From an uncultured bacterium (GTDB lineage: Bacteria > Planctomycetota > UBA8742 > UBA2392), in the NCBI GenBank assembly GCA_938014885.1, contig CALLQI010000004.1, positions 94,578 to 158,577 of the forward strand: a stretch of 64,000 nt of DNA, in the 5' to 3' direction. The notes under the pieces are model-generated. The model was not told the DNA's origin and made no database searches. It saw nothing but the letters and a program-made list of their open reading frames with translations. The first letter of the stretch is position 1. Each line of letters begins with the position of its first letter. Shown here piece by piece: positions 1 through 64,000 of the stretch. Both the position numbers and the translations under genes were made by a program.

Positions 1-90
1 GTGGCGGCCGCGGTTGGAAAGGCGTCCGGCCAGCATCTTGAAGGGGATAGTGAGTTCGCGGTACGGCAGTTTCTTGCGCCAGCGTGCCAT
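1..90 (-). CDS. Hypothetical protein, N-terminal 30 codons only (gene runs off the window start)
   Basis: Reverse strand reads ATG GCA CGC TGG CGC AAG AAA CTG CCG TAC ... (MARWRKKLPYRELTIPFKMLAGRLSNRGRH) with GGAG 6 nt upstream of the ATG at 90..88. No recognisable family. Confidence 0.3.
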   Translation of the reverse strand, partial: MARWRKKLPYRELTIPFKMLAGRLSNRGRH

Positions 91-312
91 GGGCATCTCC
101 ATAACGACATGATATAGTCTATCACGCCGTTATCCAAACGAAATCCGGCATGAAGTGTACCAAGTGCCTGCACCGGCGAAGTACCCCCACCCTGGTATGT
201 GTGCTTGACGGGGTGCCTCGCGGCCTCAGAATCGCATTGCCGGAATTTTGGCACGCGCGGGATGCAACTTCGCGGGCCTTTATGGCGTATCATGTAGCAG
301 GAGGGTACACCC

Positions 313-744
313 ATGCGCCTGATGATGATGATGATGCTGCTGGCACTGATGACGGCCACACCGCTGGCCGCGCAGGACACCGGCGCGGGCCCGGCCGAAG
401 GCAAGACAGAAGAAAAGGAAGCCGAAAAGGAAGAAAAGCCCAAGATCACGGAGGCCGGCGCCAAGCTGCTGGAAGACGTGAACCTGGTGTACGACAAGTA
501 CTACGCGATCCTGCTGGACAAGACCAAGGCCGGCGAAAGCTACAGCTCAGATGAGGTTTGGGACACGGCGGTCAAGGAAGCGCGCAACGCGAAATACAAG
601 GACCGCAAAGAGTTCCACGCCGCGATCACGGCCATGCAGCGCACGGACCGCGTCTTCCGCAAAGAGATGCAGGCGGTCAGCACGGCCAAAGCCAAAGCCT
701 TCGCCGAAGCCGTCGAAAAGTGGGCTGAAGAGAAGCAGGAGTAA
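313..744 (+). CDS. Small secreted hypothetical protein (signal peptide MRLMMMMMLLALMTATPLAAQ, Lys/Glu-rich mature part)
   Basis: ATG preceded by AGGAGGG. Hydrophobic N-terminus with an AxA-like cleavage site. Followed by an intrinsic terminator. Confidence 0.5.
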   Translation: MRLMMMMMLLALMTATPLAAQDTGAGPAEGKTEEKEAEKEEKPKITEAGAKLLEDVNLVYDKYYAILLDKTKAGESYSSDEVWDTAVKEARNAKYKDRKEFHAAITAMQRTDRVFRKEMQAVSTAKAKAFAEAVEKWAEEKQE

Positions 745-758
745 GCGCCCCAACACAA

Positions 759-789
759 CAGCGCCCCCAACTCGGGGGCGCTGCTTTTT
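759..789 (+). terminator. Rho-independent terminator after the secreted-protein gene
   Basis: cagcgccccc / aactc / gggggcgctg forms a 10-bp GC stem followed by cTTTTT. It sits between convergent genes (313..744 on +, rho on -). Confidence 0.55.
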
Positions 790-833
790 CTGCACGGCAA
801 GGGCCCTGACCCCCAAGCCCGAATTCCCAATCC

Positions 834-2531
834 CTACCCCACATTCATGGACAGCAGGAACTCGGCGTTGTGCTGGGTCTTCTTCAGCTTTTCCTTCAAC
901 AGTTCCATGGCCTCAATCGGGTTCATGTCGTTGAGGATGCGGCGAAGCACCCACATGCGCTTTTGCTCGTCGGCTTCCAGCAGCAGCTCTTCCTTGCGCG
1001 TGCCGCTGCGGGTTACGTCGATGGCCGGGTACACGCGGCGGTCGGCGAGGCGGCGGTCCAGGTGCAGCTCGGCGTTGCCGGTGCCCTTGAACTCTTCGAA
1101 GATCACTTCGTCCATGCGGCTGCCGGTATCGATCAGCGCGGTGGCGATGATCGTCAGGCTGCCACCTTCTTCGATGTTACGCGCGGCACCAAAGAAGCGC
1201 TTGGGACGCTGCAGCGCGCTGGCATCGACGCCGCCGGTCAGGATCTTGCCGCTGTGCGGCTGTTCGGTGTTGTACGCGCGGCCAAGGCGGGTGATGCTGT
1301 CGAGCAGGATCACCACGTCAATCTTGTGCTCAACCAGGCGCTTGGCCTTGCCCAGCACCATTTCAGTCACCTGCACGTGGCGGCTGGCCGGTTCATCGAA
1401 TGTGCTGGCGATGACTTCGGCGTCGACGGTGCGCTCCATGTCGGTGACTTCTTCGGGGCGCTCGTCGATCAGCAGCACGATCACGTAGATGGCGGGGTGG
1501 TTCTGGCGGATCGCGTTGGCGATCTTCTGCAGGATCACAGTCTTGCCGGTGCGGGGCGGCGCGACAATCAGGCAGCGCTGTCCCATGCCGATCGGCGTCA
1601 CCAGGTCAATCACCCGCAGGTTCAGGTCGTTCTTACTTTCGAGGAAGATGCGCCGGTCAGGGTACAGCGGCGTCAGTTCATCGAATGGGACAACTTCAGA
1701 CAGCTTGTTCGGGTCTTCGCTGTTGACCTTTTCAACCTTCAGCAGCGCGAAGTAGCGTTCGTTGTCCTTGGGCGGGCGGATCTGGCCGCTGACCACGTGG
1801 CCGGATTTGAGGCCGAAGCGGCGGATCTGGCTGGGGCTGACGTAGATGTCGTCGGGGCTGGGCAGGTAGTTGTAATCAGGGCTGCGCAGGAAGCCGAAGC
1901 CTTCATTCAACACTTCCATCACGCCTTCGCCGAAGATCATGGCGCCGCGCTTCACGCGGTCTTTCAGCAGCTGGAAGATCAGGTCCTGCTTCTTCAGGCC
2001 GGACATGTCGAGCATGCCAAGCTGCCGCACATCGCGCTGCAAATGCTCCATCTTCATCTTCTGAAGGTCGTTCAGGTTGATGATGACGGGCGGTTCGCCG
2101 CTGGGTACCTGGGGCTGGACGTCCACGTTGGTGCCGTCGCCCAAATCCTGGTTCGGGGCCTCAACGCGCGCGGGCGGGGGTGGTGCCTGCGGCGGGGTAT
2201 CGCCGTTGTATGCCGGCGCTGCGGCCGGCTGCTCCGTGGCGATGGTGTTGCCGTTTTCGGTCGCGGCGTTTCCGTTGCCGGCCGCGTTGCCGTCGCGCTC
2301 ACGGGCGCGCATGGCGTCTTCGCGGGCCTGCTCGCGGGCTTCTTCACGTTCGCGCTGGGCTTCCATGCGGGCCATTTCGGCCTGCATGCTGGCGACTTCC
2401 GTGTGGATGTCGGTCAGCTTTTCCTTGCGGCTGCCGCCACCTCCGCCGCCTCCGCCGCGATTGCGACGTCCGCCTCCGCCACGCTGACGGCCACGACGTT
2501 TTTGGGTGTTGTTCTTTCCATCTCCGGTCAT
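834..2531 (-). CDS. rho: Transcription termination factor Rho with an RGG/Gly-rich N-terminal insertion
   Basis: Rho hallmarks read in translation: the RNA-binding OB region ...[11 protein letters not shown]..., Walker [16 protein letters not shown] and the C-terminal ATPase ending MNVG. The start is placed at ATG 2531 (GGAG upstream) rather than the ORF-track 2747, which would overlap coaE. The N-terminus contains [27 protein letters not shown]. Confidence 0.9.
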
Positions 2532-2664
2532 GATGACTCCTGTGTTCCGCGCCGCGTGAGGAACGCGGGGCGGTGCTGCGCGGGCCGGGCCGCCACTGAC
2601 GGGCGCACCCTGAAAGACCTGCGGCAGTACCGGGGTATCTGGTTGGGCCCCCGGCGGGCCTGGT

Positions 2665-3285
2665 TCACGGGCCTTTGCCCGACATGTCTCCGAAATACCT
2701 GCGCCAGATGATTTCCACCTGGGGTTCAAGATCCGCCACCGGGCCATTGTTATCGATAATGGCGTCGGCGCGGTTGCGCTTCACTTCAAGGTCAAGCTGA
2801 TGTGCCTGGCGGCGTTGCAACTCGCCTTCGGGCCATCCGCGTTTGCTGATCGCGCGGTCTTCGCGGATGTCTTCATCACAATCCACAAAGATCAGCGCCG
2901 TGTACTTTCCTTCATAGGCCCCGGACTCAAGCAGCAGGCTGATGTCCAGCACCACGGCCTTCGCATTCGGGTCCACGATGCCGGCGGCCAGCTTGGCTGC
3001 CGTGCGTTCGCGGATGCGCGGGTGCGTGATGCCGTTCAGCAGGGCGATCCGGCCTTCGTTGCCGAACACTGCCGCCGCCAGCTTGTCGCGCGCCACGTTG
3101 CCGTCCGCGTCGAAAATCTCGTTGCCAAAGGCCAGCCGCAGTTCGTTCTTCACGGCCGGGTCTTTCAGTACCGCGTGGCCTTCGAGGTCGGCGTCAATCA
3201 CCACGGCCCCGCGCCTGGCAAAACAGCGCGCCACTTCGGATTTGCCGGACGCCACGCCGCCGATCAGGGCAAACACGGGCTTCAC
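2665..3285 (-). CDS. coaE: Dephospho-CoA kinase
   Basis: P-loop IGGVASGKS at the N-terminus; length (206 aa) and overall similarity to CoaE. Confidence 0.85.
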
Positions 3286-3343
3286 GGTCTGCCTCGGCTT
3301 GCTTCACGGCGTGCGGCCTGGCCTGCGATAGTTGCCTGGTGCG

Positions 3344-4621
3344 TCATTCAGAAGGCATCCAGCCTTCGAGTGGTTGCAGGTCCTGTTCGGCCGCGGTGCC
3401 GGTAGCGCCCTCAAGCAGCGCGATGGCCTTTTCGCGGGCGCCGCGGCGCGCATCGCCGTCGGTGACACCCCTGCTGATGATTTCGAACGTGAACAGTTCG
3501 GTGCCGAACGCGATCACGCCCAGTGCCTGCTGTTCTGCCGTGCTGTCGCGATAGTCAAAGCTGACGATCGACAACGCGGCCTTGTGAATTCGCCCTGCTT
3601 CAAAGCGCGCGCTGGGTACATCGCGCCGTCGTTTGAAGGTGGTGTCCGCCCGGATGCGCTGTTTGAGGCCTTGTTCACCGGCAGCGTCCAGCCTGCGCAG
3701 CAGCAGCCAAGGTGAAGCGCCCTCGCCATCAATCTGAACTGTGGAATCGCCCCCGATTTTGCGGGCGAGATATCCGTCTGTCAGTGGAAGATTGAGGGTG
3801 CCCCCGGGGAAATGCAGCGTCCCCCGCAGCAGCTCGTCCATCGAACTGGAACACTTATGCTTCGGGGAACCTTCCAGCGCAAGCTCCCGCTTGATGGAAA
3901 TAGAGTCAAGGACCTGTTTTGCGGCAGTCCTGAGCCGACTGGGGTCCCCGGCTTCAAGCACCTCAACGACAATGCGGTACTCGGCCTCACGCCCCGCGAC
4001 AGTTCGCTCTCCGTATGCGACGTGAGCGTGACCCTCAACGGGGGACATGACTATGGCGATGTCGTCACGAAACACGACTTCGCCCATGTCGAGCTTCTTG
4101 TCCCAAGGGCCGCCACTACCGTTGTCGAGGGCTTTGCCACTGTTGTTGTCCATGAATCTCCGCGCAATCTCGCCGACGACTGCACCCTTTGGCTTGTCTG
4201 CACGAGTTAGCGCCAAGCTGATGTTCTTGGTTCCCGGTAGGTCAATCGCCATCAACTCCGTGCCGTACCAGTCCACGGGCCAGAGCTTGCTGCCTTTCGG
4301 CAGGTTGAACTCAAGCAGCACGCGGTTGGTGGCGTCTTCTTTCGGGGCAAGGCGCAGGCGGCGCTTCTGGTCGCGGTCGAAGCCCTCAAAATACTCGGGG
4401 TACTCGCGCTGGTCGTTCTGCACGAAGCTGAGCCACTGAATCCCGGCCTGCTTGCCGATGTCCAGGAAGTCACTTTGGGCCTCGCGTTCGCGCCACTCAT
4501 CAGGCTTCTCGGCATCGTCAAGCTCTTCACGCGTCGGAGGTCGCTGCGTGCCACTGCACGAGGCCAACAGGCCGGCAATCAGCAAAGCAGCGACGGTGCG
4601 GATGGCGTGTGTGGAGCGCAT
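3344..4621 (-). CDS. Hypothetical lipoprotein (about 425 aa)
   Basis: An internal start at ATG 4621 gives MRSTHAIRTVAALLIAGLLASCSG, a lipobox LAS-C. No family recognised. Confidence 0.55.
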   Translation of the reverse strand: MRSTHAIRTVAALLIAGLLASCSGTQRPPTREELDDAEKPDEWREREAQSDFLDIGKQAGIQWLSFVQNDQREYPEYFEGFDRDQKRRLRLAPKEDATNRVLLEFNLPKGSKLWPVDWYGTELMAIDLPGTKNISLALTRADKPKGAVVGEIARRFMDNNSGKALDNGSGGPWDKKLDMGEVVFRDDIAIVMSPVEGHAHVAYGERTVAGREAEYRIVVEVLEAGDPSRLRTAAKQVLDSISIKRELALEGSPKHKCSSSMDELLRGTLHFPGGTLNLPLTDGYLARKIGGDSTVQIDGEGASPWLLLRRLDAAGEQGLKQRIRADTTFKRRRDVPSARFEAGRIHKAALSIVSFDYRDSTAEQQALGVIAFGTELFTFEIISRGVTDGDARRGAREKAIALLEGATGTAAEQDLQPLEGWMPSE

Positions 4622-4813
4622 GGGTGGTGTCTCGTGTTTCGGGGTGCGGCCTTCAAGCCCGCAGGGCCGACAAGCATCCAAGCTAGGAGGCCGAAAGGGA
4701 TCAGGCGTCACACAAGCAAGGCAGTCAAAGAAAGCCGTGTGGAACAGACAACTAAGCACAGCCTACCGAACCTCGAACCTCCAACCTCGAATCTCCAACC
4801 TCCAACCCCCGCC

Positions 4814-7588
4814 TCACTTCGCTTCCAGCCAGTTCTCGCCGATCCCTACATCCACGTCCAAGGGCACCTTCAACTTCATCGCGCCCGCCATTACTTCGCG
4901 CACGAACTCGGCGCACTGTTTCGCTTCCTGCACAGGGGCTTCGAACACCAGTTCGTCGTGGACTTGCAGCAGCATCCGGTAGGGCAGCTTCTTCTTCTCG
5001 ATCGCGCGGTGCGCGTCCAGCATCGCCTGCTTGATCAGGTCGGCCGCCGTGCCTTGCAGCACCGTGTTGAACGCCTGCCTTTCCGCCTGCTTCCTTACCA
5101 TTACGTTCTTGCTGGTGATGTCCGGCAGGAAACGTTTGCGGCCGGCCAGCGTTTGCACGTACCCCAACTTGCGACACTCTTCCAGCACTTCGTCGGTCAG
5201 CGCAGCCACACGGGGGTGACTGTGGAAGTAGTTGTCGATGAACTCTTTGGCCTCCGTACGGCCGATGCCGAGCCCCTGGCTTAACCCAAACGCGCTTTGG
5301 CCGTACAGCACCGCGTAATTCACGGTTTTGGCGGTGTTGCGCTGTTCGGCATTCACGGCTTTGGCGTCGATGTGAAAGATGGCGGCCGCGGTGGCTTTGT
5401 GAATGTCGATGCCTTCCTTGAACGCCGCGATCATGTGTTTTTCGTCGGCGATGTGGGCCAGAATGCGCAGCTCAATCTGGCTGTAGTCGGCGCTGATCAG
5501 CTTCATGCCCTTGGCAGCGACAAACGCGCGGCGGATTTTCTTGCCGGTTTCGGTGCGGACCGGAATGTTCTGTACGTTCGGGTCCTTGCTGCTGAGCCGG
5601 CCCGTAGCAACGGTCTGGCGATAGGTCGTGTGCACGCGGTCTTCAGCGTCGGCGAGATCGGGCAACTGGTCAACGTACGTGGACTTAAGCTTGGTCAGGT
5701 GCCGCCATTCCAGAATCTTCGCGGGCAGCGCGTGCAGCGGCGCCAGCGCCTCCATCGATGACTGGTCGGTGCTGCGGCCGGTGCCCTTGGCGGTCTTGCC
5801 TTGTTCGGGCAGTTTCAGCTCATCGTACAGCACGACGCCAAGCTGCTTGGGTGAGCCAAGCGTGAACTCATGCCCCGCGAGCTGATAGCACTCGCGCTCG
5901 AGGGCATGGATGTCCTTGTCGAAGTCGGCCGCCAGCTCGGCCAGGTAAGGTTTGTCGATGCGGATGCCGCGGTGCTCCATGTGCGCGAGCACTTCAATCA
6001 GCGGGAACTCAAGGTCGCGGGCCAGCCCGTCCAGTTCCAGTTCTTTGATTTTGGGGGCCAAGGCTTCGTTCACGCGCAAGGCATAGTCGGCGAACTGCGC
6101 GGCGTACTGGCACACGCGCGCGGGGTCCTGCTGCATCAGCGGCGCGCGGGTCTTGGGGTCGCCGAACAGGTTGTCCCACTCAATCGTGTCGATGCCCAAG
6201 AACTCGCGGCTGAGGCTCGCCAGCTTGGCGTCTTCGCGTGACGGGTCCAGCAGGAACGCCTGCAACTTGGTGTCGCTGGCCACGCCGCGCAGGTCATGTC
6301 CGGCAAGCAGCAGCGCGCGCTGGTCAGCCTTCAAATCGTGGCCGACCTTGGCCAGCGCGGCGTCCTCCAGCTTGGGTGCCAGCACCTTCCAGATGTCTGC
6401 AGGCTTCAGTTCACCGTTCAGCGGCAGGTACCAGGCCTTGCTGGGGGCAATCGCCACGGCCACACCGGCCAGCGGCCCGTAGTTTTCGGCGGCGCAGTGT
6501 ACGGCCCAAGTCTTGGCTTTTCCGGCTTCTTTGGCAAAGGCTTCCAGTGCAGCCGCGCTGTCCACCAGCGTGTACGCGGAATCGGTGGCCGTCAGCGTTT
6601 TCACCCGGGCAGCCGGCATGGCACCGAACAAATCCTGCTGCGCGCCGGTGCTGGCGGGTTTGGCCTGCTTGCCGCGTTTGCCACCCTTGGCTTCGGGCGC
6701 CGGTGCTGCCGGTGCTTCGGCATCGGCAGCTTCCCAGCCCAGGTCTTTGATCACGGACTTGAAATTCAGCTCGTTCAGCAAGGGTTGCAGGACGGCCTGA
6801 TCGGGCTCGCGCAGGCGGCAGGTTTCCTTATCGAGCTTCACCCCGGGCACGTCGGTCTTGATCGTGACCAGTTGCTTTGACAGTGCGGCCTCAGGCTTGA
6901 AGGCAATCAGGTTTTCGCGGCGCTTGGGCTGCTTGATGCTTTCGGCCTGTGCCAGCACTTCGTCGAGCGTGCCGAACTGCTGGATCAGCTCAGCGGCGGT
7001 CTTCATGCCGATGCCTTTGGCACCGGGGATGTTATCGACGCTGTCGCCGGCCAGTGCCTGCATGTCGATGAACTGTTCAGGCGTGACGCCGAATTCGGCC
7101 TTCAGCTCGTCCACCCCGTAAAGGCTGTCATCGTCGGCATTGACCATCTTGATGTGCGGCGCCAGCAGCTGCTTGAGGTCTTTGTCCTTGCTGACCAGCC
7201 GCACTTCGATGCCATGGGCGGCCGACTGCGTGGCCAGGGTGCCGATCACGTCGTCGGCCTCGAATCCGGGCACCATCTCAATGGGGACGTTGAAGCCGCG
7301 CACGACCTGCTCAATGATCGGGATCTGGTCGCGCAGGTCTTCGGGCATCTCGCTGCGGTTGGCCTTGTATTGCGGGAAAATCTTGTCGCGGAACGTGCCG
7401 CCTTTGGGGTCGAGCGTGCATACCAGGTAATCCGGTTTGTACTGCCGGATCAGCTTTTGCAGCATGCGCGTGAACAGGTACACCGCGCCCACGGGCTTGC
7501 CACGCACCGTGCGGCCGCGCGCGGCGGGGCTGAAATAGGCACGGAAGATCTGGCTGTGTCCGTCGATGATGTAAAGGGTTTCAGGCAC
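4814..7588 (-). CDS. polA: DNA polymerase I
   Basis: N-terminal 5-prime nuclease (MPETLYIIDGHSQIFRAYF), central 3-prime-5-prime exonuclease-like region, C-terminal family A polymerase motifs (DYSQIELR, QVHDELVFE). Ends with a TGA stop. Confidence 0.95.
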   Translation of the reverse strand: MPETLYIIDGHSQIFRAYFSPAARGRTVRGKPVGAVYLFTRMLQKLIRQYKPDYLVCTLDPKGGTFRDKIFPQYKANRSEMPEDLRDQIPIIEQVVRGFNVPIEMVPGFEADDVIGTLATQSAAHGIEVRLVSKDKDLKQLLAPHIKMVNADDDSLYGVDELKAEFGVTPEQFIDMQALAGDSVDNIPGAKGIGMKTAAELIQQFGTLDEVLAQAESIKQPKRRENLIAFKPEAALSKQLVTIKTDVPGVKLDKETCRLREPDQAVLQPLLNELNFKSVIKDLGWEAADAEAPAAPAPEAKGGKRGKQAKPASTGAQQDLFGAMPAARVKTLTATDSAYTLVDSAAALEAFAKEAGKAKTWAVHCAAENYGPLAGVAVAIAPSKAWYLPLNGELKPADIWKVLAPKLEDAALAKVGHDLKADQRALLLAGHDLRGVASDTKLQAFLLDPSREDAKLASLSREFLGIDTIEWDNLFGDPKTRAPLMQQDPARVCQYAAQFADYALRVNEALAPKIKELELDGLARDLEFPLIEVLAHMEHRGIRIDKPYLAELAADFDKDIHALERECYQLAGHEFTLGSPKQLGVVLYDELKLPEQGKTAKGTGRSTDQSSMEALAPLHALPAKILEWRHLTKLKSTYVDQLPDLADAEDRVHTTYRQTVATGRLSSKDPNVQNIPVRTETGKKIRRAFVAAKGMKLISADYSQIELRILAHIADEKHMIAAFKEGIDIHKATAAAIFHIDAKAVNAEQRNTAKTVNYAVLYGQSAFGLSQGLGIGRTEAKEFIDNYFHSHPRVAALTDEVLEECRKLGYVQTLAGRKRFLPDITSKNVMVRKQAERQAFNTVLQGTAADLIKQAMLDAHRAIEKKKLPYRMLLQVHDELVFEAPVQEAKQCAEFVREVMAGAMKLKVPLDVDVGIGENWLEAK

Positions 7589-7716
7589 GGTAGGCAGTTT
7601 CGTTGGGGTGGGGCGCAGGCGGATGGTAACGGGGGTGCAAACCCTCTGTCCACATCAACCACATTCCGCTAGTATCTTTCGCGTGTGGGGGGCGACCGCC
7701 TTTAGCGGAGCCCACA

Positions 7717-8670
7717 ATGATCGGAGTGCGCCAAAGTATGGGTCACAACAAGTATACCGGCGATCTGCGGCAGGTAACGCAGTATCAGGCCGGCAATGTG
7801 GAAATCAACATTGCCAAGCACAGCGGCTACTGCTGGGGCGTTGACCGCGCGTATGAGCAGACCGTGGCTACTGCCAAGACCAAGGACGGCCCGGTTTACA
7901 CCTTCGGTCCGCTGATCCACAACCCGCAGACGATTGATGAGCTGCGCCGCGATTACGAAGTTGACTATCTGGGCACCGTCGATGACGAGCGCGCCGCCCC
8001 CGGCAGCACAGTCATCATCCGCACCCACGGTGTGCCGCCGGAAGTGCAGGACCAGTTCAAGGCCAAGGGCGTGGACGTGATCGACGCCACCTGCCCGTAC
8101 GTGCGCGTGACGCAGAACTACGCGCAGCTTCTGCACAAGCAGAAGTACCACGTCGTGATCATCGGCGACCCCAAGCACCCTGAAGTGATCAGCATCCTGG
8201 CCTACGCCAAGGGTGAAGGCACCGTGATCAAGCACCTGGAAGACCTGGGCAAGATCCCGCGCAACAAACGCCGCCTGGGCATTGTGGTGCAAAGCACGCT
8301 GATCCTGAAGAAGGTAAACGAGATCGTGAATGAGCTGCTGGCGCGCGCGCAGGAAGTGCGCGTGTTCAACACCATCTGCTACGTCACGACCGAACGCCAG
8401 GAAGACGCCGAGACCATCGCCAAGCAGAACGACCACGTGATCGTGATCGGCGGCCACGAAAGCAGCAACACCAAGAAGCTGGCCATCGTCGCCGAAAGCT
8501 TTGGTGCCAAGGCCCAGCTGATTGAAAGCCCGGAACAGATCGACTTCGCCCAGCTCGCCAACGCCAAGCGCATCGGCATTCTCGCCGGTGCCAGCACCCC
8601 GAACTGGCTGATCGACCAGGCCCGCGACCTGCTGATCGAGCATTTCAGCGGCCAGCCCGTCAGCGCCTGA
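7717..8670 (+). CDS. ispH: 4-hydroxy-3-methylbut-2-enyl diphosphate reductase
   Basis: SGYCWGVDRA cluster-ligand motif, LytB/IspH length and conserved blocks (IIRTHGV, ATCPYV, HESSNT). Confidence 0.9.
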   Translation: MIGVRQSMGHNKYTGDLRQVTQYQAGNVEINIAKHSGYCWGVDRAYEQTVATAKTKDGPVYTFGPLIHNPQTIDELRRDYEVDYLGTVDDERAAPGSTVIIRTHGVPPEVQDQFKAKGVDVIDATCPYVRVTQNYAQLLHKQKYHVVIIGDPKHPEVISILAYAKGEGTVIKHLEDLGKIPRNKRRLGIVVQSTLILKKVNEIVNELLARAQEVRVFNTICYVTTERQEDAETIAKQNDHVIVIGGHESSNTKKLAIVAESFGAKAQLIESPEQIDFAQLANAKRIGILAGASTPNWLIDQARDLLIEHFSGQPVSA

Positions 8671-8692
8671 GCCTGAGTCCGCGCAAACCAAA

Positions 8693-8719
8693 GGCCCGTC
8701 CAAAGCGGACGGGCCTTTT
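8693..8719 (+). terminator. Rho-independent terminator after ispH
   Basis: ggcccgtcc / aaagc / ggacgggcc stem-loop followed by TTTT. Confidence 0.6.
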
Positions 8720-8798
8720 GCATGGCAGCGCTGGCTGCCTCGTGTTGTGCTGGTTGTCTCGCGCTGTCACACTGGCCGCTCACTTACCGGGAGAAACC

Positions 8799-9401
8799 AT
8801 GTCGCATCGCACACGCACCGTACTGCTGGCGGCATTCGTGCTGGCCCTGGTCGGGTTGATCCCGGCCTCATCACAAGACAAAGAACCGGAACCGGAGCCC
8901 GAAATGCCATCACTGCTGACACCGGCCCACAAGCTGCTTGCCAGCCTGGAAGGCAAATTCGACACAGCGTCGCGCATGTGGATGGCCCCGGGCGCTGAGC
9001 CTGTGGCAAGCACCGGGGCCGTGACCCGCGTGTCGGTGCTGGACGGCCTGTTCCTGCGCGAGAGTTACTCGGTTGATGAAGGCCAGTTTGCCCACAAGGG
9101 CGAAATCAACTGGGGCTACAACACCGCCACGGGCAAGGTCCAGTACGTGCAGCTGGTTTCCACTTCGCCTGCCATGAATGTGTACGAAGGCGATTGGGAC
9201 GAAAAGGCAAAAGCGTTCACCGTGCGCTCGGCCTACAAAATGACCTGGCAAGGCACTGAGTACGACGTGAAGACGCGCATCGTGCTGACGGTCGAAAGCG
9301 CCGATAAGCAGAAGCTCGAAATCTTCAGCGCCTACGAAACCAAAGAGACCAAGATTCCCGAGTACCTTGAAATCGAGGTCAGCTACACACGCAAGAAGTA
9401 G
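8799..9401 (+). CDS. Secreted hypothetical protein (about 200 aa)
   Basis: ATG 8799 preceded by GGGAG. Signal peptide MSHRTRTVLLAAFVLALVGLIPASS. The rest of ORF 8718..9401 upstream is a TTG-started extension. Confidence 0.5.
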   Translation: MSHRTRTVLLAAFVLALVGLIPASSQDKEPEPEPEMPSLLTPAHKLLASLEGKFDTASRMWMAPGAEPVASTGAVTRVSVLDGLFLRESYSVDEGQFAHKGEINWGYNTATGKVQYVQLVSTSPAMNVYEGDWDEKAKAFTVRSAYKMTWQGTEYDVKTRIVLTVESADKQKLEIFSAYETKETKIPEYLEIEVSYTRKK

Positions 9402-9448
9402 CCGAGTCTTGCCGGTTCCGAGAGCCTGTCTGGAAACCCAGGCAGGCT

Positions 9449-10744
9449 CTAAGCCGTGCTGGCCGCGGTCGCGAACACTTCTTCGATGCAATCGAGCGCG
9501 AAGTCCAGCTCGCTGGGCGTGGCCACAATCGGCGGCGTGAAGCGCAGCACCCAGTGGTGCGTGTCTTTCACGATCAGCCCTTGCTCCAGCAGCTTCTCTG
9601 CAAAATGGTGCCCGTCGGGGCCTTCGTGCGTCAGCTCAATCCCGAACATCAGCCCGCGGCCACGCACTTCCTTGATTCGCGGGGAATCGGCGGCGATGCG
9701 CTTCAGGCGCTCAAGCACGGCCACGCCTTTTTCGGCGGCCTGGCGAGGCAGGTCTTCATGCTCAATGGCGGTCAGTGCCGCCAGCGCCACGCAGCTTGAA
9801 ATCGGGCAGCCGCCAAAGGTGCTGCCGTGGCTGCCGGGCCCGAACAGGTCCATCAGCGCCGCGTCGGCAAGGATGCCGCCCACGGGCGCGAAGCCGCCGC
9901 TGACACTCTTGCCAAAGCACAGGATGTCCGGCCGCGCGGAAGCGCCCTCGTGCTCCCACGCGAACAACTTGCCGGTGCGGCCCCAGCCAGTCTGCACTTC
10001 GTCCAGGATCAGCAGGAAGTTGTGCCTGCGCGCCAGTGCCTTCAGCCCGCTGAGGTAGCCCTGCGCGGGGATGTGAATGCCGCCTTCGCCCTGGATTGGC
10101 TCAACCATCACGGCCACGGTGTCGGGCGTGATTGCCATTTCGATTGCGGCCAGGTCATTGAACGGCACGCGCGTGAAGCCCGGCACGAACGGCCCAAAGC
10201 CGTCGCGCGCCGCCGTCTCGTCCGCATCAAACATCTGTGTCACGGTCAGCGTGCGGCCGTGGAAGCAGTGTTCCGCAAACAGGATCTGCGGCGTGCCCTT
10301 CACGCCCTTGACCCGCGCGCCCCAGCGCCGGGCCAGCTTGATCGCGGCCTCAGGGCCTTCGACACCGCCGTTGGCCGGAAGTACGCGCTCGAAACCGGTC
10401 ATGGCGGTGATCTTGCGGCCAAACTGCGCCAGCCACGGGTCGGGCAGGAAGCGGCCAAGCACTGTGGGTGCGTCGCTGTCGAGGAAGGCCTTCAGGGTTT
10501 CGCGCACCAGCGGGTGCCCGTGGCCCAGGTTGGCAGCCGAGTAGGCGGCCACACCGTCAAAGATGCGGCGGCCGCTGCGTGTGAACAGCCAGGGGCCTTC
10601 ACCGCGTACGATGGGGTCCAGGGTCAGCAGGCCGTAGTTGCGGGCCACGGTGGCCTGCAGGGTCGAAATGGTGTCCTCGGCGCTGAGGGCAGCGGTGTCG
10701 GTGAGCAGGCGGTGGGCAAGTTCGCGGGCGGTGTGGTGTTCCAT
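9449..10744 (-). CDS. Class-III (PLP) aminotransferase, ornithine/acetylornithine aminotransferase family
   Basis: Conserved PLP-aminotransferase blocks: ILDEVQTGWGRTG, and FGK-S with the Schiff-base Lys; length about 430 aa. Confidence 0.8.
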   Translation of the reverse strand: MEHHTARELAHRLLTDTAALSAEDTISTLQATVARNYGLLTLDPIVRGEGPWLFTRSGRRIFDGVAAYSAANLGHGHPLVRETLKAFLDSDAPTVLGRFLPDPWLAQFGRKITAMTGFERVLPANGGVEGPEAAIKLARRWGARVKGVKGTPQILFAEHCFHGRTLTVTQMFDADETAARDGFGPFVPGFTRVPFNDLAAIEMAITPDTVAVMVEPIQGEGGIHIPAQGYLSGLKALARRHNFLLILDEVQTGWGRTGKLFAWEHEGASARPDILCFGKSVSGGFAPVGGILADAALMDLFGPGSHGSTFGGCPISSCVALAALTAIEHEDLPRQAAEKGVAVLERLKRIAADSPRIKEVRGRGLMFGIELTHEGPDGHHFAEKLLEQGLIVKDTHHWVLRFTPPIVATPSELDFALDCIEEVFATAASTA

Positions 10745-10863
10745 GTCGTTCTCCGGCCGCAGTTTAGCGGGTTGGCGGGGGTGCGTAACCCCGGGAAAAC
10801 ACTGAACTATTGAAGGAATGGCTCGTTGGTAGAATGTTCAACATCCAAGTCACGAGGCCACTG

Positions 10864-12402
10864 ATGAAGACGATTTCCTGCGGCAGTTGCGGCATGCAAT
10901 ACGACGGTTCGGGCCTGCAGGCCGGCGTGCAGTTTCAATGCACGCAATGCGGCTCGATGGTGCTGGTAGGCGGTGGTCGCGCCCCGGCAGCCCCCGGCAA
11001 GGGTCGCGGCGGCACTCGCGCGGCCGGCCCGCAACCCGCGGCAGCCCCGCGCGGCCCGCAACCGGCGGCCCGTGCCAAGGCTGGGATGCCTCGTGGCCCC
11101 CGCGCGGCAGCCGGCGCACCCGGCGCGCAGCAAGAACGGCAAGTTTATGCGGCGCCGAAGAAGAGCAACTCCGGCGTGATCGTCGCCGTCATTATTGGCG
11201 TAGCGGTCGTGGGCCTGATCATCGCGATCGTGGTGTTCTCATCCAAGCCCTCGCCGCAAGAGCAGCAACAGGCTGCCCAGAAGGACCGTGCCAAGGAGAA
11301 TGAAGAGAAGGTCAATAAGCTCAATGCCGAAACCGACCAGAAGAACGCGGCCCTCAGCAAAACCATAAAGGCATCCGAAGACTTGGCCCCGGCCATTGAG
11401 GCCGCGCTGCGCAATGGCGACGGCAAAGTACTCGAGAACATGTTCGACTGGACCGTCTACGCGCTCTACATCAAGACGCTCTGGGACGCCGACGAAGAAA
11501 AGATCAAGGCCGGCGGCAGCGGCAGCATGTACCGCAACTCGCCGCTGATCGCCATGGGCACATGGGCCAAGGGCGAAGACGGCCGCTACACCGGCGGGTT
11601 TGACGCCACTTCCGTGCACGGGCCCGATTCGCTGCGCGACCGCGTGATGGGCTATCTCGGCAACTTTGTGTTCCAGGCACCCGAGCTGGCCATGGACCGC
11701 GACAAGACATTCGCGCCGCTTGAAAAGACCGGCCTTTCTATGGAAATCGGCGGCACCAAGTACCTCGGCCGCAAGGTGTTCATCACGTTTAAGGGGGACG
11801 GCGGCACCGCCAAAGAGTTCTGGGTGGGTGCGCCGCTGGGCAGTGACAACGTCAAGATTATCAACTATTTCGACAAGGGCGCCGCGAAGAAGATCGCCGA
11901 GAAAGAAGCCAAGAACCCCAAGGCCGACGACCGCGACCCCAGCAACCCGGACCGCAACCCGGCCAACCCTGACCGCAACCCGGACAACCCGGATAATCCG
12001 GACAACCCGGACGGCATGGAAGAAACCGGTATGGAACTGCCGCCGCTGGCCAAGACCAACGCCATGCCCACGGACGCGGCCCTGGAAAACATCATCAAAG
12101 ACATCAAGCGCGGGGCGTTCCCCAACGACGCGCGCCTCAAGACCATCAGCAGCGCCACCGACCGTAACCAGAAGAAGGCCGTGTTCGGCGCGTTGATTGA
12201 CTGCCTGATCGACGCCCACACCGCGGACGACCGCAACACCAAGGTCCGCGTCTCCGAAATCCTGCTGTCACAGTTCGGTGCCCGCAAGTACGCCGAATGG
12301 ACCAATGAAGACCTGACTTTCAGCATGCAGTTCGGAGTAGACCAGGAAGGCGGCGACAACATCTGCCGCCGCTGGCTGCTGCTGTACAACGAGTACCAGT
12401 AA
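10864..12402 (+). CDS. Zinc-ribbon membrane protein with a periplasmic domain and an NPD(R)NP repeat tract
   Basis: N-terminal CGSCG...x17...CTQCG zinc ribbon, a Pro/Ala/Arg-rich linker, one TM helix (VIVAVIIGVAVVGLIIAIVVF), a periplasmic region containing NPDRNPANPDRNPDNPDNPDNPD. A candidate TTGAAG-14nt-TAGAAT promoter lies at 10810..10835. Confidence 0.55.
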   Translation: MKTISCGSCGMQYDGSGLQAGVQFQCTQCGSMVLVGGGRAPAAPGKGRGGTRAAGPQPAAAPRGPQPAARAKAGMPRGPRAAAGAPGAQQERQVYAAPKKSNSGVIVAVIIGVAVVGLIIAIVVFSSKPSPQEQQQAAQKDRAKENEEKVNKLNAETDQKNAALSKTIKASEDLAPAIEAALRNGDGKVLENMFDWTVYALYIKTLWDADEEKIKAGGSGSMYRNSPLIAMGTWAKGEDGRYTGGFDATSVHGPDSLRDRVMGYLGNFVFQAPELAMDRDKTFAPLEKTGLSMEIGGTKYLGRKVFITFKGDGGTAKEFWVGAPLGSDNVKIINYFDKGAAKKIAEKEAKNPKADDRDPSNPDRNPANPDRNPDNPDNPDNPDGMEETGMELPPLAKTNAMPTDAALENIIKDIKRGAFPNDARLKTISSATDRNQKKAVFGALIDCLIDAHTADDRNTKVRVSEILLSQFGARKYAEWTNEDLTFSMQFGVDQEGGDNICRRWLLLYNEYQ

Positions 12403-12433
12403 TCGAGTACCAGCGATTGTGACCCGCAACACC

Positions 12434-12469
12434 GCAGCCTGCCCCCTGATCCGGGCAGGCTGCGTGCTT
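12434..12469 (+). terminator. Bidirectional intrinsic terminator between convergent genes
   Basis: gcagcctgccc / cctgatcc / gggcaggctgc perfect 11-bp stem, then gtgCTTTc. Confidence 0.55.
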
Positions 12470-14500
12470 TCAGTCGATCAGCTTCAGGCCGCGCGGCGAC
12501 AGGAATACCGCAAACGGGCGCCCCACGAACAGTTCGCGCTCGACGTAGGGCATGCGTTCGACCTGCAGATGTTCAATGTCGGCCAGGTTGATCCGCACAT
12601 AGCCGCCGCCTTCGGTGTAGAAGTCAATCGCCGCACGGCCCTGCCGGCGGGCGTGTTCCTTCAGCAGTGCCAGGGCCTTGGCCACGTCGCGGGCGTCAGC
12701 GCCTTCGGTGTCGCCGCGCTCGGCCGGCGTGAAGTGGGCTACCCGATACAGCATTTGCGAGGCGCTGTAGGTGTCGCCTTCGTTGATCGCGCGGGCCAGG
12801 ATTTCCATCAACGCGGGCTGGCTGGCGTGGTCCAGCGCGCCTGAGACTTCACTGTCCTTGAAGAACAGCGTCACCCGCGTCCAGAAGCGGCAATCGGCGC
12901 TGCCCGGCGAGTTGTCGCCCAGCACCAGGAAACGGTCGCCGTCCAGCCGCACGGCAAAGGGGTATTCGTCCAGGTCCGCCGGGCCGTCCAGCATCGTGCG
13001 GCCGACGTAGTACACGTCGCGATCAATCCCCAGCATCTTCACGGCGGCACCGGGGCCGATGCCCTTCAGCGCCAGCCGCGCTTTCCGGCCGCCGGGCGGT
13101 GTGGTCAGGGCCAGCCGGATCGCCTCTTCACTATCGAGTGCCATGCGCTTTTGCGCGTCGCGGGCGCGCAGTTGATCGAGCAAAGGTGAGCCGACGTCCA
13201 CTTCGGCCGCGGTCTCGCCGTCAAGCGCCACGCGCAGCAGGCCGTCCGCCAGCGAAAACTCGAGGACGAACTCGCCCGGGACCTCCAGTTTGGACAGCGC
13301 CCCGTCGGCCAGCGCATTGATGTTGCCGGTTTCGTCGCTGTGGGCCAGCGTTGCCCCGCCGCGGCCGGGGCCCAGCGTCAGCAGGTAGACGTCGCCGTCG
13401 CGGGTCAGTTGCACCGCAAGCTTGCCGTCTGAGGCCAGCTCAACCCGGGCGCGCAGGCGGATGTCCCCCACCACGCGGCGGCCGTAGAAGTCTTTGGGCG
13501 TTTCGACCTTGCCGAAGCTGGCGTCGTGATCCACGACGTCAGCGGGCTCGGCGCCCTTGCCGCGCGGGAACACGGCCTGCCCGTCCTGCTTCAGCGTGAT
13601 TACGCCATCGGCAAATGCGGCCGCGCCTTCGCGGTGGAAGTATTTGACCCAGTCAGAGGTTTCGGCCAGTTCATGCAGGATCGGCAGCCACAGGGTCTCG
13701 CGCGCTTCGCCATCTTTGCGCAGCAGGTTGATCGGCGCGGTATCGTGTTCTTTGACGTACACGTCGCCCTGGGCGATCAGCACCTGTTCGCCGGGCAGGG
13801 CCACGCAGCGCTTGACGTAGGGGTCGGTGCGGCGCAGCGGGTAGCGAAACACCACGGGCTCCCAGCGGCGGGGGTCGCGCCACTGGTAGGTGAATTTGTC
13901 CACGACCACGCGGTCGCCGTCAGTCAGGCTGCCGCGGCCGATGCTGCTGCCGATCAGCGTGGGCGCCATGCTGCCGGACGGGATCTGGAAGGCCTCAAGC
14001 GCGAAGTGCCACACCAGCAGCACGACCACCAGCGCCGCTGCCAGGCTTTCGATGTTGTCGAATATCTTGTCAACGAACGTGGGGTCTTTGGGGCGAATCT
14101 CGCGGCCCTTCACAAGCGCCTTTTCCGAAGCGCCACGCACCGCAAGCGCCGCCACGAATGCAAGCAGCCCGGCCAGGCTGGCAAAGCCCGACACGCGGTG
14201 CAGCGCCATCGCGAGCAGCGCGCAGCCCATCAGCGCCACCACCACGCCGCCGCGCGCGATGGGCGAAACGCCCTTGCGCCCCAGGTTCATGTACCACGAA
14301 GCCCCGGCCAGCAGCGGGATCAGCACCAGCACGGGAAAGCGCAGCCACACGCCGTCCAGGTGCGCGGGCATGAACAAGGCCACCAGCGCGCAAAGCCCAG
14401 CCAGCACGCAGGTGACGTCAGCGGCACGCCGCCGCCACGCGGGTTTTAAGCGCGCGTAGCCCTTCACGACGGGTTCCAGTTTGGCGTTTTCTTCAGCCAT
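12470..14500 (-). CDS. lepB: Signal peptidase I (S26) with an N-terminal multi-TM extension and a large inserted domain
   Basis: Box B IPSGSMAPTL (Ser nucleophile), box C GDRVVVDKF, box D VKRCVALPGE (general-base Lys), box E GDNSPGSADCRFW. Start at ATG 14500 (MAEENAKLEP). About 240 aa are inserted between boxes D and E. Confidence 0.75.
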   Translation of the reverse strand: MAEENAKLEPVVKGYARLKPAWRRRAADVTCVLAGLCALVALFMPAHLDGVWLRFPVLVLIPLLAGASWYMNLGRKGVSPIARGGVVVALMGCALLAMALHRVSGFASLAGLLAFVAALAVRGASEKALVKGREIRPKDPTFVDKIFDNIESLAAALVVVLLVWHFALEAFQIPSGSMAPTLIGSSIGRGSLTDGDRVVVDKFTYQWRDPRRWEPVVFRYPLRRTDPYVKRCVALPGEQVLIAQGDVYVKEHDTAPINLLRKDGEARETLWLPILHELAETSDWVKYFHREGAAAFADGVITLKQDGQAVFPRGKGAEPADVVDHDASFGKVETPKDFYGRRVVGDIRLRARVELASDGKLAVQLTRDGDVYLLTLGPGRGGATLAHSDETGNINALADGALSKLEVPGEFVLEFSLADGLLRVALDGETAAEVDVGSPLLDQLRARDAQKRMALDSEEAIRLALTTPPGGRKARLALKGIGPGAAVKMLGIDRDVYYVGRTMLDGPADLDEYPFAVRLDGDRFLVLGDNSPGSADCRFWTRVTLFFKDSEVSGALDHASQPALMEILARAINEGDTYSASQMLYRVAHFTPAERGDTEGADARDVAKALALLKEHARRQGRAAIDFYTEGGGYVRINLADIEHLQVERMPYVERELFVGRPFAVFLSPRGLKLID

Positions 14501-14560
14501 GGCGATGTGGTGAAGCAAGCTATATTGGCGCCCGTTTGGAACAACCGCACGGAGAGACAA

Positions 14561-15028
14561 ATGCTCAAGGCTGGCGACACCGCGCCCGACTTCAACCTGC
14601 CGGACCAGGACGAAAAGACGCACTCATTGAAAGACAATCGCGGCAAATGGGTCGTGCTGTTCGCATACCCCAAGGCCAACACCCCCGGCTGAACCAAAGA
14701 AGCCATTGCCTTCACCGGTCTGGTGAAAGACTTTGCCAAGCTGAACGCCGTCATCTACGGAATCAGCCCCGACAAACCCGCGGCCCAGAAAAAGTTTGAG
14801 GCCGACCACAGCCTGCGCGTGCCCTTGCTGTGCGACGTGGACAAGGCCGTAACCACGGCCTACGGCGCGTTCGGCAAGAAGATGATGTACGGCCGCGAGG
14901 TGCAGGGAATCATCCGCAGCACCTTCCTGATTGACCCCAAGGGCAAGCTCGCCCGCGTGTGGCCCAACGTAAAGGTAGACGGCCACGCGGAGGCGGTGCT
15001 GGTAGCGCTGAAAGAGCTGACGAAGTAG
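14561..15028 (+). CDS. bcp: Bcp-type 1-Cys peroxiredoxin with an in-frame TGA (14690..14692) at the peroxidatic Cys position; candidate selenocysteine protein
   Basis: Reads MLKAGDTAPDFNLPDQ...GKWVVLFAYPKANTPG-TGA-TKEAIAF...LIDPKGKL..., colinear with E. coli Bcp (...YFYPKAMTPGCTVQAC...). ORFs 14507..14692 and 14723..15028 are in the same frame, separated only by the TGA. GGAGAG lies upstream of ATG 14561. Confidence 0.6.
14711..14727 (+). other. SECIS-like hairpin 18 nt downstream of the in-frame UGA in bcp
   Basis: UUCACC-GGUCU-GGUGAA: a 6-bp stem with a GGU-containing apical loop, placed at the spacing expected for a bacterial SECIS. Confidence 0.4.
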
Positions 15029-15176
15029 GCGGGCAACAGACTGGCGACCAGATTCTGATTTCAGGCCAGGGTCGACAGTTCGCGGTCTCTCGGCTGTTTG
15101 TGGTAACCGTAGACTGCAAACCGTTAACCGTAAACCTTCGCGCTGACCGTGTTCGTCATGCACTTGCAGGCAATAG

Positions 15177-15210
15177 AAAACGGGCCAGCCGAAGCTGGCC
15201 CGTTTGCGTT
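15177..15210 (+). terminator. Bidirectional intrinsic terminator (bcp on + / secreted-protein gene on -)
   Basis: aaaACGGGCCAGC-cgaa-GCTGGCCCGTttgcgtt: a 10-bp stem flanked by an A-run and a T-rich tail. Confidence 0.6.
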
Positions 15211-15219
15211 GCGTATGAC

Positions 15220-16155
15220 TTACCAGTCGTAGTCGCTGACCCAGCCGGTGAACATGTTGCCGGCGTCCTTGTGGAAGTTGGCCGTGCCGTCGATGTCGAC
15301 GGTGACCTTGGTCGAGCGCTTGTTGGTTTCCCAGTCCATTTCTTCGCGGAAGCTGAGCACCAGGAAGGTGTTGCCCTTCTCTGAGCTGAACCAGTAAGCC
15401 AGCGAGTTGCCGTAACGGTTCAGCAGCAGGCGCGGCTTGGCGTTTTCGCCGCCGTTGCTGGCGATCTTGTTCAGGCGCTTGACCAGCAGGTCGTACGGGT
15501 CGGCACCTTCCTGCACGCCGCTGAGCAGATCCAGCGTCGAGGTCTGCCACTCGTCGAGGTGTTCCTTCAGCTTGGCGCCGTCGGACTTGCCCACGGCCTC
15601 GCGGATCGCCTTCACGCCCGGGGCGTTGTAGTCGATGCGGTATTCGTAGGGCGAGCCGCTGGTCAGGAACCAGTTGTAGACCTTCTTGTCGTCTTCGGCT
15701 TCCGGCGCAATGCGTGAGGTCTTGACCAGATGGGCCATGTCGCCGTTCTTGACCACGACGATGGCGTAGTTGCCGACCTTGCCCTGCTCAATGGCCATCA
15801 TCTGTTCTTCGTTCCATGCGGCCAGCACACCGGCCATCACCTGGATGTTGGTCTGTTCGCCGTCGCCGTCCCAGGACTTCTCGTCCAGGTAGTCGCGCGC
15901 GTCTTCCGCGATGCAGCTCTTCAGCCCGGCCATGTCCTTGGCCTTGGCGGCCTTGATGGCCTTGGTCAGCACTTCCGTCGGCGACTTGTGGCCTTCGGCG
16001 GTGCCTTCCTTGATCACCAGCTCTTTGACCGAGGGCACTTCGCCCATCAGCAGTTGGGTGCTTGAACCCTTGTTTTCATCCGCGTTAGCGGGCGACACAA
16101 TCGCGAAACTCATGGCCAGCGCCGCAGCGCCGGTCAGCATCAGCATCCTGCTCAT
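15220..16155 (-). CDS. Secreted hypothetical protein (about 310 aa)
   Basis: Start at ATG 16155 (MSRMLMLTGAAALAMSFAIVSPANA signal peptide) preceded by AAGGGGA. No family recognised. Confidence 0.55.
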   Translation of the reverse strand: MSRMLMLTGAAALAMSFAIVSPANADENKGSSTQLLMGEVPSVKELVIKEGTAEGHKSPTEVLTKAIKAAKAKDMAGLKSCIAEDARDYLDEKSWDGDGEQTNIQVMAGVLAAWNEEQMMAIEQGKVGNYAIVVVKNGDMAHLVKTSRIAPEAEDDKKVYNWFLTSGSPYEYRIDYNAPGVKAIREAVGKSDGAKLKEHLDEWQTSTLDLLSGVQEGADPYDLLVKRLNKIASNGGENAKPRLLLNRYGNSLAYWFSSEKGNTFLVLSFREEMDWETNKRSTKVTVDIDGTANFHKDAGNMFTGWVSDYDW

Positions 16156-16334
16156 CGATTTCCCCTTATCCGAAAAAAACGGCCCCATCAGAGGGCCCCT
16201 GTGTGGAAAAGCTTACTCCGGCGTGGATAAACGTCAATTAACGCCTGGTGACAAAGCCGCCTTGGTTGCGTAACCCCAACGCGGGCCTAAGCTGACGATA
16301 ACTTTGAACACGCATTTAAATTCGTGAGGCCGTC

Positions 16335-17489
16335 ATGGATTTCAACTTCACCGAAGAACAAACCATGTTCCAGCAGGCCGCCGCGGACTTCTGCAAGAAC
16401 GAAGTCGAGTCCGTGGCCATGAAGCTCGAGAACAGCAAAGAGTTCCCCGCGGAGCTTACGCAGCGTATGTCCGAGCTTGGCTTCATGGGGCTGGTCGTGC
16501 CCGAGCAATACGGCGGCGTCGGCGCGGATTACCTGGCCTACCTGCTGGTGGAAGGCGAAATCGCCAAGACCAGCATCAGTCTCAGCATGACGCTGGGTGC
16601 GCAGAACAGCCTGGTCGGGCTGCCGATGATCAACTTCGCCAGCGAAGAGTTGAAGCAGCGCTACCTGCCAAGCCTCGCCAGCGGCGAGAAGCTGGGCTGC
16701 TTTGCACTGACCGAGCCCGGGGCCGGCAGCGACCCCGCCGGCATGCGCACCACGGCCGTGAAGAAGGGCGACAAGTGGGTGCTGAACGGCACCAAGATCT
16801 ACATCACCAACGGCGCCGTGGCCAAACTCGCGATTGTGTGGGCGCGCACCGGCACCAAGCCCGACGGCAAGCCGCAGATCACGGCGTTCCTGGTCGATAA
16901 GGACGAAAGCCCATTCAAGGTAGGCACGGTCGAGGACAAGATGGGCGTGCACGCCAGCCCAACCACCGAGCTGATCTTCGAAGACTGCGAAGTGCCCGCC
17001 GGCAACGTGCTCGGCAAAGAAGGCGACGGTTTCAAGGTAGCGCTGCTGACGCTGAACACCGGGCGGCTGAGCGTCGCCACGCAATGCCTGGGCCTCGCAC
17101 AGGCGGCCTACGAGCGCGCCAAAAAGTTCGCGACCGAGCGCGAACAGTTCGGGCAGAAGCTGGCTGACTTCCAGGCCATAGCCTTCAAGCTCGCCGACAT
17201 GATCACCGAGATCAACGCCGCCAAAGGCCTGGTATGGCACGCCGTGTGGCTGAAAGAGCAACACGGGCTGAACGACCCGCGCTTCATCAGCATGGCCGCA
17301 CAGGCCAAGCTGTACGCCAGCGAAATGGCCGAGCGCGTAACCAGCGCATCAGTACAGATCCACGGCGGCTACGGCTACATGAAGGAATACAGAGTAGAAG
17401 AGTTCTTCCGCGCGGCGCGCCTGATGACCATCGTGGAAGGCACCAGCGAAATCCAAAGGCTGACCATTAGCCGCTGGGAACTGAAATAA
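16335..17489 (+). CDS. Acyl-CoA dehydrogenase
   Basis: ACAD fold signatures (LTEPGAGSD, catalytic region YGGYGYMKEY), 384 aa. Confidence 0.9.
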   Translation: MDFNFTEEQTMFQQAAADFCKNEVESVAMKLENSKEFPAELTQRMSELGFMGLVVPEQYGGVGADYLAYLLVEGEIAKTSISLSMTLGAQNSLVGLPMINFASEELKQRYLPSLASGEKLGCFALTEPGAGSDPAGMRTTAVKKGDKWVLNGTKIYITNGAVAKLAIVWARTGTKPDGKPQITAFLVDKDESPFKVGTVEDKMGVHASPTTELIFEDCEVPAGNVLGKEGDGFKVALLTLNTGRLSVATQCLGLAQAAYERAKKFATEREQFGQKLADFQAIAFKLADMITEINAAKGLVWHAVWLKEQHGLNDPRFISMAAQAKLYASEMAERVTSASVQIHGGYGYMKEYRVEEFFRAARLMTIVEGTSEIQRLTISRWELK

Positions 17490-17496
17490 AAGCAAA

Positions 17497-17606
17497 CCAG
17501 AGCCCGAGTGCGTAAGCACCGGGACCGCTGCCAGCGACGGCCGGACGCACGGCAACGGCGTCGAACCACGAAGCGCCACGAAGTACCACGAAGAACGGCA
17601 ACTTCG
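17497..17606 (+). repeat. Copy 1 of a roughly 110-nt intergenic repeat (accagagcccgAgtgcgtAagc...gaaccacgaagcgccacgaagtaccacgaagaac)
   Basis: About 85 percent identical to 18792..18899. Contains three tandem ccacgaag octamers. Lies immediately 3-prime of the ACAD stop. Confidence 0.6.
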
Positions 17607-17683
17607 ATCTAGCGTTTTCGACCGCTGATTCACGTTGACGATATGCGCATGGCACTTAGCTTGGGTGCCGGACGGAGACCGTC

Positions 17684-18772
17684 ATGCGCCATTCGCTGGA
17701 TTACGTTGACCCGCGCACCAAGTTCGAAAAGACCTACCGGGGCGCCGGACTTACATTTGGCCTCCTGGTTGGGCTGAACTCGGTGCTTCTGCTGGTGATC
17801 GCCAACTTCAGCGACGACGTATACGGGACCTATGCCGGCGAGCGGATGTTCATGAACGGCTTTGGCGTGGCGCTGGCCGGATTCACGGTCGGCATCACGA
17901 TCGCCCTGTTCAACAAGCAGCGGTGGGCCGCGTACCTGGCATTCATCATCACCGCGTTGCTGCTGGTGGCAGCCGTACTGGCTCAGGTCGTGGACATCTT
18001 CCCCGGCGGCGACGGGCCTTCTGGTGGGGGCGTGATTGGCATAGTGCTCGTCGCGCTGGCGACCATCGTGCAGTTCAATGCGGTCCGAATCCCGCGCCCG
18101 TATCAGCTAGCGCCTTCGCCGCGCCGCCTTGCCGAAGGGTATCCTTTGTTGCAGCCGTACAGTGCAACCCCTGCTGGCGACAGAAGTGCCGCACCACCCG
18201 GGATGCCGGTGAAGTACCCCTTGGGCAACTCGGGCATCGCGATGCTCGCAGTCTGCGGCCTGACGGTGCTGGCGGGGATCGGCATGTCCGTGTACGGGAT
18301 TGCGCTGGTATTGAACCCGGAAGTGGCGGAATGGGTGGTGGTCAGGGATGAAGTAATCGGCGTGCAACTCGAAATGCCCGGGCAGCCGCAGGATGTGCTG
18401 GAAACGCCCGACCTGACCATGAGCTACATCCGCACTCAAGAATATGCGGCCGAGTTCTGCACGGTGTCGATCACCTGCGTCGAGCTGCACGAAGGATTCG
18501 GTTTCAGGGAACAAGACGTCGCGCGCAGCCTCACGACCGGCGTGGACTACTCCAAGGCAACTGTTCTGTCCCGTGAAAGAATCCAAAGCAACGGCATCGA
18601 GATGCACGCCCTCATCCTGCACCGCGTGGATGGCTGGCATGAGTACAAGTGGGTGTTCCACACCACCTCGCACTGCGTGACGGTGATCGTCACGAAACCC
18701 CAGGGGCGCGATTTTCCCAGCGTGGACCGCGTCCTGGAGAGCATCCGCTACACCGTTCAACCGCCCGATTAG
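17684..18772 (+). CDS. Integral membrane hypothetical protein (four N-terminal TM helices plus a C-terminal soluble domain)
   Basis: Hydrophobic segments LLVGLNSVLLLVIANF, GVALAGFTVGITIALF, AAYLAFIITALLLVAAVLAQ, GIVLVALATIVQF; no family recognised. Flanked on both sides by the repeat element. Confidence 0.55.
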   Translation: MRHSLDYVDPRTKFEKTYRGAGLTFGLLVGLNSVLLLVIANFSDDVYGTYAGERMFMNGFGVALAGFTVGITIALFNKQRWAAYLAFIITALLLVAAVLAQVVDIFPGGDGPSGGGVIGIVLVALATIVQFNAVRIPRPYQLAPSPRRLAEGYPLLQPYSATPAGDRSAAPPGMPVKYPLGNSGIAMLAVCGLTVLAGIGMSVYGIALVLNPEVAEWVVVRDEVIGVQLEMPGQPQDVLETPDLTMSYIRTQEYAAEFCTVSITCVELHEGFGFREQDVARSLTTGVDYSKATVLSRERIQSNGIEMHALILHRVDGWHEYKWVFHTTSHCVTVIVTKPQGRDFPSVDRVLESIRYTVQPPD

Positions 18773-18791
18773 CAGCGCAACACTGGCCAAG

Positions 18792-18899
18792 ACCAGAGCC
18801 CGGGTGCGTGAGCGCGGGGCCCCCTGCCAGCGACAGCCAGACGTACGGCAACTGCTTTGAACCACGAAGCGCCACGAAATGCCACGAAGAACAGCAACT
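18792..18899 (+). repeat. Copy 2 of the roughly 110-nt intergenic repeat
   Basis: accagagcccgGgtgcgtGagc...gaaccacgaagcgccacgaaatgccacgaagaac. Same order, orientation and ccacgaag triplet as copy 1. Confidence 0.6.
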
Positions 18900-19004
18900 G
18901 CCGCATCGGATCACAGGCAATGGCCTTTGCGCGCCGGACCGCTGAGAAGCCCGTGGTGGAACTTGCCGTTATCCGTGTGAGTCCGTGGTTCCAAAGCCGT
19001 TGCC

Positions 19005-19193
19005 TCACGCCCAGGTTGCGGGGTCGTTGTGGATCAGGCCGCTGATGATGTACCACAGCACCCAGGCCATGCCGCCCAGCCACATGAGCTTGATCCACAG
19101 CGGGATGCGCTGGTGGCCGGTTTCCGGCGGGCCTTCCGGCAGTGCGGGCACGTGTGGCGTCTCTGCGGCGGATTGCGTTGTTGGCTCGGTCAT
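19005..19193 (-). CDS. Small single-TM membrane protein downstream of the cbb3 oxidase genes (CcoQ/CcoS-like position)
   Basis: 62 aa with a TM helix IPLWIKLMWLGGMAWVLWYIISGL; overlaps the preceding ORF by 4 nt (operonic). Confidence 0.4.
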   Translation of the reverse strand: MTEPTTQSAAETPHVPALPEGPPETGHQRIPLWIKLMWLGGMAWVLWYIISGLIHNDPATWA

Positions 19194-19453
19194 GGCTTGT
19201 CCTCCGCGATTGGTGGCGATATCGGAGCCACGTTCTCGGCACTCAGTACGGTCAATTCAGTCTGGTTGGATGTCGCAAAGCCGCCCACGCGCCAGTACGC
19301 GATGCACAGCATCAGCAGGCCGATGAACGACAGCCCGAACACGATGCCCACAAAGATCGCGGCGTCGTAGGCACCCTCCTCACAAAACAGGCACGCGTGC
19401 AGCGGCGAGGCCAGCAGCGGCAGCAGCAGCACGATCCAGCGCGAGCTTCGCAT
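19190..19453 (-). CDS. Small membrane protein in the cbb3 oxidase operon
   Basis: 87 aa, two hydrophobic helices, a CLFCEEG motif; ends 3 nt before the ccoOP stop. Confidence 0.4.
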   Translation of the reverse strand: MRSSRWIVLLLPLLASPLHACLFCEEGAYDAAIFVGIVFGLSFIGLLMLCIAYWRVGGFATSNQTELTVLSAENVAPISPPIAEDKP

Positions 19454-19455
19454 GG

Positions 19456-20673
19456 CTACTCCTTCACCTTGTACTGCTCACGATCAAACAGCGACGCCAT
19501 GTACGCGATCAGCGCATCGACCTCGGCGGGCTTCAGGTTCGGGAATGCCACCATGGCGCTGCCCGGGCGGCCTTCCTTCAACACGCGGCGCACTTCATCG
19601 GGGTGATACAACCGGTCGCGGAAGTGCTTCGGCGCCGGGCCGCCGGCAAACGACTTCGACATCGCGGCCGGGACGACTCCGTTTTCACCGTGGCAGGCCT
19701 GGCACTGCGTGCGGTACAGCTCGCGGCCTTGCGCCAGCACGGCTTCGCTGGCCTTGGCGGGGGCCAGCGCCGGCTTCAGCGCGGGCTCGCCCAGCGCGTT
19801 CACGTACTGGCTGAGCGCCCACAGGTCTTTCTCGGTCAGTTCGGCGAAGCTTGGCATGGCGCTGCCTTCGCTGCCCATGAACAGGATGCGGAACACTTCC
19901 TCGCGCGGCAGATAGCGCTTGGTCAGGTCGCTCGCGCCGGGCTTCAGGAAGTCAATCGCCAGCCCCTTGCCGTCGCCGGCCGTACCGTGGCAGCCGCTGC
20001 AGTAGTGCTGGAAAAGCTCCGCCCCGCGTGTGGCCTGTAACTCGGTGGCCTCGGGCGCGCCGGAGACCGTCACGCGGTCCGGCCACACCTGCTTGCGGAC
20101 TTCTTCTTTGAAGTGGATGCCGAGGTATTGCAGGTAGGCAACCAGGTCAGTGGCCTTTTCCGTGGGGATCCAAGTGTCGCCCTGCTGCTCAAACAGCCAC
20201 GAGTACTTGGGCATGATGCTGCCGGGCACGGTGGTGCGCGGGTTCCACAGGTGGGCGAGGTGCCAGTCGTCGCTGCGGCGACCTGCTTCGCGGCTCAGAT
20301 CCGGGCCGATGCGCCGCGTGCCGTACAGTTGCGGCACGTCGTGCATGGCTTCCCAGGCCTGGCTGCGCGGGCCGTAGCGGAACTCTTCGTTGGCGACCGG
20401 CCTCACGAACTGGCTGTGGCAGTGCCAGCAGCCCTCGGCGATGTAGATTTCGCGCCCGCGGCCGATGGCGTTGAGCTCGCCGTTTTCGTCAACGTAGGGG
20501 TTCACGAATTCTTCGGGTGGCTCCTGCCCGATTACGCTTAGCCACGGCAGAACGCCCATGGCCACGAACGACAGCAGAAAGAAGCCCACACCGGCCACGA
20601 GCAGCACAAACATCGGGCGCTCGGCTTTGCCTTCGGCGGGGGGCTTCGTGTGGTTATCGGCGGCTTCAGCCAT
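19456..20673 (-). CDS. cbb3-type cytochrome c oxidase fused CcoO/CcoP subunit (three heme-c sites)
   Basis: An N-terminal TM helix, then CWHCHS (CcoO-type monoheme), followed by CSGCHG and CQACHG (CcoP-type diheme). Start at ATG 20673 with GGAGG upstream; overlaps the ccoN stop by 8 nt. Confidence 0.85.
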   Translation of the reverse strand: MAEAADNHTKPPAEGKAERPMFVLLVAGVGFFLLSFVAMGVLPWLSVIGQEPPEEFVNPYVDENGELNAIGRGREIYIAEGCWHCHSQFVRPVANEEFRYGPRSQAWEAMHDVPQLYGTRRIGPDLSREAGRRSDDWHLAHLWNPRTTVPGSIMPKYSWLFEQQGDTWIPTEKATDLVAYLQYLGIHFKEEVRKQVWPDRVTVSGAPEATELQATRGAELFQHYCSGCHGTAGDGKGLAIDFLKPGASDLTKRYLPREEVFRILFMGSEGSAMPSFAELTEKDLWALSQYVNALGEPALKPALAPAKASEAVLAQGRELYRTQCQACHGENGVVPAAMSKSFAGGPAPKHFRDRLYHPDEVRRVLKEGRPGSAMVAFPNLKPAEVDALIAYMASLFDREQYKVKE

Positions 20674-22072
20674 TGGACACCTCCAGGCCAACTTTGCCGT
20701 TCTTGACGAAGAACAGATTCCAGACCAGGAACACCATGCTGAGCATCAGGAACACGCCGCTGATCGCGCGGGTCATCCAGAATGGCATGGCGGCCTCGAG
20801 CGAATCCTGCAGCGGCAGGGTGGTCAGCCAGAAGAAGCCCTGCATCAGGCCGGCGATGGTGTCCGGGATGTAGTACAGCACCCAGAACGCGATGAGCGTG
20901 ACCCAGAAGTGCGCCTCGGCCAGTTTGCGGTTGTAGCCCCGGCCGGTGATGCGCGGCCAGATCCAGTAGATGAAAGCGTACAGCCACCAGCTGAACACAC
21001 CGAACAGCGCCAGGTGCGCGTGCGCCACAACCCAGTCGGTGAAGTGCACCACCTGCTGCACTGATAGCAGCGCGTGGAACGGTCCCTGGGTGCAGGTCAC
21101 GATGTAGTTGAACAGGCCAAACGCCAGAAAGCGCAGCGGGATGTCGCTGGCAAGCTGGCTCCACTTGCCGCGCATGGTGGCAAAGAAGTTGTAGACCACG
21201 CTGTAGACCACGAAGATCAGCGTGAAGGTCAGCGGCACCGCAAGCATCTGCAACCACCAGGGCACCGGGCTGTAGAAGTAGTGGTGGCTGCCGCCCAGCG
21301 GGTAGAAGAAGGCCAGTGTCCAAAAGCCCAGCAGGCTCAGCTTATGGCTGGCAATCGGCTTCTTCAGCACCACGGGCAGCAGGTAATATATGATCGCCGC
21401 GCCCATCGGCGTCACCCACAGGCCCACCGCGTTGTGGATCCACAGGCCCGACAGCGCAGCCCCGGCCGCACCGGGCGCCACGAATGCCACGATGCTGTTG
21501 GCCATCACGAAGTTCAGCGCGGTGAAGATGAAGCCGAGAATCAGGTACCACGCGCTGACGTACAGGTTGCGCACGCCGGACAGCAGGATCGTGCCCACGC
21601 AGGAAACCAGCGTCGCCACGAAGCAGACGGCAAACGCGGCGTCGGCCCACCACGGGGCCTCAGTGTGTTCCACGGCCTGCGCGTGGCCCATCAGGATCGC
21701 GCCGCCGCCCAGCACCAGCGCCACCTGTGTCAGCGGCGCAAAGATCTTGGCCAGCTTGGGCAGAAACAGGTCGCGCCCCACCAAACGCGGGATCGCGTAG
21801 TAAGCGAACGCAAAGAACCCGTTCGTCAGCCACCCGAAGATCACGCTGTGCGTGTGGAACATGCGGATGCGGCCGAAACTCAGCGCGGCCGAATCGCCCA
21901 AAAACTCGGCGGCCTCGGGGCTGGTCAATCGATAACCCATCAGCGTGCCGCCAAGCATGCCGATGCCCAGCCACACGATGGCCGCAACGATATGGAATTT
22001 GACCAGTCCCAACTGGTCGGTTGGTGCGCGAACGGGCTTTGCAGGCGCGTCCTTGGGCTCTGTCTCCGGCAT
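20666..22072 (-). CDS. ccoN: cbb3-type cytochrome c oxidase subunit I
   Basis: 12-TM heme-copper oxidase with CcoN-like blocks (HTHSVIFGW, WVVAHAHLALFGVF). Start at ATG 22072 (MPETEPKD) with GGAGAG upstream. Confidence 0.9.
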   Translation of the reverse strand: MPETEPKDAPAKPVRAPTDQLGLVKFHIVAAIVWLGIGMLGGTLMGYRLTSPEAAEFLGDSAALSFGRIRMFHTHSVIFGWLTNGFFAFAYYAIPRLVGRDLFLPKLAKIFAPLTQVALVLGGGAILMGHAQAVEHTEAPWWADAAFAVCFVATLVSCVGTILLSGVRNLYVSAWYLILGFIFTALNFVMANSIVAFVAPGAAGAALSGLWIHNAVGLWVTPMGAAIIYYLLPVVLKKPIASHKLSLLGFWTLAFFYPLGGSHHYFYSPVPWWLQMLAVPLTFTLIFVVYSVVYNFFATMRGKWSQLASDIPLRFLAFGLFNYIVTCTQGPFHALLSVQQVVHFTDWVVAHAHLALFGVFSWWLYAFIYWIWPRITGRGYNRKLAEAHFWVTLIAFWVLYYIPDTIAGLMQGFFWLTTLPLQDSLEAAMPFWMTRAISGVFLMLSMVFLVWNLFFVKNGKVGLEVSNG

Positions 22073-22119
22073 GGCTCTCTCCGTGCGGGAATCGCTTCTG
22101 CACGGATACTGGCAACAAT

Positions 22120-22215
22120 CACGGCGCAATACAAGTAACTATAAAAAGGATAAAATAGCCCTAGTAACTCCTATATTTTGAATCCCTGTTATGTCTTTGA
22201 ACACATCTTTAATCG
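22120..22215. promoter_or_regulatory. AT-rich divergent promoter island between ccoN (-) and xseA (+)
   Basis: acaagtaactataaaaaggataaaatagccctagtaactcctatattttgaatccctgttatgtctttgaacacatctttaatcgc is sharply AT-rich in an otherwise high-GC sequence. It contains a direct repeat of AGTAACT. Confidence 0.35.
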
Positions 22216-22268
22216 CAAGCCCACGCCGCGCGCTCGCCGGGCGTCGCACCCTTCGCTACCATCCCGCC

Positions 22269-23465
22269 ATGCCTGAGCCGATCACCGTTACTGACCTCAG
22301 CAACCGTATCAAGCGCCACCTTGAGCCCGAGTTCGCCAGCGTGCTGGTGGCCGGCGAGATCGGCAACTTCCGCGGTCAGCACCATTCCGGCCACGTGTAC
22401 TGCAACTTCAAAGATGAAGGCGCGAGCATCCGGCTGATCATCTGGCGCGGCACCTTTGAGCGCCTGAAGTTCGCGCTGAAAGACGGGCTTGAGGTCATCA
22501 TCAACGGCAAGCTCGACGTCTACGCCCGCCGCGGCGAATACAGCCTGGTCGCCAACAGCATTGAGCCCCGCGGCGTCGGCGGACTGCAACTGGCCTTCCA
22601 GCAACTGGTGCAGCGCCTTGAGGCCGAAGGCCTGTTCGACGCCGAACGCAAGCGCCCGTTGCCGGCCTACCCGCGCCGTGTGGCCGTCATCACCAGCCCC
22701 ACCGGCGCCGCGATCCGCGACATCATCACCACCGCGCGCCGGCGCAACCGCCTCGTCGAGCTGCTGGTGGTGCCGGTGAAGGTCCAGGGTGACGGCGCCG
22801 GTGAAAGCGTCGCGCGCGCGATCCGCCGCCTGAACGCGCTGAACGCGGTGCTGGGCGTGGACGTGATCATCGCCGGGCGCGGCGGCGGCAGCCTGGAGGA
22901 CCTGTGGGCCTTCAACGAAGAAGTCGTGGCCCGCGCGATCTTCGAAAGCGAAATCCCCGTCGTCAGCGCCGTCGGCCACGAAGTGGACACCACTGTTGCC
23001 GACCTGGTCGCCGACGTGCGCGCGGCCACACCAACCGCCGCGGCGGAGCTGGTGGTGCCCGAGTACGCCTCAATGCTTGAGGCCGTGCAGGACCTGCGCA
23101 CGCGCCTCACGCGCGGGTTGCGCCACACCACGGAAATCTGGCGCGAAAGGCTGAGCACGCTGCAATCGCGGCTCGCGGCGATGGGCCCGGTGAACCAGGT
23201 GCGCCGCGAACAGCAGCGGCTGGATTACCTGTATGAGGGGATGGGCAACGCCATGCGCAACCTGCTGAAGTCGCGCAGTGCCGCGGCAACCGGACTGGGC
23301 CAGCGCCTTCACGCGCTAAGCCCGCTGGCGGTACTCGAGCGCGGCTACAGCATCACCCGCAACGAGGCCGGAAAGGTGCTGAAGTCGCCAACCGAAGCGG
23401 CACCGGGCGAAGTAATCGTAAGCAAACTGGCCCAGGGCGAACTGCGAAGCCGCATAGAAGGCTAG
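22269..23465 (+). CDS. xseA: Exodeoxyribonuclease VII large subunit
   Basis: N-terminal OB fold (GEIGNFRGQHHSGHVYCNFKDEGASIRLIIWRG) and the XseA catalytic region; start at ATG 22269. Confidence 0.9.
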   Translation: MPEPITVTDLSNRIKRHLEPEFASVLVAGEIGNFRGQHHSGHVYCNFKDEGASIRLIIWRGTFERLKFALKDGLEVIINGKLDVYARRGEYSLVANSIEPRGVGGLQLAFQQLVQRLEAEGLFDAERKRPLPAYPRRVAVITSPTGAAIRDIITTARRRNRLVELLVVPVKVQGDGAGESVARAIRRLNALNAVLGVDVIIAGRGGGSLEDLWAFNEEVVARAIFESEIPVVSAVGHEVDTTVADLVADVRAATPTAAAELVVPEYASMLEAVQDLRTRLTRGLRHTTEIWRERLSTLQSRLAAMGPVNQVRREQQRLDYLYEGMGNAMRNLLKSRSAAATGLGQRLHALSPLAVLERGYSITRNEAGKVLKSPTEAAPGEVIVSKLAQGELRSRIEG

Positions 23466-25036
23466 GCGTCCAGCTCAAGCAGGCGGTTCAGCAGGCGCTG
23501 CTTTTGCTCAAGGTAGCTGGCGGGTGGCAGCTTGCCGGCCTTGTAGGCGGCTTCCAGGTCAACGATTGCGGCCAGCATTTCGCCGCGCGTGCCGGGAACT
23601 TTGGCCAGCACCTCAAGCTGCTTTTCGCGCGGCTTGCGCGCCGTGGCCACCAGCGCGCCCGCAAACGCGAGCCCGAACAGGATCGCCAGCCACTGGAACA
23701 CCACGTTCATCTTGATGCTGTCCTGCTTCGGCGCCACTTCGTCCGTGGGCTGCGGCTGCATCGCGCCATCGGCCAGGCCTTCTTCGATGTCGCGCATGCG
23801 CTGCTGCGCGCTTTCACTGAAGCCGATCACCCACTGCGCGGCTTCGGCGGCGTATAGCGCGGGCTGCTGTGCGGCCGCGAAGCTCTGGCTTCCGCGATCC
23901 TGCACGGGCTCGTTGTACAGGCGGCGGTGGTTTTCGGGCGCAAAGGCGCGCAGTGTCGCGTCACCGCCGACGCGGGCCTTGGCATTGCCGACCTCAAGCG
24001 GAAACGCGCGTTCAAGCTGCACCTTGTCGCCGGGGCTCAAATGCAGCACGCCGCCGCGATGCATGACGCGAATCGTGAGTGTACCCGGCCCGCTGCTGCC
24101 CGCCGGCGGCACCGGGCGGCGGAACACCAGCTTGCCGCTGCGGCCGGAAGGCGACGGCGTCTCGATGTACAGCGTCTCGCCCGCGCCGAGGTTGTGCAGC
24201 GCGATGTCGTCATTCAGCGCGTGCCAGGTGTCGGCGCTGCTGTGGGCCTGGTTCGGGTAGGGCAGCTTGCCGCCGTGCATGGCGTCGGCACCGCCGAAGG
24301 TCCAAGCCAGCCGCGTAAGCTCGTCGGGCGCGGCGCTGCTTGGCGGCCAATAGTTCGTGCCCTGGAAAAAGAACAGTTGCGAGCCATACAGGTTCGGCAG
24401 CTGGCGTGCGGTCACGCCGGGCGGCACGGCCACGGGCAGCTCAAGCTCAAGCAGGGCACCGCGCGCGGGGTCGTTGTTCTGTACTCGGATCGTTTCGATG
24501 AACGTCAGCAGGCCGTACTTGAGGTCGGCGCGCACGGCCGGCACGACATCCAGTTCATGCGAAGCGATCACGAGTTGCGACAGTTCACCCCCGAGCGGAA
24601 AGTACTCAAGCTCAATCGCCGCCGAGGGTGCCGCCGCCGTCAAGAACACCTCGCGCGCCAGCGGCCACCACACGCCGTCGAGTTGCGCCGCCAGTGCCAG
24701 CCGCGTGTCCAGCGGCAACTCGGTGAAGGCAAAGCTGCCGTCGCCTTGCGCGGGCGTGAACCAGCTTTGTTGCGGCACGGCAGCACCGCCCAGCCCGCCA
24801 AATTGCGTGGTCGGGGTTTCGCCGCGTGCCAGCGCGCTCATCGCATCCTGCCAGGTGCCGGCCGTCAGTTCGTTGAAGGGCGGGCTGCCTTCGGGCAGTG
24901 CAACCGCGCCCACCAGCGCGGCGTCGGCCAGAAACTCGTTTTGCCCACTGCGGTCTTTCAGTTTGCCCGTGATGCTGCCCTGGGCCGCGAGCGCGGCAGG
25001 CAGGCACAGCAGAATCGCGAGCAGCGCTGGTCTCAT
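23462..25036 (-). CDS. Secreted protein with a C-terminal TM anchor and short cytoplasmic tail, last gene of the ccm operon
   Basis: Signal peptide MRPALLAILLCLPAALAAQG; a C-terminal TM VVFQWLAILFGLAFAGALVA; a tail ...DLEAAYKAGKLPPASYLEQKQRLLNRLLELDA. Overlaps the upstream gene by 4 nt. Confidence 0.55.
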   Translation of the reverse strand: MRPALLAILLCLPAALAAQGSITGKLKDRSGQNEFLADAALVGAVALPEGSPPFNELTAGTWQDAMSALARGETPTTQFGGLGGAAVPQQSWFTPAQGDGSFAFTELPLDTRLALAAQLDGVWWPLAREVFLTAAAPSAAIELEYFPLGGELSQLVIASHELDVVPAVRADLKYGLLTFIETIRVQNNDPARGALLELELPVAVPPGVTARQLPNLYGSQLFFFQGTNYWPPSSAAPDELTRLAWTFGGADAMHGGKLPYPNQAHSSADTWHALNDDIALHNLGAGETLYIETPSPSGRSGKLVFRRPVPPAGSSGPGTLTIRVMHRGGVLHLSPGDKVQLERAFPLEVGNAKARVGGDATLRAFAPENHRRLYNEPVQDRGSQSFAAAQQPALYAAEAAQWVIGFSESAQQRMRDIEEGLADGAMQPQPTDEVAPKQDSIKMNVVFQWLAILFGLAFAGALVATARKPREKQLEVLAKVPGTRGEMLAAIVDLEAAYKAGKLPPASYLEQKQRLLNRLLELDA

Positions 25037-25449
25037 GTCGATTCGGGTGGGTTTGGCTTGGCCGACTGCATCGCCGCCAGCTCGGCGTCGATCTTCTTGC
25101 GAGCATTCGCGCGGCGCTGGGTCAGCTGGTCCAGCTGCATGGTCAGGCGCTTGGCGGCATCGAGGGCTTCGGCGCGATGCTTGTTGAATGAGGCTTCATC
25201 GACGCGACCGGCCAGACGGTCGTCTTCCAGGTCTTTCAGCGCGCGCAGGGCTTCCTCGCGGCGGCGGCTGACGATGGCGTACTCGCTTTCGACGTCGCCC
25301 ACGAACCACAGGCGCTTGCGGCGCGCAAGCGGCCAAAGGGTCAGCAGCAGCATGCCAAACAGCAATGGTGCCACGCGCCAGTCAATTGCGGCAGCCAGCA
25401 TGGCGGGCGCGGCCGAGGCCAGTAGCACGATCATCAGGCCCTTGTTCAT
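25033..25449 (-). CDS. Two-TM membrane protein with a cytoplasmic helical tail (CcmI N-terminal-like position)
   Basis: TM1/TM2 then ...DLEDDRLAGRVDEASFNKHRAEALDAAKRL, a motif resembling the tail of the neighbouring 524-aa protein. 4-nt overlaps on both sides. Confidence 0.5.
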   Translation of the reverse strand: MNKGLMIVLLASAAPAMLAAAIDWRVAPLLFGMLLLTLWPLARRKRLWFVGDVESEYAIVSRRREEALRALKDLEDDRLAGRVDEASFNKHRAEALDAAKRLTMQLDQLTQRRANARKKIDAELAAMQSAKPNPPEST

Positions 25450-25934
25450 GGCTGGTCCATTTCCTTCAGCTCGTTGGCGATGCGGCTGTCGAGCGTGCTG
25501 TCGTTGGCGGGCAGCGGCGCGGTCTCATCGGCGCTTTCTTCGGCGCTGGTGCGTTTGCGGGTGACGGTCCAGTAGCCAAAGCCGAACGCCGTCGCCAGCA
25601 CCGCCAGGCTGATCAGCAGCACCGGGTACAGGCTGCTGTTTTCGGGCACCTGCAGCACTTCGGGCCCGAAGCGCTTCACCATCTCCTGCTTGACTTGCCC
25701 GGCGCTGAGTTTGGGGTCGCGCACCAGCTCACGCAGATAGGAGCGCTCGGCGTCTTTTGAGCTGCACACGTTGTGGCTGCACGTGAGCAGGTTTTCGCGG
25801 CAGCCGCAAATGCAGAATAACTGTTCGCCGACTTCCTGGTACAGGCGCTCGGCGTCGTCAGGCGCTCGGGTCTGGGCGCTTAGCGGTGTCGCCAGGGGCG
25901 CGGCAACCAGTAGCAGCAGGATCAGCAGCTTCAT
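25446..25934 (-). CDS. ccmH: Cytochrome c-type biogenesis protein CcmH/NrfF family with an atypical C-I-C-G-C motif
   Basis: Signal peptide, then LFCICGCRENLLTCS aligned to the CcmH LRCxxCQNQ thiol motif, and a C-terminal TM; sits 3-prime of ccmF. Confidence 0.6.
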   Translation of the reverse strand: MKLLILLLLVAAPLATPLSAQTRAPDDAERLYQEVGEQLFCICGCRENLLTCSHNVCSSKDAERSYLRELVRDPKLSAGQVKQEMVKRFGPEVLQVPENSSLYPVLLISLAVLATAFGFGYWTVTRKRTSAEESADETAPLPANDSTLDSRIANELKEMDQP

Positions 25935-28900
25935 GCCTTCCTCCGGCGGCGCATCGTCGGAAGGAAGGCCATCACCGTGCCCAGCGCAATGATCGTGAGG
26001 CCGGTGAGGCCCATCAGCATCTGCGGCTTGATGAAGAAGCGGAAGGTGCCGGTGCCGTCAAGCTGCACGTCCTGCAGGATGAAGTAGAAGTCGCCGCTGA
26101 CGCGCCGGTGGATCGCGGGATCTTTGATCGCTTCCTGGGCGCGCGGCGCACCAGTGCGCTTGTCGTAGAACACGCGCATTCCCGGCGTCAGCGACATGGC
26201 GTCAGCTTCAATCACCGCGATTTCAGCGTCGATGCGGGTCAGTGCCTCGGCCATGCCCGTTATCTCGGCTTCTTTGCGCGCCATTCGCAGGCCCGCCAGG
26301 CTCAGCGGCCGCAGGCTTGTGAGCGCCTTTTGCGACTCGTCATTACCTGCGCCCTGCAGAACGATGTTGCGAACCATTTCGTTGCGCGTCTCGACAGCGT
26401 GGGCCTCAAGCGCGACCGTAAGTTGCTCAAGGCGCTGCATGACTTCAAAGCGGCGGGCCAGGAAGTCGCGTTCATCGACATCCAGGCCAAAGGTCTGGGC
26501 GAATTGCCCGTCGCCCTGGCCGCCGGCCTGCTCCAGCACCATCTTGTGCACTTCCGGCTGCTCGGCCCCCAGCAGCACGCCTTCTTCAGCTGCGGTCTTG
26601 AACGCGCGCTCGATTTCATCCAGCCGCGCGTTCAGTGCGGCGCGGATTGCGCTGACTTTCTCAGGCGACAGGCCGGAAATCGCGCCTTCAAGCTGGCTCT
26701 GTCGCGCGAATTCGGCGTCTGTGGCGGCCTTCAACCGCGCGCGTCCGGAAGCCCACTCCACGGGGAATTGCGCGCCCGCGCCCAGCGCGCCGCGCACGAA
26801 CATGCTGGCCAGCAGTTGCCCGGCCTCAGCGTCGCTTGCGACCCCCACCGGTGCCGTGAACGCAAGCCGCTGCGCCTCGCCAAATGCCTTGATGTAAGCG
26901 TCCGTGTCCAGCCTGGCGGGCGGCGTGTAAGCAAAGATGCGCAGGCTGCTGTCGAAGCGCTCGTACACGACTTTGCGGTCGCGCTGGTTGGCACCCCAGA
27001 TCAGCGCTGCTGCCATGCGCGGGAACGCCTGCTGCAATTGCGGCGGCCACTCGTCGCCGAACTCGCGGTCGAAGTCAGCCTTTTGCGCGGCGACCAGCGC
27101 GTTGGCGTCCTTGTCCGGGTTCTGCCGCACGTAGCGCAGCATGTTCTCGTACACGGCTGCGCGTTCCGGGTCGCGGGCGAAGATTTCCTGCACCGCGTCC
27201 CAGCCCTCAGTGCGCGAGTTGTCGTCGTACACGACCAGCCAGCGTGTGGCCGTAAGCTTGTCTTCCAGCACCGCATAGCCGCCCGGCCGCGCGATCACGG
27301 TGCCTTCAGCCTCATAGAAGCTGCTGTAGTAAATGCCCAGCGCGATCAGCAGCACGCCGATGTGAACGATGTAGCCGCCGTAGCGCCGCCGGTTGGCCAG
27401 GCTGACCTTCAGCATCGCCACGGCCACATTCTCGCGGGTGCTGCGGCTGCGGGCGCGGGCGCCGGCAAAGAATTCCATGACGATGCAGGTGAAGGTGAAG
27501 GCGCAGATCGGCCACAGCGTCAGCTGCACGCACAGCCGCACGGCCGCTGCCGCGTTGGCGATGGTATCGTCACGCCCGAGCTCAATCAGCAGCTCGCTGC
27601 GCATCAGCCAGATCGTGTTCACGACCCCCACCAGGATTGCGGCCGCGACCGGTGCTGTGAACGCGCGCACAAGCTGCTTGCCGCTGTTGCGATGCCACGC
27701 CAGCGACGGGCCAATGCCCATCAGGATCAGCGTCAGCAGGAACAGCGGGATGTTGATCATGATGAAGGCGTCGGGCCCAAGCTCAGTGCCTTCCTTCAGC
27801 CCGTACAGGTTGCGCGTGATCACGGGCCAGAAGGTGATCACCAGCGTCACCAGTGCAATCGCGATCAGCGCCAGGTTGTTCAGCAGGAAGCTGCCCTCGC
27901 GCGAGACGATGTTTTCGAGGCGGCGGTCCGGCTTCAGCAGCGGGTAGCGCCAGACCACGGCCAGCAGGCTGCCGATCAGCACCACGCCGAGAAAGCCATA
28001 GAACCAGACATCCACGTCGCCGGTGGCACCAAAGGCGTGCACGCTGTTGATGATGCCGCTGCGCACCAGGAAGGTGCCGATCACGGTCATGCAGTACGTG
28101 ATGATGATCAGCGCGAACGACCACATGCGCAGGATGCCCCGGCGCTCGGTCACGATCACCGAATGGATGAACGCGGTGCCGGTCAGCCACGGGATGAAGC
28201 TGGCGTTTTCAACCGGGTCCCAGGCCCAATAGCCGCCCCAGCCTAGAATCTCATAGGCCCACAGCCCGCCCAGCGCGATGCCGATGGTCAAAAAGCCCCA
28301 GGCCGCCATCGTCCACAGGCGAATCGGCCGCAGCCAGCCTTCGCCTACTTCGCCCGCCAGCAGGCTGCCGACGGCGTACGCAAAGGGCACGGTCAGGCCG
28401 ACGAAGCCCAGGTACAGCATGGGCGGGTGAATCGCGACCCAGTAGTTGTGCAGGGCCGGGTTCATGCCGTTGCCGTCGTAGCACTGGTCGATCAGCGCCT
28501 TCTGCACCTCGGGTGAAAGCTTGGCCGGGTCGGTCAGGATCAGCCGGTGGATCTCGGCCAGTTTCAGGTTCTCGCCGCCCGACAGGTACGCCTGCTGGAT
28601 CAGGTGGATCATGTCGTTGGGGCCGCGGAAGCCGGGCTTGGCCATGGCCTCACCGACGGTCAGCGTGCCGTGCCAGTACAGCAGGCGCTTGTCTTCATCC
28701 AACGTCGCCCCCACCAGCCAGTTGTAGCTCAGCGCAAAGGGGCTGCTGCGCTGTGCGGCCTCGGTGACGCTGGGCTCAAGCGCAAAGAACGAGGCCATGT
28801 CCGAGGGGCTGGTAATAATGAAGAAGAAAAAGAACTGCACCACCGAAAGCACCAGCAGTACCCACGGCAAACGCCGGTCCGTGCGGTTGTGGCGCTGGGT

Positions 28901-29281
28901 GAAGGCAAACGTCGCCGAAAACCCGGTCAGGATGAAGCACCAGAAAAGCAGGCTGCCCTGCTGGCTTGCCCATAAGGCGCTGATCTTGAAGGCAAGCTCT
29001 TCGTTGTGTTCGGTGACGTGCTGGACATATCCGACGAAGAAGTAGCCGTTGAAGATGCCCACATACAGCAGCACGCAGCAGAACGCCGTCAGCGCAAACA
29101 GCGCGTACTGCGCGCGCCGTGCGGCATGGGCCAGCCGTTCATCCTTGCGCCACACGGCGGCGATACTCAGCCCCAGCGTGAACAGGATGAACAACAGGCC
29201 GAACTGCAGCGCCGCCTGCCCGGTCTGCATCAGCCGGATAGCCGAGGAAAGCTGCTCAATGGTTTCGATGCGGGCCAGCAT
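25931..29281 (-). CDS. ccmF: Cytochrome c heme lyase CcmF, unusually long (1116 aa) with an insertion of about 370 aa in the C-terminal periplasmic domain
   Basis: WWD signature WGGYWAWDPVEN, multiple TM helices, CcmF C-terminal block ...RVFYDKRTGAPRAQ...DFYFILQDVQ...GTFRFFIKPQMLMGLTGLTIIALG. The region EGTVIARPGGYAVLED...AMSLTPGM has no counterpart in typical 650-aa CcmF. Confidence 0.85.
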   Translation of the reverse strand: MLARIETIEQLSSAIRLMQTGQAALQFGLLFILFTLGLSIAAVWRKDERLAHAARRAQYALFALTAFCCVLLYVGIFNGYFFVGYVQHVTEHNEELAFKISALWASQQGSLLFWCFILTGFSATFAFTQRHNRTDRRLPWVLLVLSVVQFFFFFIITSPSDMASFFALEPSVTEAAQRSSPFALSYNWLVGATLDEDKRLLYWHGTLTVGEAMAKPGFRGPNDMIHLIQQAYLSGGENLKLAEIHRLILTDPAKLSPEVQKALIDQCYDGNGMNPALHNYWVAIHPPMLYLGFVGLTVPFAYAVGSLLAGEVGEGWLRPIRLWTMAAWGFLTIGIALGGLWAYEILGWGGYWAWDPVENASFIPWLTGTAFIHSVIVTERRGILRMWSFALIIITYCMTVIGTFLVRSGIINSVHAFGATGDVDVWFYGFLGVVLIGSLLAVVWRYPLLKPDRRLENIVSREGSFLLNNLALIAIALVTLVITFWPVITRNLYGLKEGTELGPDAFIMINIPLFLLTLILMGIGPSLAWHRNSGKQLVRAFTAPVAAAILVGVVNTIWLMRSELLIELGRDDTIANAAAAVRLCVQLTLWPICAFTFTCIVMEFFAGARARSRSTRENVAVAMLKVSLANRRRYGGYIVHIGVLLIALGIYYSSFYEAEGTVIARPGGYAVLEDKLTATRWLVVYDDNSRTEGWDAVQEIFARDPERAAVYENMLRYVRQNPDKDANALVAAQKADFDREFGDEWPPQLQQAFPRMAAALIWGANQRDRKVVYERFDSSLRIFAYTPPARLDTDAYIKAFGEAQRLAFTAPVGVASDAEAGQLLASMFVRGALGAGAQFPVEWASGRARLKAATDAEFARQSQLEGAISGLSPEKVSAIRAALNARLDEIERAFKTAAEEGVLLGAEQPEVHKMVLEQAGGQGDGQFAQTFGLDVDERDFLARRFEVMQRLEQLTVALEAHAVETRNEMVRNIVLQGAGNDESQKALTSLRPLSLAGLRMARKEAEITGMAEALTRIDAEIAVIEADAMSLTPGMRVFYDKRTGAPRAQEAIKDPAIHRRVSGDFYFILQDVQLDGTGTFRFFIKPQMLMGLTGLTIIALGTVMAFLPTMRRRRKA

Positions 29282-29301
29282 GAGCGAAAGCCTGCGTCCC
29301 G

Positions 29302-29751
29302 CTAGGGTTGGGGCGCCTGGGCCTCAGTGATTTCCTTGCCTTCGTAACGCGACGGGCACTGGGTTTGCATCTCAGTCGCCATGAAGACGCCTTTGGCGGC
29401 GTCATAGCGCCCGGTAAGTGTGACGTGGGCTGCCTTCTTGAGTCCCTGGGGCACATCGTCGCCTTCATAGATGACCATGATCTGGCGGGCGTTGGCACTT
29501 GGCTGCGCGCCCTCAGGCGGGATGTCGATGGCGGTGAAGCGCGTGGGCTTGAAGTCGTGCAGGATGTCCACGACCTGGGCCTTCACCTTCACCCGTTCAC
29601 CGTCGTAGTCGCTGCCGGTAAGCTGGCCAACGTCGCGATACTCAACGCCGCCTTCATACAGCGCAAGCGTCACCGCACCGCCGATGGCGGCCACGAACAG
29701 CAGAATCACGATCACGATCTTGACGCTCATGTAAGGCTCCGCGCCCATCAT
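29302..29751 (-). CDS. ccmE: Heme chaperone CcmE, CxxxY variant
   Basis: N-terminal TM, OB-fold region, heme-attachment segment ATEMQTQCPSRY where canonical CcmE has LAKHDENY; the His is replaced by Cys. Confidence 0.8.
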   Translation of the reverse strand: MMGAEPYMSVKIVIVILLFVAAIGGAVTLALYEGGVEYRDVGQLTGSDYDGERVKVKAQVVDILHDFKPTRFTAIDIPPEGAQPSANARQIMVIYEGDDVPQGLKKAAHVTLTGRYDAAKGVFMATEMQTQCPSRYEGKEITEAQAPQP

Positions 29752-30001
29752 GGGGCACGCAAATCGTTATAACAGGGGCAGTCACGGCCACAAGCAAAAC
29801 GCCCGGCGGCCGTGACCATGAAACGCGGCAGGCCTGTGCAAGCTTCGCCAATTCCGCCGGATGCTGCAGGAAAGTGCCCGGCGCTGTGACCTGCCGCAAA
29901 ACGCACCACTTTTCTGCCCATCCGCGGGCTTGCGGCTAAACGCTTTCGCGGCCGGGGCTTGCCTGCTATACCGGAAGGTCCGACACCGATAAGGAATCAC
30001 C

Positions 30002-31597
30002 ATGGCTAAGCGAGATATGGGCACTCGCAGCATCAAGCTGCCGGGCGGCGGCCAGCCGCCGCAGCCGCAACGTCCTTCCGGGCGCGCGCCGGCACCATCG
30101 GCGCCGAACAGCGACGTCGGCCGCGCAATGAGCGCGCTGGACGCCAACGCCGAAGTACGCGACCGCAGCCAGTTGCCCGCCAAGGTGAAGGTGATCACCC
30201 CGCAGGTGATCATGGGCATCGTGCAGAGCATCACCGACAAGTTCGGGATGGAGATCGACCGCGACGAATTTAACCAGCTGGTGCTGGCCCAGACGCAGAA
30301 CGAAATGCGCCTTCAGCAGGCCCAGGACCGGATTGAGCAATACAAGGGCGAGTACAAGAAGATCTACGACGCCTACGTGCAGTTGCAGCAGTCGATGAAA
30401 CAGTTGCAGGCCGGCGCCATGGGCAACCAGGAAATCGCCCAGCAGTACGAAGAACAAATCGCCGAGCTGCAGCAGCGCAACGCCCAGGCCGTCGACACCT
30501 ACATGTCGATCCAGCAGCAGCTGGATGAGACCACCGCAGCATATGAGCAGTTGCAGGATCAGATGCAGGCCGGCCTGTCCGAGCGCGAGCAGGACATCGC
30601 GCAGATGCAGCAGGAACTGGAAGAGCTGCGCGCCCAAGCCGGTAACTCTGCAGAGATTGAACAGCTTCGCACGCAAGTCGAATACCTCGAAGGCCAACTG
30701 GCGCAGGTTGAAAGCAGCAGCGCCCAGGCCAGCGAGGGCCTGAACCAGGAAGCCGACGCCCGCCAGGCCGCCGAGCAAGAACGCGACGAAGCCATCAGCC
30801 GCGCCAACGCCATCGAAGCCGAATTGCAGGCCCTTCAGCAGCAGCTGGAAGAAGAACGCCAGCAGGCCGAAACCATCCGCGCCGAAGCCGAACAACTGAA
30901 GCAGGAAGCCGAAAGCGCGGGCCAAAGCGCCGGTGCCGAAGTCGATGAACTCAAGCGCAAGCTGAAGGAAAGCGAACGCAGCCGCGCCAAGCTCGAGAAC
31001 ATGGAGATTGAACTCGAGAAGCTGCGCACGGCCGAAGGCGCGTGGCTTGAAGACAAGCGCCGCCTTGCCAGCCAGCTCAGCAACGAAACCAACAACCGCC
31101 GTGCCGCCGAAGAAAAGCTCAAGGCCATCGAAATGGGCGAAGTCCTGCCCGAGGCCGCCAAGGGCGCCGAAGAAAAGGCCAAAAAGGCCGAAGCCGCCGC
31201 CGCCGAAGCGCAAAAGCAGGTCGCCGAGCTCAAGAAGGAACTCGAGAAGGCCAAGGCCGGCGCAAGCAAAGCCGACAGCATGAGCGGCGAGTTGCAGCAG
31301 GCCAAGGACGCGCTGGCCAAGACCCAGGCTGAACTGAAGCAGCTTGAGGCCGACCTGGCCAAGTCAGGCAACGCGGCCAAAGAACTGGGCATGCTCAAGC
31401 GCAAGTTCGAAAACGTTGAGTCCGAACTCGAGGGCCTGCGCGCCGCCGAAGGCAAGTGGCTGGAAGAAAAGCGTCGCATGGCGGCCCAGCTCAGCAACGA
31501 AACCAACCTGCGCCGAGAGTTGGAAGACAAGTACAAATCCGAACTGAATGAAGCCCGCGCCGAAACTGAGGCCGGAAAAAAAAACTCCAGGCAGTAA
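30002..31597 (+). CDS. Coiled-coil protein, N-terminal portion (531 aa) ending just after an A9 tract
   Basis: Almost entirely heptad-like E/Q/A/L/K/R sequence. The stop TAA at 31595..31597 lies inside a hairpin immediately after the A9 run at 31576..31584. Confidence 0.6.
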   Translation: MAKRDMGTRSIKLPGGGQPPQPQRPSGRAPAPSAPNSDVGRAMSALDANAEVRDRSQLPAKVKVITPQVIMGIVQSITDKFGMEIDRDEFNQLVLAQTQNEMRLQQAQDRIEQYKGEYKKIYDAYVQLQQSMKQLQAGAMGNQEIAQQYEEQIAELQQRNAQAVDTYMSIQQQLDETTAAYEQLQDQMQAGLSEREQDIAQMQQELEELRAQAGNSAEIEQLRTQVEYLEGQLAQVESSSAQASEGLNQEADARQAAEQERDEAISRANAIEAELQALQQQLEEERQQAETIRAEAEQLKQEAESAGQSAGAEVDELKRKLKESERSRAKLENMEIELEKLRTAEGAWLEDKRRLASQLSNETNNRRAAEEKLKAIEMGEVLPEAAKGAEEKAKKAEAAAAEAQKQVAELKKELEKAKAGASKADSMSGELQQAKDALAKTQAELKQLEADLAKSGNAAKELGMLKRKFENVESELEGLRAAEGKWLEEKRRMAAQLSNETNLRRELEDKYKSELNEARAETEAGKKNSRQ

Positions 31598-31608
31598 CTG
31601 AACTGGAG
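31576..31608 (+). other. Slippery A_AAA_AAA heptamer (inside an A9 run) plus an adjacent 6-bp hairpin; candidate -1 frameshift or transcriptional slippage site
   Basis: gcc GGA AAA AAA AAC tcc ag...; CUCCAG (31585..31590) pairs with CUGGAG (31603..31608) around the in-frame stop. The -1 frame continues as KKKLQAVTELESQRDKAHRDREVSDRSLQVIEQECDSLRKQRDSLAQQLETLRAGGG..., joining ORF 31708..33933. Confidence 0.4.
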
Positions 31609-31707
31609 TCGCAGCGCGACAAAGCACACCGCGACCGCGAAGTCAGCGACCGATCACTGCAAGTCATCGAACAGGAATGTGACAGCCTTCGCAAACAGCG
31701 CGATTCG

Positions 31708-33933
31708 TTGGCGCAACAGCTTGAGACATTGCGTGCCGGTGGCGGCGAGAAAGCAGCCGAACTACAGGCCGCGCTGGCCGACGCCCAGGCCAACCTGAAG
31801 GATGCCGAGCACAAGCTGGCCGCACGTCAGGAACACGTCGCCAAGATCGCCGCCGAGTACGACGAACTGCGCAAAAAGCTCGCGGCCGCCGAAGCCGACG
31901 CAGCCGCGAAGGCCGAGCAACTGAAGGGTGCCAGCGCCGACAGCGACCGCCTGACCGCCCTGGACACGCAGTTGCACGACCAGGCCGAGGCGCTGGCCCG
32001 CGCCAAGGCCCAACTGGGCGAACGCGACGCCGAGCTTGAGAAAGCCGCAGCCGAGCAAGCCAAGCTGCGCACCGACCTTCGCACCACCGAGGCCGCGCGC
32101 GAAGCCCTTGCCCGCGAAGCCGACGAACTGCGCCGCCTGATGCAGGAAATGAACGACGCCAACCGCGCCGATGCGGAAGGCATCAACGACCGCGTAGAGG
32201 CCGTCGAGCGCCAACTGAAGGAAAAGGAAGACGCAGCCGCCCAGGCCGAGCTCGAGCGCGACGAAATTGCCGCGCAACTCAAAGACGCCCAGGCCGAAGT
32301 GCAAACCGCGCGCGCCGCCCGCGACGCCGCCCAGCAGTCCGCTGAACAAGCCGCCGAACAGGCCGAAGCCCTGCGCAAGCGCATCGGCGAACTCGAACGC
32401 AACGCCGGCCAGGCCGATGAGCTGCAGCGCCGCCTCGAAGGCCGCGACCGCCAGATTGAAGTGGCGCAGCAGCAGATCGCCGACCTGAAAGAAGAACTGA
32501 AGCTGGAAGAGGAAGAACGCAACCGGGCAGCCACCCAGTTGCAGCAGGCCCGCGACGCGGAAACCCGCGCCGTCGAACAACTGGAAGCAGCCGAGCAAGA
32601 GATCGCGGACCTGAAGGAAAAGCTGGCCGAGGCCGAACAGGCCGGAAGCTCGCAGAACGAGGCACTAGCCAGCCAGGCCGAGACCCTGCGCGAGCAGTTG
32701 AATGCGGCCCAGGACGCGGCCGAACAGGCCGGCCGCGAAGCACGCGAAGCCCGCCGCAACGCCGAGGACCTGACCGAGCGACTTGAGCAGGCACAGGCCG
32801 ACGCAGAGGCCGCCCGCGAAGCCCTGGAAAAGGCCAAAGCCGACGAAAGCGCGCTCAAGCCGCTGCGTGACGAAAACGCCGCGCTGAAGGCCCGCAACGA
32901 AGAGATCACCCGCAAACGCGACGAAGTCCTGCGCGGGCTGGAGACCGCAGTGGGCGAGCTGGACGCGCTGAAGGAAGTCATCGCCGGACGCGACGTGGAC
33001 CTGCGCACCGCCCGCGGTGAACTGGCCGAAAGCCGCGCCGAGGCTGAACAGCTTCGCAAGCAGCTTGAGGCCAAACAGGCCGAAGCCAGCGCGCTGGCCG
33101 GCAAGTCGACCGAAGGCGAACGTGAGCTGCGCAACAAACTGGAAAGCGCGACGGAAAAGCGCTTCGAAGCCGAGAAGGCGCTGGTCGAGGCCAAGGCACG
33201 CCTCGACAGCGAACAGCAGATGCGCGCCGAACAGCAGCGCCGCATTGAGCAGCTGGAAGACGCGCTGCGCCGCGAACGCGAGCAGGTGGACAAGTCCGCC
33301 CCGGCCGAGGCCCTGACGACCCTTTCAGGCCAGCTCGCCAGCGAACGCCAGAAGTGGGAACGCCTGACTGAGCAAAAGGACCGCGAAGCTGCCGAGCTGC
33401 AAAAGAAGCTGGACGAAGCCGAGTTGCGCGAGAACGAACTCGCAAGCCAGCTTGAAAGCGTGGAGCTGAGCCAGCAGGACGTAATGCGCGCCAAAGCCGT
33501 CGCAGGCCAGCGCCGCGCGCAGATCGAGCGCATGCAAAGCGACGTCGAAGGCGCACGCCGCCAGGCCAAAGAGGCCGAGACCTACTGGAAGTCAGAGATG
33601 ACCGAGTTCCAGCAAGAAGTGGCAGCACACCTTGAAGCCGCCGAAAACGGCGAAGAGGGCAGCGACGCGCGGCTGCAGAAGCTGATGGAAAAGCTGAAAG
33701 TCGGCATCGCCGACAAGTACGCCAAGCTGCGCCGCAAAGCCACCCGCACCGAAAAAGAGCTGCAGCAGACGCAGGACAAGCTGGCGGCGGTCGAGCGCGT
33801 CATGGCCAAGCGCGAAGAAGAAGAAGCGCGGCTGCGCAAACTGATCGAAGAAATGGAAGCCCGCGAGAACATCCCGGGCGCCAAGAAGCCTGAGGCGGAG
33901 CCCAAGAAGAAACCCGCGCGCAAGAAGAAGTAG
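31708..33933 (+). CDS. Coiled-coil protein, C-terminal portion (at least 741 aa); the -1 frame is open all the way back to the A9 tract
   Basis: Same E/A/Q/R/L-rich heptad composition as 30002..31597. The ORF-track start at 31708 is only a TTG; no independent SD or ATG. Ends KKPEAEPKKKPARKKK. Confidence 0.55.
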   Translation: MAQQLETLRAGGGEKAAELQAALADAQANLKDAEHKLAARQEHVAKIAAEYDELRKKLAAAEADAAAKAEQLKGASADSDRLTALDTQLHDQAEALARAKAQLGERDAELEKAAAEQAKLRTDLRTTEAAREALAREADELRRLMQEMNDANRADAEGINDRVEAVERQLKEKEDAAAQAELERDEIAAQLKDAQAEVQTARAARDAAQQSAEQAAEQAEALRKRIGELERNAGQADELQRRLEGRDRQIEVAQQQIADLKEELKLEEEERNRAATQLQQARDAETRAVEQLEAAEQEIADLKEKLAEAEQAGSSQNEALASQAETLREQLNAAQDAAEQAGREAREARRNAEDLTERLEQAQADAEAAREALEKAKADESALKPLRDENAALKARNEEITRKRDEVLRGLETAVGELDALKEVIAGRDVDLRTARGELAESRAEAEQLRKQLEAKQAEASALAGKSTEGERELRNKLESATEKRFEAEKALVEAKARLDSEQQMRAEQQRRIEQLEDALRREREQVDKSAPAEALTTLSGQLASERQKWERLTEQKDREAAELQKKLDEAELRENELASQLESVELSQQDVMRAKAVAGQRRAQIERMQSDVEGARRQAKEAETYWKSEMTEFQQEVAAHLEAAENGEEGSDARLQKLMEKLKVGIADKYAKLRRKATRTEKELQQTQDKLAAVERVMAKREEEEARLRKLIEEMEARENIPGAKKPEAEPKKKPARKKK

Positions 33934-33945
33934 GCAGTGCCGGGC

Positions 33946-34968
33946 TCAGCTTCCGGCCCAGGGGCGCTCGGCCACGGTGATCGGGACTTCGAGCTCAAGG
34001 CCCGCGCGGTTGATCGTCAGCTTTACCGTTTGGCCCGGTGCCAGCGAGTCTTCCAGCGTCAGCGCCTCGTGCATGCCATAGACTTCGACGGCGTCGATCT
34101 TGATCAGCACGTCGCCGGGCAAGACTCCGGCCACGGCGGCCGGGCTGCCGTCCACCAGCGGCCCGAACACCACGCGCAGGCGGCCGTAACCACCCGCGAA
34201 CATCTCCGTCGCCTGCTTGTAGCGCACTTCGCCGAACCAGCCGTGCGTGATCACTTCGCCCCGCAACAGCCGCAGCGCCTTCTCGCGCGCGGCCGCAGCC
34301 GGCATCGCAAAGGCCACGCCGGAATCGCCGGGGGTTTCGCGCATCGTGGTGATCAACGCGTTCAGGCCCAGCAGGCGGCCCTGCGCGTCGAAGATGCCGC
34401 CGCCGCTGTTGCCGGGGTTGGTGGGCGCGTCATGCTGGATCGCGTTCAGGTAAAGCCGCCCGGTTTCTTCGTTCAGGTAGCTGCGCTGCAGGGCGCTGAT
34501 CACGCCGTGCCCCACGCTGGGCTCACCGCCGAAGCGCGACGTGCCAAACGGGTTGCCCAGGTTCCAGACCATCGCGCCCGGGCGCGGCAACGCCGGCGCG
34601 ATCATCGCGGGGGACATGCGATCACCGATCCAGGTCTCGGCGCGGATCACGGCAAAATCGCTGACCGGGTCCGAGGCCACCAGCTGCGCGCGCACCGTGT
34701 ACCCGCCCGAAAGTAGCACCAGAATGCGCTGCGCGCCCTCCACCACATGATGCACGGTCATGATGTGGCCGGCGTTGTCCAGAATCACGCCCGAGCCAAA
34801 ACTGTCGCCGTCGCCTTGCTCAACCACCAGACCCACCACGCTGCGCAGGGCGCGCTGCAGGCCTTCTTCGGGCTTGATTGCGCCGTCGCCGGGCAGCGGC
34901 TCAACGGCGCGCGGGGCGGTCGCACAGCCCGCTAGCAGCACAAGCAGCAGCGTCGCAAGCGGCCTCAT
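33946..34968 (-). CDS. HtrA/DegP-family trypsin-like serine protease with a C-terminal PDZ domain (lipoprotein)
   Basis: Lipobox LLAGCAT; catalytic blocks TVHHVV (His), SDFAVIR (Asp), GNSGGGIFD (Ser); PDZ-like C-terminus. Confidence 0.8.
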   Translation of the reverse strand: MRPLATLLLVLLAGCATAPRAVEPLPGDGAIKPEEGLQRALRSVVGLVVEQGDGDSFGSGVILDNAGHIMTVHHVVEGAQRILVLLSGGYTVRAQLVASDPVSDFAVIRAETWIGDRMSPAMIAPALPRPGAMVWNLGNPFGTSRFGGEPSVGHGVISALQRSYLNEETGRLYLNAIQHDAPTNPGNSGGGIFDAQGRLLGLNALITTMRETPGDSGVAFAMPAAAAREKALRLLRGEVITHGWFGEVRYKQATEMFAGGYGRLRVVFGPLVDGSPAAVAGVLPGDVLIKIDAVEVYGMHEALTLEDSLAPGQTVKLTINRAGLELEVPITVAERPWAGS

Positions 34969-36110
34969 GCCTTCACCCCAAGGCCTGCGGCCAGCTCAAG
35001 GATCAGGCTGTCCAGCACCAGCAGCCCCGCGTCCGTGGCGCGCACGTGCGTCGGCGTTAGCTCCAGCAGGCCCTGCGCAACCAGGCGCGAGGCCGGCTCG
35101 GCACACAGTGTCGTGAAGCTGGCACCGGCGAACTGGTGAAAGCGTCGCAGGCTGACACCCTGCGTGAGGCGCAGGCCCATCAGCAGCAGCGTCTCGGCGC
35201 GCTCGGCGGGCGGCATCGCGGGCTCGGACACGGCGGGCAAACGGCCGGCTTCCAAAGCGTCGCAATAGGCCTTGAAGTCGCTCGGGTTGCGGTACACCTG
35301 CGCGTCAATCAGCCCGTGTGCGCCGGCACCCACGCCGTGCCAGTCGCCGAGCTGCCAGTACACGAGGTTGTGGCGGCATTCCTGGCCCATTGCTGCGAAG
35401 TTGCTGACCTCGTAGCGCGGCAGGCCCGCAGCGGCCAGCCTGTGGCCGACGTGCGTGAACATCGCGCGCTCGAGCTCCGGGTCGCAGGGTTGCACCTCGC
35501 CGCGTTCAAGTTGACGCGTCAAGGGCGTGTCGTCTTCGAATATCAGCGCATAGTAGCTGATGTGTGTGTTGCCCAACGCCAGCGCCCGGTCAATGTCGTG
35601 GTCCACCTGCGCCAGAGTCTGGCCCGGCAGCGCGAACATCAGGTCAACGCTGACGCGTTCGATACCGGCAGCGCGGGCCATGGCCACGGCGCCGGCGGCC
35701 GCATTCACATCATGCGCGCGGCCGAGGCCATGCAGGAATGCCGGGTCAAAGCTCTGCACGCCGAAGCTGGCGCGATCCACGCCCATGGCCTTCAACGCGT
35801 CGGCCTTGGCGGGCGTCAGCGTGCCCGGGTTGATCTCGCACGTGAACTCGGCGCAACTTGACAGGTCAAGATGGCGGTGCAATGCCGCCCCCAGCGTGTG
35901 CAGCTGCTCCGCCGAAAGCCGCGTGGGCGTGCCGCCGCCGATGAATACGGTGGCTGGCGAGAACCCGCGCGGGAAGCGCAGTGCCAGCTCGCGGTCCAGC
36001 GCGGCCAGATAGCGCTCGATGTCGGCGTCGCCGGCCACGCCGCTGTAGAAATCACAGTATTCGCACTTGCGTACGCAAAAGGGGATATGGATGTACAGGC
36101 TGGCGACCAT
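34965..36110 (-). CDS. hemW: Radical-SAM heme chaperone HemW (coproporphyrinogen III oxidase-like)
   Basis: CVRKCEYCDF (CxxxCxxC) cluster motif, GGGTPT, HemN-like C-terminal domain; overlaps the htrA-like gene by 4 nt. Confidence 0.85.
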   Translation of the reverse strand: MVASLYIHIPFCVRKCEYCDFYSGVAGDADIERYLAALDRELALRFPRGFSPATVFIGGGTPTRLSAEQLHTLGAALHRHLDLSSCAEFTCEINPGTLTPAKADALKAMGVDRASFGVQSFDPAFLHGLGRAHDVNAAAGAVAMARAAGIERVSVDLMFALPGQTLAQVDHDIDRALALGNTHISYYALIFEDDTPLTRQLERGEVQPCDPELERAMFTHVGHRLAAAGLPRYEVSNFAAMGQECRHNLVYWQLGDWHGVGAGAHGLIDAQVYRNPSDFKAYCDALEAGRLPAVSEPAMPPAERAETLLLMGLRLTQGVSLRRFHQFAGASFTTLCAEPASRLVAQGLLELTPTHVRATDAGLLVLDSLILELAAGLGVKA

Positions 36111-36191
36111 GGCATCACTGTAGCAGGCCGGGCCAAGGCGCGAACAGCCCGCGCCTTGCCGCTTGCCTGATGGGCCCTAACATCGCGCGCC

Positions 36192-36830
36192 ATGACGGAA
36201 GGCCCCAAACCCAGCCAGCTCAGCAAATGGCCCTTCGTGGCCGTGCTGCTGGCATCATTGGTCGCCGACATCGCGACCAAGGCCTGGGCCGACACCGTGA
36301 TCCGCCCCACCGACCCGCGCGTCACCGAAGTGATCCCCGGCTTCATTGCGTGGAAGTGGGCCGAAAACGAGGGCGCGGCCTTCAGCATCCTGCACGGCCG
36401 CCCGATGCTGCTGGCACTGATCGCGGGCACGATCCTGCTGGCGCTGTTCGTCTACGCCTGGCTGCTGGACCCGCGTCGCAAGCTGTTTCTGGTCGGGCTG
36501 GCGCTCGTGGCCTCGGGCGCGATCGGCAACCTGTACGACCGGCTGCTGCTGGGCCACGTGCGTGACTTCATTTTCTTTGACTTCGACCTGCCCGGCAAAG
36601 GCGTGAAGCTGCTGTTCTGGACAATCCCGGAACGCTGGCCGATCTTCAACGTCGCCGACATCGCCATCTTCGTAGGCGTATGCATCCTGATGGCGCTGAG
36701 TTTCAAAGCCGACAAGAAGGCCGAAAAGAAGGCAGCTACGACCGCAGAACCCAAGGCCGAACAGAAAAACGACACGCCGGCCGCAACCGAACCCAAGCCC
36801 GCCGCGGCGGAGGTCAGCCATGGCGCTTGA
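36192..36830 (+). CDS. lspA: Lipoprotein signal peptidase (signal peptidase II)
   Basis: Four TM helices, conserved NxGAAFS-like (ENEGAAFSIL) and FNVADIAI blocks. Confidence 0.9.
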   Translation: MTEGPKPSQLSKWPFVAVLLASLVADIATKAWADTVIRPTDPRVTEVIPGFIAWKWAENEGAAFSILHGRPMLLALIAGTILLALFVYAWLLDPRRKLFLVGLALVASGAIGNLYDRLLLGHVRDFIFFDFDLPGKGVKLLFWTIPERWPIFNVADIAIFVGVCILMALSFKADKKAEKKAATTAEPKAEQKNDTPAATEPKPAAAEVSHGA

Positions 36831-37737
36831 CCTGTCCGTGAAGCTGGGCCCGCTCGAGCTTGCCACCCCGCTGCTCACCGCCAGCGGCTGCAGCGGCTAT
36901 GGCAAAGAACTCGACCGCTACCATGACCTGAACGTCTACGGCGCGCTCGTCGGCAAAAGCATCAGCCGCAACCCGCGCCTGGGCAACCCCTACCCGCGCA
37001 CCGCTGAAACCGCCGCCGGTATGATCAACGCCATCGGCCTTCAAAATGAAGGCTTTGACGCCTTCATCCAGAACACGCTGCCCAAGATGCGCAGCTTCGG
37101 CACCAAGGCCATTGTCAACGTGGTCGGCCACGACTTCGACGAGTACGTGTGGCTGGTGGAACGCTTCGACAATGAAGAAGGCATTGCGGCGCTTGAACTG
37201 AACCTTAGCTGTCCCAACGTCGCGGGCGGCATGAAATTCGCCAGCGACGCCGGCGAGTGCGAGCGCCTGGTCGCCGCCTGCCGCGTGAAAACCCGCCTGC
37301 CGCTGATCGCCAAGCTATCGCCCAACGTCACCGACATTGGCGATATCGCCCTCGCAGCCGAGCGAGGGGGCGCAGATATCCTCAGCGCAATCAACACGCT
37401 GGTCGGCATGGCCGTGGATTGGCGCAAGCGCACGCCGCTGGTCGCGAATTTCACGGGCGGCCTCAGCGGCCCGGCGATCAAGCCCGTGGCGCTGCGTTGC
37501 GTGTGGCAGGCCGCGCGGGCCAGCAAGCTGCCGGTGATCGCGATTGGCGGCATCAGCAACGCCGACGACGTGCTTGAGTTCATGGTCGCCGGTGCCAGCG
37601 CGGTGCAGATCGGTACGATCCTGTTCATTGAGCCCGACGCCGGCAAGACCATCCACGCCGCGTTGAAGCAAAAGCTGCAGGACGCCGGCGTCCACCGCAT
37701 CCAGGACATCGTCGGAACACTAGCCAAGCCCGGATAG
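36820..37737 (+). CDS. pyrD: Dihydroorotate dehydrogenase, class 1 catalytic subunit
   Basis: TIM-barrel DHODH blocks: LNLSCPNV (catalytic Cys), GGISN, IGTIL. Confidence 0.9.
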   Translation: MALDLSVKLGPLELATPLLTASGCSGYGKELDRYHDLNVYGALVGKSISRNPRLGNPYPRTAETAAGMINAIGLQNEGFDAFIQNTLPKMRSFGTKAIVNVVGHDFDEYVWLVERFDNEEGIAALELNLSCPNVAGGMKFASDAGECERLVAACRVKTRLPLIAKLSPNVTDIGDIALAAERGGADILSAINTLVGMAVDWRKRTPLVANFTGGLSGPAIKPVALRCVWQAARASKLPVIAIGGISNADDVLEFMVAGASAVQIGTILFIEPDAGKTIHAALKQKLQDAGVHRIQDIVGTLAKPG

Positions 37738-37822
37738 CGGTGCGTTCCGAATGGGACAGTCCGCGCTGGATTCCGCTTGCGAAGCGGGGTCTGCGGCAGA
37801 CAATTATCGACCGGAGGCACCT

Positions 37823-38311
37823 GTGCCACGCTTGCCCGCTGTGGATGCATACATCGAAAAGGCCCAGCCGTTCGCCCGGCCAATTCTGAGAAAGCTGCGC
37901 GAGGTGATGCACAAGGCCTGCCCCGAGATCGAAGAGAAGATCAAGTGGGGCGTGCCGGCCTTTGACCACAAAGGGCCGCTAGCAGGCATGGCGGCTTTCA
38001 AGGCGCACGCAAGCTTTGGTTTCTGTAAGGCCAAACTGATGAAGGACCCGCAGCGCCTCTTCAACCCGGACGAAAAGGGAGGCATGTGGGGCGCGCGCAT
38101 CGCAAACGTGAAAGACCTGCCGCCCGAAAAGGTGCTGATCGCGTACATCAAGGAAGCCATCGCCCTGAATGAAAAGGGCATCAAGGCCACGCGCGAGCCC
38201 ACCAGTAAACCCGTGCCGAAAATGCCCGCCCATATGCTGGCCGCGCTGAAGAAGAACAAGCCCGCGCTGCAGACCTTCGAGGCCTTCCCGCCCAGCCACA
38301 AACGCGAGTGA
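37823..38311 (+). CDS. DUF1801/YdeI-OmdA family protein interrupted by an in-frame TGA; the conserved C-terminal motif continues to 38425
   Basis: GTG 37823 follows GGAGG. The product ...PSHKRE-TGA-IEWITEAKQEATREKRLKHAIEWMAEGKPRNWKYMKR; the segment after the TGA matches the conserved OmdA C-terminus (..reYvEWIeeAKkpETRakRi..). Possibly a pseudogene. Confidence 0.5.
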   Translation: MPRLPAVDAYIEKAQPFARPILRKLREVMHKACPEIEEKIKWGVPAFDHKGPLAGMAAFKAHASFGFCKAKLMKDPQRLFNPDEKGGMWGARIANVKDLPPEKVLIAYIKEAIALNEKGIKATREPTSKPVPKMPAHMLAALKKNKPALQTFEAFPPSHKRE

Positions 38312-38853
38312 ATCGAATGGATCACCGAGGCCAAGCAGGAAGCCACGCGCGAGAAACGCCTGAAGCACGCCATCGAGTGGATGGCTGAAGGCAAGCCCCG
38401 CAACTGGAAGTATATGAAGCGCTAAGCATGCGGCCGGATGATGCACCGGGGGCAGCACCGGGCTAGAATGCCACCATGGAATACCTGCTGCTTGCGCTGA
38501 TCGGCATCCCCGCCTGCCTGCTGGCCCTGGTGGTGCTCTTGCTGGTCACAGGGGTGATCCGCGACCCCAGCGGAGCCGGCCTCGTAGCAGCCAACTACCG
38601 ATCAAGCTGGCTGCAACGCCGCAGCTGAACCCCAGACAGCACACACAACGCGGCATCGACATCCCTGCCGGTGGCGTGCTCATGCGCTTCCAGCGCATGC
38701 GCCGGTTGGAAGCCGCTGAAACGCCACGGATTGGGATGCAACGCCATGCGGAAACCCTTCATCGCGGATGGCGATCCCGGGATGAATCCACTCCCGCGCA
38801 AGCGTTGCTATAACGAACACCGCGCAAGGGCACGGGGTTGGATGGGGCGTACC

Positions 38854-39855
38854 ATGAAGTTTCAGGACTACTACGAAATCCTTGGCGTCAAACGCGACGC
38901 CACCACCGAAGATATCAAGAAGGCCTACCGCAAGTTGGCCATGAAGTGGCACCCGGATCGCCACGAGCCGGCCACACGGGCCGATGCCGAGGCCCGCTTC
39001 AAGCAGATCAACGAAGCCAAAGAGGTCCTGACCGACCCCGAAAAGCGCGCCAAGTATGACCGCTTCGGCCAGAACTGGCAGCACGGGCAGGACTTCAACC
39101 CCGGCGGCAACTGGCGCAGCGCCAGCCCCGAAGACTTCTCGCAGTTCTTTGGCGGCGGCGGCGGTTTCTCAGACTTCTTTGCCAACATCTTCGGCGAAGA
39201 CGTGCAGCTCCGCACCCGCGCGCCAAGGCGCACTCGCGGTCGCGACTCACAGGCTGAGCTGCAACTGCCCGTCAGTGAGGCCATGGGCGGCGGCACCCGC
39301 GAATTCAACATCGGATTCGAACAGCGCTGCGACACCTGCCAGGGCACCGGCACGCTGGACGGCGAGCACTTCTGCTTTGCCTGCGGCGGTGTCGGCCGCA
39401 CCAGGGGCCACCGTACCGTGGAACTGCGCATTCCCGACGAGATCCGCGACGGCCTGGTGCTGCGGCTGCGCGGCATGGGCGAGGCCGGCAACGGGGGCGA
39501 TAACGGCGACCTTTACTTGACCTTGCGGCTGCACGAAGACGACACCTGGCGCATTCGCGGGCTGGACCTGTACGCCGACGTGCCCGTGGCCCCGTGGGAG
39601 GCAGTGGACGGCGCGCGCGTGGACCTGCGGACGTTCGACGGTACGGTGACATTGACGATTCCGCCCGGCACGCAAAGCGGCGCAAAGCTGCGCCTGCGCG
39701 GACTGGGATTGCGGAATGAAGAAGGCACACGGGGCGATCTGTACGCGGTGATCCGCATGGCCATGCCCGAAAACGCCAGCGAGCAGCAGCGCGAGCTTGC
39801 GCGGCAGATGAAGTCTTCCGGCCCCGGCACGGTAAAAGGCGGCGCACGCGCCTGA
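38854..39855 (+). CDS. DnaJ/CbpA-like co-chaperone (J domain plus a reduced zinc-finger region)
   Basis: DYYEILGV...HPD J-domain; a Gly/Phe-rich linker; only two CxxCxGxG pairs (CDTCQGTG, CFACGGVG); DnaJ C-terminal domains. Confidence 0.8.
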   Translation: MKFQDYYEILGVKRDATTEDIKKAYRKLAMKWHPDRHEPATRADAEARFKQINEAKEVLTDPEKRAKYDRFGQNWQHGQDFNPGGNWRSASPEDFSQFFGGGGGFSDFFANIFGEDVQLRTRAPRRTRGRDSQAELQLPVSEAMGGGTREFNIGFEQRCDTCQGTGTLDGEHFCFACGGVGRTRGHRTVELRIPDEIRDGLVLRLRGMGEAGNGGDNGDLYLTLRLHEDDTWRIRGLDLYADVPVAPWEAVDGARVDLRTFDGTVTLTIPPGTQSGAKLRLRGLGLRNEEGTRGDLYAVIRMAMPENASEQQRELARQMKSSGPGTVKGGARA

Positions 39856-39885
39856 GCGCGGGCGCAGTTCTGTCATTCCAGAGTG

Positions 39886-40656
39886 CTAGACCAGTCGCGT
39901 GATCAGGCGCAGCGCCTGCGGGTCGCGGTTCAGGCGGTCGGCGCCGCGGATCAGGTCCATGCAGTCAAAACCGCGCAGCGCGATCACGGCGGCTTCGCTC
40001 GGGCCCACGCGCTCGATGAATGCAAAGGCCTCGCCGGCGGTGGGCTGCCAGGCTTCGTTTTCAGCATAGCGCGCGAACAGCTTCAAGTGGGCCGATACAA
40101 AGGCCGCGCTGCGGCAGCCCTGGTTCTCGACCACCAGCCCGACTTTCAGCGCGCCGGGATAGTTGCCGCGGAAGTTGAACGTCGAAATCACCGCGCCGGT
40201 GCCGGCAAAGGGCGCGTCCACGGCCGCAATCGTGCGAGTGGCCGCCCCGGGCTCGCCGGTTGCAAAGCGCACCGAAGCAATGCGCACTTCACCGCTGGGG
40301 CGTGCGCACACGCGCTTTGCCAGCGCGCGGCCGGAACGGGTCTGGGTGCTGGTCAAGTAGTCAGCGACCTTTTCGCGGCCGATGCGCGCGGTCAGGTCGT
40401 TCAGCAGGAACTGGCAGGTCATCAGCACATTCTGGCCCTGGCGCGCGGCAAACCCGGCCGAGAAAACGGCGTCTGGGCGCAGGTTGCGGGGTGCGGCCAT
40501 CAGGGCGTGGTTGTTGCGTTCAAGGCGGTCGCACAGCCAACTGACGAAGCGGCGGGCCTCAAGCTGCACATCGCGCGGGTTGCTGCGCCGCATCACGGCT
40601 TCGAACTGGCGCGACAGGCGATCAGTGGCCTGGGCATCAACGAGCATGGTGGACAT
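39886..40656 (-). CDS. Hypothetical protein (256 aa)
   Basis: Long ORF with GC3-rich codon usage consistent with coding; no family recognised. Confidence 0.45.
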   Translation of the reverse strand: MSTMLVDAQATDRLSRQFEAVMRRSNPRDVQLEARRFVSWLCDRLERNNHALMAAPRNLRPDAVFSAGFAARQGQNVLMTCQFLLNDLTARIGREKVADYLTSTQTRSGRALAKRVCARPSGEVRIASVRFATGEPGAATRTIAAVDAPFAGTGAVISTFNFRGNYPGALKVGLVVENQGCRSAAFVSAHLKLFARYAENEAWQPTAGEAFAFIERVGPSEAAVIALRGFDCMDLIRGADRLNRDPQALRLITRLV

Positions 40657-40692
40657 GGCGGGTACCTCGGGCTGGTGTGCGAAGCGAAAAGG

Positions 40693-41442
40693 CTAGCGGC
40701 CGGCGCGCAGGCGCAGGATTGCTACCGGGTCGTCGGGTGTCTCGCTGACAACCTGCAACTGGCCGTCCACCAGTTTCAGCACCCGGGACAGGCAGCCGTT
40801 GCTGTCGGTGGACCAGATGGTGTACAGCTCTTCGCGGCCGTCGCCGTCGTGGTCGATAGTGACCATGTGGCGCAAGTTTTCATTGCCGCGGGACAAGTAA
40901 ACGCTGACAGGGGCTGAGTCGGCCTCCGCGGCGCTGTACAGACTGATGCGCACGGCCTGGCCTTCGGCTTCGCGGGCGACGCAGTGCATGCGGGCGTCGG
41001 TGTCGAACTGGCAGCGCACGGATGCGATCTGGCCTTCGCGGCCTTCGGGCAGGATCGCGGCTTCCACTTCGTCGTAGCTGAGGGTGGGCAATGCCACCGG
41101 CGGCTCGGAGAGGGCGTCGGCGCTTTCGGCCTCAGCCGCCAGAGGGATGCGGATGATGGTGCCTGAGTTGAGGCCCTGTCCAGCCTGGATGTCGTTGGCG
41201 CGGGCGATTTCGTCCCAGCGCTTGCCGGCGCCGTAGAAGCGTTCCGCAAGGCCCCACAGCGTGTCGCCGGGCTGTACGCGATACAGGATCATGCGCCGGT
41301 TCATGTCGACGTTGACCTGCGAGTAGTTTTCAAGTTCCGCGGCTTCGGCGTCGGTCATCTTGTCGAGGCCGAGCTTGAACAACATCACCGAGCCAACCAG
41401 CACCAGAAAACCGACGAGCAGCGTGAGGATGTTGTTCCGCAT
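40693..41442 (-). CDS. LysM-domain membrane-anchored protein
   Basis: Start at ATG 41442 (MRNNILTLLVGFLVLVGSVMLF TM). LysM: YRVQPGDTLWGLAERFYGAGKRWDEIARAN. Confidence 0.7.
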   Translation of the reverse strand: MRNNILTLLVGFLVLVGSVMLFKLGLDKMTDAEAAELENYSQVNVDMNRRMILYRVQPGDTLWGLAERFYGAGKRWDEIARANDIQAGQGLNSGTIIRIPLAAEAESADALSEPPVALPTLSYDEVEAAILPEGREGQIASVRCQFDTDARMHCVAREAEGQAVRISLYSAAEADSAPVSVYLSRGNENLRHMVTIDHDGDGREELYTIWSTDSNGCLSRVLKLVDGQLQVVSETPDDPVAILRLRAGR

Positions 41443-41636
41443 GACTGATCCGATATGTGCGCTGTGGAAGTTCCGACGCAATGCGACGGATGCCAGATTT
41501 GTCGGCGCAATCGGCTGCGGAAATTGAGTCAACTTCAGAATTGTTGCGGCAGGAAGTACTGAGGCACGATCACCGCGCCTCCAACACGACAACGGGCGCC
41601 GCGTGGGCGCCCGTTCTCTGCCTTATCTCTGCAAGG

Positions 41637-41840
41637 CTACAGCGGCTTGACGTTCTCCGCGGCCGGGCCTTTGCGCCCTTCGCCGATGGTGAACTCGACG
41701 GCCTGGCCTTCCTTGACCGACTTGAAGCCGTCGGACTGGATGGCCGAGTAGTGCACAAACAGATCGGCGCCGCCGTCGTCGGGGGTGATGAACCCGTAGC
41801 CTTTTTCATCGTTGAACCACTTCACTTTTCCTGTCGGCAT
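41637..41840 (-). CDS. Cold-shock protein (CspA family, 67 aa)
   Basis: [34 protein letters not shown]..., RNP1/RNP2 motifs; start at ATG 41840. Confidence 0.9.
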
Positions 41841-41959
41841 AGCTCTGACTCCACTTTCAACCTGCCCTGCCCGCCAAACCTGTTCGACGGCGCAAAGGCT
41901 TGTAACGAACGGCACAAATCATAGGCACGCGCGCGCCAAGCGCCACCACAATCGCGGCG

Positions 41960-43255
41960 CTAACTCCAGTACGGGTGGATATAGGCGTGCGAACCCTGGG
42001 TTGAAGCTTCAAAGGGGGGCATGTCAGACTCTGGCTTCAGAGTGTCGGTGCGCAGCAGAATCACGCCCGGGCGGTCGCTTCCGCCGGTGACGACGAAATA
42101 GGTGCCGTCCATGGTGACGGCGACACCGCGCGGCTGCGGGATGTCCTCGCCGCCGATGACTTCGCGGAATTTGCGGGCCTTTACGTCCCAGAAGGTCAGC
42201 AGGCCCTTGGCGCTGCCGTCCTGGGTGCGGCTGTCGCGCCCGTAGGGGTTGGTGGCTGCCAGCAGGCCTGACTTTTCGTGATAGGCCAGGCTGAGAGTTT
42301 CGCCCAGCATCGCGCTGACGACCGGTGCCGGCGAGGCCATCGTGGCCAGCTCGCCGCCGGTGGGCCGGATGCTGAGAGCCCCAAGGGCCGAGCGCGTGTC
42401 CAGGCCCTCGCGCATCGCGTGCGCGACCACCAGGTCGCCGCCCGGCGTGACCAGCAGGTGGCCGGCGTTGATCAGCGGGTTGTCGGGCCATGCCACTTTC
42501 TCGAGCAACTTGCCCGTGGCTACTTCGACATAGGCCACGTTGGGTTCAGCCCCGCCGTCGATGCTGCCGCCGCCGTTGGTGACGGCCACGATCTTGCCGC
42601 CATCGAGGAACTGGCAGTCGTGCGGCCACTCACCGTGGGTGGGGAAGTCGCCGATCACCGAAAAGTCGTCGGCGCGCCTCACGCTCATGCGACCGACGTA
42701 GGTTTCTTTGTCGTACTCGGTGGCATAGACCAGCGTGCCATCGGTGCTGTAGGCACCGTGGCCGTAGAATTCGCAGCCCGGGCTTGGGCGGATGCGGCCG
42801 ATGATTTCGTTGCGCTTGAGGTCAATCTCCGCGCCGCCGGGCCCCTTTTTCTCGAAGACCAGCACGCGGTTGGCGGCAAAGGGGTTGGCGATCACGCCGT
42901 GGGCCAGAAAGCCGATGTCGGTGATCAGCTTTTGCCTGGCGCCCTTGTCGCGAACGGCCTGGTCCAGGTTCAGCTGCGTGAAGATGTAGCGTTTTTCGCC
43001 GGTTTCGGCATTCAGCTGGCTGCCGCCGCAAAGCAACGTCCCGTAGACCAGCCCGGCGGTTGGCGGCTCGCCATGCTGGGCCTTGGGGCCGGTGTCGGCC
43101 GGCGGCTCGTTGGTGTTGCCGGGTGGCACGGGCGCGTTGGCGACGTTGGCTGGGCCGGTGTTACCGCCGCAGGCGGCCAGTAGCAGGCTGCCGGTTGCCC
43201 CGGCCTGCAGGAATGCGCGTCGGGCCCGATTGGGGCCTTGGTTGTCATGGGCCAT
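41960..43255 (-). CDS. Tat-exported lipoprotein, beta-propeller-like (DUF1513-like)
   Basis: N-terminal RRAFLQAGATGSLLLAACGG (twin-arginine plus lipobox); 431 aa; no catalytic motif recognised. Confidence 0.55.
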   Translation of the reverse strand: MAHDNQGPNRARRAFLQAGATGSLLLAACGGNTGPANVANAPVPPGNTNEPPADTGPKAQHGEPPTAGLVYGTLLCGGSQLNAETGEKRYIFTQLNLDQAVRDKGARQKLITDIGFLAHGVIANPFAANRVLVFEKKGPGGAEIDLKRNEIIGRIRPSPGCEFYGHGAYSTDGTLVYATEYDKETYVGRMSVRRADDFSVIGDFPTHGEWPHDCQFLDGGKIVAVTNGGGSIDGGAEPNVAYVEVATGKLLEKVAWPDNPLINAGHLLVTPGGDLVVAHAMREGLDTRSALGALSIRPTGGELATMASPAPVVSAMLGETLSLAYHEKSGLLAATNPYGRDSRTQDGSAKGLLTFWDVKARKFREVIGGEDIPQPRGVAVTMDGTYFVVTGGSDRPGVILLRTDTLKPESDMPPFEASTQGSHAYIHPYWS

Positions 43256-43379
43256 GGTGTCCTCCTGTGGCGGCGTCCGTTCCTCAACAGATTGGCCGCC
43301 CGGTGCCTGCGGGTTGATGTTAGCTTGGGCCGTGGTAGTTGTTGAGTGTAGTTACTGCGTATCACCGGCCGGAAAACCC

Positions 43380-44003
43380 ATGCGCCACCGCGACGTTGAG
43401 TCAGCACGCCAGGCCCTCGAAGACTGGAAAGCCCTGCGCGAACGCGTTGTGGCCGAGGGCGGCGAACAGTACGAGAAGCCTGTGCTGGTGCGCTTCTTGG
43501 CCAGCAACACCTTTGAAGTGATGGACCGCGACATCGTCGAGGACGAGTTTTACGTCCTGCGCAAATACCAGATCGTGCGCGAACTCGACGCCACGGGCGC
43601 CGACCTGGAACAGGCAATCCGCGAAACCCGAGGCCGTGACACCAGCCGCCAGGGCCCCCAGCGCGGTACCGGCCGCCACGGCCCGCAGCGCGGCAGCCAG
43701 CGCCACGGCCAGCGCAACAGCCAGCGTCATGCCGGCCAGCAGCGTCCCGACCGCGGCCCGCGCGGCGACAGCCCCGATCGCAGCGGAAGGCCCCCGCGCC
43801 CCGAGCGCCCGCAAGGCGAAGGCCAGCAGGAACAGACGCAGGGCGACCGCCCACGCGGCGACCGTCCGCAGGGTGACCGGCCGCAAGGTGAACGATCCGG
43901 GCGCCGCCGCCGTCGTCGCGGCCCGCGCCGCGGACCACGCCCCGGCCAAAGCGGAACCGGCAGCCAGGGCCCGGCCCCATCCGCGCCCCCGCCTGCGGCT
44001 TGA
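43380..44003 (+). CDS. Hypothetical protein with a structured N-terminal domain and an Arg/Gly/Gln/Pro-rich disordered tail
   Basis: ATG 43380 (MRHRDVESARQALEDWKAL...), then RGTGRHGPQRGSQRHGQRNSQRH...GDRPRGDRPQGDRPQGERSGRRRRRRGPRRGPRPG. The upstream part of ORF 43083..44003 overlaps the convergent lipoprotein gene and is rejected. Confidence 0.5.
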   Translation: MRHRDVESARQALEDWKALRERVVAEGGEQYEKPVLVRFLASNTFEVMDRDIVEDEFYVLRKYQIVRELDATGADLEQAIRETRGRDTSRQGPQRGTGRHGPQRGSQRHGQRNSQRHAGQQRPDRGPRGDSPDRSGRPPRPERPQGEGQQEQTQGDRPRGDRPQGDRPQGERSGRRRRRRGPRRGPRPGQSGTGSQGPAPSAPPPAA

Positions 44004-44097
44004 CCCTTGTTGGGACGCATGTTGAAGTTCGCGGCGTTATAACCTGCGGCCGTCTGGCCCCTGAGTTTCGAAGTGTGCGCATTGCCCGGAGATTGCC

Positions 44098-44766
44098 ATG
44101 ACAGAAATCGACCCACGCCTGCTGCAGGGACGTCTCGCCGATGAAGATGAAGACGATGACGAAGGCGACAACGAAAACGGCGAAGAAAACGGTAAGGACA
44201 AGAACGGCAAAAACGGCGGGCCCGACCCGCTGGCGATGCGCCTGCTGAAGTCACGCACGATCATCATCAGCCGTGGCGTCGATGACAAGCTTGCGGCCTC
44301 AACCATTGCGCAGCTTCGCATCCTTGAAGATGACGACGCCAAGAAGCCGATCACATTCATCGTCAACAGCCCGGGTGGCAGCGCCGACAGCGGCTTTGCG
44401 ATCCTGGACTACGCGCGCTTCGTGAAGCCGCCGATACGCAGTATCGTCTGCGGTATCTGCGCCAGCGCGGCCGTGATGATTCACCTTGCCGCCGAAAAGC
44501 AGAACCGCTTCGCCACGCCTTCCAGCCGATTCCTGCTGCACCAGCCCAGCATGGCAGCCCGCGGCCAGGCCAGCGACCTGGAAATCCTGAGCGCCGAAAT
44601 CGACCGGTTGAAGCTGTACTACAACCAGATCGTGGCCCAGGAGACCGGCCGCCCGCTCAAGCAGGTCGAGAAAGACGTGCACCGCGACTTCTGGATCCCC
44701 GCAGAGGCCGCCGTCGAATACGGGCTGATCAAGGCCGTGGTCAAGTCACGCAGCGAGATCGAGTAA
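44098..44766 (+). CDS. clpP: ClpP-family serine protease paralog with an acidic N-terminal extension (orphan, no clpX adjacent)
   Basis: VNSPGGS, the Ser in GICASAAV, the His in LLHQP, the Asp in VHRDF and the C-terminal AEAAVEYGLI all align with E. coli ClpP. The first roughly 45 aa are DEDEDDDEGDNENGEENGKDKNGKNGG. Confidence 0.8.
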   Translation: MTEIDPRLLQGRLADEDEDDDEGDNENGEENGKDKNGKNGGPDPLAMRLLKSRTIIISRGVDDKLAASTIAQLRILEDDDAKKPITFIVNSPGGSADSGFAILDYARFVKPPIRSIVCGICASAAVMIHLAAEKQNRFATPSSRFLLHQPSMAARGQASDLEILSAEIDRLKLYYNQIVAQETGRPLKQVEKDVHRDFWIPAEAAVEYGLIKAVVKSRSEIE

Positions 44767-46097
44767 TGGTGTTGCGCTGCGCGGTCCTGCTGGCGTTTTG
44801 CATGCTCGTCCTTGCCGGGTGCGAGGGCGACTTTGACCAGCGCGTCGAAGAAGCAGGCACACAGGGCCCCGGCGCCGGAAGCACAGGCAGCATCGTCAAC
44901 CCTGACAGCAACTTCGTGCGCGGTTTCGCCAGCACCGGCGGTGCCGTGCGCAACGCCGTCGTGACTCTGCGTCCGATCAACGACGACGGCAGCATCGACT
45001 TCACGGAAGCTGGCCTGCTTGGCACCGGCTTCACGTTCAGCAACGGGATTTACCAGGTCAGCCTGCGGCGTCAGTACCGCGGGCCGATCCTGGTTGAAAT
45101 CCGGGGCCAGAACACGCTGGCCGTGCCCAGCGATGTCGGCAACCCGGCAACGGCCCGTACTGAGAAATTTCACCCCATGAACCCGGGGCACGTGATGTAC
45201 AGCGTGCTGCCGCACTATGACGACTACAGCACCGGCGACACGCACGTCACGCCGCTGACCACCGTGGCCGTGATGCGCGGCCTCTCGTTCGACGGCAGCA
45301 TCGCCGGCGTGACGGGCGGCGTGGGGATGGGGATGTTCGGCCTGATGTGCCAGCAGGTGGCGCGCTACTTCGGCCTTGAGCGAATTCGCGCCGTCAGCCC
45401 CACCGATTTCGCGCTGTCGGGCGGCCTGCCGGGTAGCAAGAATTACTCGTACGTGCTGGCGGCACTCAGCCAGGTGGCCAAGGACTTCGGCGTCGCGAAC
45501 ATCAACGACTTCTGGCTTGGCATGTCGCAGGACGCCTTCGACGACGGCGTGTTGAACGGCAGCATCGGATATGTGCCCAACACCGCGGTGCCGATGCCGG
45601 ACCTTTCGGCGTCGGGCCTGATCGGCGATGCACTGTTCAACAACTACCTGGACCCGAACAACCTTGAGCGCATTCCCGGCACCGACAACACCGAAGTGAC
45701 GCCCGGCTCTTCGCTGGGGCAACTGGTTACGCACCTCGACACCGCGCGCGACATCAACGCAATCGTGCTGGACTACGAGCTGACTGTGCGCATTCCGGAC
45801 GACATGACCCTTGCCCAGGGCGACATCGTCTACACCCGCACCACGGTCCTGAAGCGGCTGGGCAACGGAACGAACTTTCACCCGTTTGGCGATTCTGGCG
45901 GGCCCGGCTTTGTCGAGTTCGACTTCGTGAGCAGCTCACCGGCCAACGTGGGCGTGCAGCCGTTCGGCCGCATTGTCGTAAACCCGCTGGCACCGGACGG
46001 CGACTACACGATCACGCTGAACGTAAGCCCGCGCGCCGGGCAGACCTTCATCACCGGCCCCAGCGACAGCTACAGCTTCACCGTCCGCGTACGCTAG
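44766..46097 (+). CDS. Hypothetical lipoprotein (443 aa), translationally coupled to the clpP-like gene
   Basis: The start overlaps the clpP-like stop (TAATG). Lipobox LVLAGCEG. No family recognised. Confidence 0.55.
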   Translation: MVLRCAVLLAFCMLVLAGCEGDFDQRVEEAGTQGPGAGSTGSIVNPDSNFVRGFASTGGAVRNAVVTLRPINDDGSIDFTEAGLLGTGFTFSNGIYQVSLRRQYRGPILVEIRGQNTLAVPSDVGNPATARTEKFHPMNPGHVMYSVLPHYDDYSTGDTHVTPLTTVAVMRGLSFDGSIAGVTGGVGMGMFGLMCQQVARYFGLERIRAVSPTDFALSGGLPGSKNYSYVLAALSQVAKDFGVANINDFWLGMSQDAFDDGVLNGSIGYVPNTAVPMPDLSASGLIGDALFNNYLDPNNLERIPGTDNTEVTPGSSLGQLVTHLDTARDINAIVLDYELTVRIPDDMTLAQGDIVYTRTTVLKRLGNGTNFHPFGDSGGPGFVEFDFVSSSPANVGVQPFGRIVVNPLAPDGDYTITLNVSPRAGQTFITGPSDSYSFTVRVR

Positions 46098-46125
46098 GCA
46101 GCCCCGCTCGACCGTTGGCATGCAA

Positions 46126-46156
46126 GAAATGCGGGGCGCGTCACGCCCCGCATTTC
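46126..46156 (+). terminator. Bidirectional intrinsic terminator between the lipoprotein gene (+) and rtcB (-)
   Basis: gaaatgcggggcg-cgtca-cgccccgcatttc: a 13-bp perfect stem, followed by TTCTTC. Confidence 0.6.
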
Positions 46157-46158
46157 TT

Positions 46159-47382
46159 CTAACCCTTCACGCACACTACCTGCTTCAGCGTGTGGACGAT
46201 CTCCACCAGGTCCTTCTGGGCTTCCATGACCGCGTCGATGTCCTTGTACGCGGCCGGGGTTTCGTCGATCACGTCCTTGTCCTTGCGGCACTCGACGCCT
46301 TCCGTGGCGGCCACGTGGTCGCGCACCGTGAAGCGGCGCTTGGCCTCGCCACGGCTCATCGCGCGGCCGGCACCGTGGCTGCACGAGCAGAAGCTTTCCG
46401 GGTGGCCCTTGCCGCAAACGATGTAGCTGCGGGCACCCATGCTGCCCGGGATGATGCCAAACTCGCCCTTCTTGGCGCTGACGGCGCCCTTGCGGGTCAC
46501 GAACAGCATTTCACCGTAATGCTCTTCGCGCTCAACGTAGTTGTGGTGGCAATTCACCACCATCTCGTCGGCGGTGAACTCGGGCACGCCGGGCGTGCGC
46601 GCGACGGCCGCAATCACCGCGCGCATCATGCACTCGCGGTTGATGCGCGCGAACTCCTGCGCCCACGAAACCGCGCGGACGTAATCGTCGAAGTGCTCGG
46701 CACCTTCTTCAAAGTAGGCCAGGTTTTCGTCCGGCAGGTTCTTCACGTGATGCTGCATGTCCTTCTTTGCCAGCTCAATGAAGTGCGTGCCGATACGGTT
46801 GCCCACGCCACGCGAGCCCGAGTGCAGCATCAGCCACACACGCGAATCCTGGTCGATGCACACTTCGATGAAGTGATTGCCCGTGCCCAGCGTGCCCAGG
46901 TGATGCACCGGGTGCGCGTTGCGCGACAGCTTCGGGTGGCGCGCCACCAGCTCATCATAGCCGGCGGCCAGCTTGGCAAACGCGTTCACGTGGCCCTCCG
47001 GCGGGGTGCGCCAGGCGCCGCGGTCGTTGCGGCCGCCGCCGTCGGTGCGGCCGTGGGGTACGCGCTCTTCAATCGCGCGGCGGATGTCTCCCAGCTTGTC
47101 GGGCAGGTCTTCGGCGCGCAGGCTGGTGCGGACCGCGCACATGCCGCAGCCGATATCGACGCCCACAGCGGCCGGGATAATCGCACTCTTGGTCGGGATC
47201 ACCGAGCCCACAGTGGCACCCATGCCCCAGTGCACGTCGGGCATTGCGGCGACCCACTTGTGAACGACCGGCAGACGCGCGACGTTCAGCAGCTGCTGGC
47301 GCGCTTCGGCCTCAAATTCGACGCCATCCACCCATGCCTTGATCGGCTTGGCGCCGTGTGCTGTGATCAGTTCGTAGTTCAT
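46159..47382 (-). CDS. rtcB: RNA-splicing ligase RtcB
   Basis: RtcB metal-binding blocks (DIGCGMC, HNYV..., HGAGR); start at ATG 47382 with GGAG upstream; 407 aa. Confidence 0.9.
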   Translation of the reverse strand: MNYELITAHGAKPIKAWVDGVEFEAEARQQLLNVARLPVVHKWVAAMPDVHWGMGATVGSVIPTKSAIIPAAVGVDIGCGMCAVRTSLRAEDLPDKLGDIRRAIEERVPHGRTDGGGRNDRGAWRTPPEGHVNAFAKLAAGYDELVARHPKLSRNAHPVHHLGTLGTGNHFIEVCIDQDSRVWLMLHSGSRGVGNRIGTHFIELAKKDMQHHVKNLPDENLAYFEEGAEHFDDYVRAVSWAQEFARINRECMMRAVIAAVARTPGVPEFTADEMVVNCHHNYVEREEHYGEMLFVTRKGAVSAKKGEFGIIPGSMGARSYIVCGKGHPESFCSCSHGAGRAMSRGEAKRRFTVRDHVAATEGVECRKDKDVIDETPAAYKDIDAVMEAQKDLVEIVHTLKQVVCVKG

Positions 47383-47514
47383 CCGGTCTCCGTTGCTGTA
47401 TTCATTTGTAGCCCAACGCACGCGAGTTTCGCGTGTCTGCCCGGCGCCGCAACCGCAAATGACAAACGCCAGGGGCCGTTGTGCGGACCCCTGGCGTTTT
47501 CGCGATTCGTGATG

Positions 47515-48630
47515 CTAGCGCACGGAACTGTCGGGCTTGGGCTCAGACTTCTGCAGGTACACCCACACGTAGGGCTTGCGGTTGAAGGGCGCCTTGCGGG
47601 TGCCTTCCTTGGCCGGTTCGGTGTTGGCCCACATGGAGTAACCGCCGACCACGAGATCCAGCTTGCCGTCGCCGTTGTAGTCGATCACGTCAAAGTACAG
47701 TCCCGCGTCGGCGCGCACCGCGCCTTCGGCGTCTTTCTTGGCGGGGGCAATCAGCGCCTTGGGCGCGTCGAACTTTGGCTCGCCCTTTTTGCCGGTGTTG
47801 CGGGCCCAGAACACGCCGCCGCCTTCACCGTTGCCGTAGGTGTCGCCGAACGTGCCGAACAGCAGGTCGTCCACGCCGTCTTTGTCCCAGTCCAGCAGGC
47901 GCGGCGAAGTGACCTTGCCGCCCAGTTCAAGCGGCTTGTCGCCGGACATGATGCGCTTGCTGATGGTTGCATACTTGGGCTCTTTGGTGCTGCCCTCGTT
48001 CAGGTTCAGCCACAGGCCGCCGTTGCGGTCGCCGAGGATGATGTCGAGGTCGCCATCGGCGTCCCAGTCCCATGCAAAGGCCGAAATGCAGTGGGCGCCG
48101 CCCTGGGCTGCGTCGGTCATGTTCTTGCTGGTCCACTTGCGGGTTTCGTAGTCCCAGTACTGGGACAGGATGATGCGCGCGCCTTCGCTGTTCTTGACCT
48201 GCGATGGCGTCTGGAAGCCTTCTTTGCTGCCGAAGCTCACCCAAGGCGAGCCGTCAAACGTGGCGGTGAAGATGTCAGTGATGCCGTCGCCGTTGAAGTC
48301 CACAAACTGTGGGGCCATCCCGATGCATCACCAGTTGTTGAATTTCAAAGGCTTGCCATCGGCACCGTTCAGCGTCTTTTCTTCGCCCCAACCGTCTTCG
48401 GTGCGGGTGCTTACCGTCAGGCTGCCACGCAGGTCGCCGATCACCATCTCGATCTTGCCGTCTCCGTCGATGTCATGCAGCGCGGGCGAAGGATACAGAC
48501 GGTCCGCGGTGCCCAGCTTGTGGCCGAGCGGGGCATCGCCGGCCTTGAGTTGCACCGGTGCCTCAAACGTCTGTGCGGACAGTACCGTCGCGGCAAGCGC
48601 GCAGGCTGCTGCCAAGGTCGGTTTCATCAT
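47515..48630 (-). CDS. Secreted FG-GAP/VCBS-repeat beta-propeller protein interrupted by one in-frame TGA (48328..48330)
   Basis: ORFs 48328..48630 and 47515..48318 are in the same frame; the reverse strand reads ...KPLKFNNW-TGA-CIGMAPQFVDFNGDGITDIF.... Repeated DxDGDG/DxNGDG calcium-binding loops occur on both sides (DIDGDGKIE, DFNGDGITD, DWDADGDLD, DWDKDGVDD, DYNGDGKLD). Confidence 0.55.
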
Positions 48631-48762
48631 GCGTAGTCTCCTTGTAAGTCGGTCGGGGCCTTGCCCGGGGTCGCGTATGATACGCGCTGATTCGACCGGC
48701 TACTAAGTGAATCCCGCCTGCCTTCCTTTGACCGATATGCCCTGCCTGCTATTGTCGATTTC

Positions 48763-49962
48763 ATGGAAAAGGTCGTCATGGCGTACTCGGGCGGGCAAAG
48801 CACCACCGCTGCCCTGCACTGGCTTAAGCGCTCGCGCGGGATGCGCGTTGTGGCAGTCGCGCTGAACCTGGGCCAGGGGGGCGACTTTGACGAAGTCGCC
48901 AACCGCGCCATTGAGGCCGGTGCGGATTCAGTCCACGCCATTGATCGCCGGCGCACCTTTGTGAAGCAGTATTGCTTCAAAGCCCTGCGGGCCTCGGCGC
49001 GCTATGAAGGGGCGTATTACCTGTCAGCCGCGCTGTCGCGCCCGCTGATCGCAACCGAGCTTGTGGCCATGGCGCAGGAAGAAGGCGCGCGCTACATAGC
49101 CCACGGGGCACCTCCCAAAGGCAACGACCAGTTCCGCTTCGAGTGCGCGGTGGCAGCCCTGGACCCTGCGCTGCGCAGCATTGCCCCGATGCGCGAATGG
49201 AGCCTGCAAACCCGCGAAGAAGTGCTGGGCTACCTGAAGCAGAACAACTTGCCCTCCGGCGACAGCACCGAGCGCACCTACAGCAGCGATCGCAACCTGT
49301 GGGGAGTGCGCAGCAGTGCCGGTGAGCTTGAAGACCCAGGCCTGCCCGTGCCGGAATCAACCTACCAGATCACCACCAGCCCTGCGCAGGCCCCCGACGA
49401 GCCCGCCGACGTGGAACTGAAGTTCCATCAGGGCGAACCCGTAAGCCTGAACGGCAAGAAGCTGCAACCCGTGGAGCTGGTCGAAGAGCTTGAGCAAATC
49501 GCCGGTGCCCACGGAGTCGGCCGCTTTGACACCATTGAGGACCGCATTCTCGGCTTCAAGAGCCGCGAAGTGTATGAAGCCCCGGCCGCGCACGTGCTGC
49601 ACATCGCGCACGATGAACTCGAGAAGCTGACCCTGGACGCCGAGTTCATTGAGATGAAGCCGATGCTCGCCCAGCGGTACGCTGAGCTGGTGTACGACAG
49701 CCGCTGGTTCTCAAGGCTGCGCGAGAGCCTGGACGCGTTCTTCCGCGAAAGCCAGCAGTACGTGACCGGCACCGTGAAGCTGCGCCTGTACAAGGGCAGC
49801 GTAACCGTGCAGGGCCGCCACAGCGAGTTCAGCATCTATGACAGTGAGGCCAGCCGGCGCCACCACAGCGGCGGCATTCCGGCCGCCAGCATCGCGGGCT
49901 ACCTTGAACTGCGCCGCCTGAACCAGATGACCCACAGTTTCAAACAGCGTCCGAAGTTCTGA
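48763..49962 (+). CDS. argG: Argininosuccinate synthase-like protein (divergent ATP-pyrophosphatase motifs)
   Basis: AYSGGQSTT (canonical AYSGGLDTS) and HGAPPKGNDQFRFE (canonical HGATGKGNDQVRFE); the ArgG C-terminal region is conserved; 399 aa. Confidence 0.75.
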   Translation: MEKVVMAYSGGQSTTAALHWLKRSRGMRVVAVALNLGQGGDFDEVANRAIEAGADSVHAIDRRRTFVKQYCFKALRASARYEGAYYLSAALSRPLIATELVAMAQEEGARYIAHGAPPKGNDQFRFECAVAALDPALRSIAPMREWSLQTREEVLGYLKQNNLPSGDSTERTYSSDRNLWGVRSSAGELEDPGLPVPESTYQITTSPAQAPDEPADVELKFHQGEPVSLNGKKLQPVELVEELEQIAGAHGVGRFDTIEDRILGFKSREVYEAPAAHVLHIAHDELEKLTLDAEFIEMKPMLAQRYAELVYDSRWFSRLRESLDAFFRESQQYVTGTVKLRLYKGSVTVQGRHSEFSIYDSEASRRHHSGGIPAASIAGYLELRRLNQMTHSFKQRPKF

Positions 49963-49969
49963 TCGGCGC

Positions 49970-51721
49970 TCAGTTGGCCTTGCGTTCTGTGGCCAGCGCG
50001 GCCTCCAGCGTCGGGTGGAAACTCAGTTCACCCGGGGCTTCTTCGATGTGCGCCTTGGCCATGGCACGCCGAGGTTGCGGGCAGACCCCCACCATGCACA
50101 CGCGAACACCCTGAGAGCGCAGCTTGCCCAGCAGGCTTTCCAGCGCGACCAGGCCGGTCACGTCCATGGCCGGGACCGCGTGCATATCCAGCACCAGCAC
50201 TTTCTCACTGCCGGTGGTCTGGATCGCGCTGATGGCTTTGTCGGCCGCGCCAAAGAACAGCGGACCCGCGATCTCGTAAAGCATCACGCCTTGCGGCAGC
50301 GGCTCACGCGCGGCGGCCCCATTGCCGACCACGCGCGCGCCCGAGATTTCAGCCATGCGCCGCATGAACAGCAGCGCGGCCAGCACAATGCCCACGCTGA
50401 CCGCAATCACCATGTCAAAGACCACCGTAAGCGCAAAGCAAAGCAGCAGCACCACCAAATCGCTGCGCGGGGCCACGCGAAGCATGTGCACGAAGTGCTT
50501 GGCGTCGCTCATGTTCCAGGCCACCACCAGCAGCAGCGCCGCCAGACCCGCCATCGGCAGATAGCCCAGCACCGGTGCCAGCGCCATTACTACCGCCAAC
50601 AGGAACAATGCATGCGTCAGGGCCGCAATTGGGCTGCGCCCGCCGTTGCGCACATTGGTTGCGGTACGGGCGATCGCGCCCGTGGCCGCAAATCCGGCAA
50701 AGAAGGGCGCCACCAGGTTGCCCAGCCCCTGGCCCACGAGTTCCGCATCGGGGTCATGGCGTGTGCCGGCCATGCCGTCGGCGACGACGGCTGAAAGCAG
50801 CGATTCAATGGCACCCAATGCCGCAATGGCAAATGCGGGGCCGATCAGCGCCCGCACCAGCGCCCAGTCCATATGCAGCGGCTGCCCATCCGGCCCCGGC
50901 AGCGACCAGGGCAACACCGGAAGCGGCGGCAACTGCGGAATGCCGGGCATGGTCACGCCATCCTTCACGTAGCTGAATCGACCAGCGATGGTCGCCGGCT
51001 GCACGCCCGCGAACTCGGACAGTGCATAGGCCAGGCCCGCCGCCAGCGCTATGGCCACCAGCGGGCCAGGGATCTTGCGGGTGATGCGCGGCCACACCAG
51101 CAGCAGTGCCAGTGTCACGCCGCCGACCAGCGCGTCGGCCCACGAAACGGAGGGCATGGCAGATGCAAGGTCGGCAATGCGGTTCCAGTAATGGTCGCCG
51201 CTGGGCGTGACGTTCAGCCCAAGAAAGTCCTTCACCTGCAACGTGGCGATCACTACGGCAATGCCCGCGGTGAAACCCGTCGTAACCGGGTAGGGCACAA
51301 ACTGCACCAGCTTGCCCAGCCGCGCCAGACCCATCACGACCAGGATTGCGCCCGCCATCAGCGATGCCAGCGCAAGCCCGCCCAGCCCGTACTGGGCGGA
51401 AATCGGGGCCAGCAGCACCACAAACGCCGCTGTCGGGCCTGAGACGTTCAGTCGGCTGCCGCCCGTTACGGCAATCAGCCCGCCCGCGACAATGGCCGTG
51501 TACAGCCCGTGCTGCGGCGGCACGCCGGACGCAATCGCCAGCGCCATCGCCAGCGGCAGCGCCACGATGCCCACGATCACCCCTGACACGATGTCAGCCC
51601 GCAGTTTGCGGCCGCTGTAGCCTTCGCGCAGCGTGCCGCGCAACGCGGTCGCAAACGGGAAAGTACGCCACTGGCCCGCCGCCACGTGGCGGCGACTTCG
51701 CTGAGGTTCTGTGCCCGGCAT
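49970..51721 (-). CDS. SulP-family anion (sulfate/bicarbonate) transporter with a C-terminal STAS domain
   Basis: Multi-TM SulP core (GLYTAIVAGGLIAVTGGSRLNVSGPTAAF) and a STAS domain; start at ATG 51721. Confidence 0.85.
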   Translation of the reverse strand: MPGTEPQRSRRHVAAGQWRTFPFATALRGTLREGYSGRKLRADIVSGVIVGIVALPLAMALAIASGVPPQHGLYTAIVAGGLIAVTGGSRLNVSGPTAAFVVLLAPISAQYGLGGLALASLMAGAILVVMGLARLGKLVQFVPYPVTTGFTAGIAVVIATLQVKDFLGLNVTPSGDHYWNRIADLASAMPSVSWADALVGGVTLALLLVWPRITRKIPGPLVAIALAAGLAYALSEFAGVQPATIAGRFSYVKDGVTMPGIPQLPPLPVLPWSLPGPDGQPLHMDWALVRALIGPAFAIAALGAIESLLSAVVADGMAGTRHDPDAELVGQGLGNLVAPFFAGFAATGAIARTATNVRNGGRSPIAALTHALFLLAVVMALAPVLGYLPMAGLAALLLVVAWNMSDAKHFVHMLRVAPRSDLVVLLLCFALTVVFDMVIAVSVGIVLAALLFMRRMAEISGARVVGNGAAAREPLPQGVMLYEIAGPLFFGAADKAISAIQTTGSEKVLVLDMHAVPAMDVTGLVALESLLGKLRSQGVRVCMVGVCPQPRRAMAKAHIEEAPGELSFHPTLEAALATERKAN

Positions 51722-52019
51722 GGCTGATGCGGCGGCTTCTGGGCGCGCCGTACTCCGGCGCAAGGCGGCTGTGCGTGACGCTCGTCAGCCCGTCTGCGGT
51801 CGCCGCGACAATCGCGCGGCACAACGGCATCATAGGGGCAGGAAGGCAGGCTGCAACCAGCCCGCCAACGTAGAGGACGCGGCTGGTCCTGTTCCCGCAC
51901 GCAGCGCTGCAAACCCGAGCCGCTGCTACCCGTTTGCATCGGCGGCCAGCCTTGCTATCTTTCCGCCCAATCAGCAAGGCGAGGCGACGTGGAACGAAGT
52001 GGAACCAGGACCAGCACAT

Positions 52020-52045
52020 GCGACGCTAACGGCGTCGCTTTTTTT
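52020..52045 (+). terminator. Intrinsic terminator/attenuator in the pyrB leader, 35 nt upstream of the pyrB start
   Basis: GCGACGC-taacg-GCGTCGC followed by TTTTTTT. A 3-codon mini-ORF ATG CGA CGC TAA (52018..52029) overlaps the 5-prime arm. Confidence 0.55.
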
Positions 52046-52079
52046 GTGCCCTGCACCGGCGTCTGCGCGGAGAACTGCC

Positions 52080-53054
52080 ATGACTGAACCCGCGCCGCTG
52101 CTTTGGAAGCGCAAAGACCTGCTGGGTCTCGAAGAGCTTTCGCGCGAAGAAATCCTGCACGTGCTCGACACCGCGCGCGGCTTCTCGGAAATCAGCACCC
52201 GAAGCATCAAGAAGGCCCCTGCACTGCGCGGCAAAGTCGTGCTGAACCTGTTCTTTGAGCCCAGTACCCGCACCAAGGCCAGCTTCAGCCTGGCCGCGCA
52301 ACGCCTCAGCGCCGACCTGGTCGATATCGTCAAAGAAGCCAGCAGCGCCGTGAAAGGCGAAACGCTGGTCGACACCGGCTGCAACCTGCAGGCTATGGGC
52401 GTCGACATCGTGATCCTTCGCCACCAGCAGGCCGGTGCGCCGCACCTGTTGGCGCGCAGCCTGGACGCCTGTGTGGTAAACGCCGGCGACGGCACCCATG
52501 AGCACCCGACGCAGGGCTTGCTCGATATCTTCACGATGCGCGAGAAGTTTGGCGACTTGACCGGCAAGAAGATAGCGCTGGTGGGCGACATCACCCACAG
52601 CCGCGTGGCGCGCAGCAACATCTGGGGCCTGCGTAAACTGGGCGCCGAGGTAGGCATCATCGGGCCGCGAACCCTTCTGCCGGGCGCATTCCGTGAACTC
52701 GGCGTGAACCTGCATTATCACCTGGATGAAGTGCTGGACCACTACGACGTGTTCAACATCCTGCGCATCCAGATGGAACGCCAGAAGAAGGGCATGTTCC
52801 CCAGTGTGCGCGAATACCACCACTTGTACGGCATTGATTCGCGCCGCGTGAAAAAAATGAAGCCCCATGCGCTGATCATGCACCCGGGCCCGATCAACCG
52901 CGGCGTTGAGATCAGCCAGGAAGTAGCCGACGGCGACCACAGCGTGATCCTGCGCCAGGTCACCAACGGGCTGGCTGTGCGCATGGCAGTGCTGGTACTC
53001 GTGCAATCAGCCCAGCCGGCCACTCACGGCTCAGGGAGGTACGAGCATGCCTGA
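52080..53054 (+). CDS. pyrB: Aspartate carbamoyltransferase catalytic subunit
   Basis: STRTR carbamoyl-phosphate motif, HPTQ, HPGP; ATG 52080 preceded by GGAGAA; the upstream part of ORF 51711..53054 is leader sequence. Confidence 0.9.
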   Translation: MTEPAPLLWKRKDLLGLEELSREEILHVLDTARGFSEISTRSIKKAPALRGKVVLNLFFEPSTRTKASFSLAAQRLSADLVDIVKEASSAVKGETLVDTGCNLQAMGVDIVILRHQQAGAPHLLARSLDACVVNAGDGTHEHPTQGLLDIFTMREKFGDLTGKKIALVGDITHSRVARSNIWGLRKLGAEVGIIGPRTLLPGAFRELGVNLHYHLDEVLDHYDVFNILRIQMERQKKGMFPSVREYHHLYGIDSRRVKKMKPHALIMHPGPINRGVEISQEVADGDHSVILRQVTNGLAVRMAVLVLVQSAQPATHGSGRYEHA

Positions 53055-53976
53055 TGCCGCCGCGACACAAGCAGCCGCAAAGCCTGCGCCGCTTCAGATA
53101 CCGCGCCATCTTCACGCGATACTGCTGCTGTCGGTGCTGATTGTTGCCGGACTCGCCGGGCTGCGCTTCCTGAACCGCGTTGCGGTATTCCCCCCCACCC
53201 TGAAAGACGCGTCTGTCGGGCCGCGCGTGGCGGCCGAACGCACGGATGTTCGCGAAGCACGCATCCCCACCGAAGACGGGCTTTCCCTATACGGCTGGGT
53301 CCAGGGCCGCGATGCAGCGCCCCGCAAGATCATCATGTTCGGCGGCAACGCTGAGTACACCGGCCCCAGCGCGCAGATGTACGCCGACCGCTGCGCCGCA
53401 CTGGACTGCCAGTTCTTGATCTTTGACTATCGCGGTTTCGCCAACAGCCCCGGCCAGCCCAGCGAACACGGCCTGTATCGCGACGCGCGCGGCGCGTACA
53501 ACTTTGCGATCACCGAACTGGGCTGGAAGCCCGCGCAGATCATCCTGTGGGGCCGCAGCCTCGGCGGCGCCGTAGCGATCCGCCTGGCACACGAACTGCA
53601 GGCTGAAACCCGCCGCGAAGCGCTGAAAGACGGCGCACCGGCGGCCGCGCTGCTGCTGGAAGCTCCGTTTCTCAGCATCGGTGCCATGGGCAAGCACTAC
53701 TACCCGTGGCTGATCAAGCCCGAGTGGTTCGCCTACACGATCATGGACAACGGCAAGCTCGCCGCCGACCTGAAGCTGCCGGTGTTTCAACTGCACGGCG
53801 ACAAGGACGAAATCATCCCCTTCGAACAGGGCGAAGCGCTGCACGCGGCCTTCAAGGGTCCCAAACAATTCCTGCGCCTTGAGGGCGTGATGCATAACAA
53901 CGTATGGCAGGACGAGGCCCGCACGAAGCGGATCGACCAGGCCATGGACGAGTTTCTGAATAAGCACGCGCCATGA
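53047..53976 (+). CDS. Alpha/beta-hydrolase fold protein (membrane-anchored), inserted between pyrB and the DHOase-like gene
   Basis: TM helix LLLSVLIVAGLAGL; GRSLGG nucleophile elbow; Asp/His downstream (HGDKDEIIP, MHNN). Confidence 0.7.
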   Translation: MPDAAATQAAAKPAPLQIPRHLHAILLLSVLIVAGLAGLRFLNRVAVFPPTLKDASVGPRVAAERTDVREARIPTEDGLSLYGWVQGRDAAPRKIIMFGGNAEYTGPSAQMYADRCAALDCQFLIFDYRGFANSPGQPSEHGLYRDARGAYNFAITELGWKPAQIILWGRSLGGAVAIRLAHELQAETRREALKDGAPAAALLLEAPFLSIGAMGKHYYPWLIKPEWFAYTIMDNGKLAADLKLPVFQLHGDKDEIIPFEQGEALHAAFKGPKQFLRLEGVMHNNVWQDEARTKRIDQAMDEFLNKHAP

Positions 53977-55289
53977 GTGAAACCATTCTCATCAAAGGCG
54001 GCTACCTGCTTGACCCGGCCACGGGCAAGGAAGGCGTCGGCGACGTGCTGATTGCCGGCGGCAAGATCGTGGCAGCGGGCAACGTGAGACTCGCCGATGC
54101 CCAGAAATCAAGCCCCGACGGCCACGTCGAGGTGCTGCAATGCGAAGGCCTTCATGTTGCACCGGGCCTTGTGGATCTGCGCGCCCACATGGGCGAGCCC
54201 GGCCACGACAGCGAAGAAACCATTGCCCACGGCGCGGAAGTGGCCGTCCACGGCGGCTTCACCACCGTCGCCTGCCTGCCTGACACCGAACCCGCGAACG
54301 ACAACGTGGCATCGGCCTTGTTCGTGCGGCGCCAAAGCGAACAGGCCGGTTTTGCCGACGTGTGGCCGGTTTGCGCCCTGACCCGCAACCGCGAAGGTCG
54401 CGAGCTTACCGAGATCGGCCAGCTCGTTGAGGCCGGCGCGGTCGCCTTCAGCGATGAGCAGCGCGGCTCGGATACGCCCGCGGCCATCCTGCGCGGGATG
54501 AGTTACGCCAGCATGTTTGACCGCGCGGTGATTGAGTACGCGCAAGACCCCGAGCTCGCGGGCGGCGTGATGAACGCGGGCTATGAATCCGCGCTCGCAG
54601 GCCTGTCCGGCCTTCCGGCGGTCGCCGAAGAGCTCGCGATTGCGCGCGCCTGCATGTTCGCGCGCGAAACCGGCTGCCACTTTCACGCGGGCAAGTTGAC
54701 CTCACGCAACGCGGTGCGGGCGGTCAAGCGCGCGCGCAAGCTGGGAGTGCGCGTCACAGCCGAAGTCTGCGCGCATCACCTGGCTGTGACCGACGACGAA
54801 GTCCGCAAGGCCTACGACACCAACCTGAAGGTGTTCCCGCCGTTTCGCACGCGCGAAGACATCGCCTGGCTCAAGCGCGGCCTGCGCGAGGGCGTGATCG
54901 ACTGCATCGTAAGCGGGCACAGGCCCGTGCCGCCCCAGTTGAAGGAACTTGAATTCGGCGCTGCACCGTTCGGCAGCGTCGGGCTTGAGACTGCACTGGC
55001 CGTGGCACTGACTGAACTGGTGCACACATCAGAGCTGCCGCTGCTGGCTGCGATCACCAAGCTGACGCTGAACCCGGCCAAAGTCCTGCGTCTGGACAAG
55101 CGCAAGGGCAGCCTGTCACCCGGCACCGACGGCGACCTGTGTATCTTCGACCTCAAGTCCGAATGGCAGGTCACCGAATCGGCCCTGTTCAGCCACGCCA
55201 AGAACTCGGCGCTGCTCGGCCGCACGCTGAAAGGCCGCCCCAAGTTCACCGTCACCCGCAACCGGGTGATTGACCTGGGCATGCGCTAG
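53973..55289 (+). CDS. pyrC: Dihydroorotase-like protein, probably a non-catalytic PyrC-prime type
   Basis: Amidohydrolase/DHOase fold but VDLRAHMGEPG where active DHOases have D-x-H-x-H-LREPG (the first metal-ligand His is Arg). Overlaps the preceding gene by 4 nt; follows pyrB as in PyrB/PyrC-prime organisms. Confidence 0.75.
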   Translation: MSETILIKGGYLLDPATGKEGVGDVLIAGGKIVAAGNVRLADAQKSSPDGHVEVLQCEGLHVAPGLVDLRAHMGEPGHDSEETIAHGAEVAVHGGFTTVACLPDTEPANDNVASALFVRRQSEQAGFADVWPVCALTRNREGRELTEIGQLVEAGAVAFSDEQRGSDTPAAILRGMSYASMFDRAVIEYAQDPELAGGVMNAGYESALAGLSGLPAVAEELAIARACMFARETGCHFHAGKLTSRNAVRAVKRARKLGVRVTAEVCAHHLAVTDDEVRKAYDTNLKVFPPFRTREDIAWLKRGLREGVIDCIVSGHRPVPPQLKELEFGAAPFGSVGLETALAVALTELVHTSELPLLAAITKLTLNPAKVLRLDKRKGSLSPGTDGDLCIFDLKSEWQVTESALFSHAKNSALLGRTLKGRPKFTVTRNRVIDLGMR

Positions 55290-56734
55290 CGGTGCCGGAT
55301 CGGAATCTTGCGCGGGGCTGTTGGGTCTGCGTGTTTCACGTGGCCGGTGCGGCGGTGATTGCCGCGGAAGGTGCTCCAGCCCGGGCCGCTGCCCTTGAGC
55401 TTGATTGCCATCGCGCGGCCGTAATTGCCCTTGAAGTTGTCGGTCGAAGTGCCGACGCCGACAACGACGAAGCACTCCAACTTGCCGTCGCGGTCAAAGT
55501 CGCCGACCAGCGGTGCCGAAGAAATCTCTTCCCACTGCGCGCCCTTGAAGCCGGCATCGAAGCGAAACACCTCGCGGCCGTCGCTGCCACCAACGGCCAC
55601 CACGGCGCACCTGTCGTGAAACAGCACGTCCAGCTTGCCGTCGCCGTCGGCGTCACAGAAAGCCACGCCGCGATCAAGCCCGCCCTGCAGTTTCACCTTC
55701 CATAGCTGGTTGCCGTCGGCGGCGGCAAGGCAATACAGGTTGCGCCCGCCGAACACGAGTTCGTCTTTGCCGTCAGCGTTGATGTCGCCCACGGTGATCG
55801 GCGCGAACAGGTAGTCGTCGTAATGCTTGGTCCAGACCTGATTGCCCTTCTGGTCCAGTGCGTAGACGTCGCCCTGGCAGGTCGCCATGTAGATGGTTTT
55901 CTCGTCCTGGCTAAGGGCCACGCCGTGGTACATGCCCATCGACTTGTCGTCGCCCGCGGTGGTGAAGGTCCACAGCGCTTCGCCGTCTTTGCCGTTGATC
56001 GCGTGAATGCCGTGGTCGCCGCGCCAGGTGGAGATGATTACGTCCAGCACCTTGTCGCCGTTCAGGTCGGTCAGCACAGGCTCAGACTGGATGCAGCCCT
56101 TGTACTTGCGCTCCCACAGCAGTTTCTGCTCCTTGGCCGAGTAGCAACTGATGGTGCCCTTGCCGTCGCCCAGCCACATGCTGCCGATGACGAATTCGAG
56201 GGTGCCGTCACCGTCGAGGTCGGCAACCGCGACCGGTGAATCGGTGCTGTTGGGCAGCTTGAACTTCCAACGCAGAGTGCCGTCGGGCGCAATGTTGTAG
56301 AAGTGCCCGCTGGATGAATCGGCGCTCATCACTTCCAGCTTGCCGTCCCCGTCCAAATCATAGATCGCAACCGAGGCATCCAGCGGCCCGGCGTCGGACT
56401 TGAACTTCCACGTTACTTCGCCGGTTGCTGCCTTCACGCAAAACAGGTGCTGTTCGCCGAAGTAGGTGCCGAACACGATCTCAGGTTTGTTGTCGCCGTC
56501 CAGGTCGGCAAACGCACCCGAGCCCTTCAGGTCACTCTTCAGGTCAAACTGCCACAGCACGCCTTCGGGCAATGCGGGCTTGCGGCGCAGCTCCTCGATG
56601 TCCTTGCGCAGTTTCGCGGCCTCTTCTTCAAGCGCCTTGGCGCGCTTCTCCAGTTCATCTAGCCGCGCGTCGTCGTCGGCGTGGGCGACGCCAGTCAGCG
56701 CAAGCAAGAGGGCCAGGATCGCGAAAGTTCGCAT
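55286..56734 (-). CDS. Secreted PQQ-like/FG-GAP beta-propeller repeat protein with an N-terminal coiled coil
   Basis: Start at ATG 56734 (signal peptide MRTFAILALLLALTGVAHA); repeated D-L/I-D/N-GDG-K/T-x-E/D blocks and repeated W-K/T-F/Y-K/T motifs. Confidence 0.7.
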   Translation of the reverse strand: MRTFAILALLLALTGVAHADDDARLDELEKRAKALEEEAAKLRKDIEELRRKPALPEGVLWQFDLKSDLKGSGAFADLDGDNKPEIVFGTYFGEQHLFCVKAATGEVTWKFKSDAGPLDASVAIYDLDGDGKLEVMSADSSSGHFYNIAPDGTLRWKFKLPNSTDSPVAVADLDGDGTLEFVIGSMWLGDGKGTISCYSAKEQKLLWERKYKGCIQSEPVLTDLNGDKVLDVIISTWRGDHGIHAINGKDGEALWTFTTAGDDKSMGMYHGVALSQDEKTIYMATCQGDVYALDQKGNQVWTKHYDDYLFAPITVGDINADGKDELVFGGRNLYCLAAADGNQLWKVKLQGGLDRGVAFCDADGDGKLDVLFHDRCAVVAVGGSDGREVFRFDAGFKGAQWEEISSAPLVGDFDRDGKLECFVVVGVGTSTDNFKGNYGRAMAIKLKGSGPGWSTFRGNHRRTGHVKHADPTAPRKIPIRHR

Positions 56735-56812
56735 GGTGACTCCGGTAGTCTGGGAAGGTGTCCGCATCAAGGTCGCAAAGTCCGGCCAAAACAGCAACCG
56801 TACCCTGCAAAG

Positions 56813-56849
56813 AAAACACACCCGGGGATTTCTCCGCCGGGTGTGTGTG
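56813..56849 (-). terminator. Intrinsic terminator after the Crp/Fnr-family gene
   Basis: Reverse strand: cacacacccggcggagaaatccccgggtgtg hairpin followed by TTTTCTTT. Confidence 0.45.
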
Positions 56850-56868
56850 AGCGTTTTGCTGCGAAAGG

Positions 56869-57585
56869 CTACGCTTCGGCCATCTGGCGCAGGCGCTTGC
56901 GTGACAGCAGGGTCACGCGCTTGCCGCTGGCCTTGAGGATGCCTTCCTTTTCCATGCGGCTGAAACCGCGTGACACGACTTCGCGCACGGTGCCGATCTG
57001 GGCTGCGATCTCGCTTTGCGTGTACGGCAGCACCAGCATCAGTTCGTTGTCGCCGGCGTCGGGGTGGTTTTCAGTCACCCACGTGTCCAGCCACGAAGCC
57101 AGGCGGTTGTGCGCGTCCTTCAGGCTGAGCTGGTCCACGAGGTCCAGCATGCTGGAGTAGCGCTTGCCTTGTTCGGTCAGGATTGCGACGGCCAGTGCGG
57201 GCTCGCGGTGCATCAGCTCGCGGATCGAGGGCAGGTCAATCTCTGCGATCTCGGTGGCCGTGCGGGCGATGCAGCTTACGGGCATCGCGCGGTACGGGTT
57301 GGTCAACGATGTCAGGCCGAACACATCGTGCGGCCCGGCATAACCGAACACCTGTTCCTTGCCGGCCTTGTTGACCCGGTAGAACTTGAGCTGGCCGTTC
57401 AACACCACGCAAAAGGCGCGCGGGGGCTGGCCGGCGGACAGGTAGGTCTCGCCCTCTTCGAGGCGGCGGACACGGGCGCGGCTTTCCAGACGGCTGAGCA
57501 CGTCTTCAGAAAGGCCTTTGAACAGGGGGATCTCTTTGATCATTTCAGTGGCGTGCATCGAGGTGGGTCCTTTCAAAGGAGGCAT
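56869..57585 (-). CDS. Crp/Fnr-family transcriptional regulator
   Basis: cNMP-binding-like beta-roll N-terminal region and a C-terminal HTH (...SQSEIAAQIGTVREVVSRGFSRMEKEGIL). No N-terminal Cys cluster, so not a classical O2-sensing FNR. The start may be at 57585, 57558 or 57543. Confidence 0.8.
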   Translation of the reverse strand: MPPLKGPTSMHATEMIKEIPLFKGLSEDVLSRLESRARVRRLEEGETYLSAGQPPRAFCVVLNGQLKFYRVNKAGKEQVFGYAGPHDVFGLTSLTNPYRAMPVSCIARTATEIAEIDLPSIRELMHREPALAVAILTEQGKRYSSMLDLVDQLSLKDAHNRLASWLDTWVTENHPDAGDNELMLVLPYTQSEIAAQIGTVREVVSRGFSRMEKEGILKASGKRVTLLSRKRLRQMAEA

Positions 57586-57637
57586 AGTTCCGCCCAGCTA
57601 AAGGAACGAACCAGTACCCCTGAGACTTCCCGGACCG

Positions 57638-57958
57638 CTAGAACATACCGGGGAAGTTAACGCCCCCGGTTACCTTGGCCATCTCGGCCTGTTTCAGCTC
57701 TTCGGCCTTCTTCAGCCCGTTATTGACGGCTGCAACAACCAGGTCTTCCAGCAGCGACAAGTCGTCAGGATCAACAGCATCGGGCGAGATTTCGATCTTC
57801 ACGAGCTCCTGCGCGCCGGAGCAGATCACCTTCACAAGTCCGTCGCCGGCCGCACCTTCCACGTATCTTTCCTTCAGCTCTTCCTGGATTTTGCCCATGT
57901 CGCGTTGCATGCGCTGGGCCTGCTTCATCAGGTCGCCAAAGTTTCCGAGCCCTGCCAT
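57638..57958 (-). CDS. ybaB: Nucleoid-associated protein YbaB/EbfC
   Basis: 106 aa, MAGLGNFGDLMKQAQRMQ..., conserved YbaB family sequence; directly downstream of dnaX as in most bacteria. Confidence 0.9.
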   Translation of the reverse strand: MAGLGNFGDLMKQAQRMQRDMGKIQEELKERYVEGAAGDGLVKVICSGAQELVKIEISPDAVDPDDLSLLEDLVVAAVNNGLKKAEELKQAEMAKVTGGVNFPGMF

Positions 57959-58004
57959 AGCCTCTCCCGAAGTGGGTGTAATATAAATGACTGGTTAGCT
58001 GCAC

Positions 58005-58022
58005 TCAAGTGTGATTGTTCAA
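58005..58022. promoter_or_regulatory. 7-bp inverted repeat GTGATTG-tt-CAATCAC (CRP/FNR-type palindrome) in the AT-rich dnaX-ybaB spacer
   Basis: A perfect 7+7 inverted repeat with half-sites of the TGTGA/TCACA class, in an AT-rich 70-nt gap in otherwise GC-rich DNA. A Crp/Fnr-family regulator is encoded 450 nt away. Confidence 0.35.
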
Positions 58023-58028
58023 TCACAA

Positions 58029-59321
58029 CTATTTTGCACGAAATTGCCGTTTTATAGCCTCCAGTGCCGCCTGCTCACGCTCGTTCGGCCCACTTGAGGC
58101 CGTCGGTGCCGGCACCGGGTTGCTGCGTATCTCTTGTGCCGGCGCAGGGTTCGGTGCGTCGGCTACTTCATCAAGGCGCTTCAGCAGGGTCTCAAGTGAC
58201 TCCAAACGACCCAGCATGGACAGTTTTACGAATGTCGTCTCGACGACCACCCGAGGATATGCCGCACGTCGCACCCTTTGGCGGCAATCCGTGAGCAACT
58301 CGGCCAGGTAAACCAACCCTTGAAGCCCGAACAATTGCGAAGTTTTCATCAGTCGCGGAGCCTCATCGGCGGCGAGGTCCAGCGCCCGCGTGTCGCCGGC
58401 TCCGGCCTGCAGCAGCAGCAGCGTGCGCGTCAGCGCCACCAGTGACCCCAGCACTTCGCTGACATCCTTGCCGCTGTCAAAGACTTCTTCCGCGAACAAG
58501 ATGCCCGCGCGCGCGTCGCCGCCGGCCAGCGATTCCAGCAGCGCCAGCAGTTTGGGGCGCGAGACCAGGCCGAATATCTTCTCGGCATCTGCCAGCTTGG
58601 GCTCAGTGCCCGCAAACGCCACCAGCTGGTCCAGCCGCGACAGCGCGTCGCGCATGCCGCCCTCGGCCATTTCCGCGATTGCGCGCAACACGCCTTCGCC
58701 GGGCGAGATGCTTTCCTGGCCGCAGATGTACTCTAGGCGCGCCACGGTTTCCGCAATCGTCACGCGGCGGAAGTCATAGCGCTGGCAGCGCGACAGAATC
58801 GTTTCGGGGATCTTTTCGGGGTTCGTCGTCGCCAGGATGAACTTCACGTGCGGCGGCGGCTCTTCCAGTGTCTTCAGCAGCGCGTTGAATGCGCTGGTCG
58901 AAAGCATGTGCACTTCGTCGATGATGAAAATGCGGTAGCGGCCTCGGGCCGGACGCGTGTCCACGCGCTCAAGCCGCTCGCGGATGTCATCGACGCGGCT
59001 GTTGCTGGCGGCGTCCATCTCGACGACATCCAGGTCTTCGCTGCGGGCGATGTCGATGCACGATTCGCACTGGCCGCAGGGCTCAAACTCGCCGGACTTG
59101 TTGCCTTCCTTGCGGCGCAGGCAGTTCAGCGCCGCGGCCAGCATTCGCGCGCTGGTGGTCTTGCCCGTCCCGCGCGAGCCCGTGAACAGAAACGCCTGCG
59201 CGACGCGGTTGGTGGTGATGGCATTGCCCACGGCCTTCACGACATGAGGCTGCCCGATCAAGTCCGCAAATCGCGCGGGCCGATACTTGCGGGCAAGCAC
59301 AGTGTAGTTGTGTTCAGCCAT
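58029..59321 (-). CDS. dnaX: DNA polymerase III subunit gamma/tau, short form (431 aa; domains I-III, no extended tau C-terminus)
   Basis: Walker A GSRGTGKTT, Zn module CGQCESC, DEVHML, SRC motif SRCQ; start at ATG 59321 (MAEHNYTVLARKYRP). The upstream part of ORF 58029..59762 is rejected. Confidence 0.9.
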   Translation of the reverse strand: MAEHNYTVLARKYRPARFADLIGQPHVVKAVGNAITTNRVAQAFLFTGSRGTGKTTSARMLAAALNCLRRKEGNKSGEFEPCGQCESCIDIARSEDLDVVEMDAASNSRVDDIRERLERVDTRPARGRYRIFIIDEVHMLSTSAFNALLKTLEEPPPHVKFILATTNPEKIPETILSRCQRYDFRRVTIAETVARLEYICGQESISPGEGVLRAIAEMAEGGMRDALSRLDQLVAFAGTEPKLADAEKIFGLVSRPKLLALLESLAGGDARAGILFAEEVFDSGKDVSEVLGSLVALTRTLLLLQAGAGDTRALDLAADEAPRLMKTSQLFGLQGLVYLAELLTDCRQRVRRAAYPRVVVETTFVKLSMLGRLESLETLLKRLDEVADAPNPAPAQEIRSNPVPAPTASSGPNEREQAALEAIKRQFRAK

Positions 59322-59365
59322 CGGGCGTATTGGACACGGGCGGGCGACAGTGGTCAATTCAGGGG

Positions 59366-59818
59366 TCAATTCAGGCTTAATGGCACTTCGTACATCTTTG
59401 CAATCGCAACATAAACCCAGTTGGCCACGAAAACGGCCGCTACGGCAAACCAGAACGCGCGGCGCAGGTTCTTGCTGCCGGTGATCACCAGCCGCCGCTT
59501 GAAGGGCAGCACCATGAAAAGCCAGCTCAGCGCGCCCCATACCAGCAAGGCGAACACCACCAGCGCAAGCGGGTTGTAGCGCACCGCAAGCTCGAACCTG
59601 CCCAGCATCAGCGCAGTGACCGCGCGCGTGCCGCCGCACAACGGGCAAGCGAATCCGGTGTAGCGCAGCGGGCTGTGGATCGCGGGCATCCAGTCCACGG
59701 CGTACGAAAGCGGGATGTACACGGCCGCACCGACAAGCAGTAGCAACGCGTACAATTCCCACGGCGAGGGAAAGCGGTTGGCAGGCTTGTCCAGCAGCAC
59801 ACGCATGGGCGGCAGCAT
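59366..59818 (-). CDS. DUF2752-family membrane protein
   Basis: CPLCGGTRA motif followed by hydrophobic helices, 150 aa. Confidence 0.6.
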   Translation of the reverse strand: MLPPMRVLLDKPANRFPSPWELYALLLLVGAAVYIPLSYAVDWMPAIHSPLRYTGFACPLCGGTRAVTALMLGRFELAVRYNPLALVVFALLVWGALSWLFMVLPFKRRLVITGSKNLRRAFWFAVAAVFVANWVYVAIAKMYEVPLSLN

Positions 59819-59830
59819 AGCAGCGGGCGG

Positions 59831-60340
59831 CTACGTGCCCACTTGCTGGGGCTTGGGCTTGACGGTGACTTCCACCTTCATGTCGCGGAGGCGCTCAAAG
59901 TCCAGCCGGCGGCGGCGCAGCGGCCACCAGTCGTACAGCAGAATCTCAAGCGGCCGCCACATCGCCACCCAACCGCCGATCATGAAGCCCTCACGCACAA
60001 GTTCAGCCCACGCCGCGTGCCCAAACGCCGTATACACTGCGTGGCCGACGGCAAAGCACGCCACCAGGACCACCAGCCCGATTGCCAGGCTGGCGCGGCC
60101 GCGACGCATCAGGTCACGGAACTCGTTGCGAGTGAGTTGCGCCATCTGGTCGAAGTAGTTGCGCGTGCCCTGCTCGATCTGCGCCTGGTGGTCCACGCCG
60201 GGTTTGGGCTCGGTGATCTCAACCCGCAGCGTCAGCGCGTGGTGTCGCGGGATTTCGCGCGCCCACGAGGTAATGAAGTGCGCGGCGTCATCATCAAGAT
60301 CGCGTTCAATGAACGGGTCCGGGTCCAGCGAATTGAACAT
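59831..60340 (-). CDS. Hypothetical membrane-associated protein (about 170 aa)
   Basis: The internal start MFNSLDPDPF is chosen so as not to overlap the upstream hydrolase gene. One TM (LAIGLVVLVACFAV). No family recognised. Confidence 0.4.
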   Translation of the reverse strand: MFNSLDPDPFIERDLDDDAAHFITSWAREIPRHHALTLRVEITEPKPGVDHQAQIEQGTRNYFDQMAQLTRNEFRDLMRRGRASLAIGLVVLVACFAVGHAVYTAFGHAAWAELVREGFMIGGWVAMWRPLEILLYDWWPLRRRRLDFERLRDMKVEVTVKPKPQQVGT

Positions 60341-60392
60341 CTGCGCCGCTTCGCGCAACCGCAGGCGGATTACCCCGGATTTTGCGTCCTCG

Positions 60393-61115
60393 TCAGCCAC
60401 GCAAGTGTTCCGCGAAAAGGGCGAATGTGTGGCGCCAGGCGTCGTCAGCTTTGTCGGCGCGGTAGTCAGGGCGCTGATCGCAGGCGAATCCGTGGCCGGC
60501 ATCATGGTAAACGATGATCTCGAATTTCGCGCCCACAGAGGCGAGCTTGTGCGCGATGGCCTCAACCTGCGCTTCAGGAATCATCGCGTCATTCTGCCCG
60601 TAGAACAGCCGCAGGTTCGCACGCAACTTCGGCGCCAGCTCAAGGCTCGGCGGTCCGCCGCCTGGGCGCGTAGTGCTGATTCCCCCACCGTAAAAGCATG
60701 CGGCCGCCTTCATGCCGGGCAACGTGGCCGCCAGGAACGTCACGTGCCCGCCGAAGCAGAAGCCGACGCAACCGATGTCGCGAACGCCCTGAGCCTCAAG
60801 CCAGGCCATGCAAGCCTTAGTGTCGTCAAACAGGCCGTCCAGCGTGCAGGCTTCCTTATGTTTGCGGCCTTCGGTAACGCCCGCGCTGTCGTAGCCGACC
60901 TCAAAGCGAGGTGCTGTGCGATGGAAAATGTCGGGCGCGATCACTAGATAGCCCTGCGCGGCCACGCGCTGCGCGACATCACGGATGTGTGCGTTGACGC
61001 CGAAGATTTCCTGGAAGACGATCACCCCGCCACGCGGCGCAGCAGACGGCCGCGCGACGAAGCCGCTGAGGCCGTCTGCCAGCGTAACCCATTCCGCTTG
61101 CGCCTCAGGGGCCAT
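60393..61115 (-). CDS. Dienelactone hydrolase-family protein
   Basis: Alpha/beta hydrolase with the DLH-type nucleophile in GFCFGG and a conserved HGF near the C-terminus; start at ATG 61115. Confidence 0.75.
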   Translation of the reverse strand: MAPEAQAEWVTLADGLSGFVARPSAAPRGGVIVFQEIFGVNAHIRDVAQRVAAQGYLVIAPDIFHRTAPRFEVGYDSAGVTEGRKHKEACTLDGLFDDTKACMAWLEAQGVRDIGCVGFCFGGHVTFLAATLPGMKAAACFYGGGISTTRPGGGPPSLELAPKLRANLRLFYGQNDAMIPEAQVEAIAHKLASVGAKFEIIVYHDAGHGFACDQRPDYRADKADDAWRHTFALFAEHLRG

Positions 61116-61731
61116 CGGTGCCTTTGAAATATTCGCGGTACCAAGGGTGATCAAGGAAGTCGAATGCCGCCGGGTCCACGACAAAATCGGGCTCGAGCAA
61201 TTGCAGCAAACGCTGAACACTCAGGTGATCGCGCTGCGCGATGATTGGCACACCGGCGCGGTGCAGTGCGGCCGCGGCCACACCCCGCCCCTGCTGGTAC
61301 ACCTTGGCGGCCGGGTCGCCGAGGTAAACGACGTGCGAGCCGCATGACGGGCTGATGTCGAGCATGATCGCGACGTCAACCTTGTGCTCGCGGGCCTGGG
61401 CGACCATGGCCTCGGCGGCGCGCAGCATTCCGGGCGTCCAGTCGGTGCCATCCACGGCGCGCATGGTGGCCTTGCCGTCGAGGACGTCATCACCGTGGCC
61501 GCCGTGCAGGCTCGAAAACGCACGCGGGGTGCCGAAAGAGAAGTGCTCAGGACAAAAGCGAACGGCCTGCACACGCGGGTGTTTGGCAATGCGTTGCAGC
61601 ACCTCAGGGTTGAAGCCTTTGCCATCCCAGGTGCAGCTTTCGCCCAGCAGGCAGGCGCTGAACAGAATGCGCAGAGGCCGCTCGGTCAGGATCGCGGCCA
61701 GTCGGGCAAGATCATGTCGAGGGGTGTGCAT
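61105..61731 (-). CDS. DUF523-family protein (TudS-like Fe-S desulfidase family)
   Basis: CPEHFSFGTPRA motif (DUF523 CPE..G..PR) with additional conserved Cys residues; overlaps the hydrolase start by about 10 nt. Confidence 0.6.
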   Translation of the reverse strand: MHTPRHDLARLAAILTERPLRILFSACLLGESCTWDGKGFNPEVLQRIAKHPRVQAVRFCPEHFSFGTPRAFSSLHGGHGDDVLDGKATMRAVDGTDWTPGMLRAAEAMVAQAREHKVDVAIMLDISPSCGSHVVYLGDPAAKVYQQGRGVAAAALHRAGVPIIAQRDHLSVQRLLQLLEPDFVVDPAAFDFLDHPWYREYFKGTDGP

Positions 61732-61895
61732 GGGTTTTGGGGTTGGGGGATCGGGGTCAGGGCTTAGAGGTTAGGTTGTAGGTTGTAGCGAGGCCGCAGG
61801 CGCGAGACAGGAGTCGAGGGGAAGTCTGGCCTTCACATCTACCCCGGAACTCCAGATTCGTCTCCCCAAGCCCCAAGCCCGAGACCCCAAGCCCC
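61732..61895. repeat. Intergenic run clusters: a G-run cluster on + (61732..61762), a C-run cluster on + (61864..61895), and tandem GGTTGTA units between them
   Basis: GGGttttGGGGttGGGGGatcGGGGtcaGGG and CCCCaagCCCCaagCCCgagaCCCCaagCCCCC; both fit G-quadruplex/i-motif sequence patterns (four or more runs of at least 3 G/C with loops of 7 nt or less). Confidence 0.4.
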
Positions 61896-61899
61896 CGGC

Positions 61900-62997
61900 C
61901 TACACACTGAACCGGAAGTGCATCACGTCGCCGTCCTGCACGACATACTCTTTGCCTTCGGTGCGCATCTTGCCGGCTTCCTTGGCGCCTTGTTCGCCGT
62001 TGTGGGCCGCGAAATCGGCGTAGGCGATGGTTTCGGCGCGGATGAAGCCCTTCTCAAAGTCACTGTGAATCTTGCCCGCGGCCACCGGCGCGGTGTCGCC
62101 GGCGACGATGGTCCAGGCGCGCACTTCCTTCACGCCGGCCGTGAAGTAGGTGCGCAGGCCCAGCAGCCGGTAACCCGCCTGGATCAGGCGGTCCAGGCCG
62201 CTCTCACTCAGGCCCAGGCCCTCCATGAACTCGCGGCGCTCGGCGGCGGGCAGGCGTGCGATGTCGCCTTCGATCTTGCTGCTCACGATCACGCACTGTG
62301 CGCCTTCTTCAGCGGCGATGCGCTTGACCACGTCGCTGTGTTTGTTGCCGTTGGGCAGTTCGTCTTCGCCCACGTTGGCCACGTACAGCACCGGCTTGCG
62401 GGTCAGCAGGCACAGTTCGCGCGCGATGTACTCGTGCTGCGGCTCAATTTCGACGGTGCTGGCGGCCTTGGCTTCATCCAATACCGGCTTCAGCCGGTTC
62501 AGGATTTCTACGCGCAGCTTCTCTTCTTTGTCGCCGCCGCGGGCTAGCTTCTCGGCCTTCTCGAGGCGCTTGGTAACGGTCTCAAGGTCCTTGAGTGCAA
62601 GCTCGGTCTGGATCACGCGGATGTCGCGCTCAGGGTCCACGCTGTTGCTGACGTGAATCACGTTGGGGTCTTCAAAGCAGCGCACAACATGCGCGATCGC
62701 GTCCACGTCGCGGATGTGCATCAGGAACTTGTTGCCAAGCCCTTCGTTCTTGGAGGCACCCTCAACCAGGCCGGCGATGTCTTCAAACTGGATTGTGGCC
62801 GGCACCACCTTCTGCGGCTTCACGATCTCGGTCAGCTTGTCGATGCGCGGGTCCGGTACCACCACCGTGCCGGTGTTGGGCTCAATGGTGCAGAAAGGAT
62901 AATTCGCGGCGGCCGCAATCTCGCTGGCCGTGATCGCGTTGAACAGCGTGCTTTTGCCCACGTTGGGAAGCCCGACGATGCCGCACTTGAAGCCCAT
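61900..62997 (-). CDS. ychF: Ribosome-binding ATPase YchF
   Basis: [17 protein letters not shown]-loop, the NxxE variant of the G4 motif, C-terminal TGS domain; 365 aa. Confidence 0.9.
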
Positions 62998-63172
62998 GAA
63001 CTGCCTTTCGTTGCTGCGTTGAGATGCCGCGTGAAGCTGTCCTTGAAAGGGGCGGAATTATAGGCGCGGCCGCGTTGCGCGCCATAACGTGCATCGGCGA
63101 CTCGCACCGGCTGCCCCCGGGGTGGCGCGTGGCCGCGTGCGCCCCTACACTGCCGCGCTTTGCGGAGCCTGC

Positions 63173-64000
63173 GTGCTGGGAATTCTTGAACATCCGAACT
63201 GGGACCCCGTGATCTTTACGATCAAAGAGCCCCAGCTTGCCCTGCGCTGGTACGGCCTGATGTATGTGCTGGCCTTCACCATCGGCTACTTCATCCTGCG
63301 CTGGCTGCAAAAGATCGGCTACCTGCGCGTCAAGGCCGAAGACGTCACCAACGTGATCGTGGTCGGTGTGCTGGGCACGTTCCTGGGCGGGCGGCTGGGT
63401 TACCTGCTGTTCTACCAGTTCGACAAGCTGGTGGTCGGCAAAGGCGGCCACACGATTGGTGAGCGCTTCAGCATGATTTACTCGGTGTGGGACGGCGGCA
63501 TGAGCTTCCACGGCGGGGTGTTCGGCGTGGCGATTGCCGTGATCATTTACGCGTGGCGCAGGAAGTACAGCTTCTGGAACATCATCGACGCCTCGGCCCA
63601 CCTGGTGCCGCTGGGCGTGGCACTGGTGCGTTGCGGCAACTTCATTAATGGTGAGCTTTACGGGCGCATGATTACGGATGCCGACGGCAAGCCCGTCTAC
63701 GACGAGGCCAAGCTGCCGTGGTACGCGATGAAGTTCCCGACCGAGCAAACCGACCAGAACGCGCGCATCCAGTTGCAGCGCGCCATTGAGCGCGACTACC
63801 TGGCCGCAAACCCGGACGCAGCCGACATCCCCAACAAGATCTACCACGTGCCGCCGGTGAAGCCCGAAGTGTGGACACAGGTGAAAGAGCACTTCCCCGG
63901 CCGCTATCCCAGCCAGATCGTGCAGTTCCTGTTCGAAGGCGTGCTGGTGCTGCTGTCGATCTGGGTGCTGCGCCGCTTCGTGAAGAAGCCCGGCCAGCTC
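63173..64000 (+). CDS. lgt: Prolipoprotein diacylglyceryl transferase (3-prime end outside the window)
   Basis: GTG start about 5 nt after GGAG; reads VLGILEHPNWDPVIFTIKEPQLALRWYGLMYVLAFTIGYF..., colinear with the E. coli Lgt N-terminus (..[24 protein letters not shown]..); Lgt signature region GGRLGY. Not in the ORF track because no stop codon lies inside the window. Confidence 0.8.
   Translation, partial: MLGILEHPNWDPVIFTIKEPQLALRWYGLMYVLAFTIGYFILRWLQKIGYLRVKAEDVTNVIVVGVLGTFLGGRLGYLLFYQFDKLVVGKGGHTIGERFSMIYSVWDGGMSFHGGVFGVAIAVIIYAWRRKYSFWNIIDASAHLVPLGVALVRCGNFINGELYGRMITDADGKPVYDEAKLPWYAMKFPTEQTDQNARIQLQRAIERDYLAANPDAADIPNKIYHVPPVKPEVWTQVKEHFPGRYPSQIVQFLFEGVLVLLSIWVLRRFVKKPGQL

Follow-up and report, generated by a model that had tools for sequence, protein, structure and literature searches.

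The analysed stretch of DNA, hereafter the window, consists of 64,000 nucleotides (64% G+C) of an uncultured member of the Planctomycetota. It carries pyrB, which codes for the catalytic chain of aspartate carbamoyltransferase (ATCase), followed by an alpha/beta-hydrolase gene and a dihydroorotase-like gene (pyrC'), each beginning within the end of the preceding gene. The region upstream of pyrB contains a promoter-like pair of hexamers, a short leader ORF led by a Shine-Dalgarno motif, and a terminator hairpin with a U-tract that lies inside this ORF (Table 1). The pyrB Shine-Dalgarno motif could be found as GGAGG or GGGGG at the same position in most relatives.

Table 1. Features of the pyrB leader and operon (positions are those of the window)
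Feature	Position	Strand	Basis or remark
-35-like hexamer TTTGCA	51933..51938	+	anchored comparison of relatives; putative function
-10-like hexamer TATCTT	51956..51961	+	anchored alignment
Shine-Dalgarno region of leader ORF, AAGGCGAGG	51976..51984	+	GAGG 4 nt before GTG
Leader ORF, 32 codons and stop, M(GTG)ERSGTRTSTCDANGVAFFVPCTGVCAENCHD-stop	51989..52087	+	start position, open frame, indels
Mini-ORF ATG CGA CGC TAA	52018..52029	+	judged not functional
Terminator hairpin GCGACGC-taacg-GCGTCGC	52020..52038	+	sequence, terminator scan, folding
U-tract T7	52039..52045	+	directly 3' of stem; proposed UTP-sensitive step
pyrB Shine-Dalgarno GGAG	52069..52072	+	7 nt before ATG; sequence
Stop/start overlap ATGACTGA	52080..52087	+	pyrB ATG and leader TGA
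pyrB, aspartate carbamoyltransferase catalytic chain	52080..53054	+	Pfam OTCace_N, OTCace
Alpha/beta-hydrolase gene	53047..53976	+	overlaps pyrB stop by 8 nt (ATGCCTGA)
Dihydroorotase-like pyrC'	53973..55289	+	overlaps hydrolase stop by 4 nt (ATGA)

The hairpin is composed of a 5' arm GCGACGC (52020-52026), a loop TAACG (52027-52031), and a 3' arm GCGTCGC (52032-52038), and it could also be counted as eight pairs with a 3-nt loop in the terminator scan when a U-G pair is added. The T-run ends 34 nt before the pyrB ATG. A hairpin with T7 ahead of pyrB had been reported in a preliminary description of this DNA and was confirmed by the sequence and by the terminator scan. The leader of about 300 nt reported with it matches the intergenic gap (approximately 316 nt) but not the implied transcript, because the conserved promoter-like motif at 51933-51961 would limit the transcribed leader to about 110 nt. 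Within the window, the + strand contained no run of at least six T other than the T7 at 52039, and the exact palindrome was present in a single copy. A search for at least seven Watson-Crick pairs followed by at least six T in 8 nt revealed five sites on both strands together, compared to 0.19 expected per window in 100 first-order Markov simulations. Folding revealed the hairpin as the only stable element of the leader (-13.6 kcal/mol). Similar strong hairpins were present at gene ends elsewhere in the window, which suggests that this organism uses intrinsic terminators.

The terminator hairpin with a T-run was found upstream of pyrB in all 26 relatives with a PyrB at least 77% identical to that of the window, which cover 77-91% identity and comprise 19 genomes, two relatives from a metagenome scan, and five from contig look-ups. 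The clade is known solely from metagenome-assembled genomes, among them JACKID01, JADJRK01, JADKGX01, and JABTUE01, which come from activated-sludge samples. The structure, whose conservation upstream of pyrB had been put forward earlier as a check, is kept in every close relative; it was absent upstream of pyrB in approximately 60 loci of more distant relationship, three of them at 70-73% identity. The T-rich tails in the relatives were conserved with 5-8 T. The seven core stem pairs were invariant, and because they never vary, covariation speaks neither for nor against the hairpin. RNAalifold produced no consensus structure from the leaders of the relatives, partly owing to MAFFT misalignment of the L002-type stem. 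The gene upstream of the leader is divergent in orientation and its identity varies among the relatives; therefore, the element can be assigned to pyrB. With the covariance model R1, each relative gave a single match, located upstream of pyrB in every case. A second R1 match in the window (710-791) was rejected as an ordinary gene-end terminator following an ORF that ends at 744. A metagenome scan for the hairpin motif, conducted as a regulon search, returned two pyrB leaders among the 120 loci listed, and the motif was rejected as a regulon marker since, among the matches listed, it is a generic terminator in many unrelated organisms. The comparison of sequences supports the hairpin and U-tract as a conserved pyrB-leader element, not a gene-end terminator.

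The leader ORF begins approximately 30 nt before the stem and spans both the hairpin, which forms its codons 11-17, and the U-tract, which is read as Phe-Phe codons. In the relatives, GGAGG sits 5-7 nt before the leader start codon, which is GTG, ATG, or TTG. The distance from the leader start to the GAC of the 5' arm is exactly 33 nt in the window and in 16 of the 19 genome relatives, and this spacing could also be seen in L120, L177, and L209; in the L029 sublineage, the start lies 32 nt before the GAC in a different reading frame. The leader frame was free of in-frame stops in 19/19 leaders, whereas the two alternative frames contained 27 and 19 stops. Insertions between the leaders of relatives were 6-45 nt long and all multiples of three, and the net spacer differences (45, 9, 12, 39, 6, and 6 nt) were likewise divisible by three in every case. 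In all 19 leaders, the leader stop falls at position +1 (NTGA) or +5 (ATGnCTGA) relative to the pyrB start, a placement reached by seven sequence solutions, namely TTGA, ATGA, GTGA, ATGCCTGA, ATGACTGA, TTGCCTGA, and GTGCCTGA. The L029/L205/L206 sublineage and L209 have it at +1 or +10. The dedicated ORF is 25-56 codons long and usually reads through the hairpin. The peptide sequence itself was poorly conserved, as would be expected if the act of translating matters and not the product, and no match could be obtained for seven leader peptides in Pfam or for five in NCBIfam at E values up to 10. The bases around the Shine-Dalgarno motif and the start codon were conserved beyond the needs of those two signals.

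Two further elements had been named in the preliminary description. The window does contain the mini-ORF ATG CGA CGC TAA, but none of the relatives has its ATG. The window likewise contains the G/A-rich segment; however, this segment corresponds to the Shine-Dalgarno motif, the GTG, and the first codons of the 32-codon ORF, and not to the arm of an alternative structure. Slippage or frameshifting at U7, which would fuse the leader to PyrB, was rejected because the pyrB frame contains stops in most relatives; in the window, this frame has no stop across the leader (ORF 51711-53054).

Anchored comparison of the relatives revealed a -35-like box kept as TTTGCA or TTGC[AC]N in all of them, 16-17 bp before a -10-like box with the variants TATAAA, TATAGT, or TATATT. 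The corresponding pair in the window, TTTGCA-N17-TATCTT, is weak, with 8/12 matches and a score under the threshold of the generic promoter scan. Transcription is predicted to start near 51968-51970, giving a predicted 5' UTR of only about 12-25 nt. In most relatives, pyrB follows the T-run after 25-43 nt, and in L205 and L206 after 8 nt; this short spacing leaves no space for a promoter downstream of the terminator. In several relatives, CGGAGG could pair with a CCUUCG or CUCCG that immediately follows the -10 box. A hairpin that sequesters the Shine-Dalgarno motif according to the transcription start used, as in pyrC, was considered and rejected, since the pairing segment sits 1-6 nt past the -10 box, which would probably place it ahead of the transcription start, and is lacking in L008 and L010.

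These features are probably best read as a transcription attenuator of the leader-peptide type that depends on a ribosome and controls the pyrB / alpha-beta-hydrolase / pyrC' operon. The anatomy and conservation of the leader were observed, and we infer termination, ribosome dependence, and the UTP input. Transcription would begin about 20 nt upstream of the short ORF, and the GC-rich hairpin with its U7 would form in the RNA 30 nt into the ORF. By default, RNA polymerase would terminate about 60 nt past the leader start codon, ahead of any ribosome. Read-through would require that, when the 3' arm emerges from the polymerase, a ribosome has already started at the GTG and moved 6-8 codons along the ORF. 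Such a ribosome would cover the 5' arm and prevent hairpin formation, so that transcription proceeds into pyrB, and the same ribosome would end at the TGA overlapping the pyrB ATG and hand translation over to pyrB. Two divergent relatives depart from the simple pattern, L207 with an ATG 9 nt before the stem and a stop 21 nt before pyrB, and L208 with a leader stop 4 nt before the stem; a ribosome would still cover the 5' arm in both.

The most probable input signal would be UTP. When UTP is scarce, the polymerase would dwell at the seven U positions with the 3' arm still inside the enzyme, and the ribosome would gain time, a timing principle shared with E. coli pyrL-pyrBI. The stretch between the start codon and the hairpin contains 13% U and 30% A, compared to 33% U with a TTTTTCTTCCCGTT block in E. 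coli pyrL. Since the U-rich, UTP-sensitive pause cluster behind the E. coli mechanism is missing, UTP sensing would have to reside in the terminator's own U-tract, the only U-rich stretch available for it. The direction of regulation would depend wholly on a timely ribosome, because low UTP alone should favour intrinsic termination.

The ribosome requirement of pyrBI attenuation has been established in E. coli (PMC5021804, PMC4824070). As in the pyrL-pyrBI leaders of E. coli and Salmonella, the regulated gene here is pyrB, the 5' UTR is short, and a Shine-Dalgarno-led leader ORF is present. In both the window and E. coli pyrL, the ORF passes through a single GC-rich hairpin followed by a tract of U7 here and U8 in E. 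coli, the U-tract is translated as Ala-Phe-Phe, no antiterminator structure is present, and the leader stop is located at the pyrB start, where it overlaps the start here and lies 3 nt before it in E. coli. In contrast, the leader peptides share no homology (neither Pfam nor NCBIfam gave a match), the hairpin begins 30 nt past the start codon instead of about 90 nt, and the operon is pyrB-hydrolase-pyrC' instead of pyrBI, in a host belonging to the Planctomycetota and not to the Enterobacteriaceae. Unlike E. coli pyrBI, no T3 tract for reiterative transcription could be seen at the predicted start site, and no conserved T3 or G3 tract was found among the relatives 6-9 nt after the -10-like box, the position of the start being a prediction. 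Reiterative-transcription control is exemplified by the pyrBI promoter (AATTTG) and by B. subtilis pyrG (GGGC). A pyrG-like poly-G antiterminator was rejected, as the 5' arm is not pyrimidine-rich. The best reading of the sequence is that the leader resembles pyrL-pyrBI in design and is not homologous to pyrL. Of the two models named in the preliminary description, it is this E. coli pyrBI design that fits; its broader proposal of attenuation, with nucleotide sensing as a putative part, is supported as regards the conserved leader terminator and the pyrBI-like design, but not as regards the mini-ORF, the G/A arm, or PyrR.

Other attenuators share parts of this layout. In E. coli rph-pyrE, a ribosome on the upstream ORF near an intrinsic terminator suppresses termination before a pyrimidine gene, and that upstream ORF is a full-length gene ending before the hairpin. 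The layout of L208, with its leader stop just before the stem, is similar to rph-pyrE, whereas the leaders described here are dedicated ORFs that usually read through the hairpin. The PyrR-dependent pyr attenuators of Bacillus and many other bacteria (RF00515) also place an intrinsic terminator in the pyr leader, but the PyrR binding loop, the antiterminator/anti-antiterminator, and an adjacent pyrR are missing here. The combination of leader peptide and terminator, with ribosome position as the readout, is common to the trpL, hisL, and pheL attenuators; unlike these, the present leader has only isolated Arg codons and no 1:2, 2:3, and 3:4 alternative structures. As the terminator is part of the ORF, a ribosome stalled in this leader would favour termination and would not prevent it as in the trpL type.

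Several other explanations of the same leader must be weighed. The terminator may be ribosome-dependent and yet respond to translation capacity or charged Arg-tRNA and not to pyrimidines, or to both inputs combined, which we regard as rather unlikely. A ribosome slowed at a rare Arg codon 3 (often also 7) would allow the terminator to form and switch ATCase off, and this shut-off would spare carbamoyl phosphate for arginine synthesis. Competition between ATCase and the arginine pathway for carbamoyl phosphate (PMC6245113) is in line with such a response. Arg was present at codon 3 or 4 in 19/21 leaders (CGA, CGC, CGG, or AGG), the exceptions being L011 and L017, and 30 of the 32 pre-hairpin Arg codons were non-preferred (CGA, CGG, AGG, AGA), CGA accounting for only 8% of Arg codons in the window genes and about 5% in the pyrB of relatives. 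The missing U-rich pause cluster would also agree with an input other than UTP. However, the overall Arg frequency of 16% is near the 13.7% predicted from base composition, each leader holds only one to three Arg codons with no tandem run as in classical amino-acid leaders, and the use of non-preferred codons may be no more than a consequence of an A-rich leader that is not optimised. A specific combined form, which must be considered improbable, is an AND gate with one hairpin at the carbamoyl-phosphate branch point. Here, the U-tract would be the sole UTP sensor, with low UTP slowing the polymerase, and charged Arg-tRNA would be sensed by the rare Arg codons conserved at positions 3 and 7 of the leader, with low arginine delaying the ribosome, so that the pyrB operon would be transcribed only if pyrimidines are short and arginine is sufficient. 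Under such a gate, the L029/L205/L206 sublineage would translate pyrB only by reinitiation once the leader stop has been reached.

A switch operated by a protein or ligand, either a PyrR-type anti-antiterminator or a riboswitch, appears very unlikely. The conserved ACCGGAGG...GUGAAGCGA would serve as the binding site of the regulator, which would determine terminator formation or translation of the leader ORF. PyrR controls pyr operons in many bacteria, and the Kryptonia loci of the same data set run pyrR, hairpin, pyrB; the conservation near the Shine-Dalgarno motif and start codon, in excess of what these signals need, would also agree with a bound regulator. However, Rfam searches detected neither a PyrR site nor any other family at positions 51600-52200 with E values up to 10, and no family at the gathering threshold in the window and 15 relatives, so that the PyrR model of the preliminary description found no binding site in the leader to act on. 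Its suggested fold for mutually exclusive structures yielded only the terminator hairpin as a stable element, and no antiterminator or anti-antiterminator was shared across 20 leaders in full and truncated folds. A pairing of AAGCGA (codons 2-3) with UCGCU of the 3' arm, amounting to 5-6 bp over a loop of about 35 nt, was rejected, since L002, L004, and L016 keep AAGCGA but have lost the complementarity. The 5' part of the leader folded no better than shuffled sequences (z = +0.65), and no riboswitch aptamer with covarying helices could be detected in the leader, either as a consensus structure or as an Rfam match. The RNA before the hairpin is only about 45-55 nt long and holds the Shine-Dalgarno motif, the start codon, and 21 nt that are variable in sequence and all coding; an aptamer was ruled unlikely because the 5' UTR is too short. 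No pyrR adjoins pyrB in the 64 kb of the window or in any relative, with flanks of at most 3 kb covered in the relatives. Marginally less probable still is an independent small gene that codes for an sRNA or small protein and carries a terminator of its own, with pyrB served by a separate promoter. In its favour, the relatives share a discrete unit of about 75-80 nt from promoter to terminator, and the attenuated transcript could additionally act in trans. Against such a gene, the terminator lies inside the ORF and not behind it, the ORF runs on to the pyrB start in all 19 leaders examined, the interval between T-run and pyrB has no promoter room, and the peptide sequence is unconserved. That the palindrome and T-run are a functionless product of chance has a negligible probability. 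GCGACGC-N5-GCGTCGC followed by T's is indeed a common generic terminator in unrelated metagenome contigs; nevertheless, its constant position in 26/26 relatives with differing upstream genes, compared with the expected number of sites per window, indicates that chance is already effectively refuted by conservation.

Ribosome-coupled pyrB attenuation is a textbook mechanism and, to our knowledge from the literature searched, has been documented only in enteric bacteria. The same design without sequence homology would indicate convergent evolution of a kinetics-only, repressor-free regulator, and the putative pyrB attenuator of these uncultured Planctomycetota looks like an independently evolved, stripped-down version of pyrBI. 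It would be more minimal than that of E. coli, having no pause cluster, a fixed distance of about 30 nt from start to hairpin, and a stop/start overlap, and this layout may offer a clean system for determining the ribosome-polymerase distance needed to block a terminator. For annotators, the leader represents a small unannotated ORF and a cis-regulatory element that are absent from Rfam, Pfam, and NCBIfam. If the attenuation mechanism holds, transcription and translation would be tightly coupled in these Planctomycetota, and the two-input gate, if true, would provide direct genetic evidence for such coupling in a Planctomycetota lineage. Tight coupling, if true, would bear on the old debate over cell compartmentalisation in Planctomycetota.

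A terminator hairpin followed by seven T residues ahead of the pyrB ATG (52080), as proposed in the preliminary description, was confirmed by reading the sequence and by a terminator scan. The T-run was the single run of at least six T on the + strand of the window (64% GC). Hairpins of at least seven Watson-Crick pairs followed by at least six T in 8 nt numbered five in the window, compared with 0.19 expected from 100 Markov simulations. Four of these were located at gene ends or between convergent genes, which suggests that canonical intrinsic terminators are used by this planctomycete, while the pyrB-leader hairpin was the sole one in a 5' leader. An 838-amino-acid ORF (46120-48636) without a Pfam match at E up to 0.001 carried a bidirectional terminator-like hairpin at its annotated 5' end; thus, its true start is probably further downstream.

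Features of the pyrB leader, its operon and other terminator-like hairpins in the window
Feature	Position	Strand	Basis
-35-like box	51933-51938	+	stem-anchored alignment
-10-like box	51956-51961	+	stem-anchored alignment
Leader ORF, peptide M-ERSGTRTSTCDANGVAFFVPCTGVCAENCHD	51989-52087	+	sequence, stem-anchored alignment
Terminator hairpin GCGACGC-TAACG-GCGTCGC	52020-52038	+	sequence read; same site reported by terminator scan
T-run TTTTTTT (T7)	52039-52045	+	sequence read
pyrB	52080-53054	+	Pfam
Alpha/beta hydrolase (Hydrolase_4 / Abhydrolase_1)	53047-53976	+	Pfam
Dihydroorotase-like pyrC'	53973-55289	+	Pfam
SulP permease, divergent, upstream of pyrB leader		-	Pfam
Further strong terminator-like hairpins (n=4, three scoring on both strands)	8692-8716, 15179-15204, 46129-46153, 759-783		terminator scan of window

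A PyrB-based scan of species-representative genomes revealed 19 loci at 77-91% PyrB identity, all from uncultured Planctomycetota MAGs, and approximately 60 more distant loci. The preliminary description had asked for the structure to be conserved upstream of pyrB in relatives, and a GC-rich hairpin (core GACGC...GCGTC) with a T-rich tail was present there in all 19 genome relatives, as well as in at least two metagenome contigs (L120, L177) and five contigs fetched via homologous proteins (L205-L209). The element was absent from loci at 57-73% PyrB identity, with the sole exception of a Kryptonia set having an unrelated hairpin after pyrR. In these loci (L062, L071, L077, L078), the conserved hairpin GAAGCCGAAACC..GGTTTCGGCTTTTTT adjoins the stop codon of a pyrR-like gene approximately 40 nt upstream of pyrB; they probably represent a PyrR-type operon, in contrast to the Planctomycetota clade. 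A covariance model of the leader found exactly one copy per relative, and its one other match in the window was an ordinary gene-end terminator. Seven core stem pairs were invariant, and covariation gave support neither for nor against the stem. Structural support for the predicted stem comes from thermodynamics (the terminator was the only stable structure of the leader, -10 to -17 kcal/mol across relatives), conservation, alternative solutions GACGCC/GGCGUC in L002, L004, and L016, and a single substitution in L207 that converts an A-U into a G-U pair. Many unrelated, mostly AT-rich metagenome contigs (L081-L200, among the matches listed) also carried the exact motif GCGACGC-N5-GCGTCGC plus T's, there too as a terminator and frequently a bidirectional one, so the stem sequence alone is not diagnostic of a pyrB leader.

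Alignment of the relatives on the stem defined the remaining leader parts. A -35/-10-like pair (TTTGCA or TTGCNN, a gap of 16-17 nt, then TATAAA, TATAGT, TATATT, or TATCTT) was followed by a 12-25 nt stretch containing GGAGG. In five relatives (L001, L006, L011, L014, L015), CCUUCG or CUCCG complementary to the leader CGGAGG was seen 1-6 nt after the -10-like box; it probably sits upstream of the transcription start and might act as a discriminator or contribute to a start-site-dependent hairpin. A GTG, ATG, or TTG start codon was located exactly 33 nt before the stem GAC in 16 of the 19 genome relatives, the window, L120, L177, and L209. Codons 2-3 were usually AAG CGA, and the next seven codons were variable in sequence and fixed in length. 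The hairpin and T-run were read in the leader frame as (S)DA-xx-VA-x-F, and a spacer of 25-119 nt led to a stop codon overlapping the pyrB start. The mini-ORF ATG CGA CGC TAA (52018-52029) picked in the preliminary description does exist in the window; it was not conserved in the relatives, and the wrong ORF had been chosen.

The leader frame was stop-free from its start to the pyrB start in all 19 analysable leaders, compared with 27 and 19 stops in the other two frames. Relative to the start codon of pyrB, the leader stop was always at +1 or +5, an overlap reached in seven forms (TTGA, ATGA, GTGA, ATGCCTGA, ATGACTGA, TTGCCTGA, GTGCCTGA). The pyrB N-terminus was variable, with CCT and ACT, both non-preferred, occurring at pyrB codon 2. 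Within an overlap class, net spacer lengths differed between relatives by 45, 9, 12, 39, 6, and 6 nt, all multiples of three. REP-like palindromes could be observed in the leader ORF between terminator and pyrB with the frame intact, as a clean 45-nt hairpin insertion in L006 (~2930-2975) and as repeated GGGGACTGTCCCC in L051 (~2895-2990). In one sublineage (L029, L205, L206), the ORF crosses the hairpin in another frame, starting 32 nt before GAC and ending at +1 or +10 of an ATG 8 nt past the T-run. This ATG is the called pyrB start; it lacks a Shine-Dalgarno site, and protein-level conservation of a 20-residue N-terminal extension (..RTPSGRL..) suggests that pyrB is translated by reinitiation here. 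The L208 ORF stops 4 nt short of the stem, and L207 has an ATG 9 nt ahead of the stem; in both, a ribosome would still cover the 5' arm. The leader peptides were poorly conserved and matched no Pfam or NCBIfam family. Taken together, the open frame, fixed stop position, multiple-of-three spacers, sublineage variants, and variable peptide speak for selection on the leader ORF and indicate, at the sequence level, that evolution has kept translation through, or as far as, the hairpin rather than the peptide product.

The gene order pyrB-hydrolase-pyrC' was kept in the clade while the upstream gene was not, being usually a divergent YggS-like gene in relatives and SulP in the window; therefore, the element belongs to pyrB. 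The hydrolase gene lies between pyrB and pyrC' throughout (window, L001-L017, L029), and a glycosyltransferase family 9 gene is found between pyrB and hydrolase in L029, L205, L206, and L207. The stop/start overlaps continue downstream of the leader (ATGCCTGA at pyrB/hydrolase, ATGA at hydrolase/pyrC'), a pattern suggesting that the genes of the entire operon are translationally coupled. The window also contains argG (argininosuccinate synthase; 48763-49962) approximately 2 kb upstream of the pyrB leader, a neighbourhood not conserved in relatives.

The preliminary description had offered pyrBI- or PyrR-type attenuation with a possible alternative structure. Rfam searches of the window (gathering level), of 51600-52200 (E up to 10), and of 15 relatives detected no family. 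Only ~45-55 nt of RNA precedes the hairpin, consisting entirely of the Shine-Dalgarno site plus the start codon and coding sequence. There is no space for a PyrR switch or an aptamer. This RNA folded no better than shuffled sequence (z = +0.65), folding of the full read-through leader was unremarkable (z = -0.56), and truncated leaders shared no antiterminator. The preliminary interpretation was partly supported, the element being probably an attenuator of the E. coli rather than the PyrR type, without the alternative structure or the ORF originally selected. In E. coli (NC_000913), a short 5' UTR precedes the 44-codon pyrL, which runs through CCCCTC-AATC-GAGGGG and T8 to a TAA 3 nt before pyrB; the layout in the clade matches. 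However, two tests of pyrL-pyrBI membership failed, as the leader peptide had no homology to pyrL and the U-rich pause cluster was missing, the leader being 13% U (33% in E. coli) and instead A-rich (30%). Start-to-hairpin spacing, stop/start overlap, operon content, and phylum also differ.

Terminators located within 100 bp of the beginning of an ORF usually escape interference, because the ribosome is still lagging behind (PMC4824070), and in E. coli hairpin formation is prevented only when the pyrL-translating ribosome is tightly coupled to the polymerase (PMC5021804). With the stem starting 30 nt past the start codon, the polymerase should terminate by default, and read-through would need a ribosome that had initiated and translated ~6-8 codons before the 3' arm exits the polymerase. 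We consider it likely that the element is a ribosome-dependent attenuator. With the pause cluster missing, the U-tract itself is the only plausible UTP-sensitive step; when UTP is scarce, the polymerase would linger over the first U residues while still enclosing the 3' arm. UTP as the signal is held with less confidence, at slightly under an even chance. Arginine, sensed as Arg-tRNA, is the main rival or a second input beside UTP, and would make sense because the carbamoyl-phosphate branch point is common to pyrimidine and arginine synthesis (PMC6245113). Nineteen of 21 leaders encoded Arg at codon 3 (or 4) by CGA, CGC, CGG, or AGG, 30 of the 32 Arg codons before the hairpin were non-preferred, and CGA makes up only 8% of Arg codons in the window genes. 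The AAG CGA pair, with CGA at 51995-51997, is nearly invariant in nucleotides, and codon 7 is often CGG, AGG, or CAG. However, the overall Arg content of the leaders (16%) was no higher than expected from base composition (13.7%), so the conserved codon may reflect translation-initiation context or phylogenetic inertia. An arginine input is rated as unlikely.

Full-text literature searches yielded no account of attenuation by leader peptides in Planctomycetes, nor of leader peptides of pyrB beyond the enteric model, although this is weak evidence because the coverage was incomplete. The element would work like pyrL-pyrBI without pyrL homology or a pause cluster, and may represent a variant of a known attenuator design.
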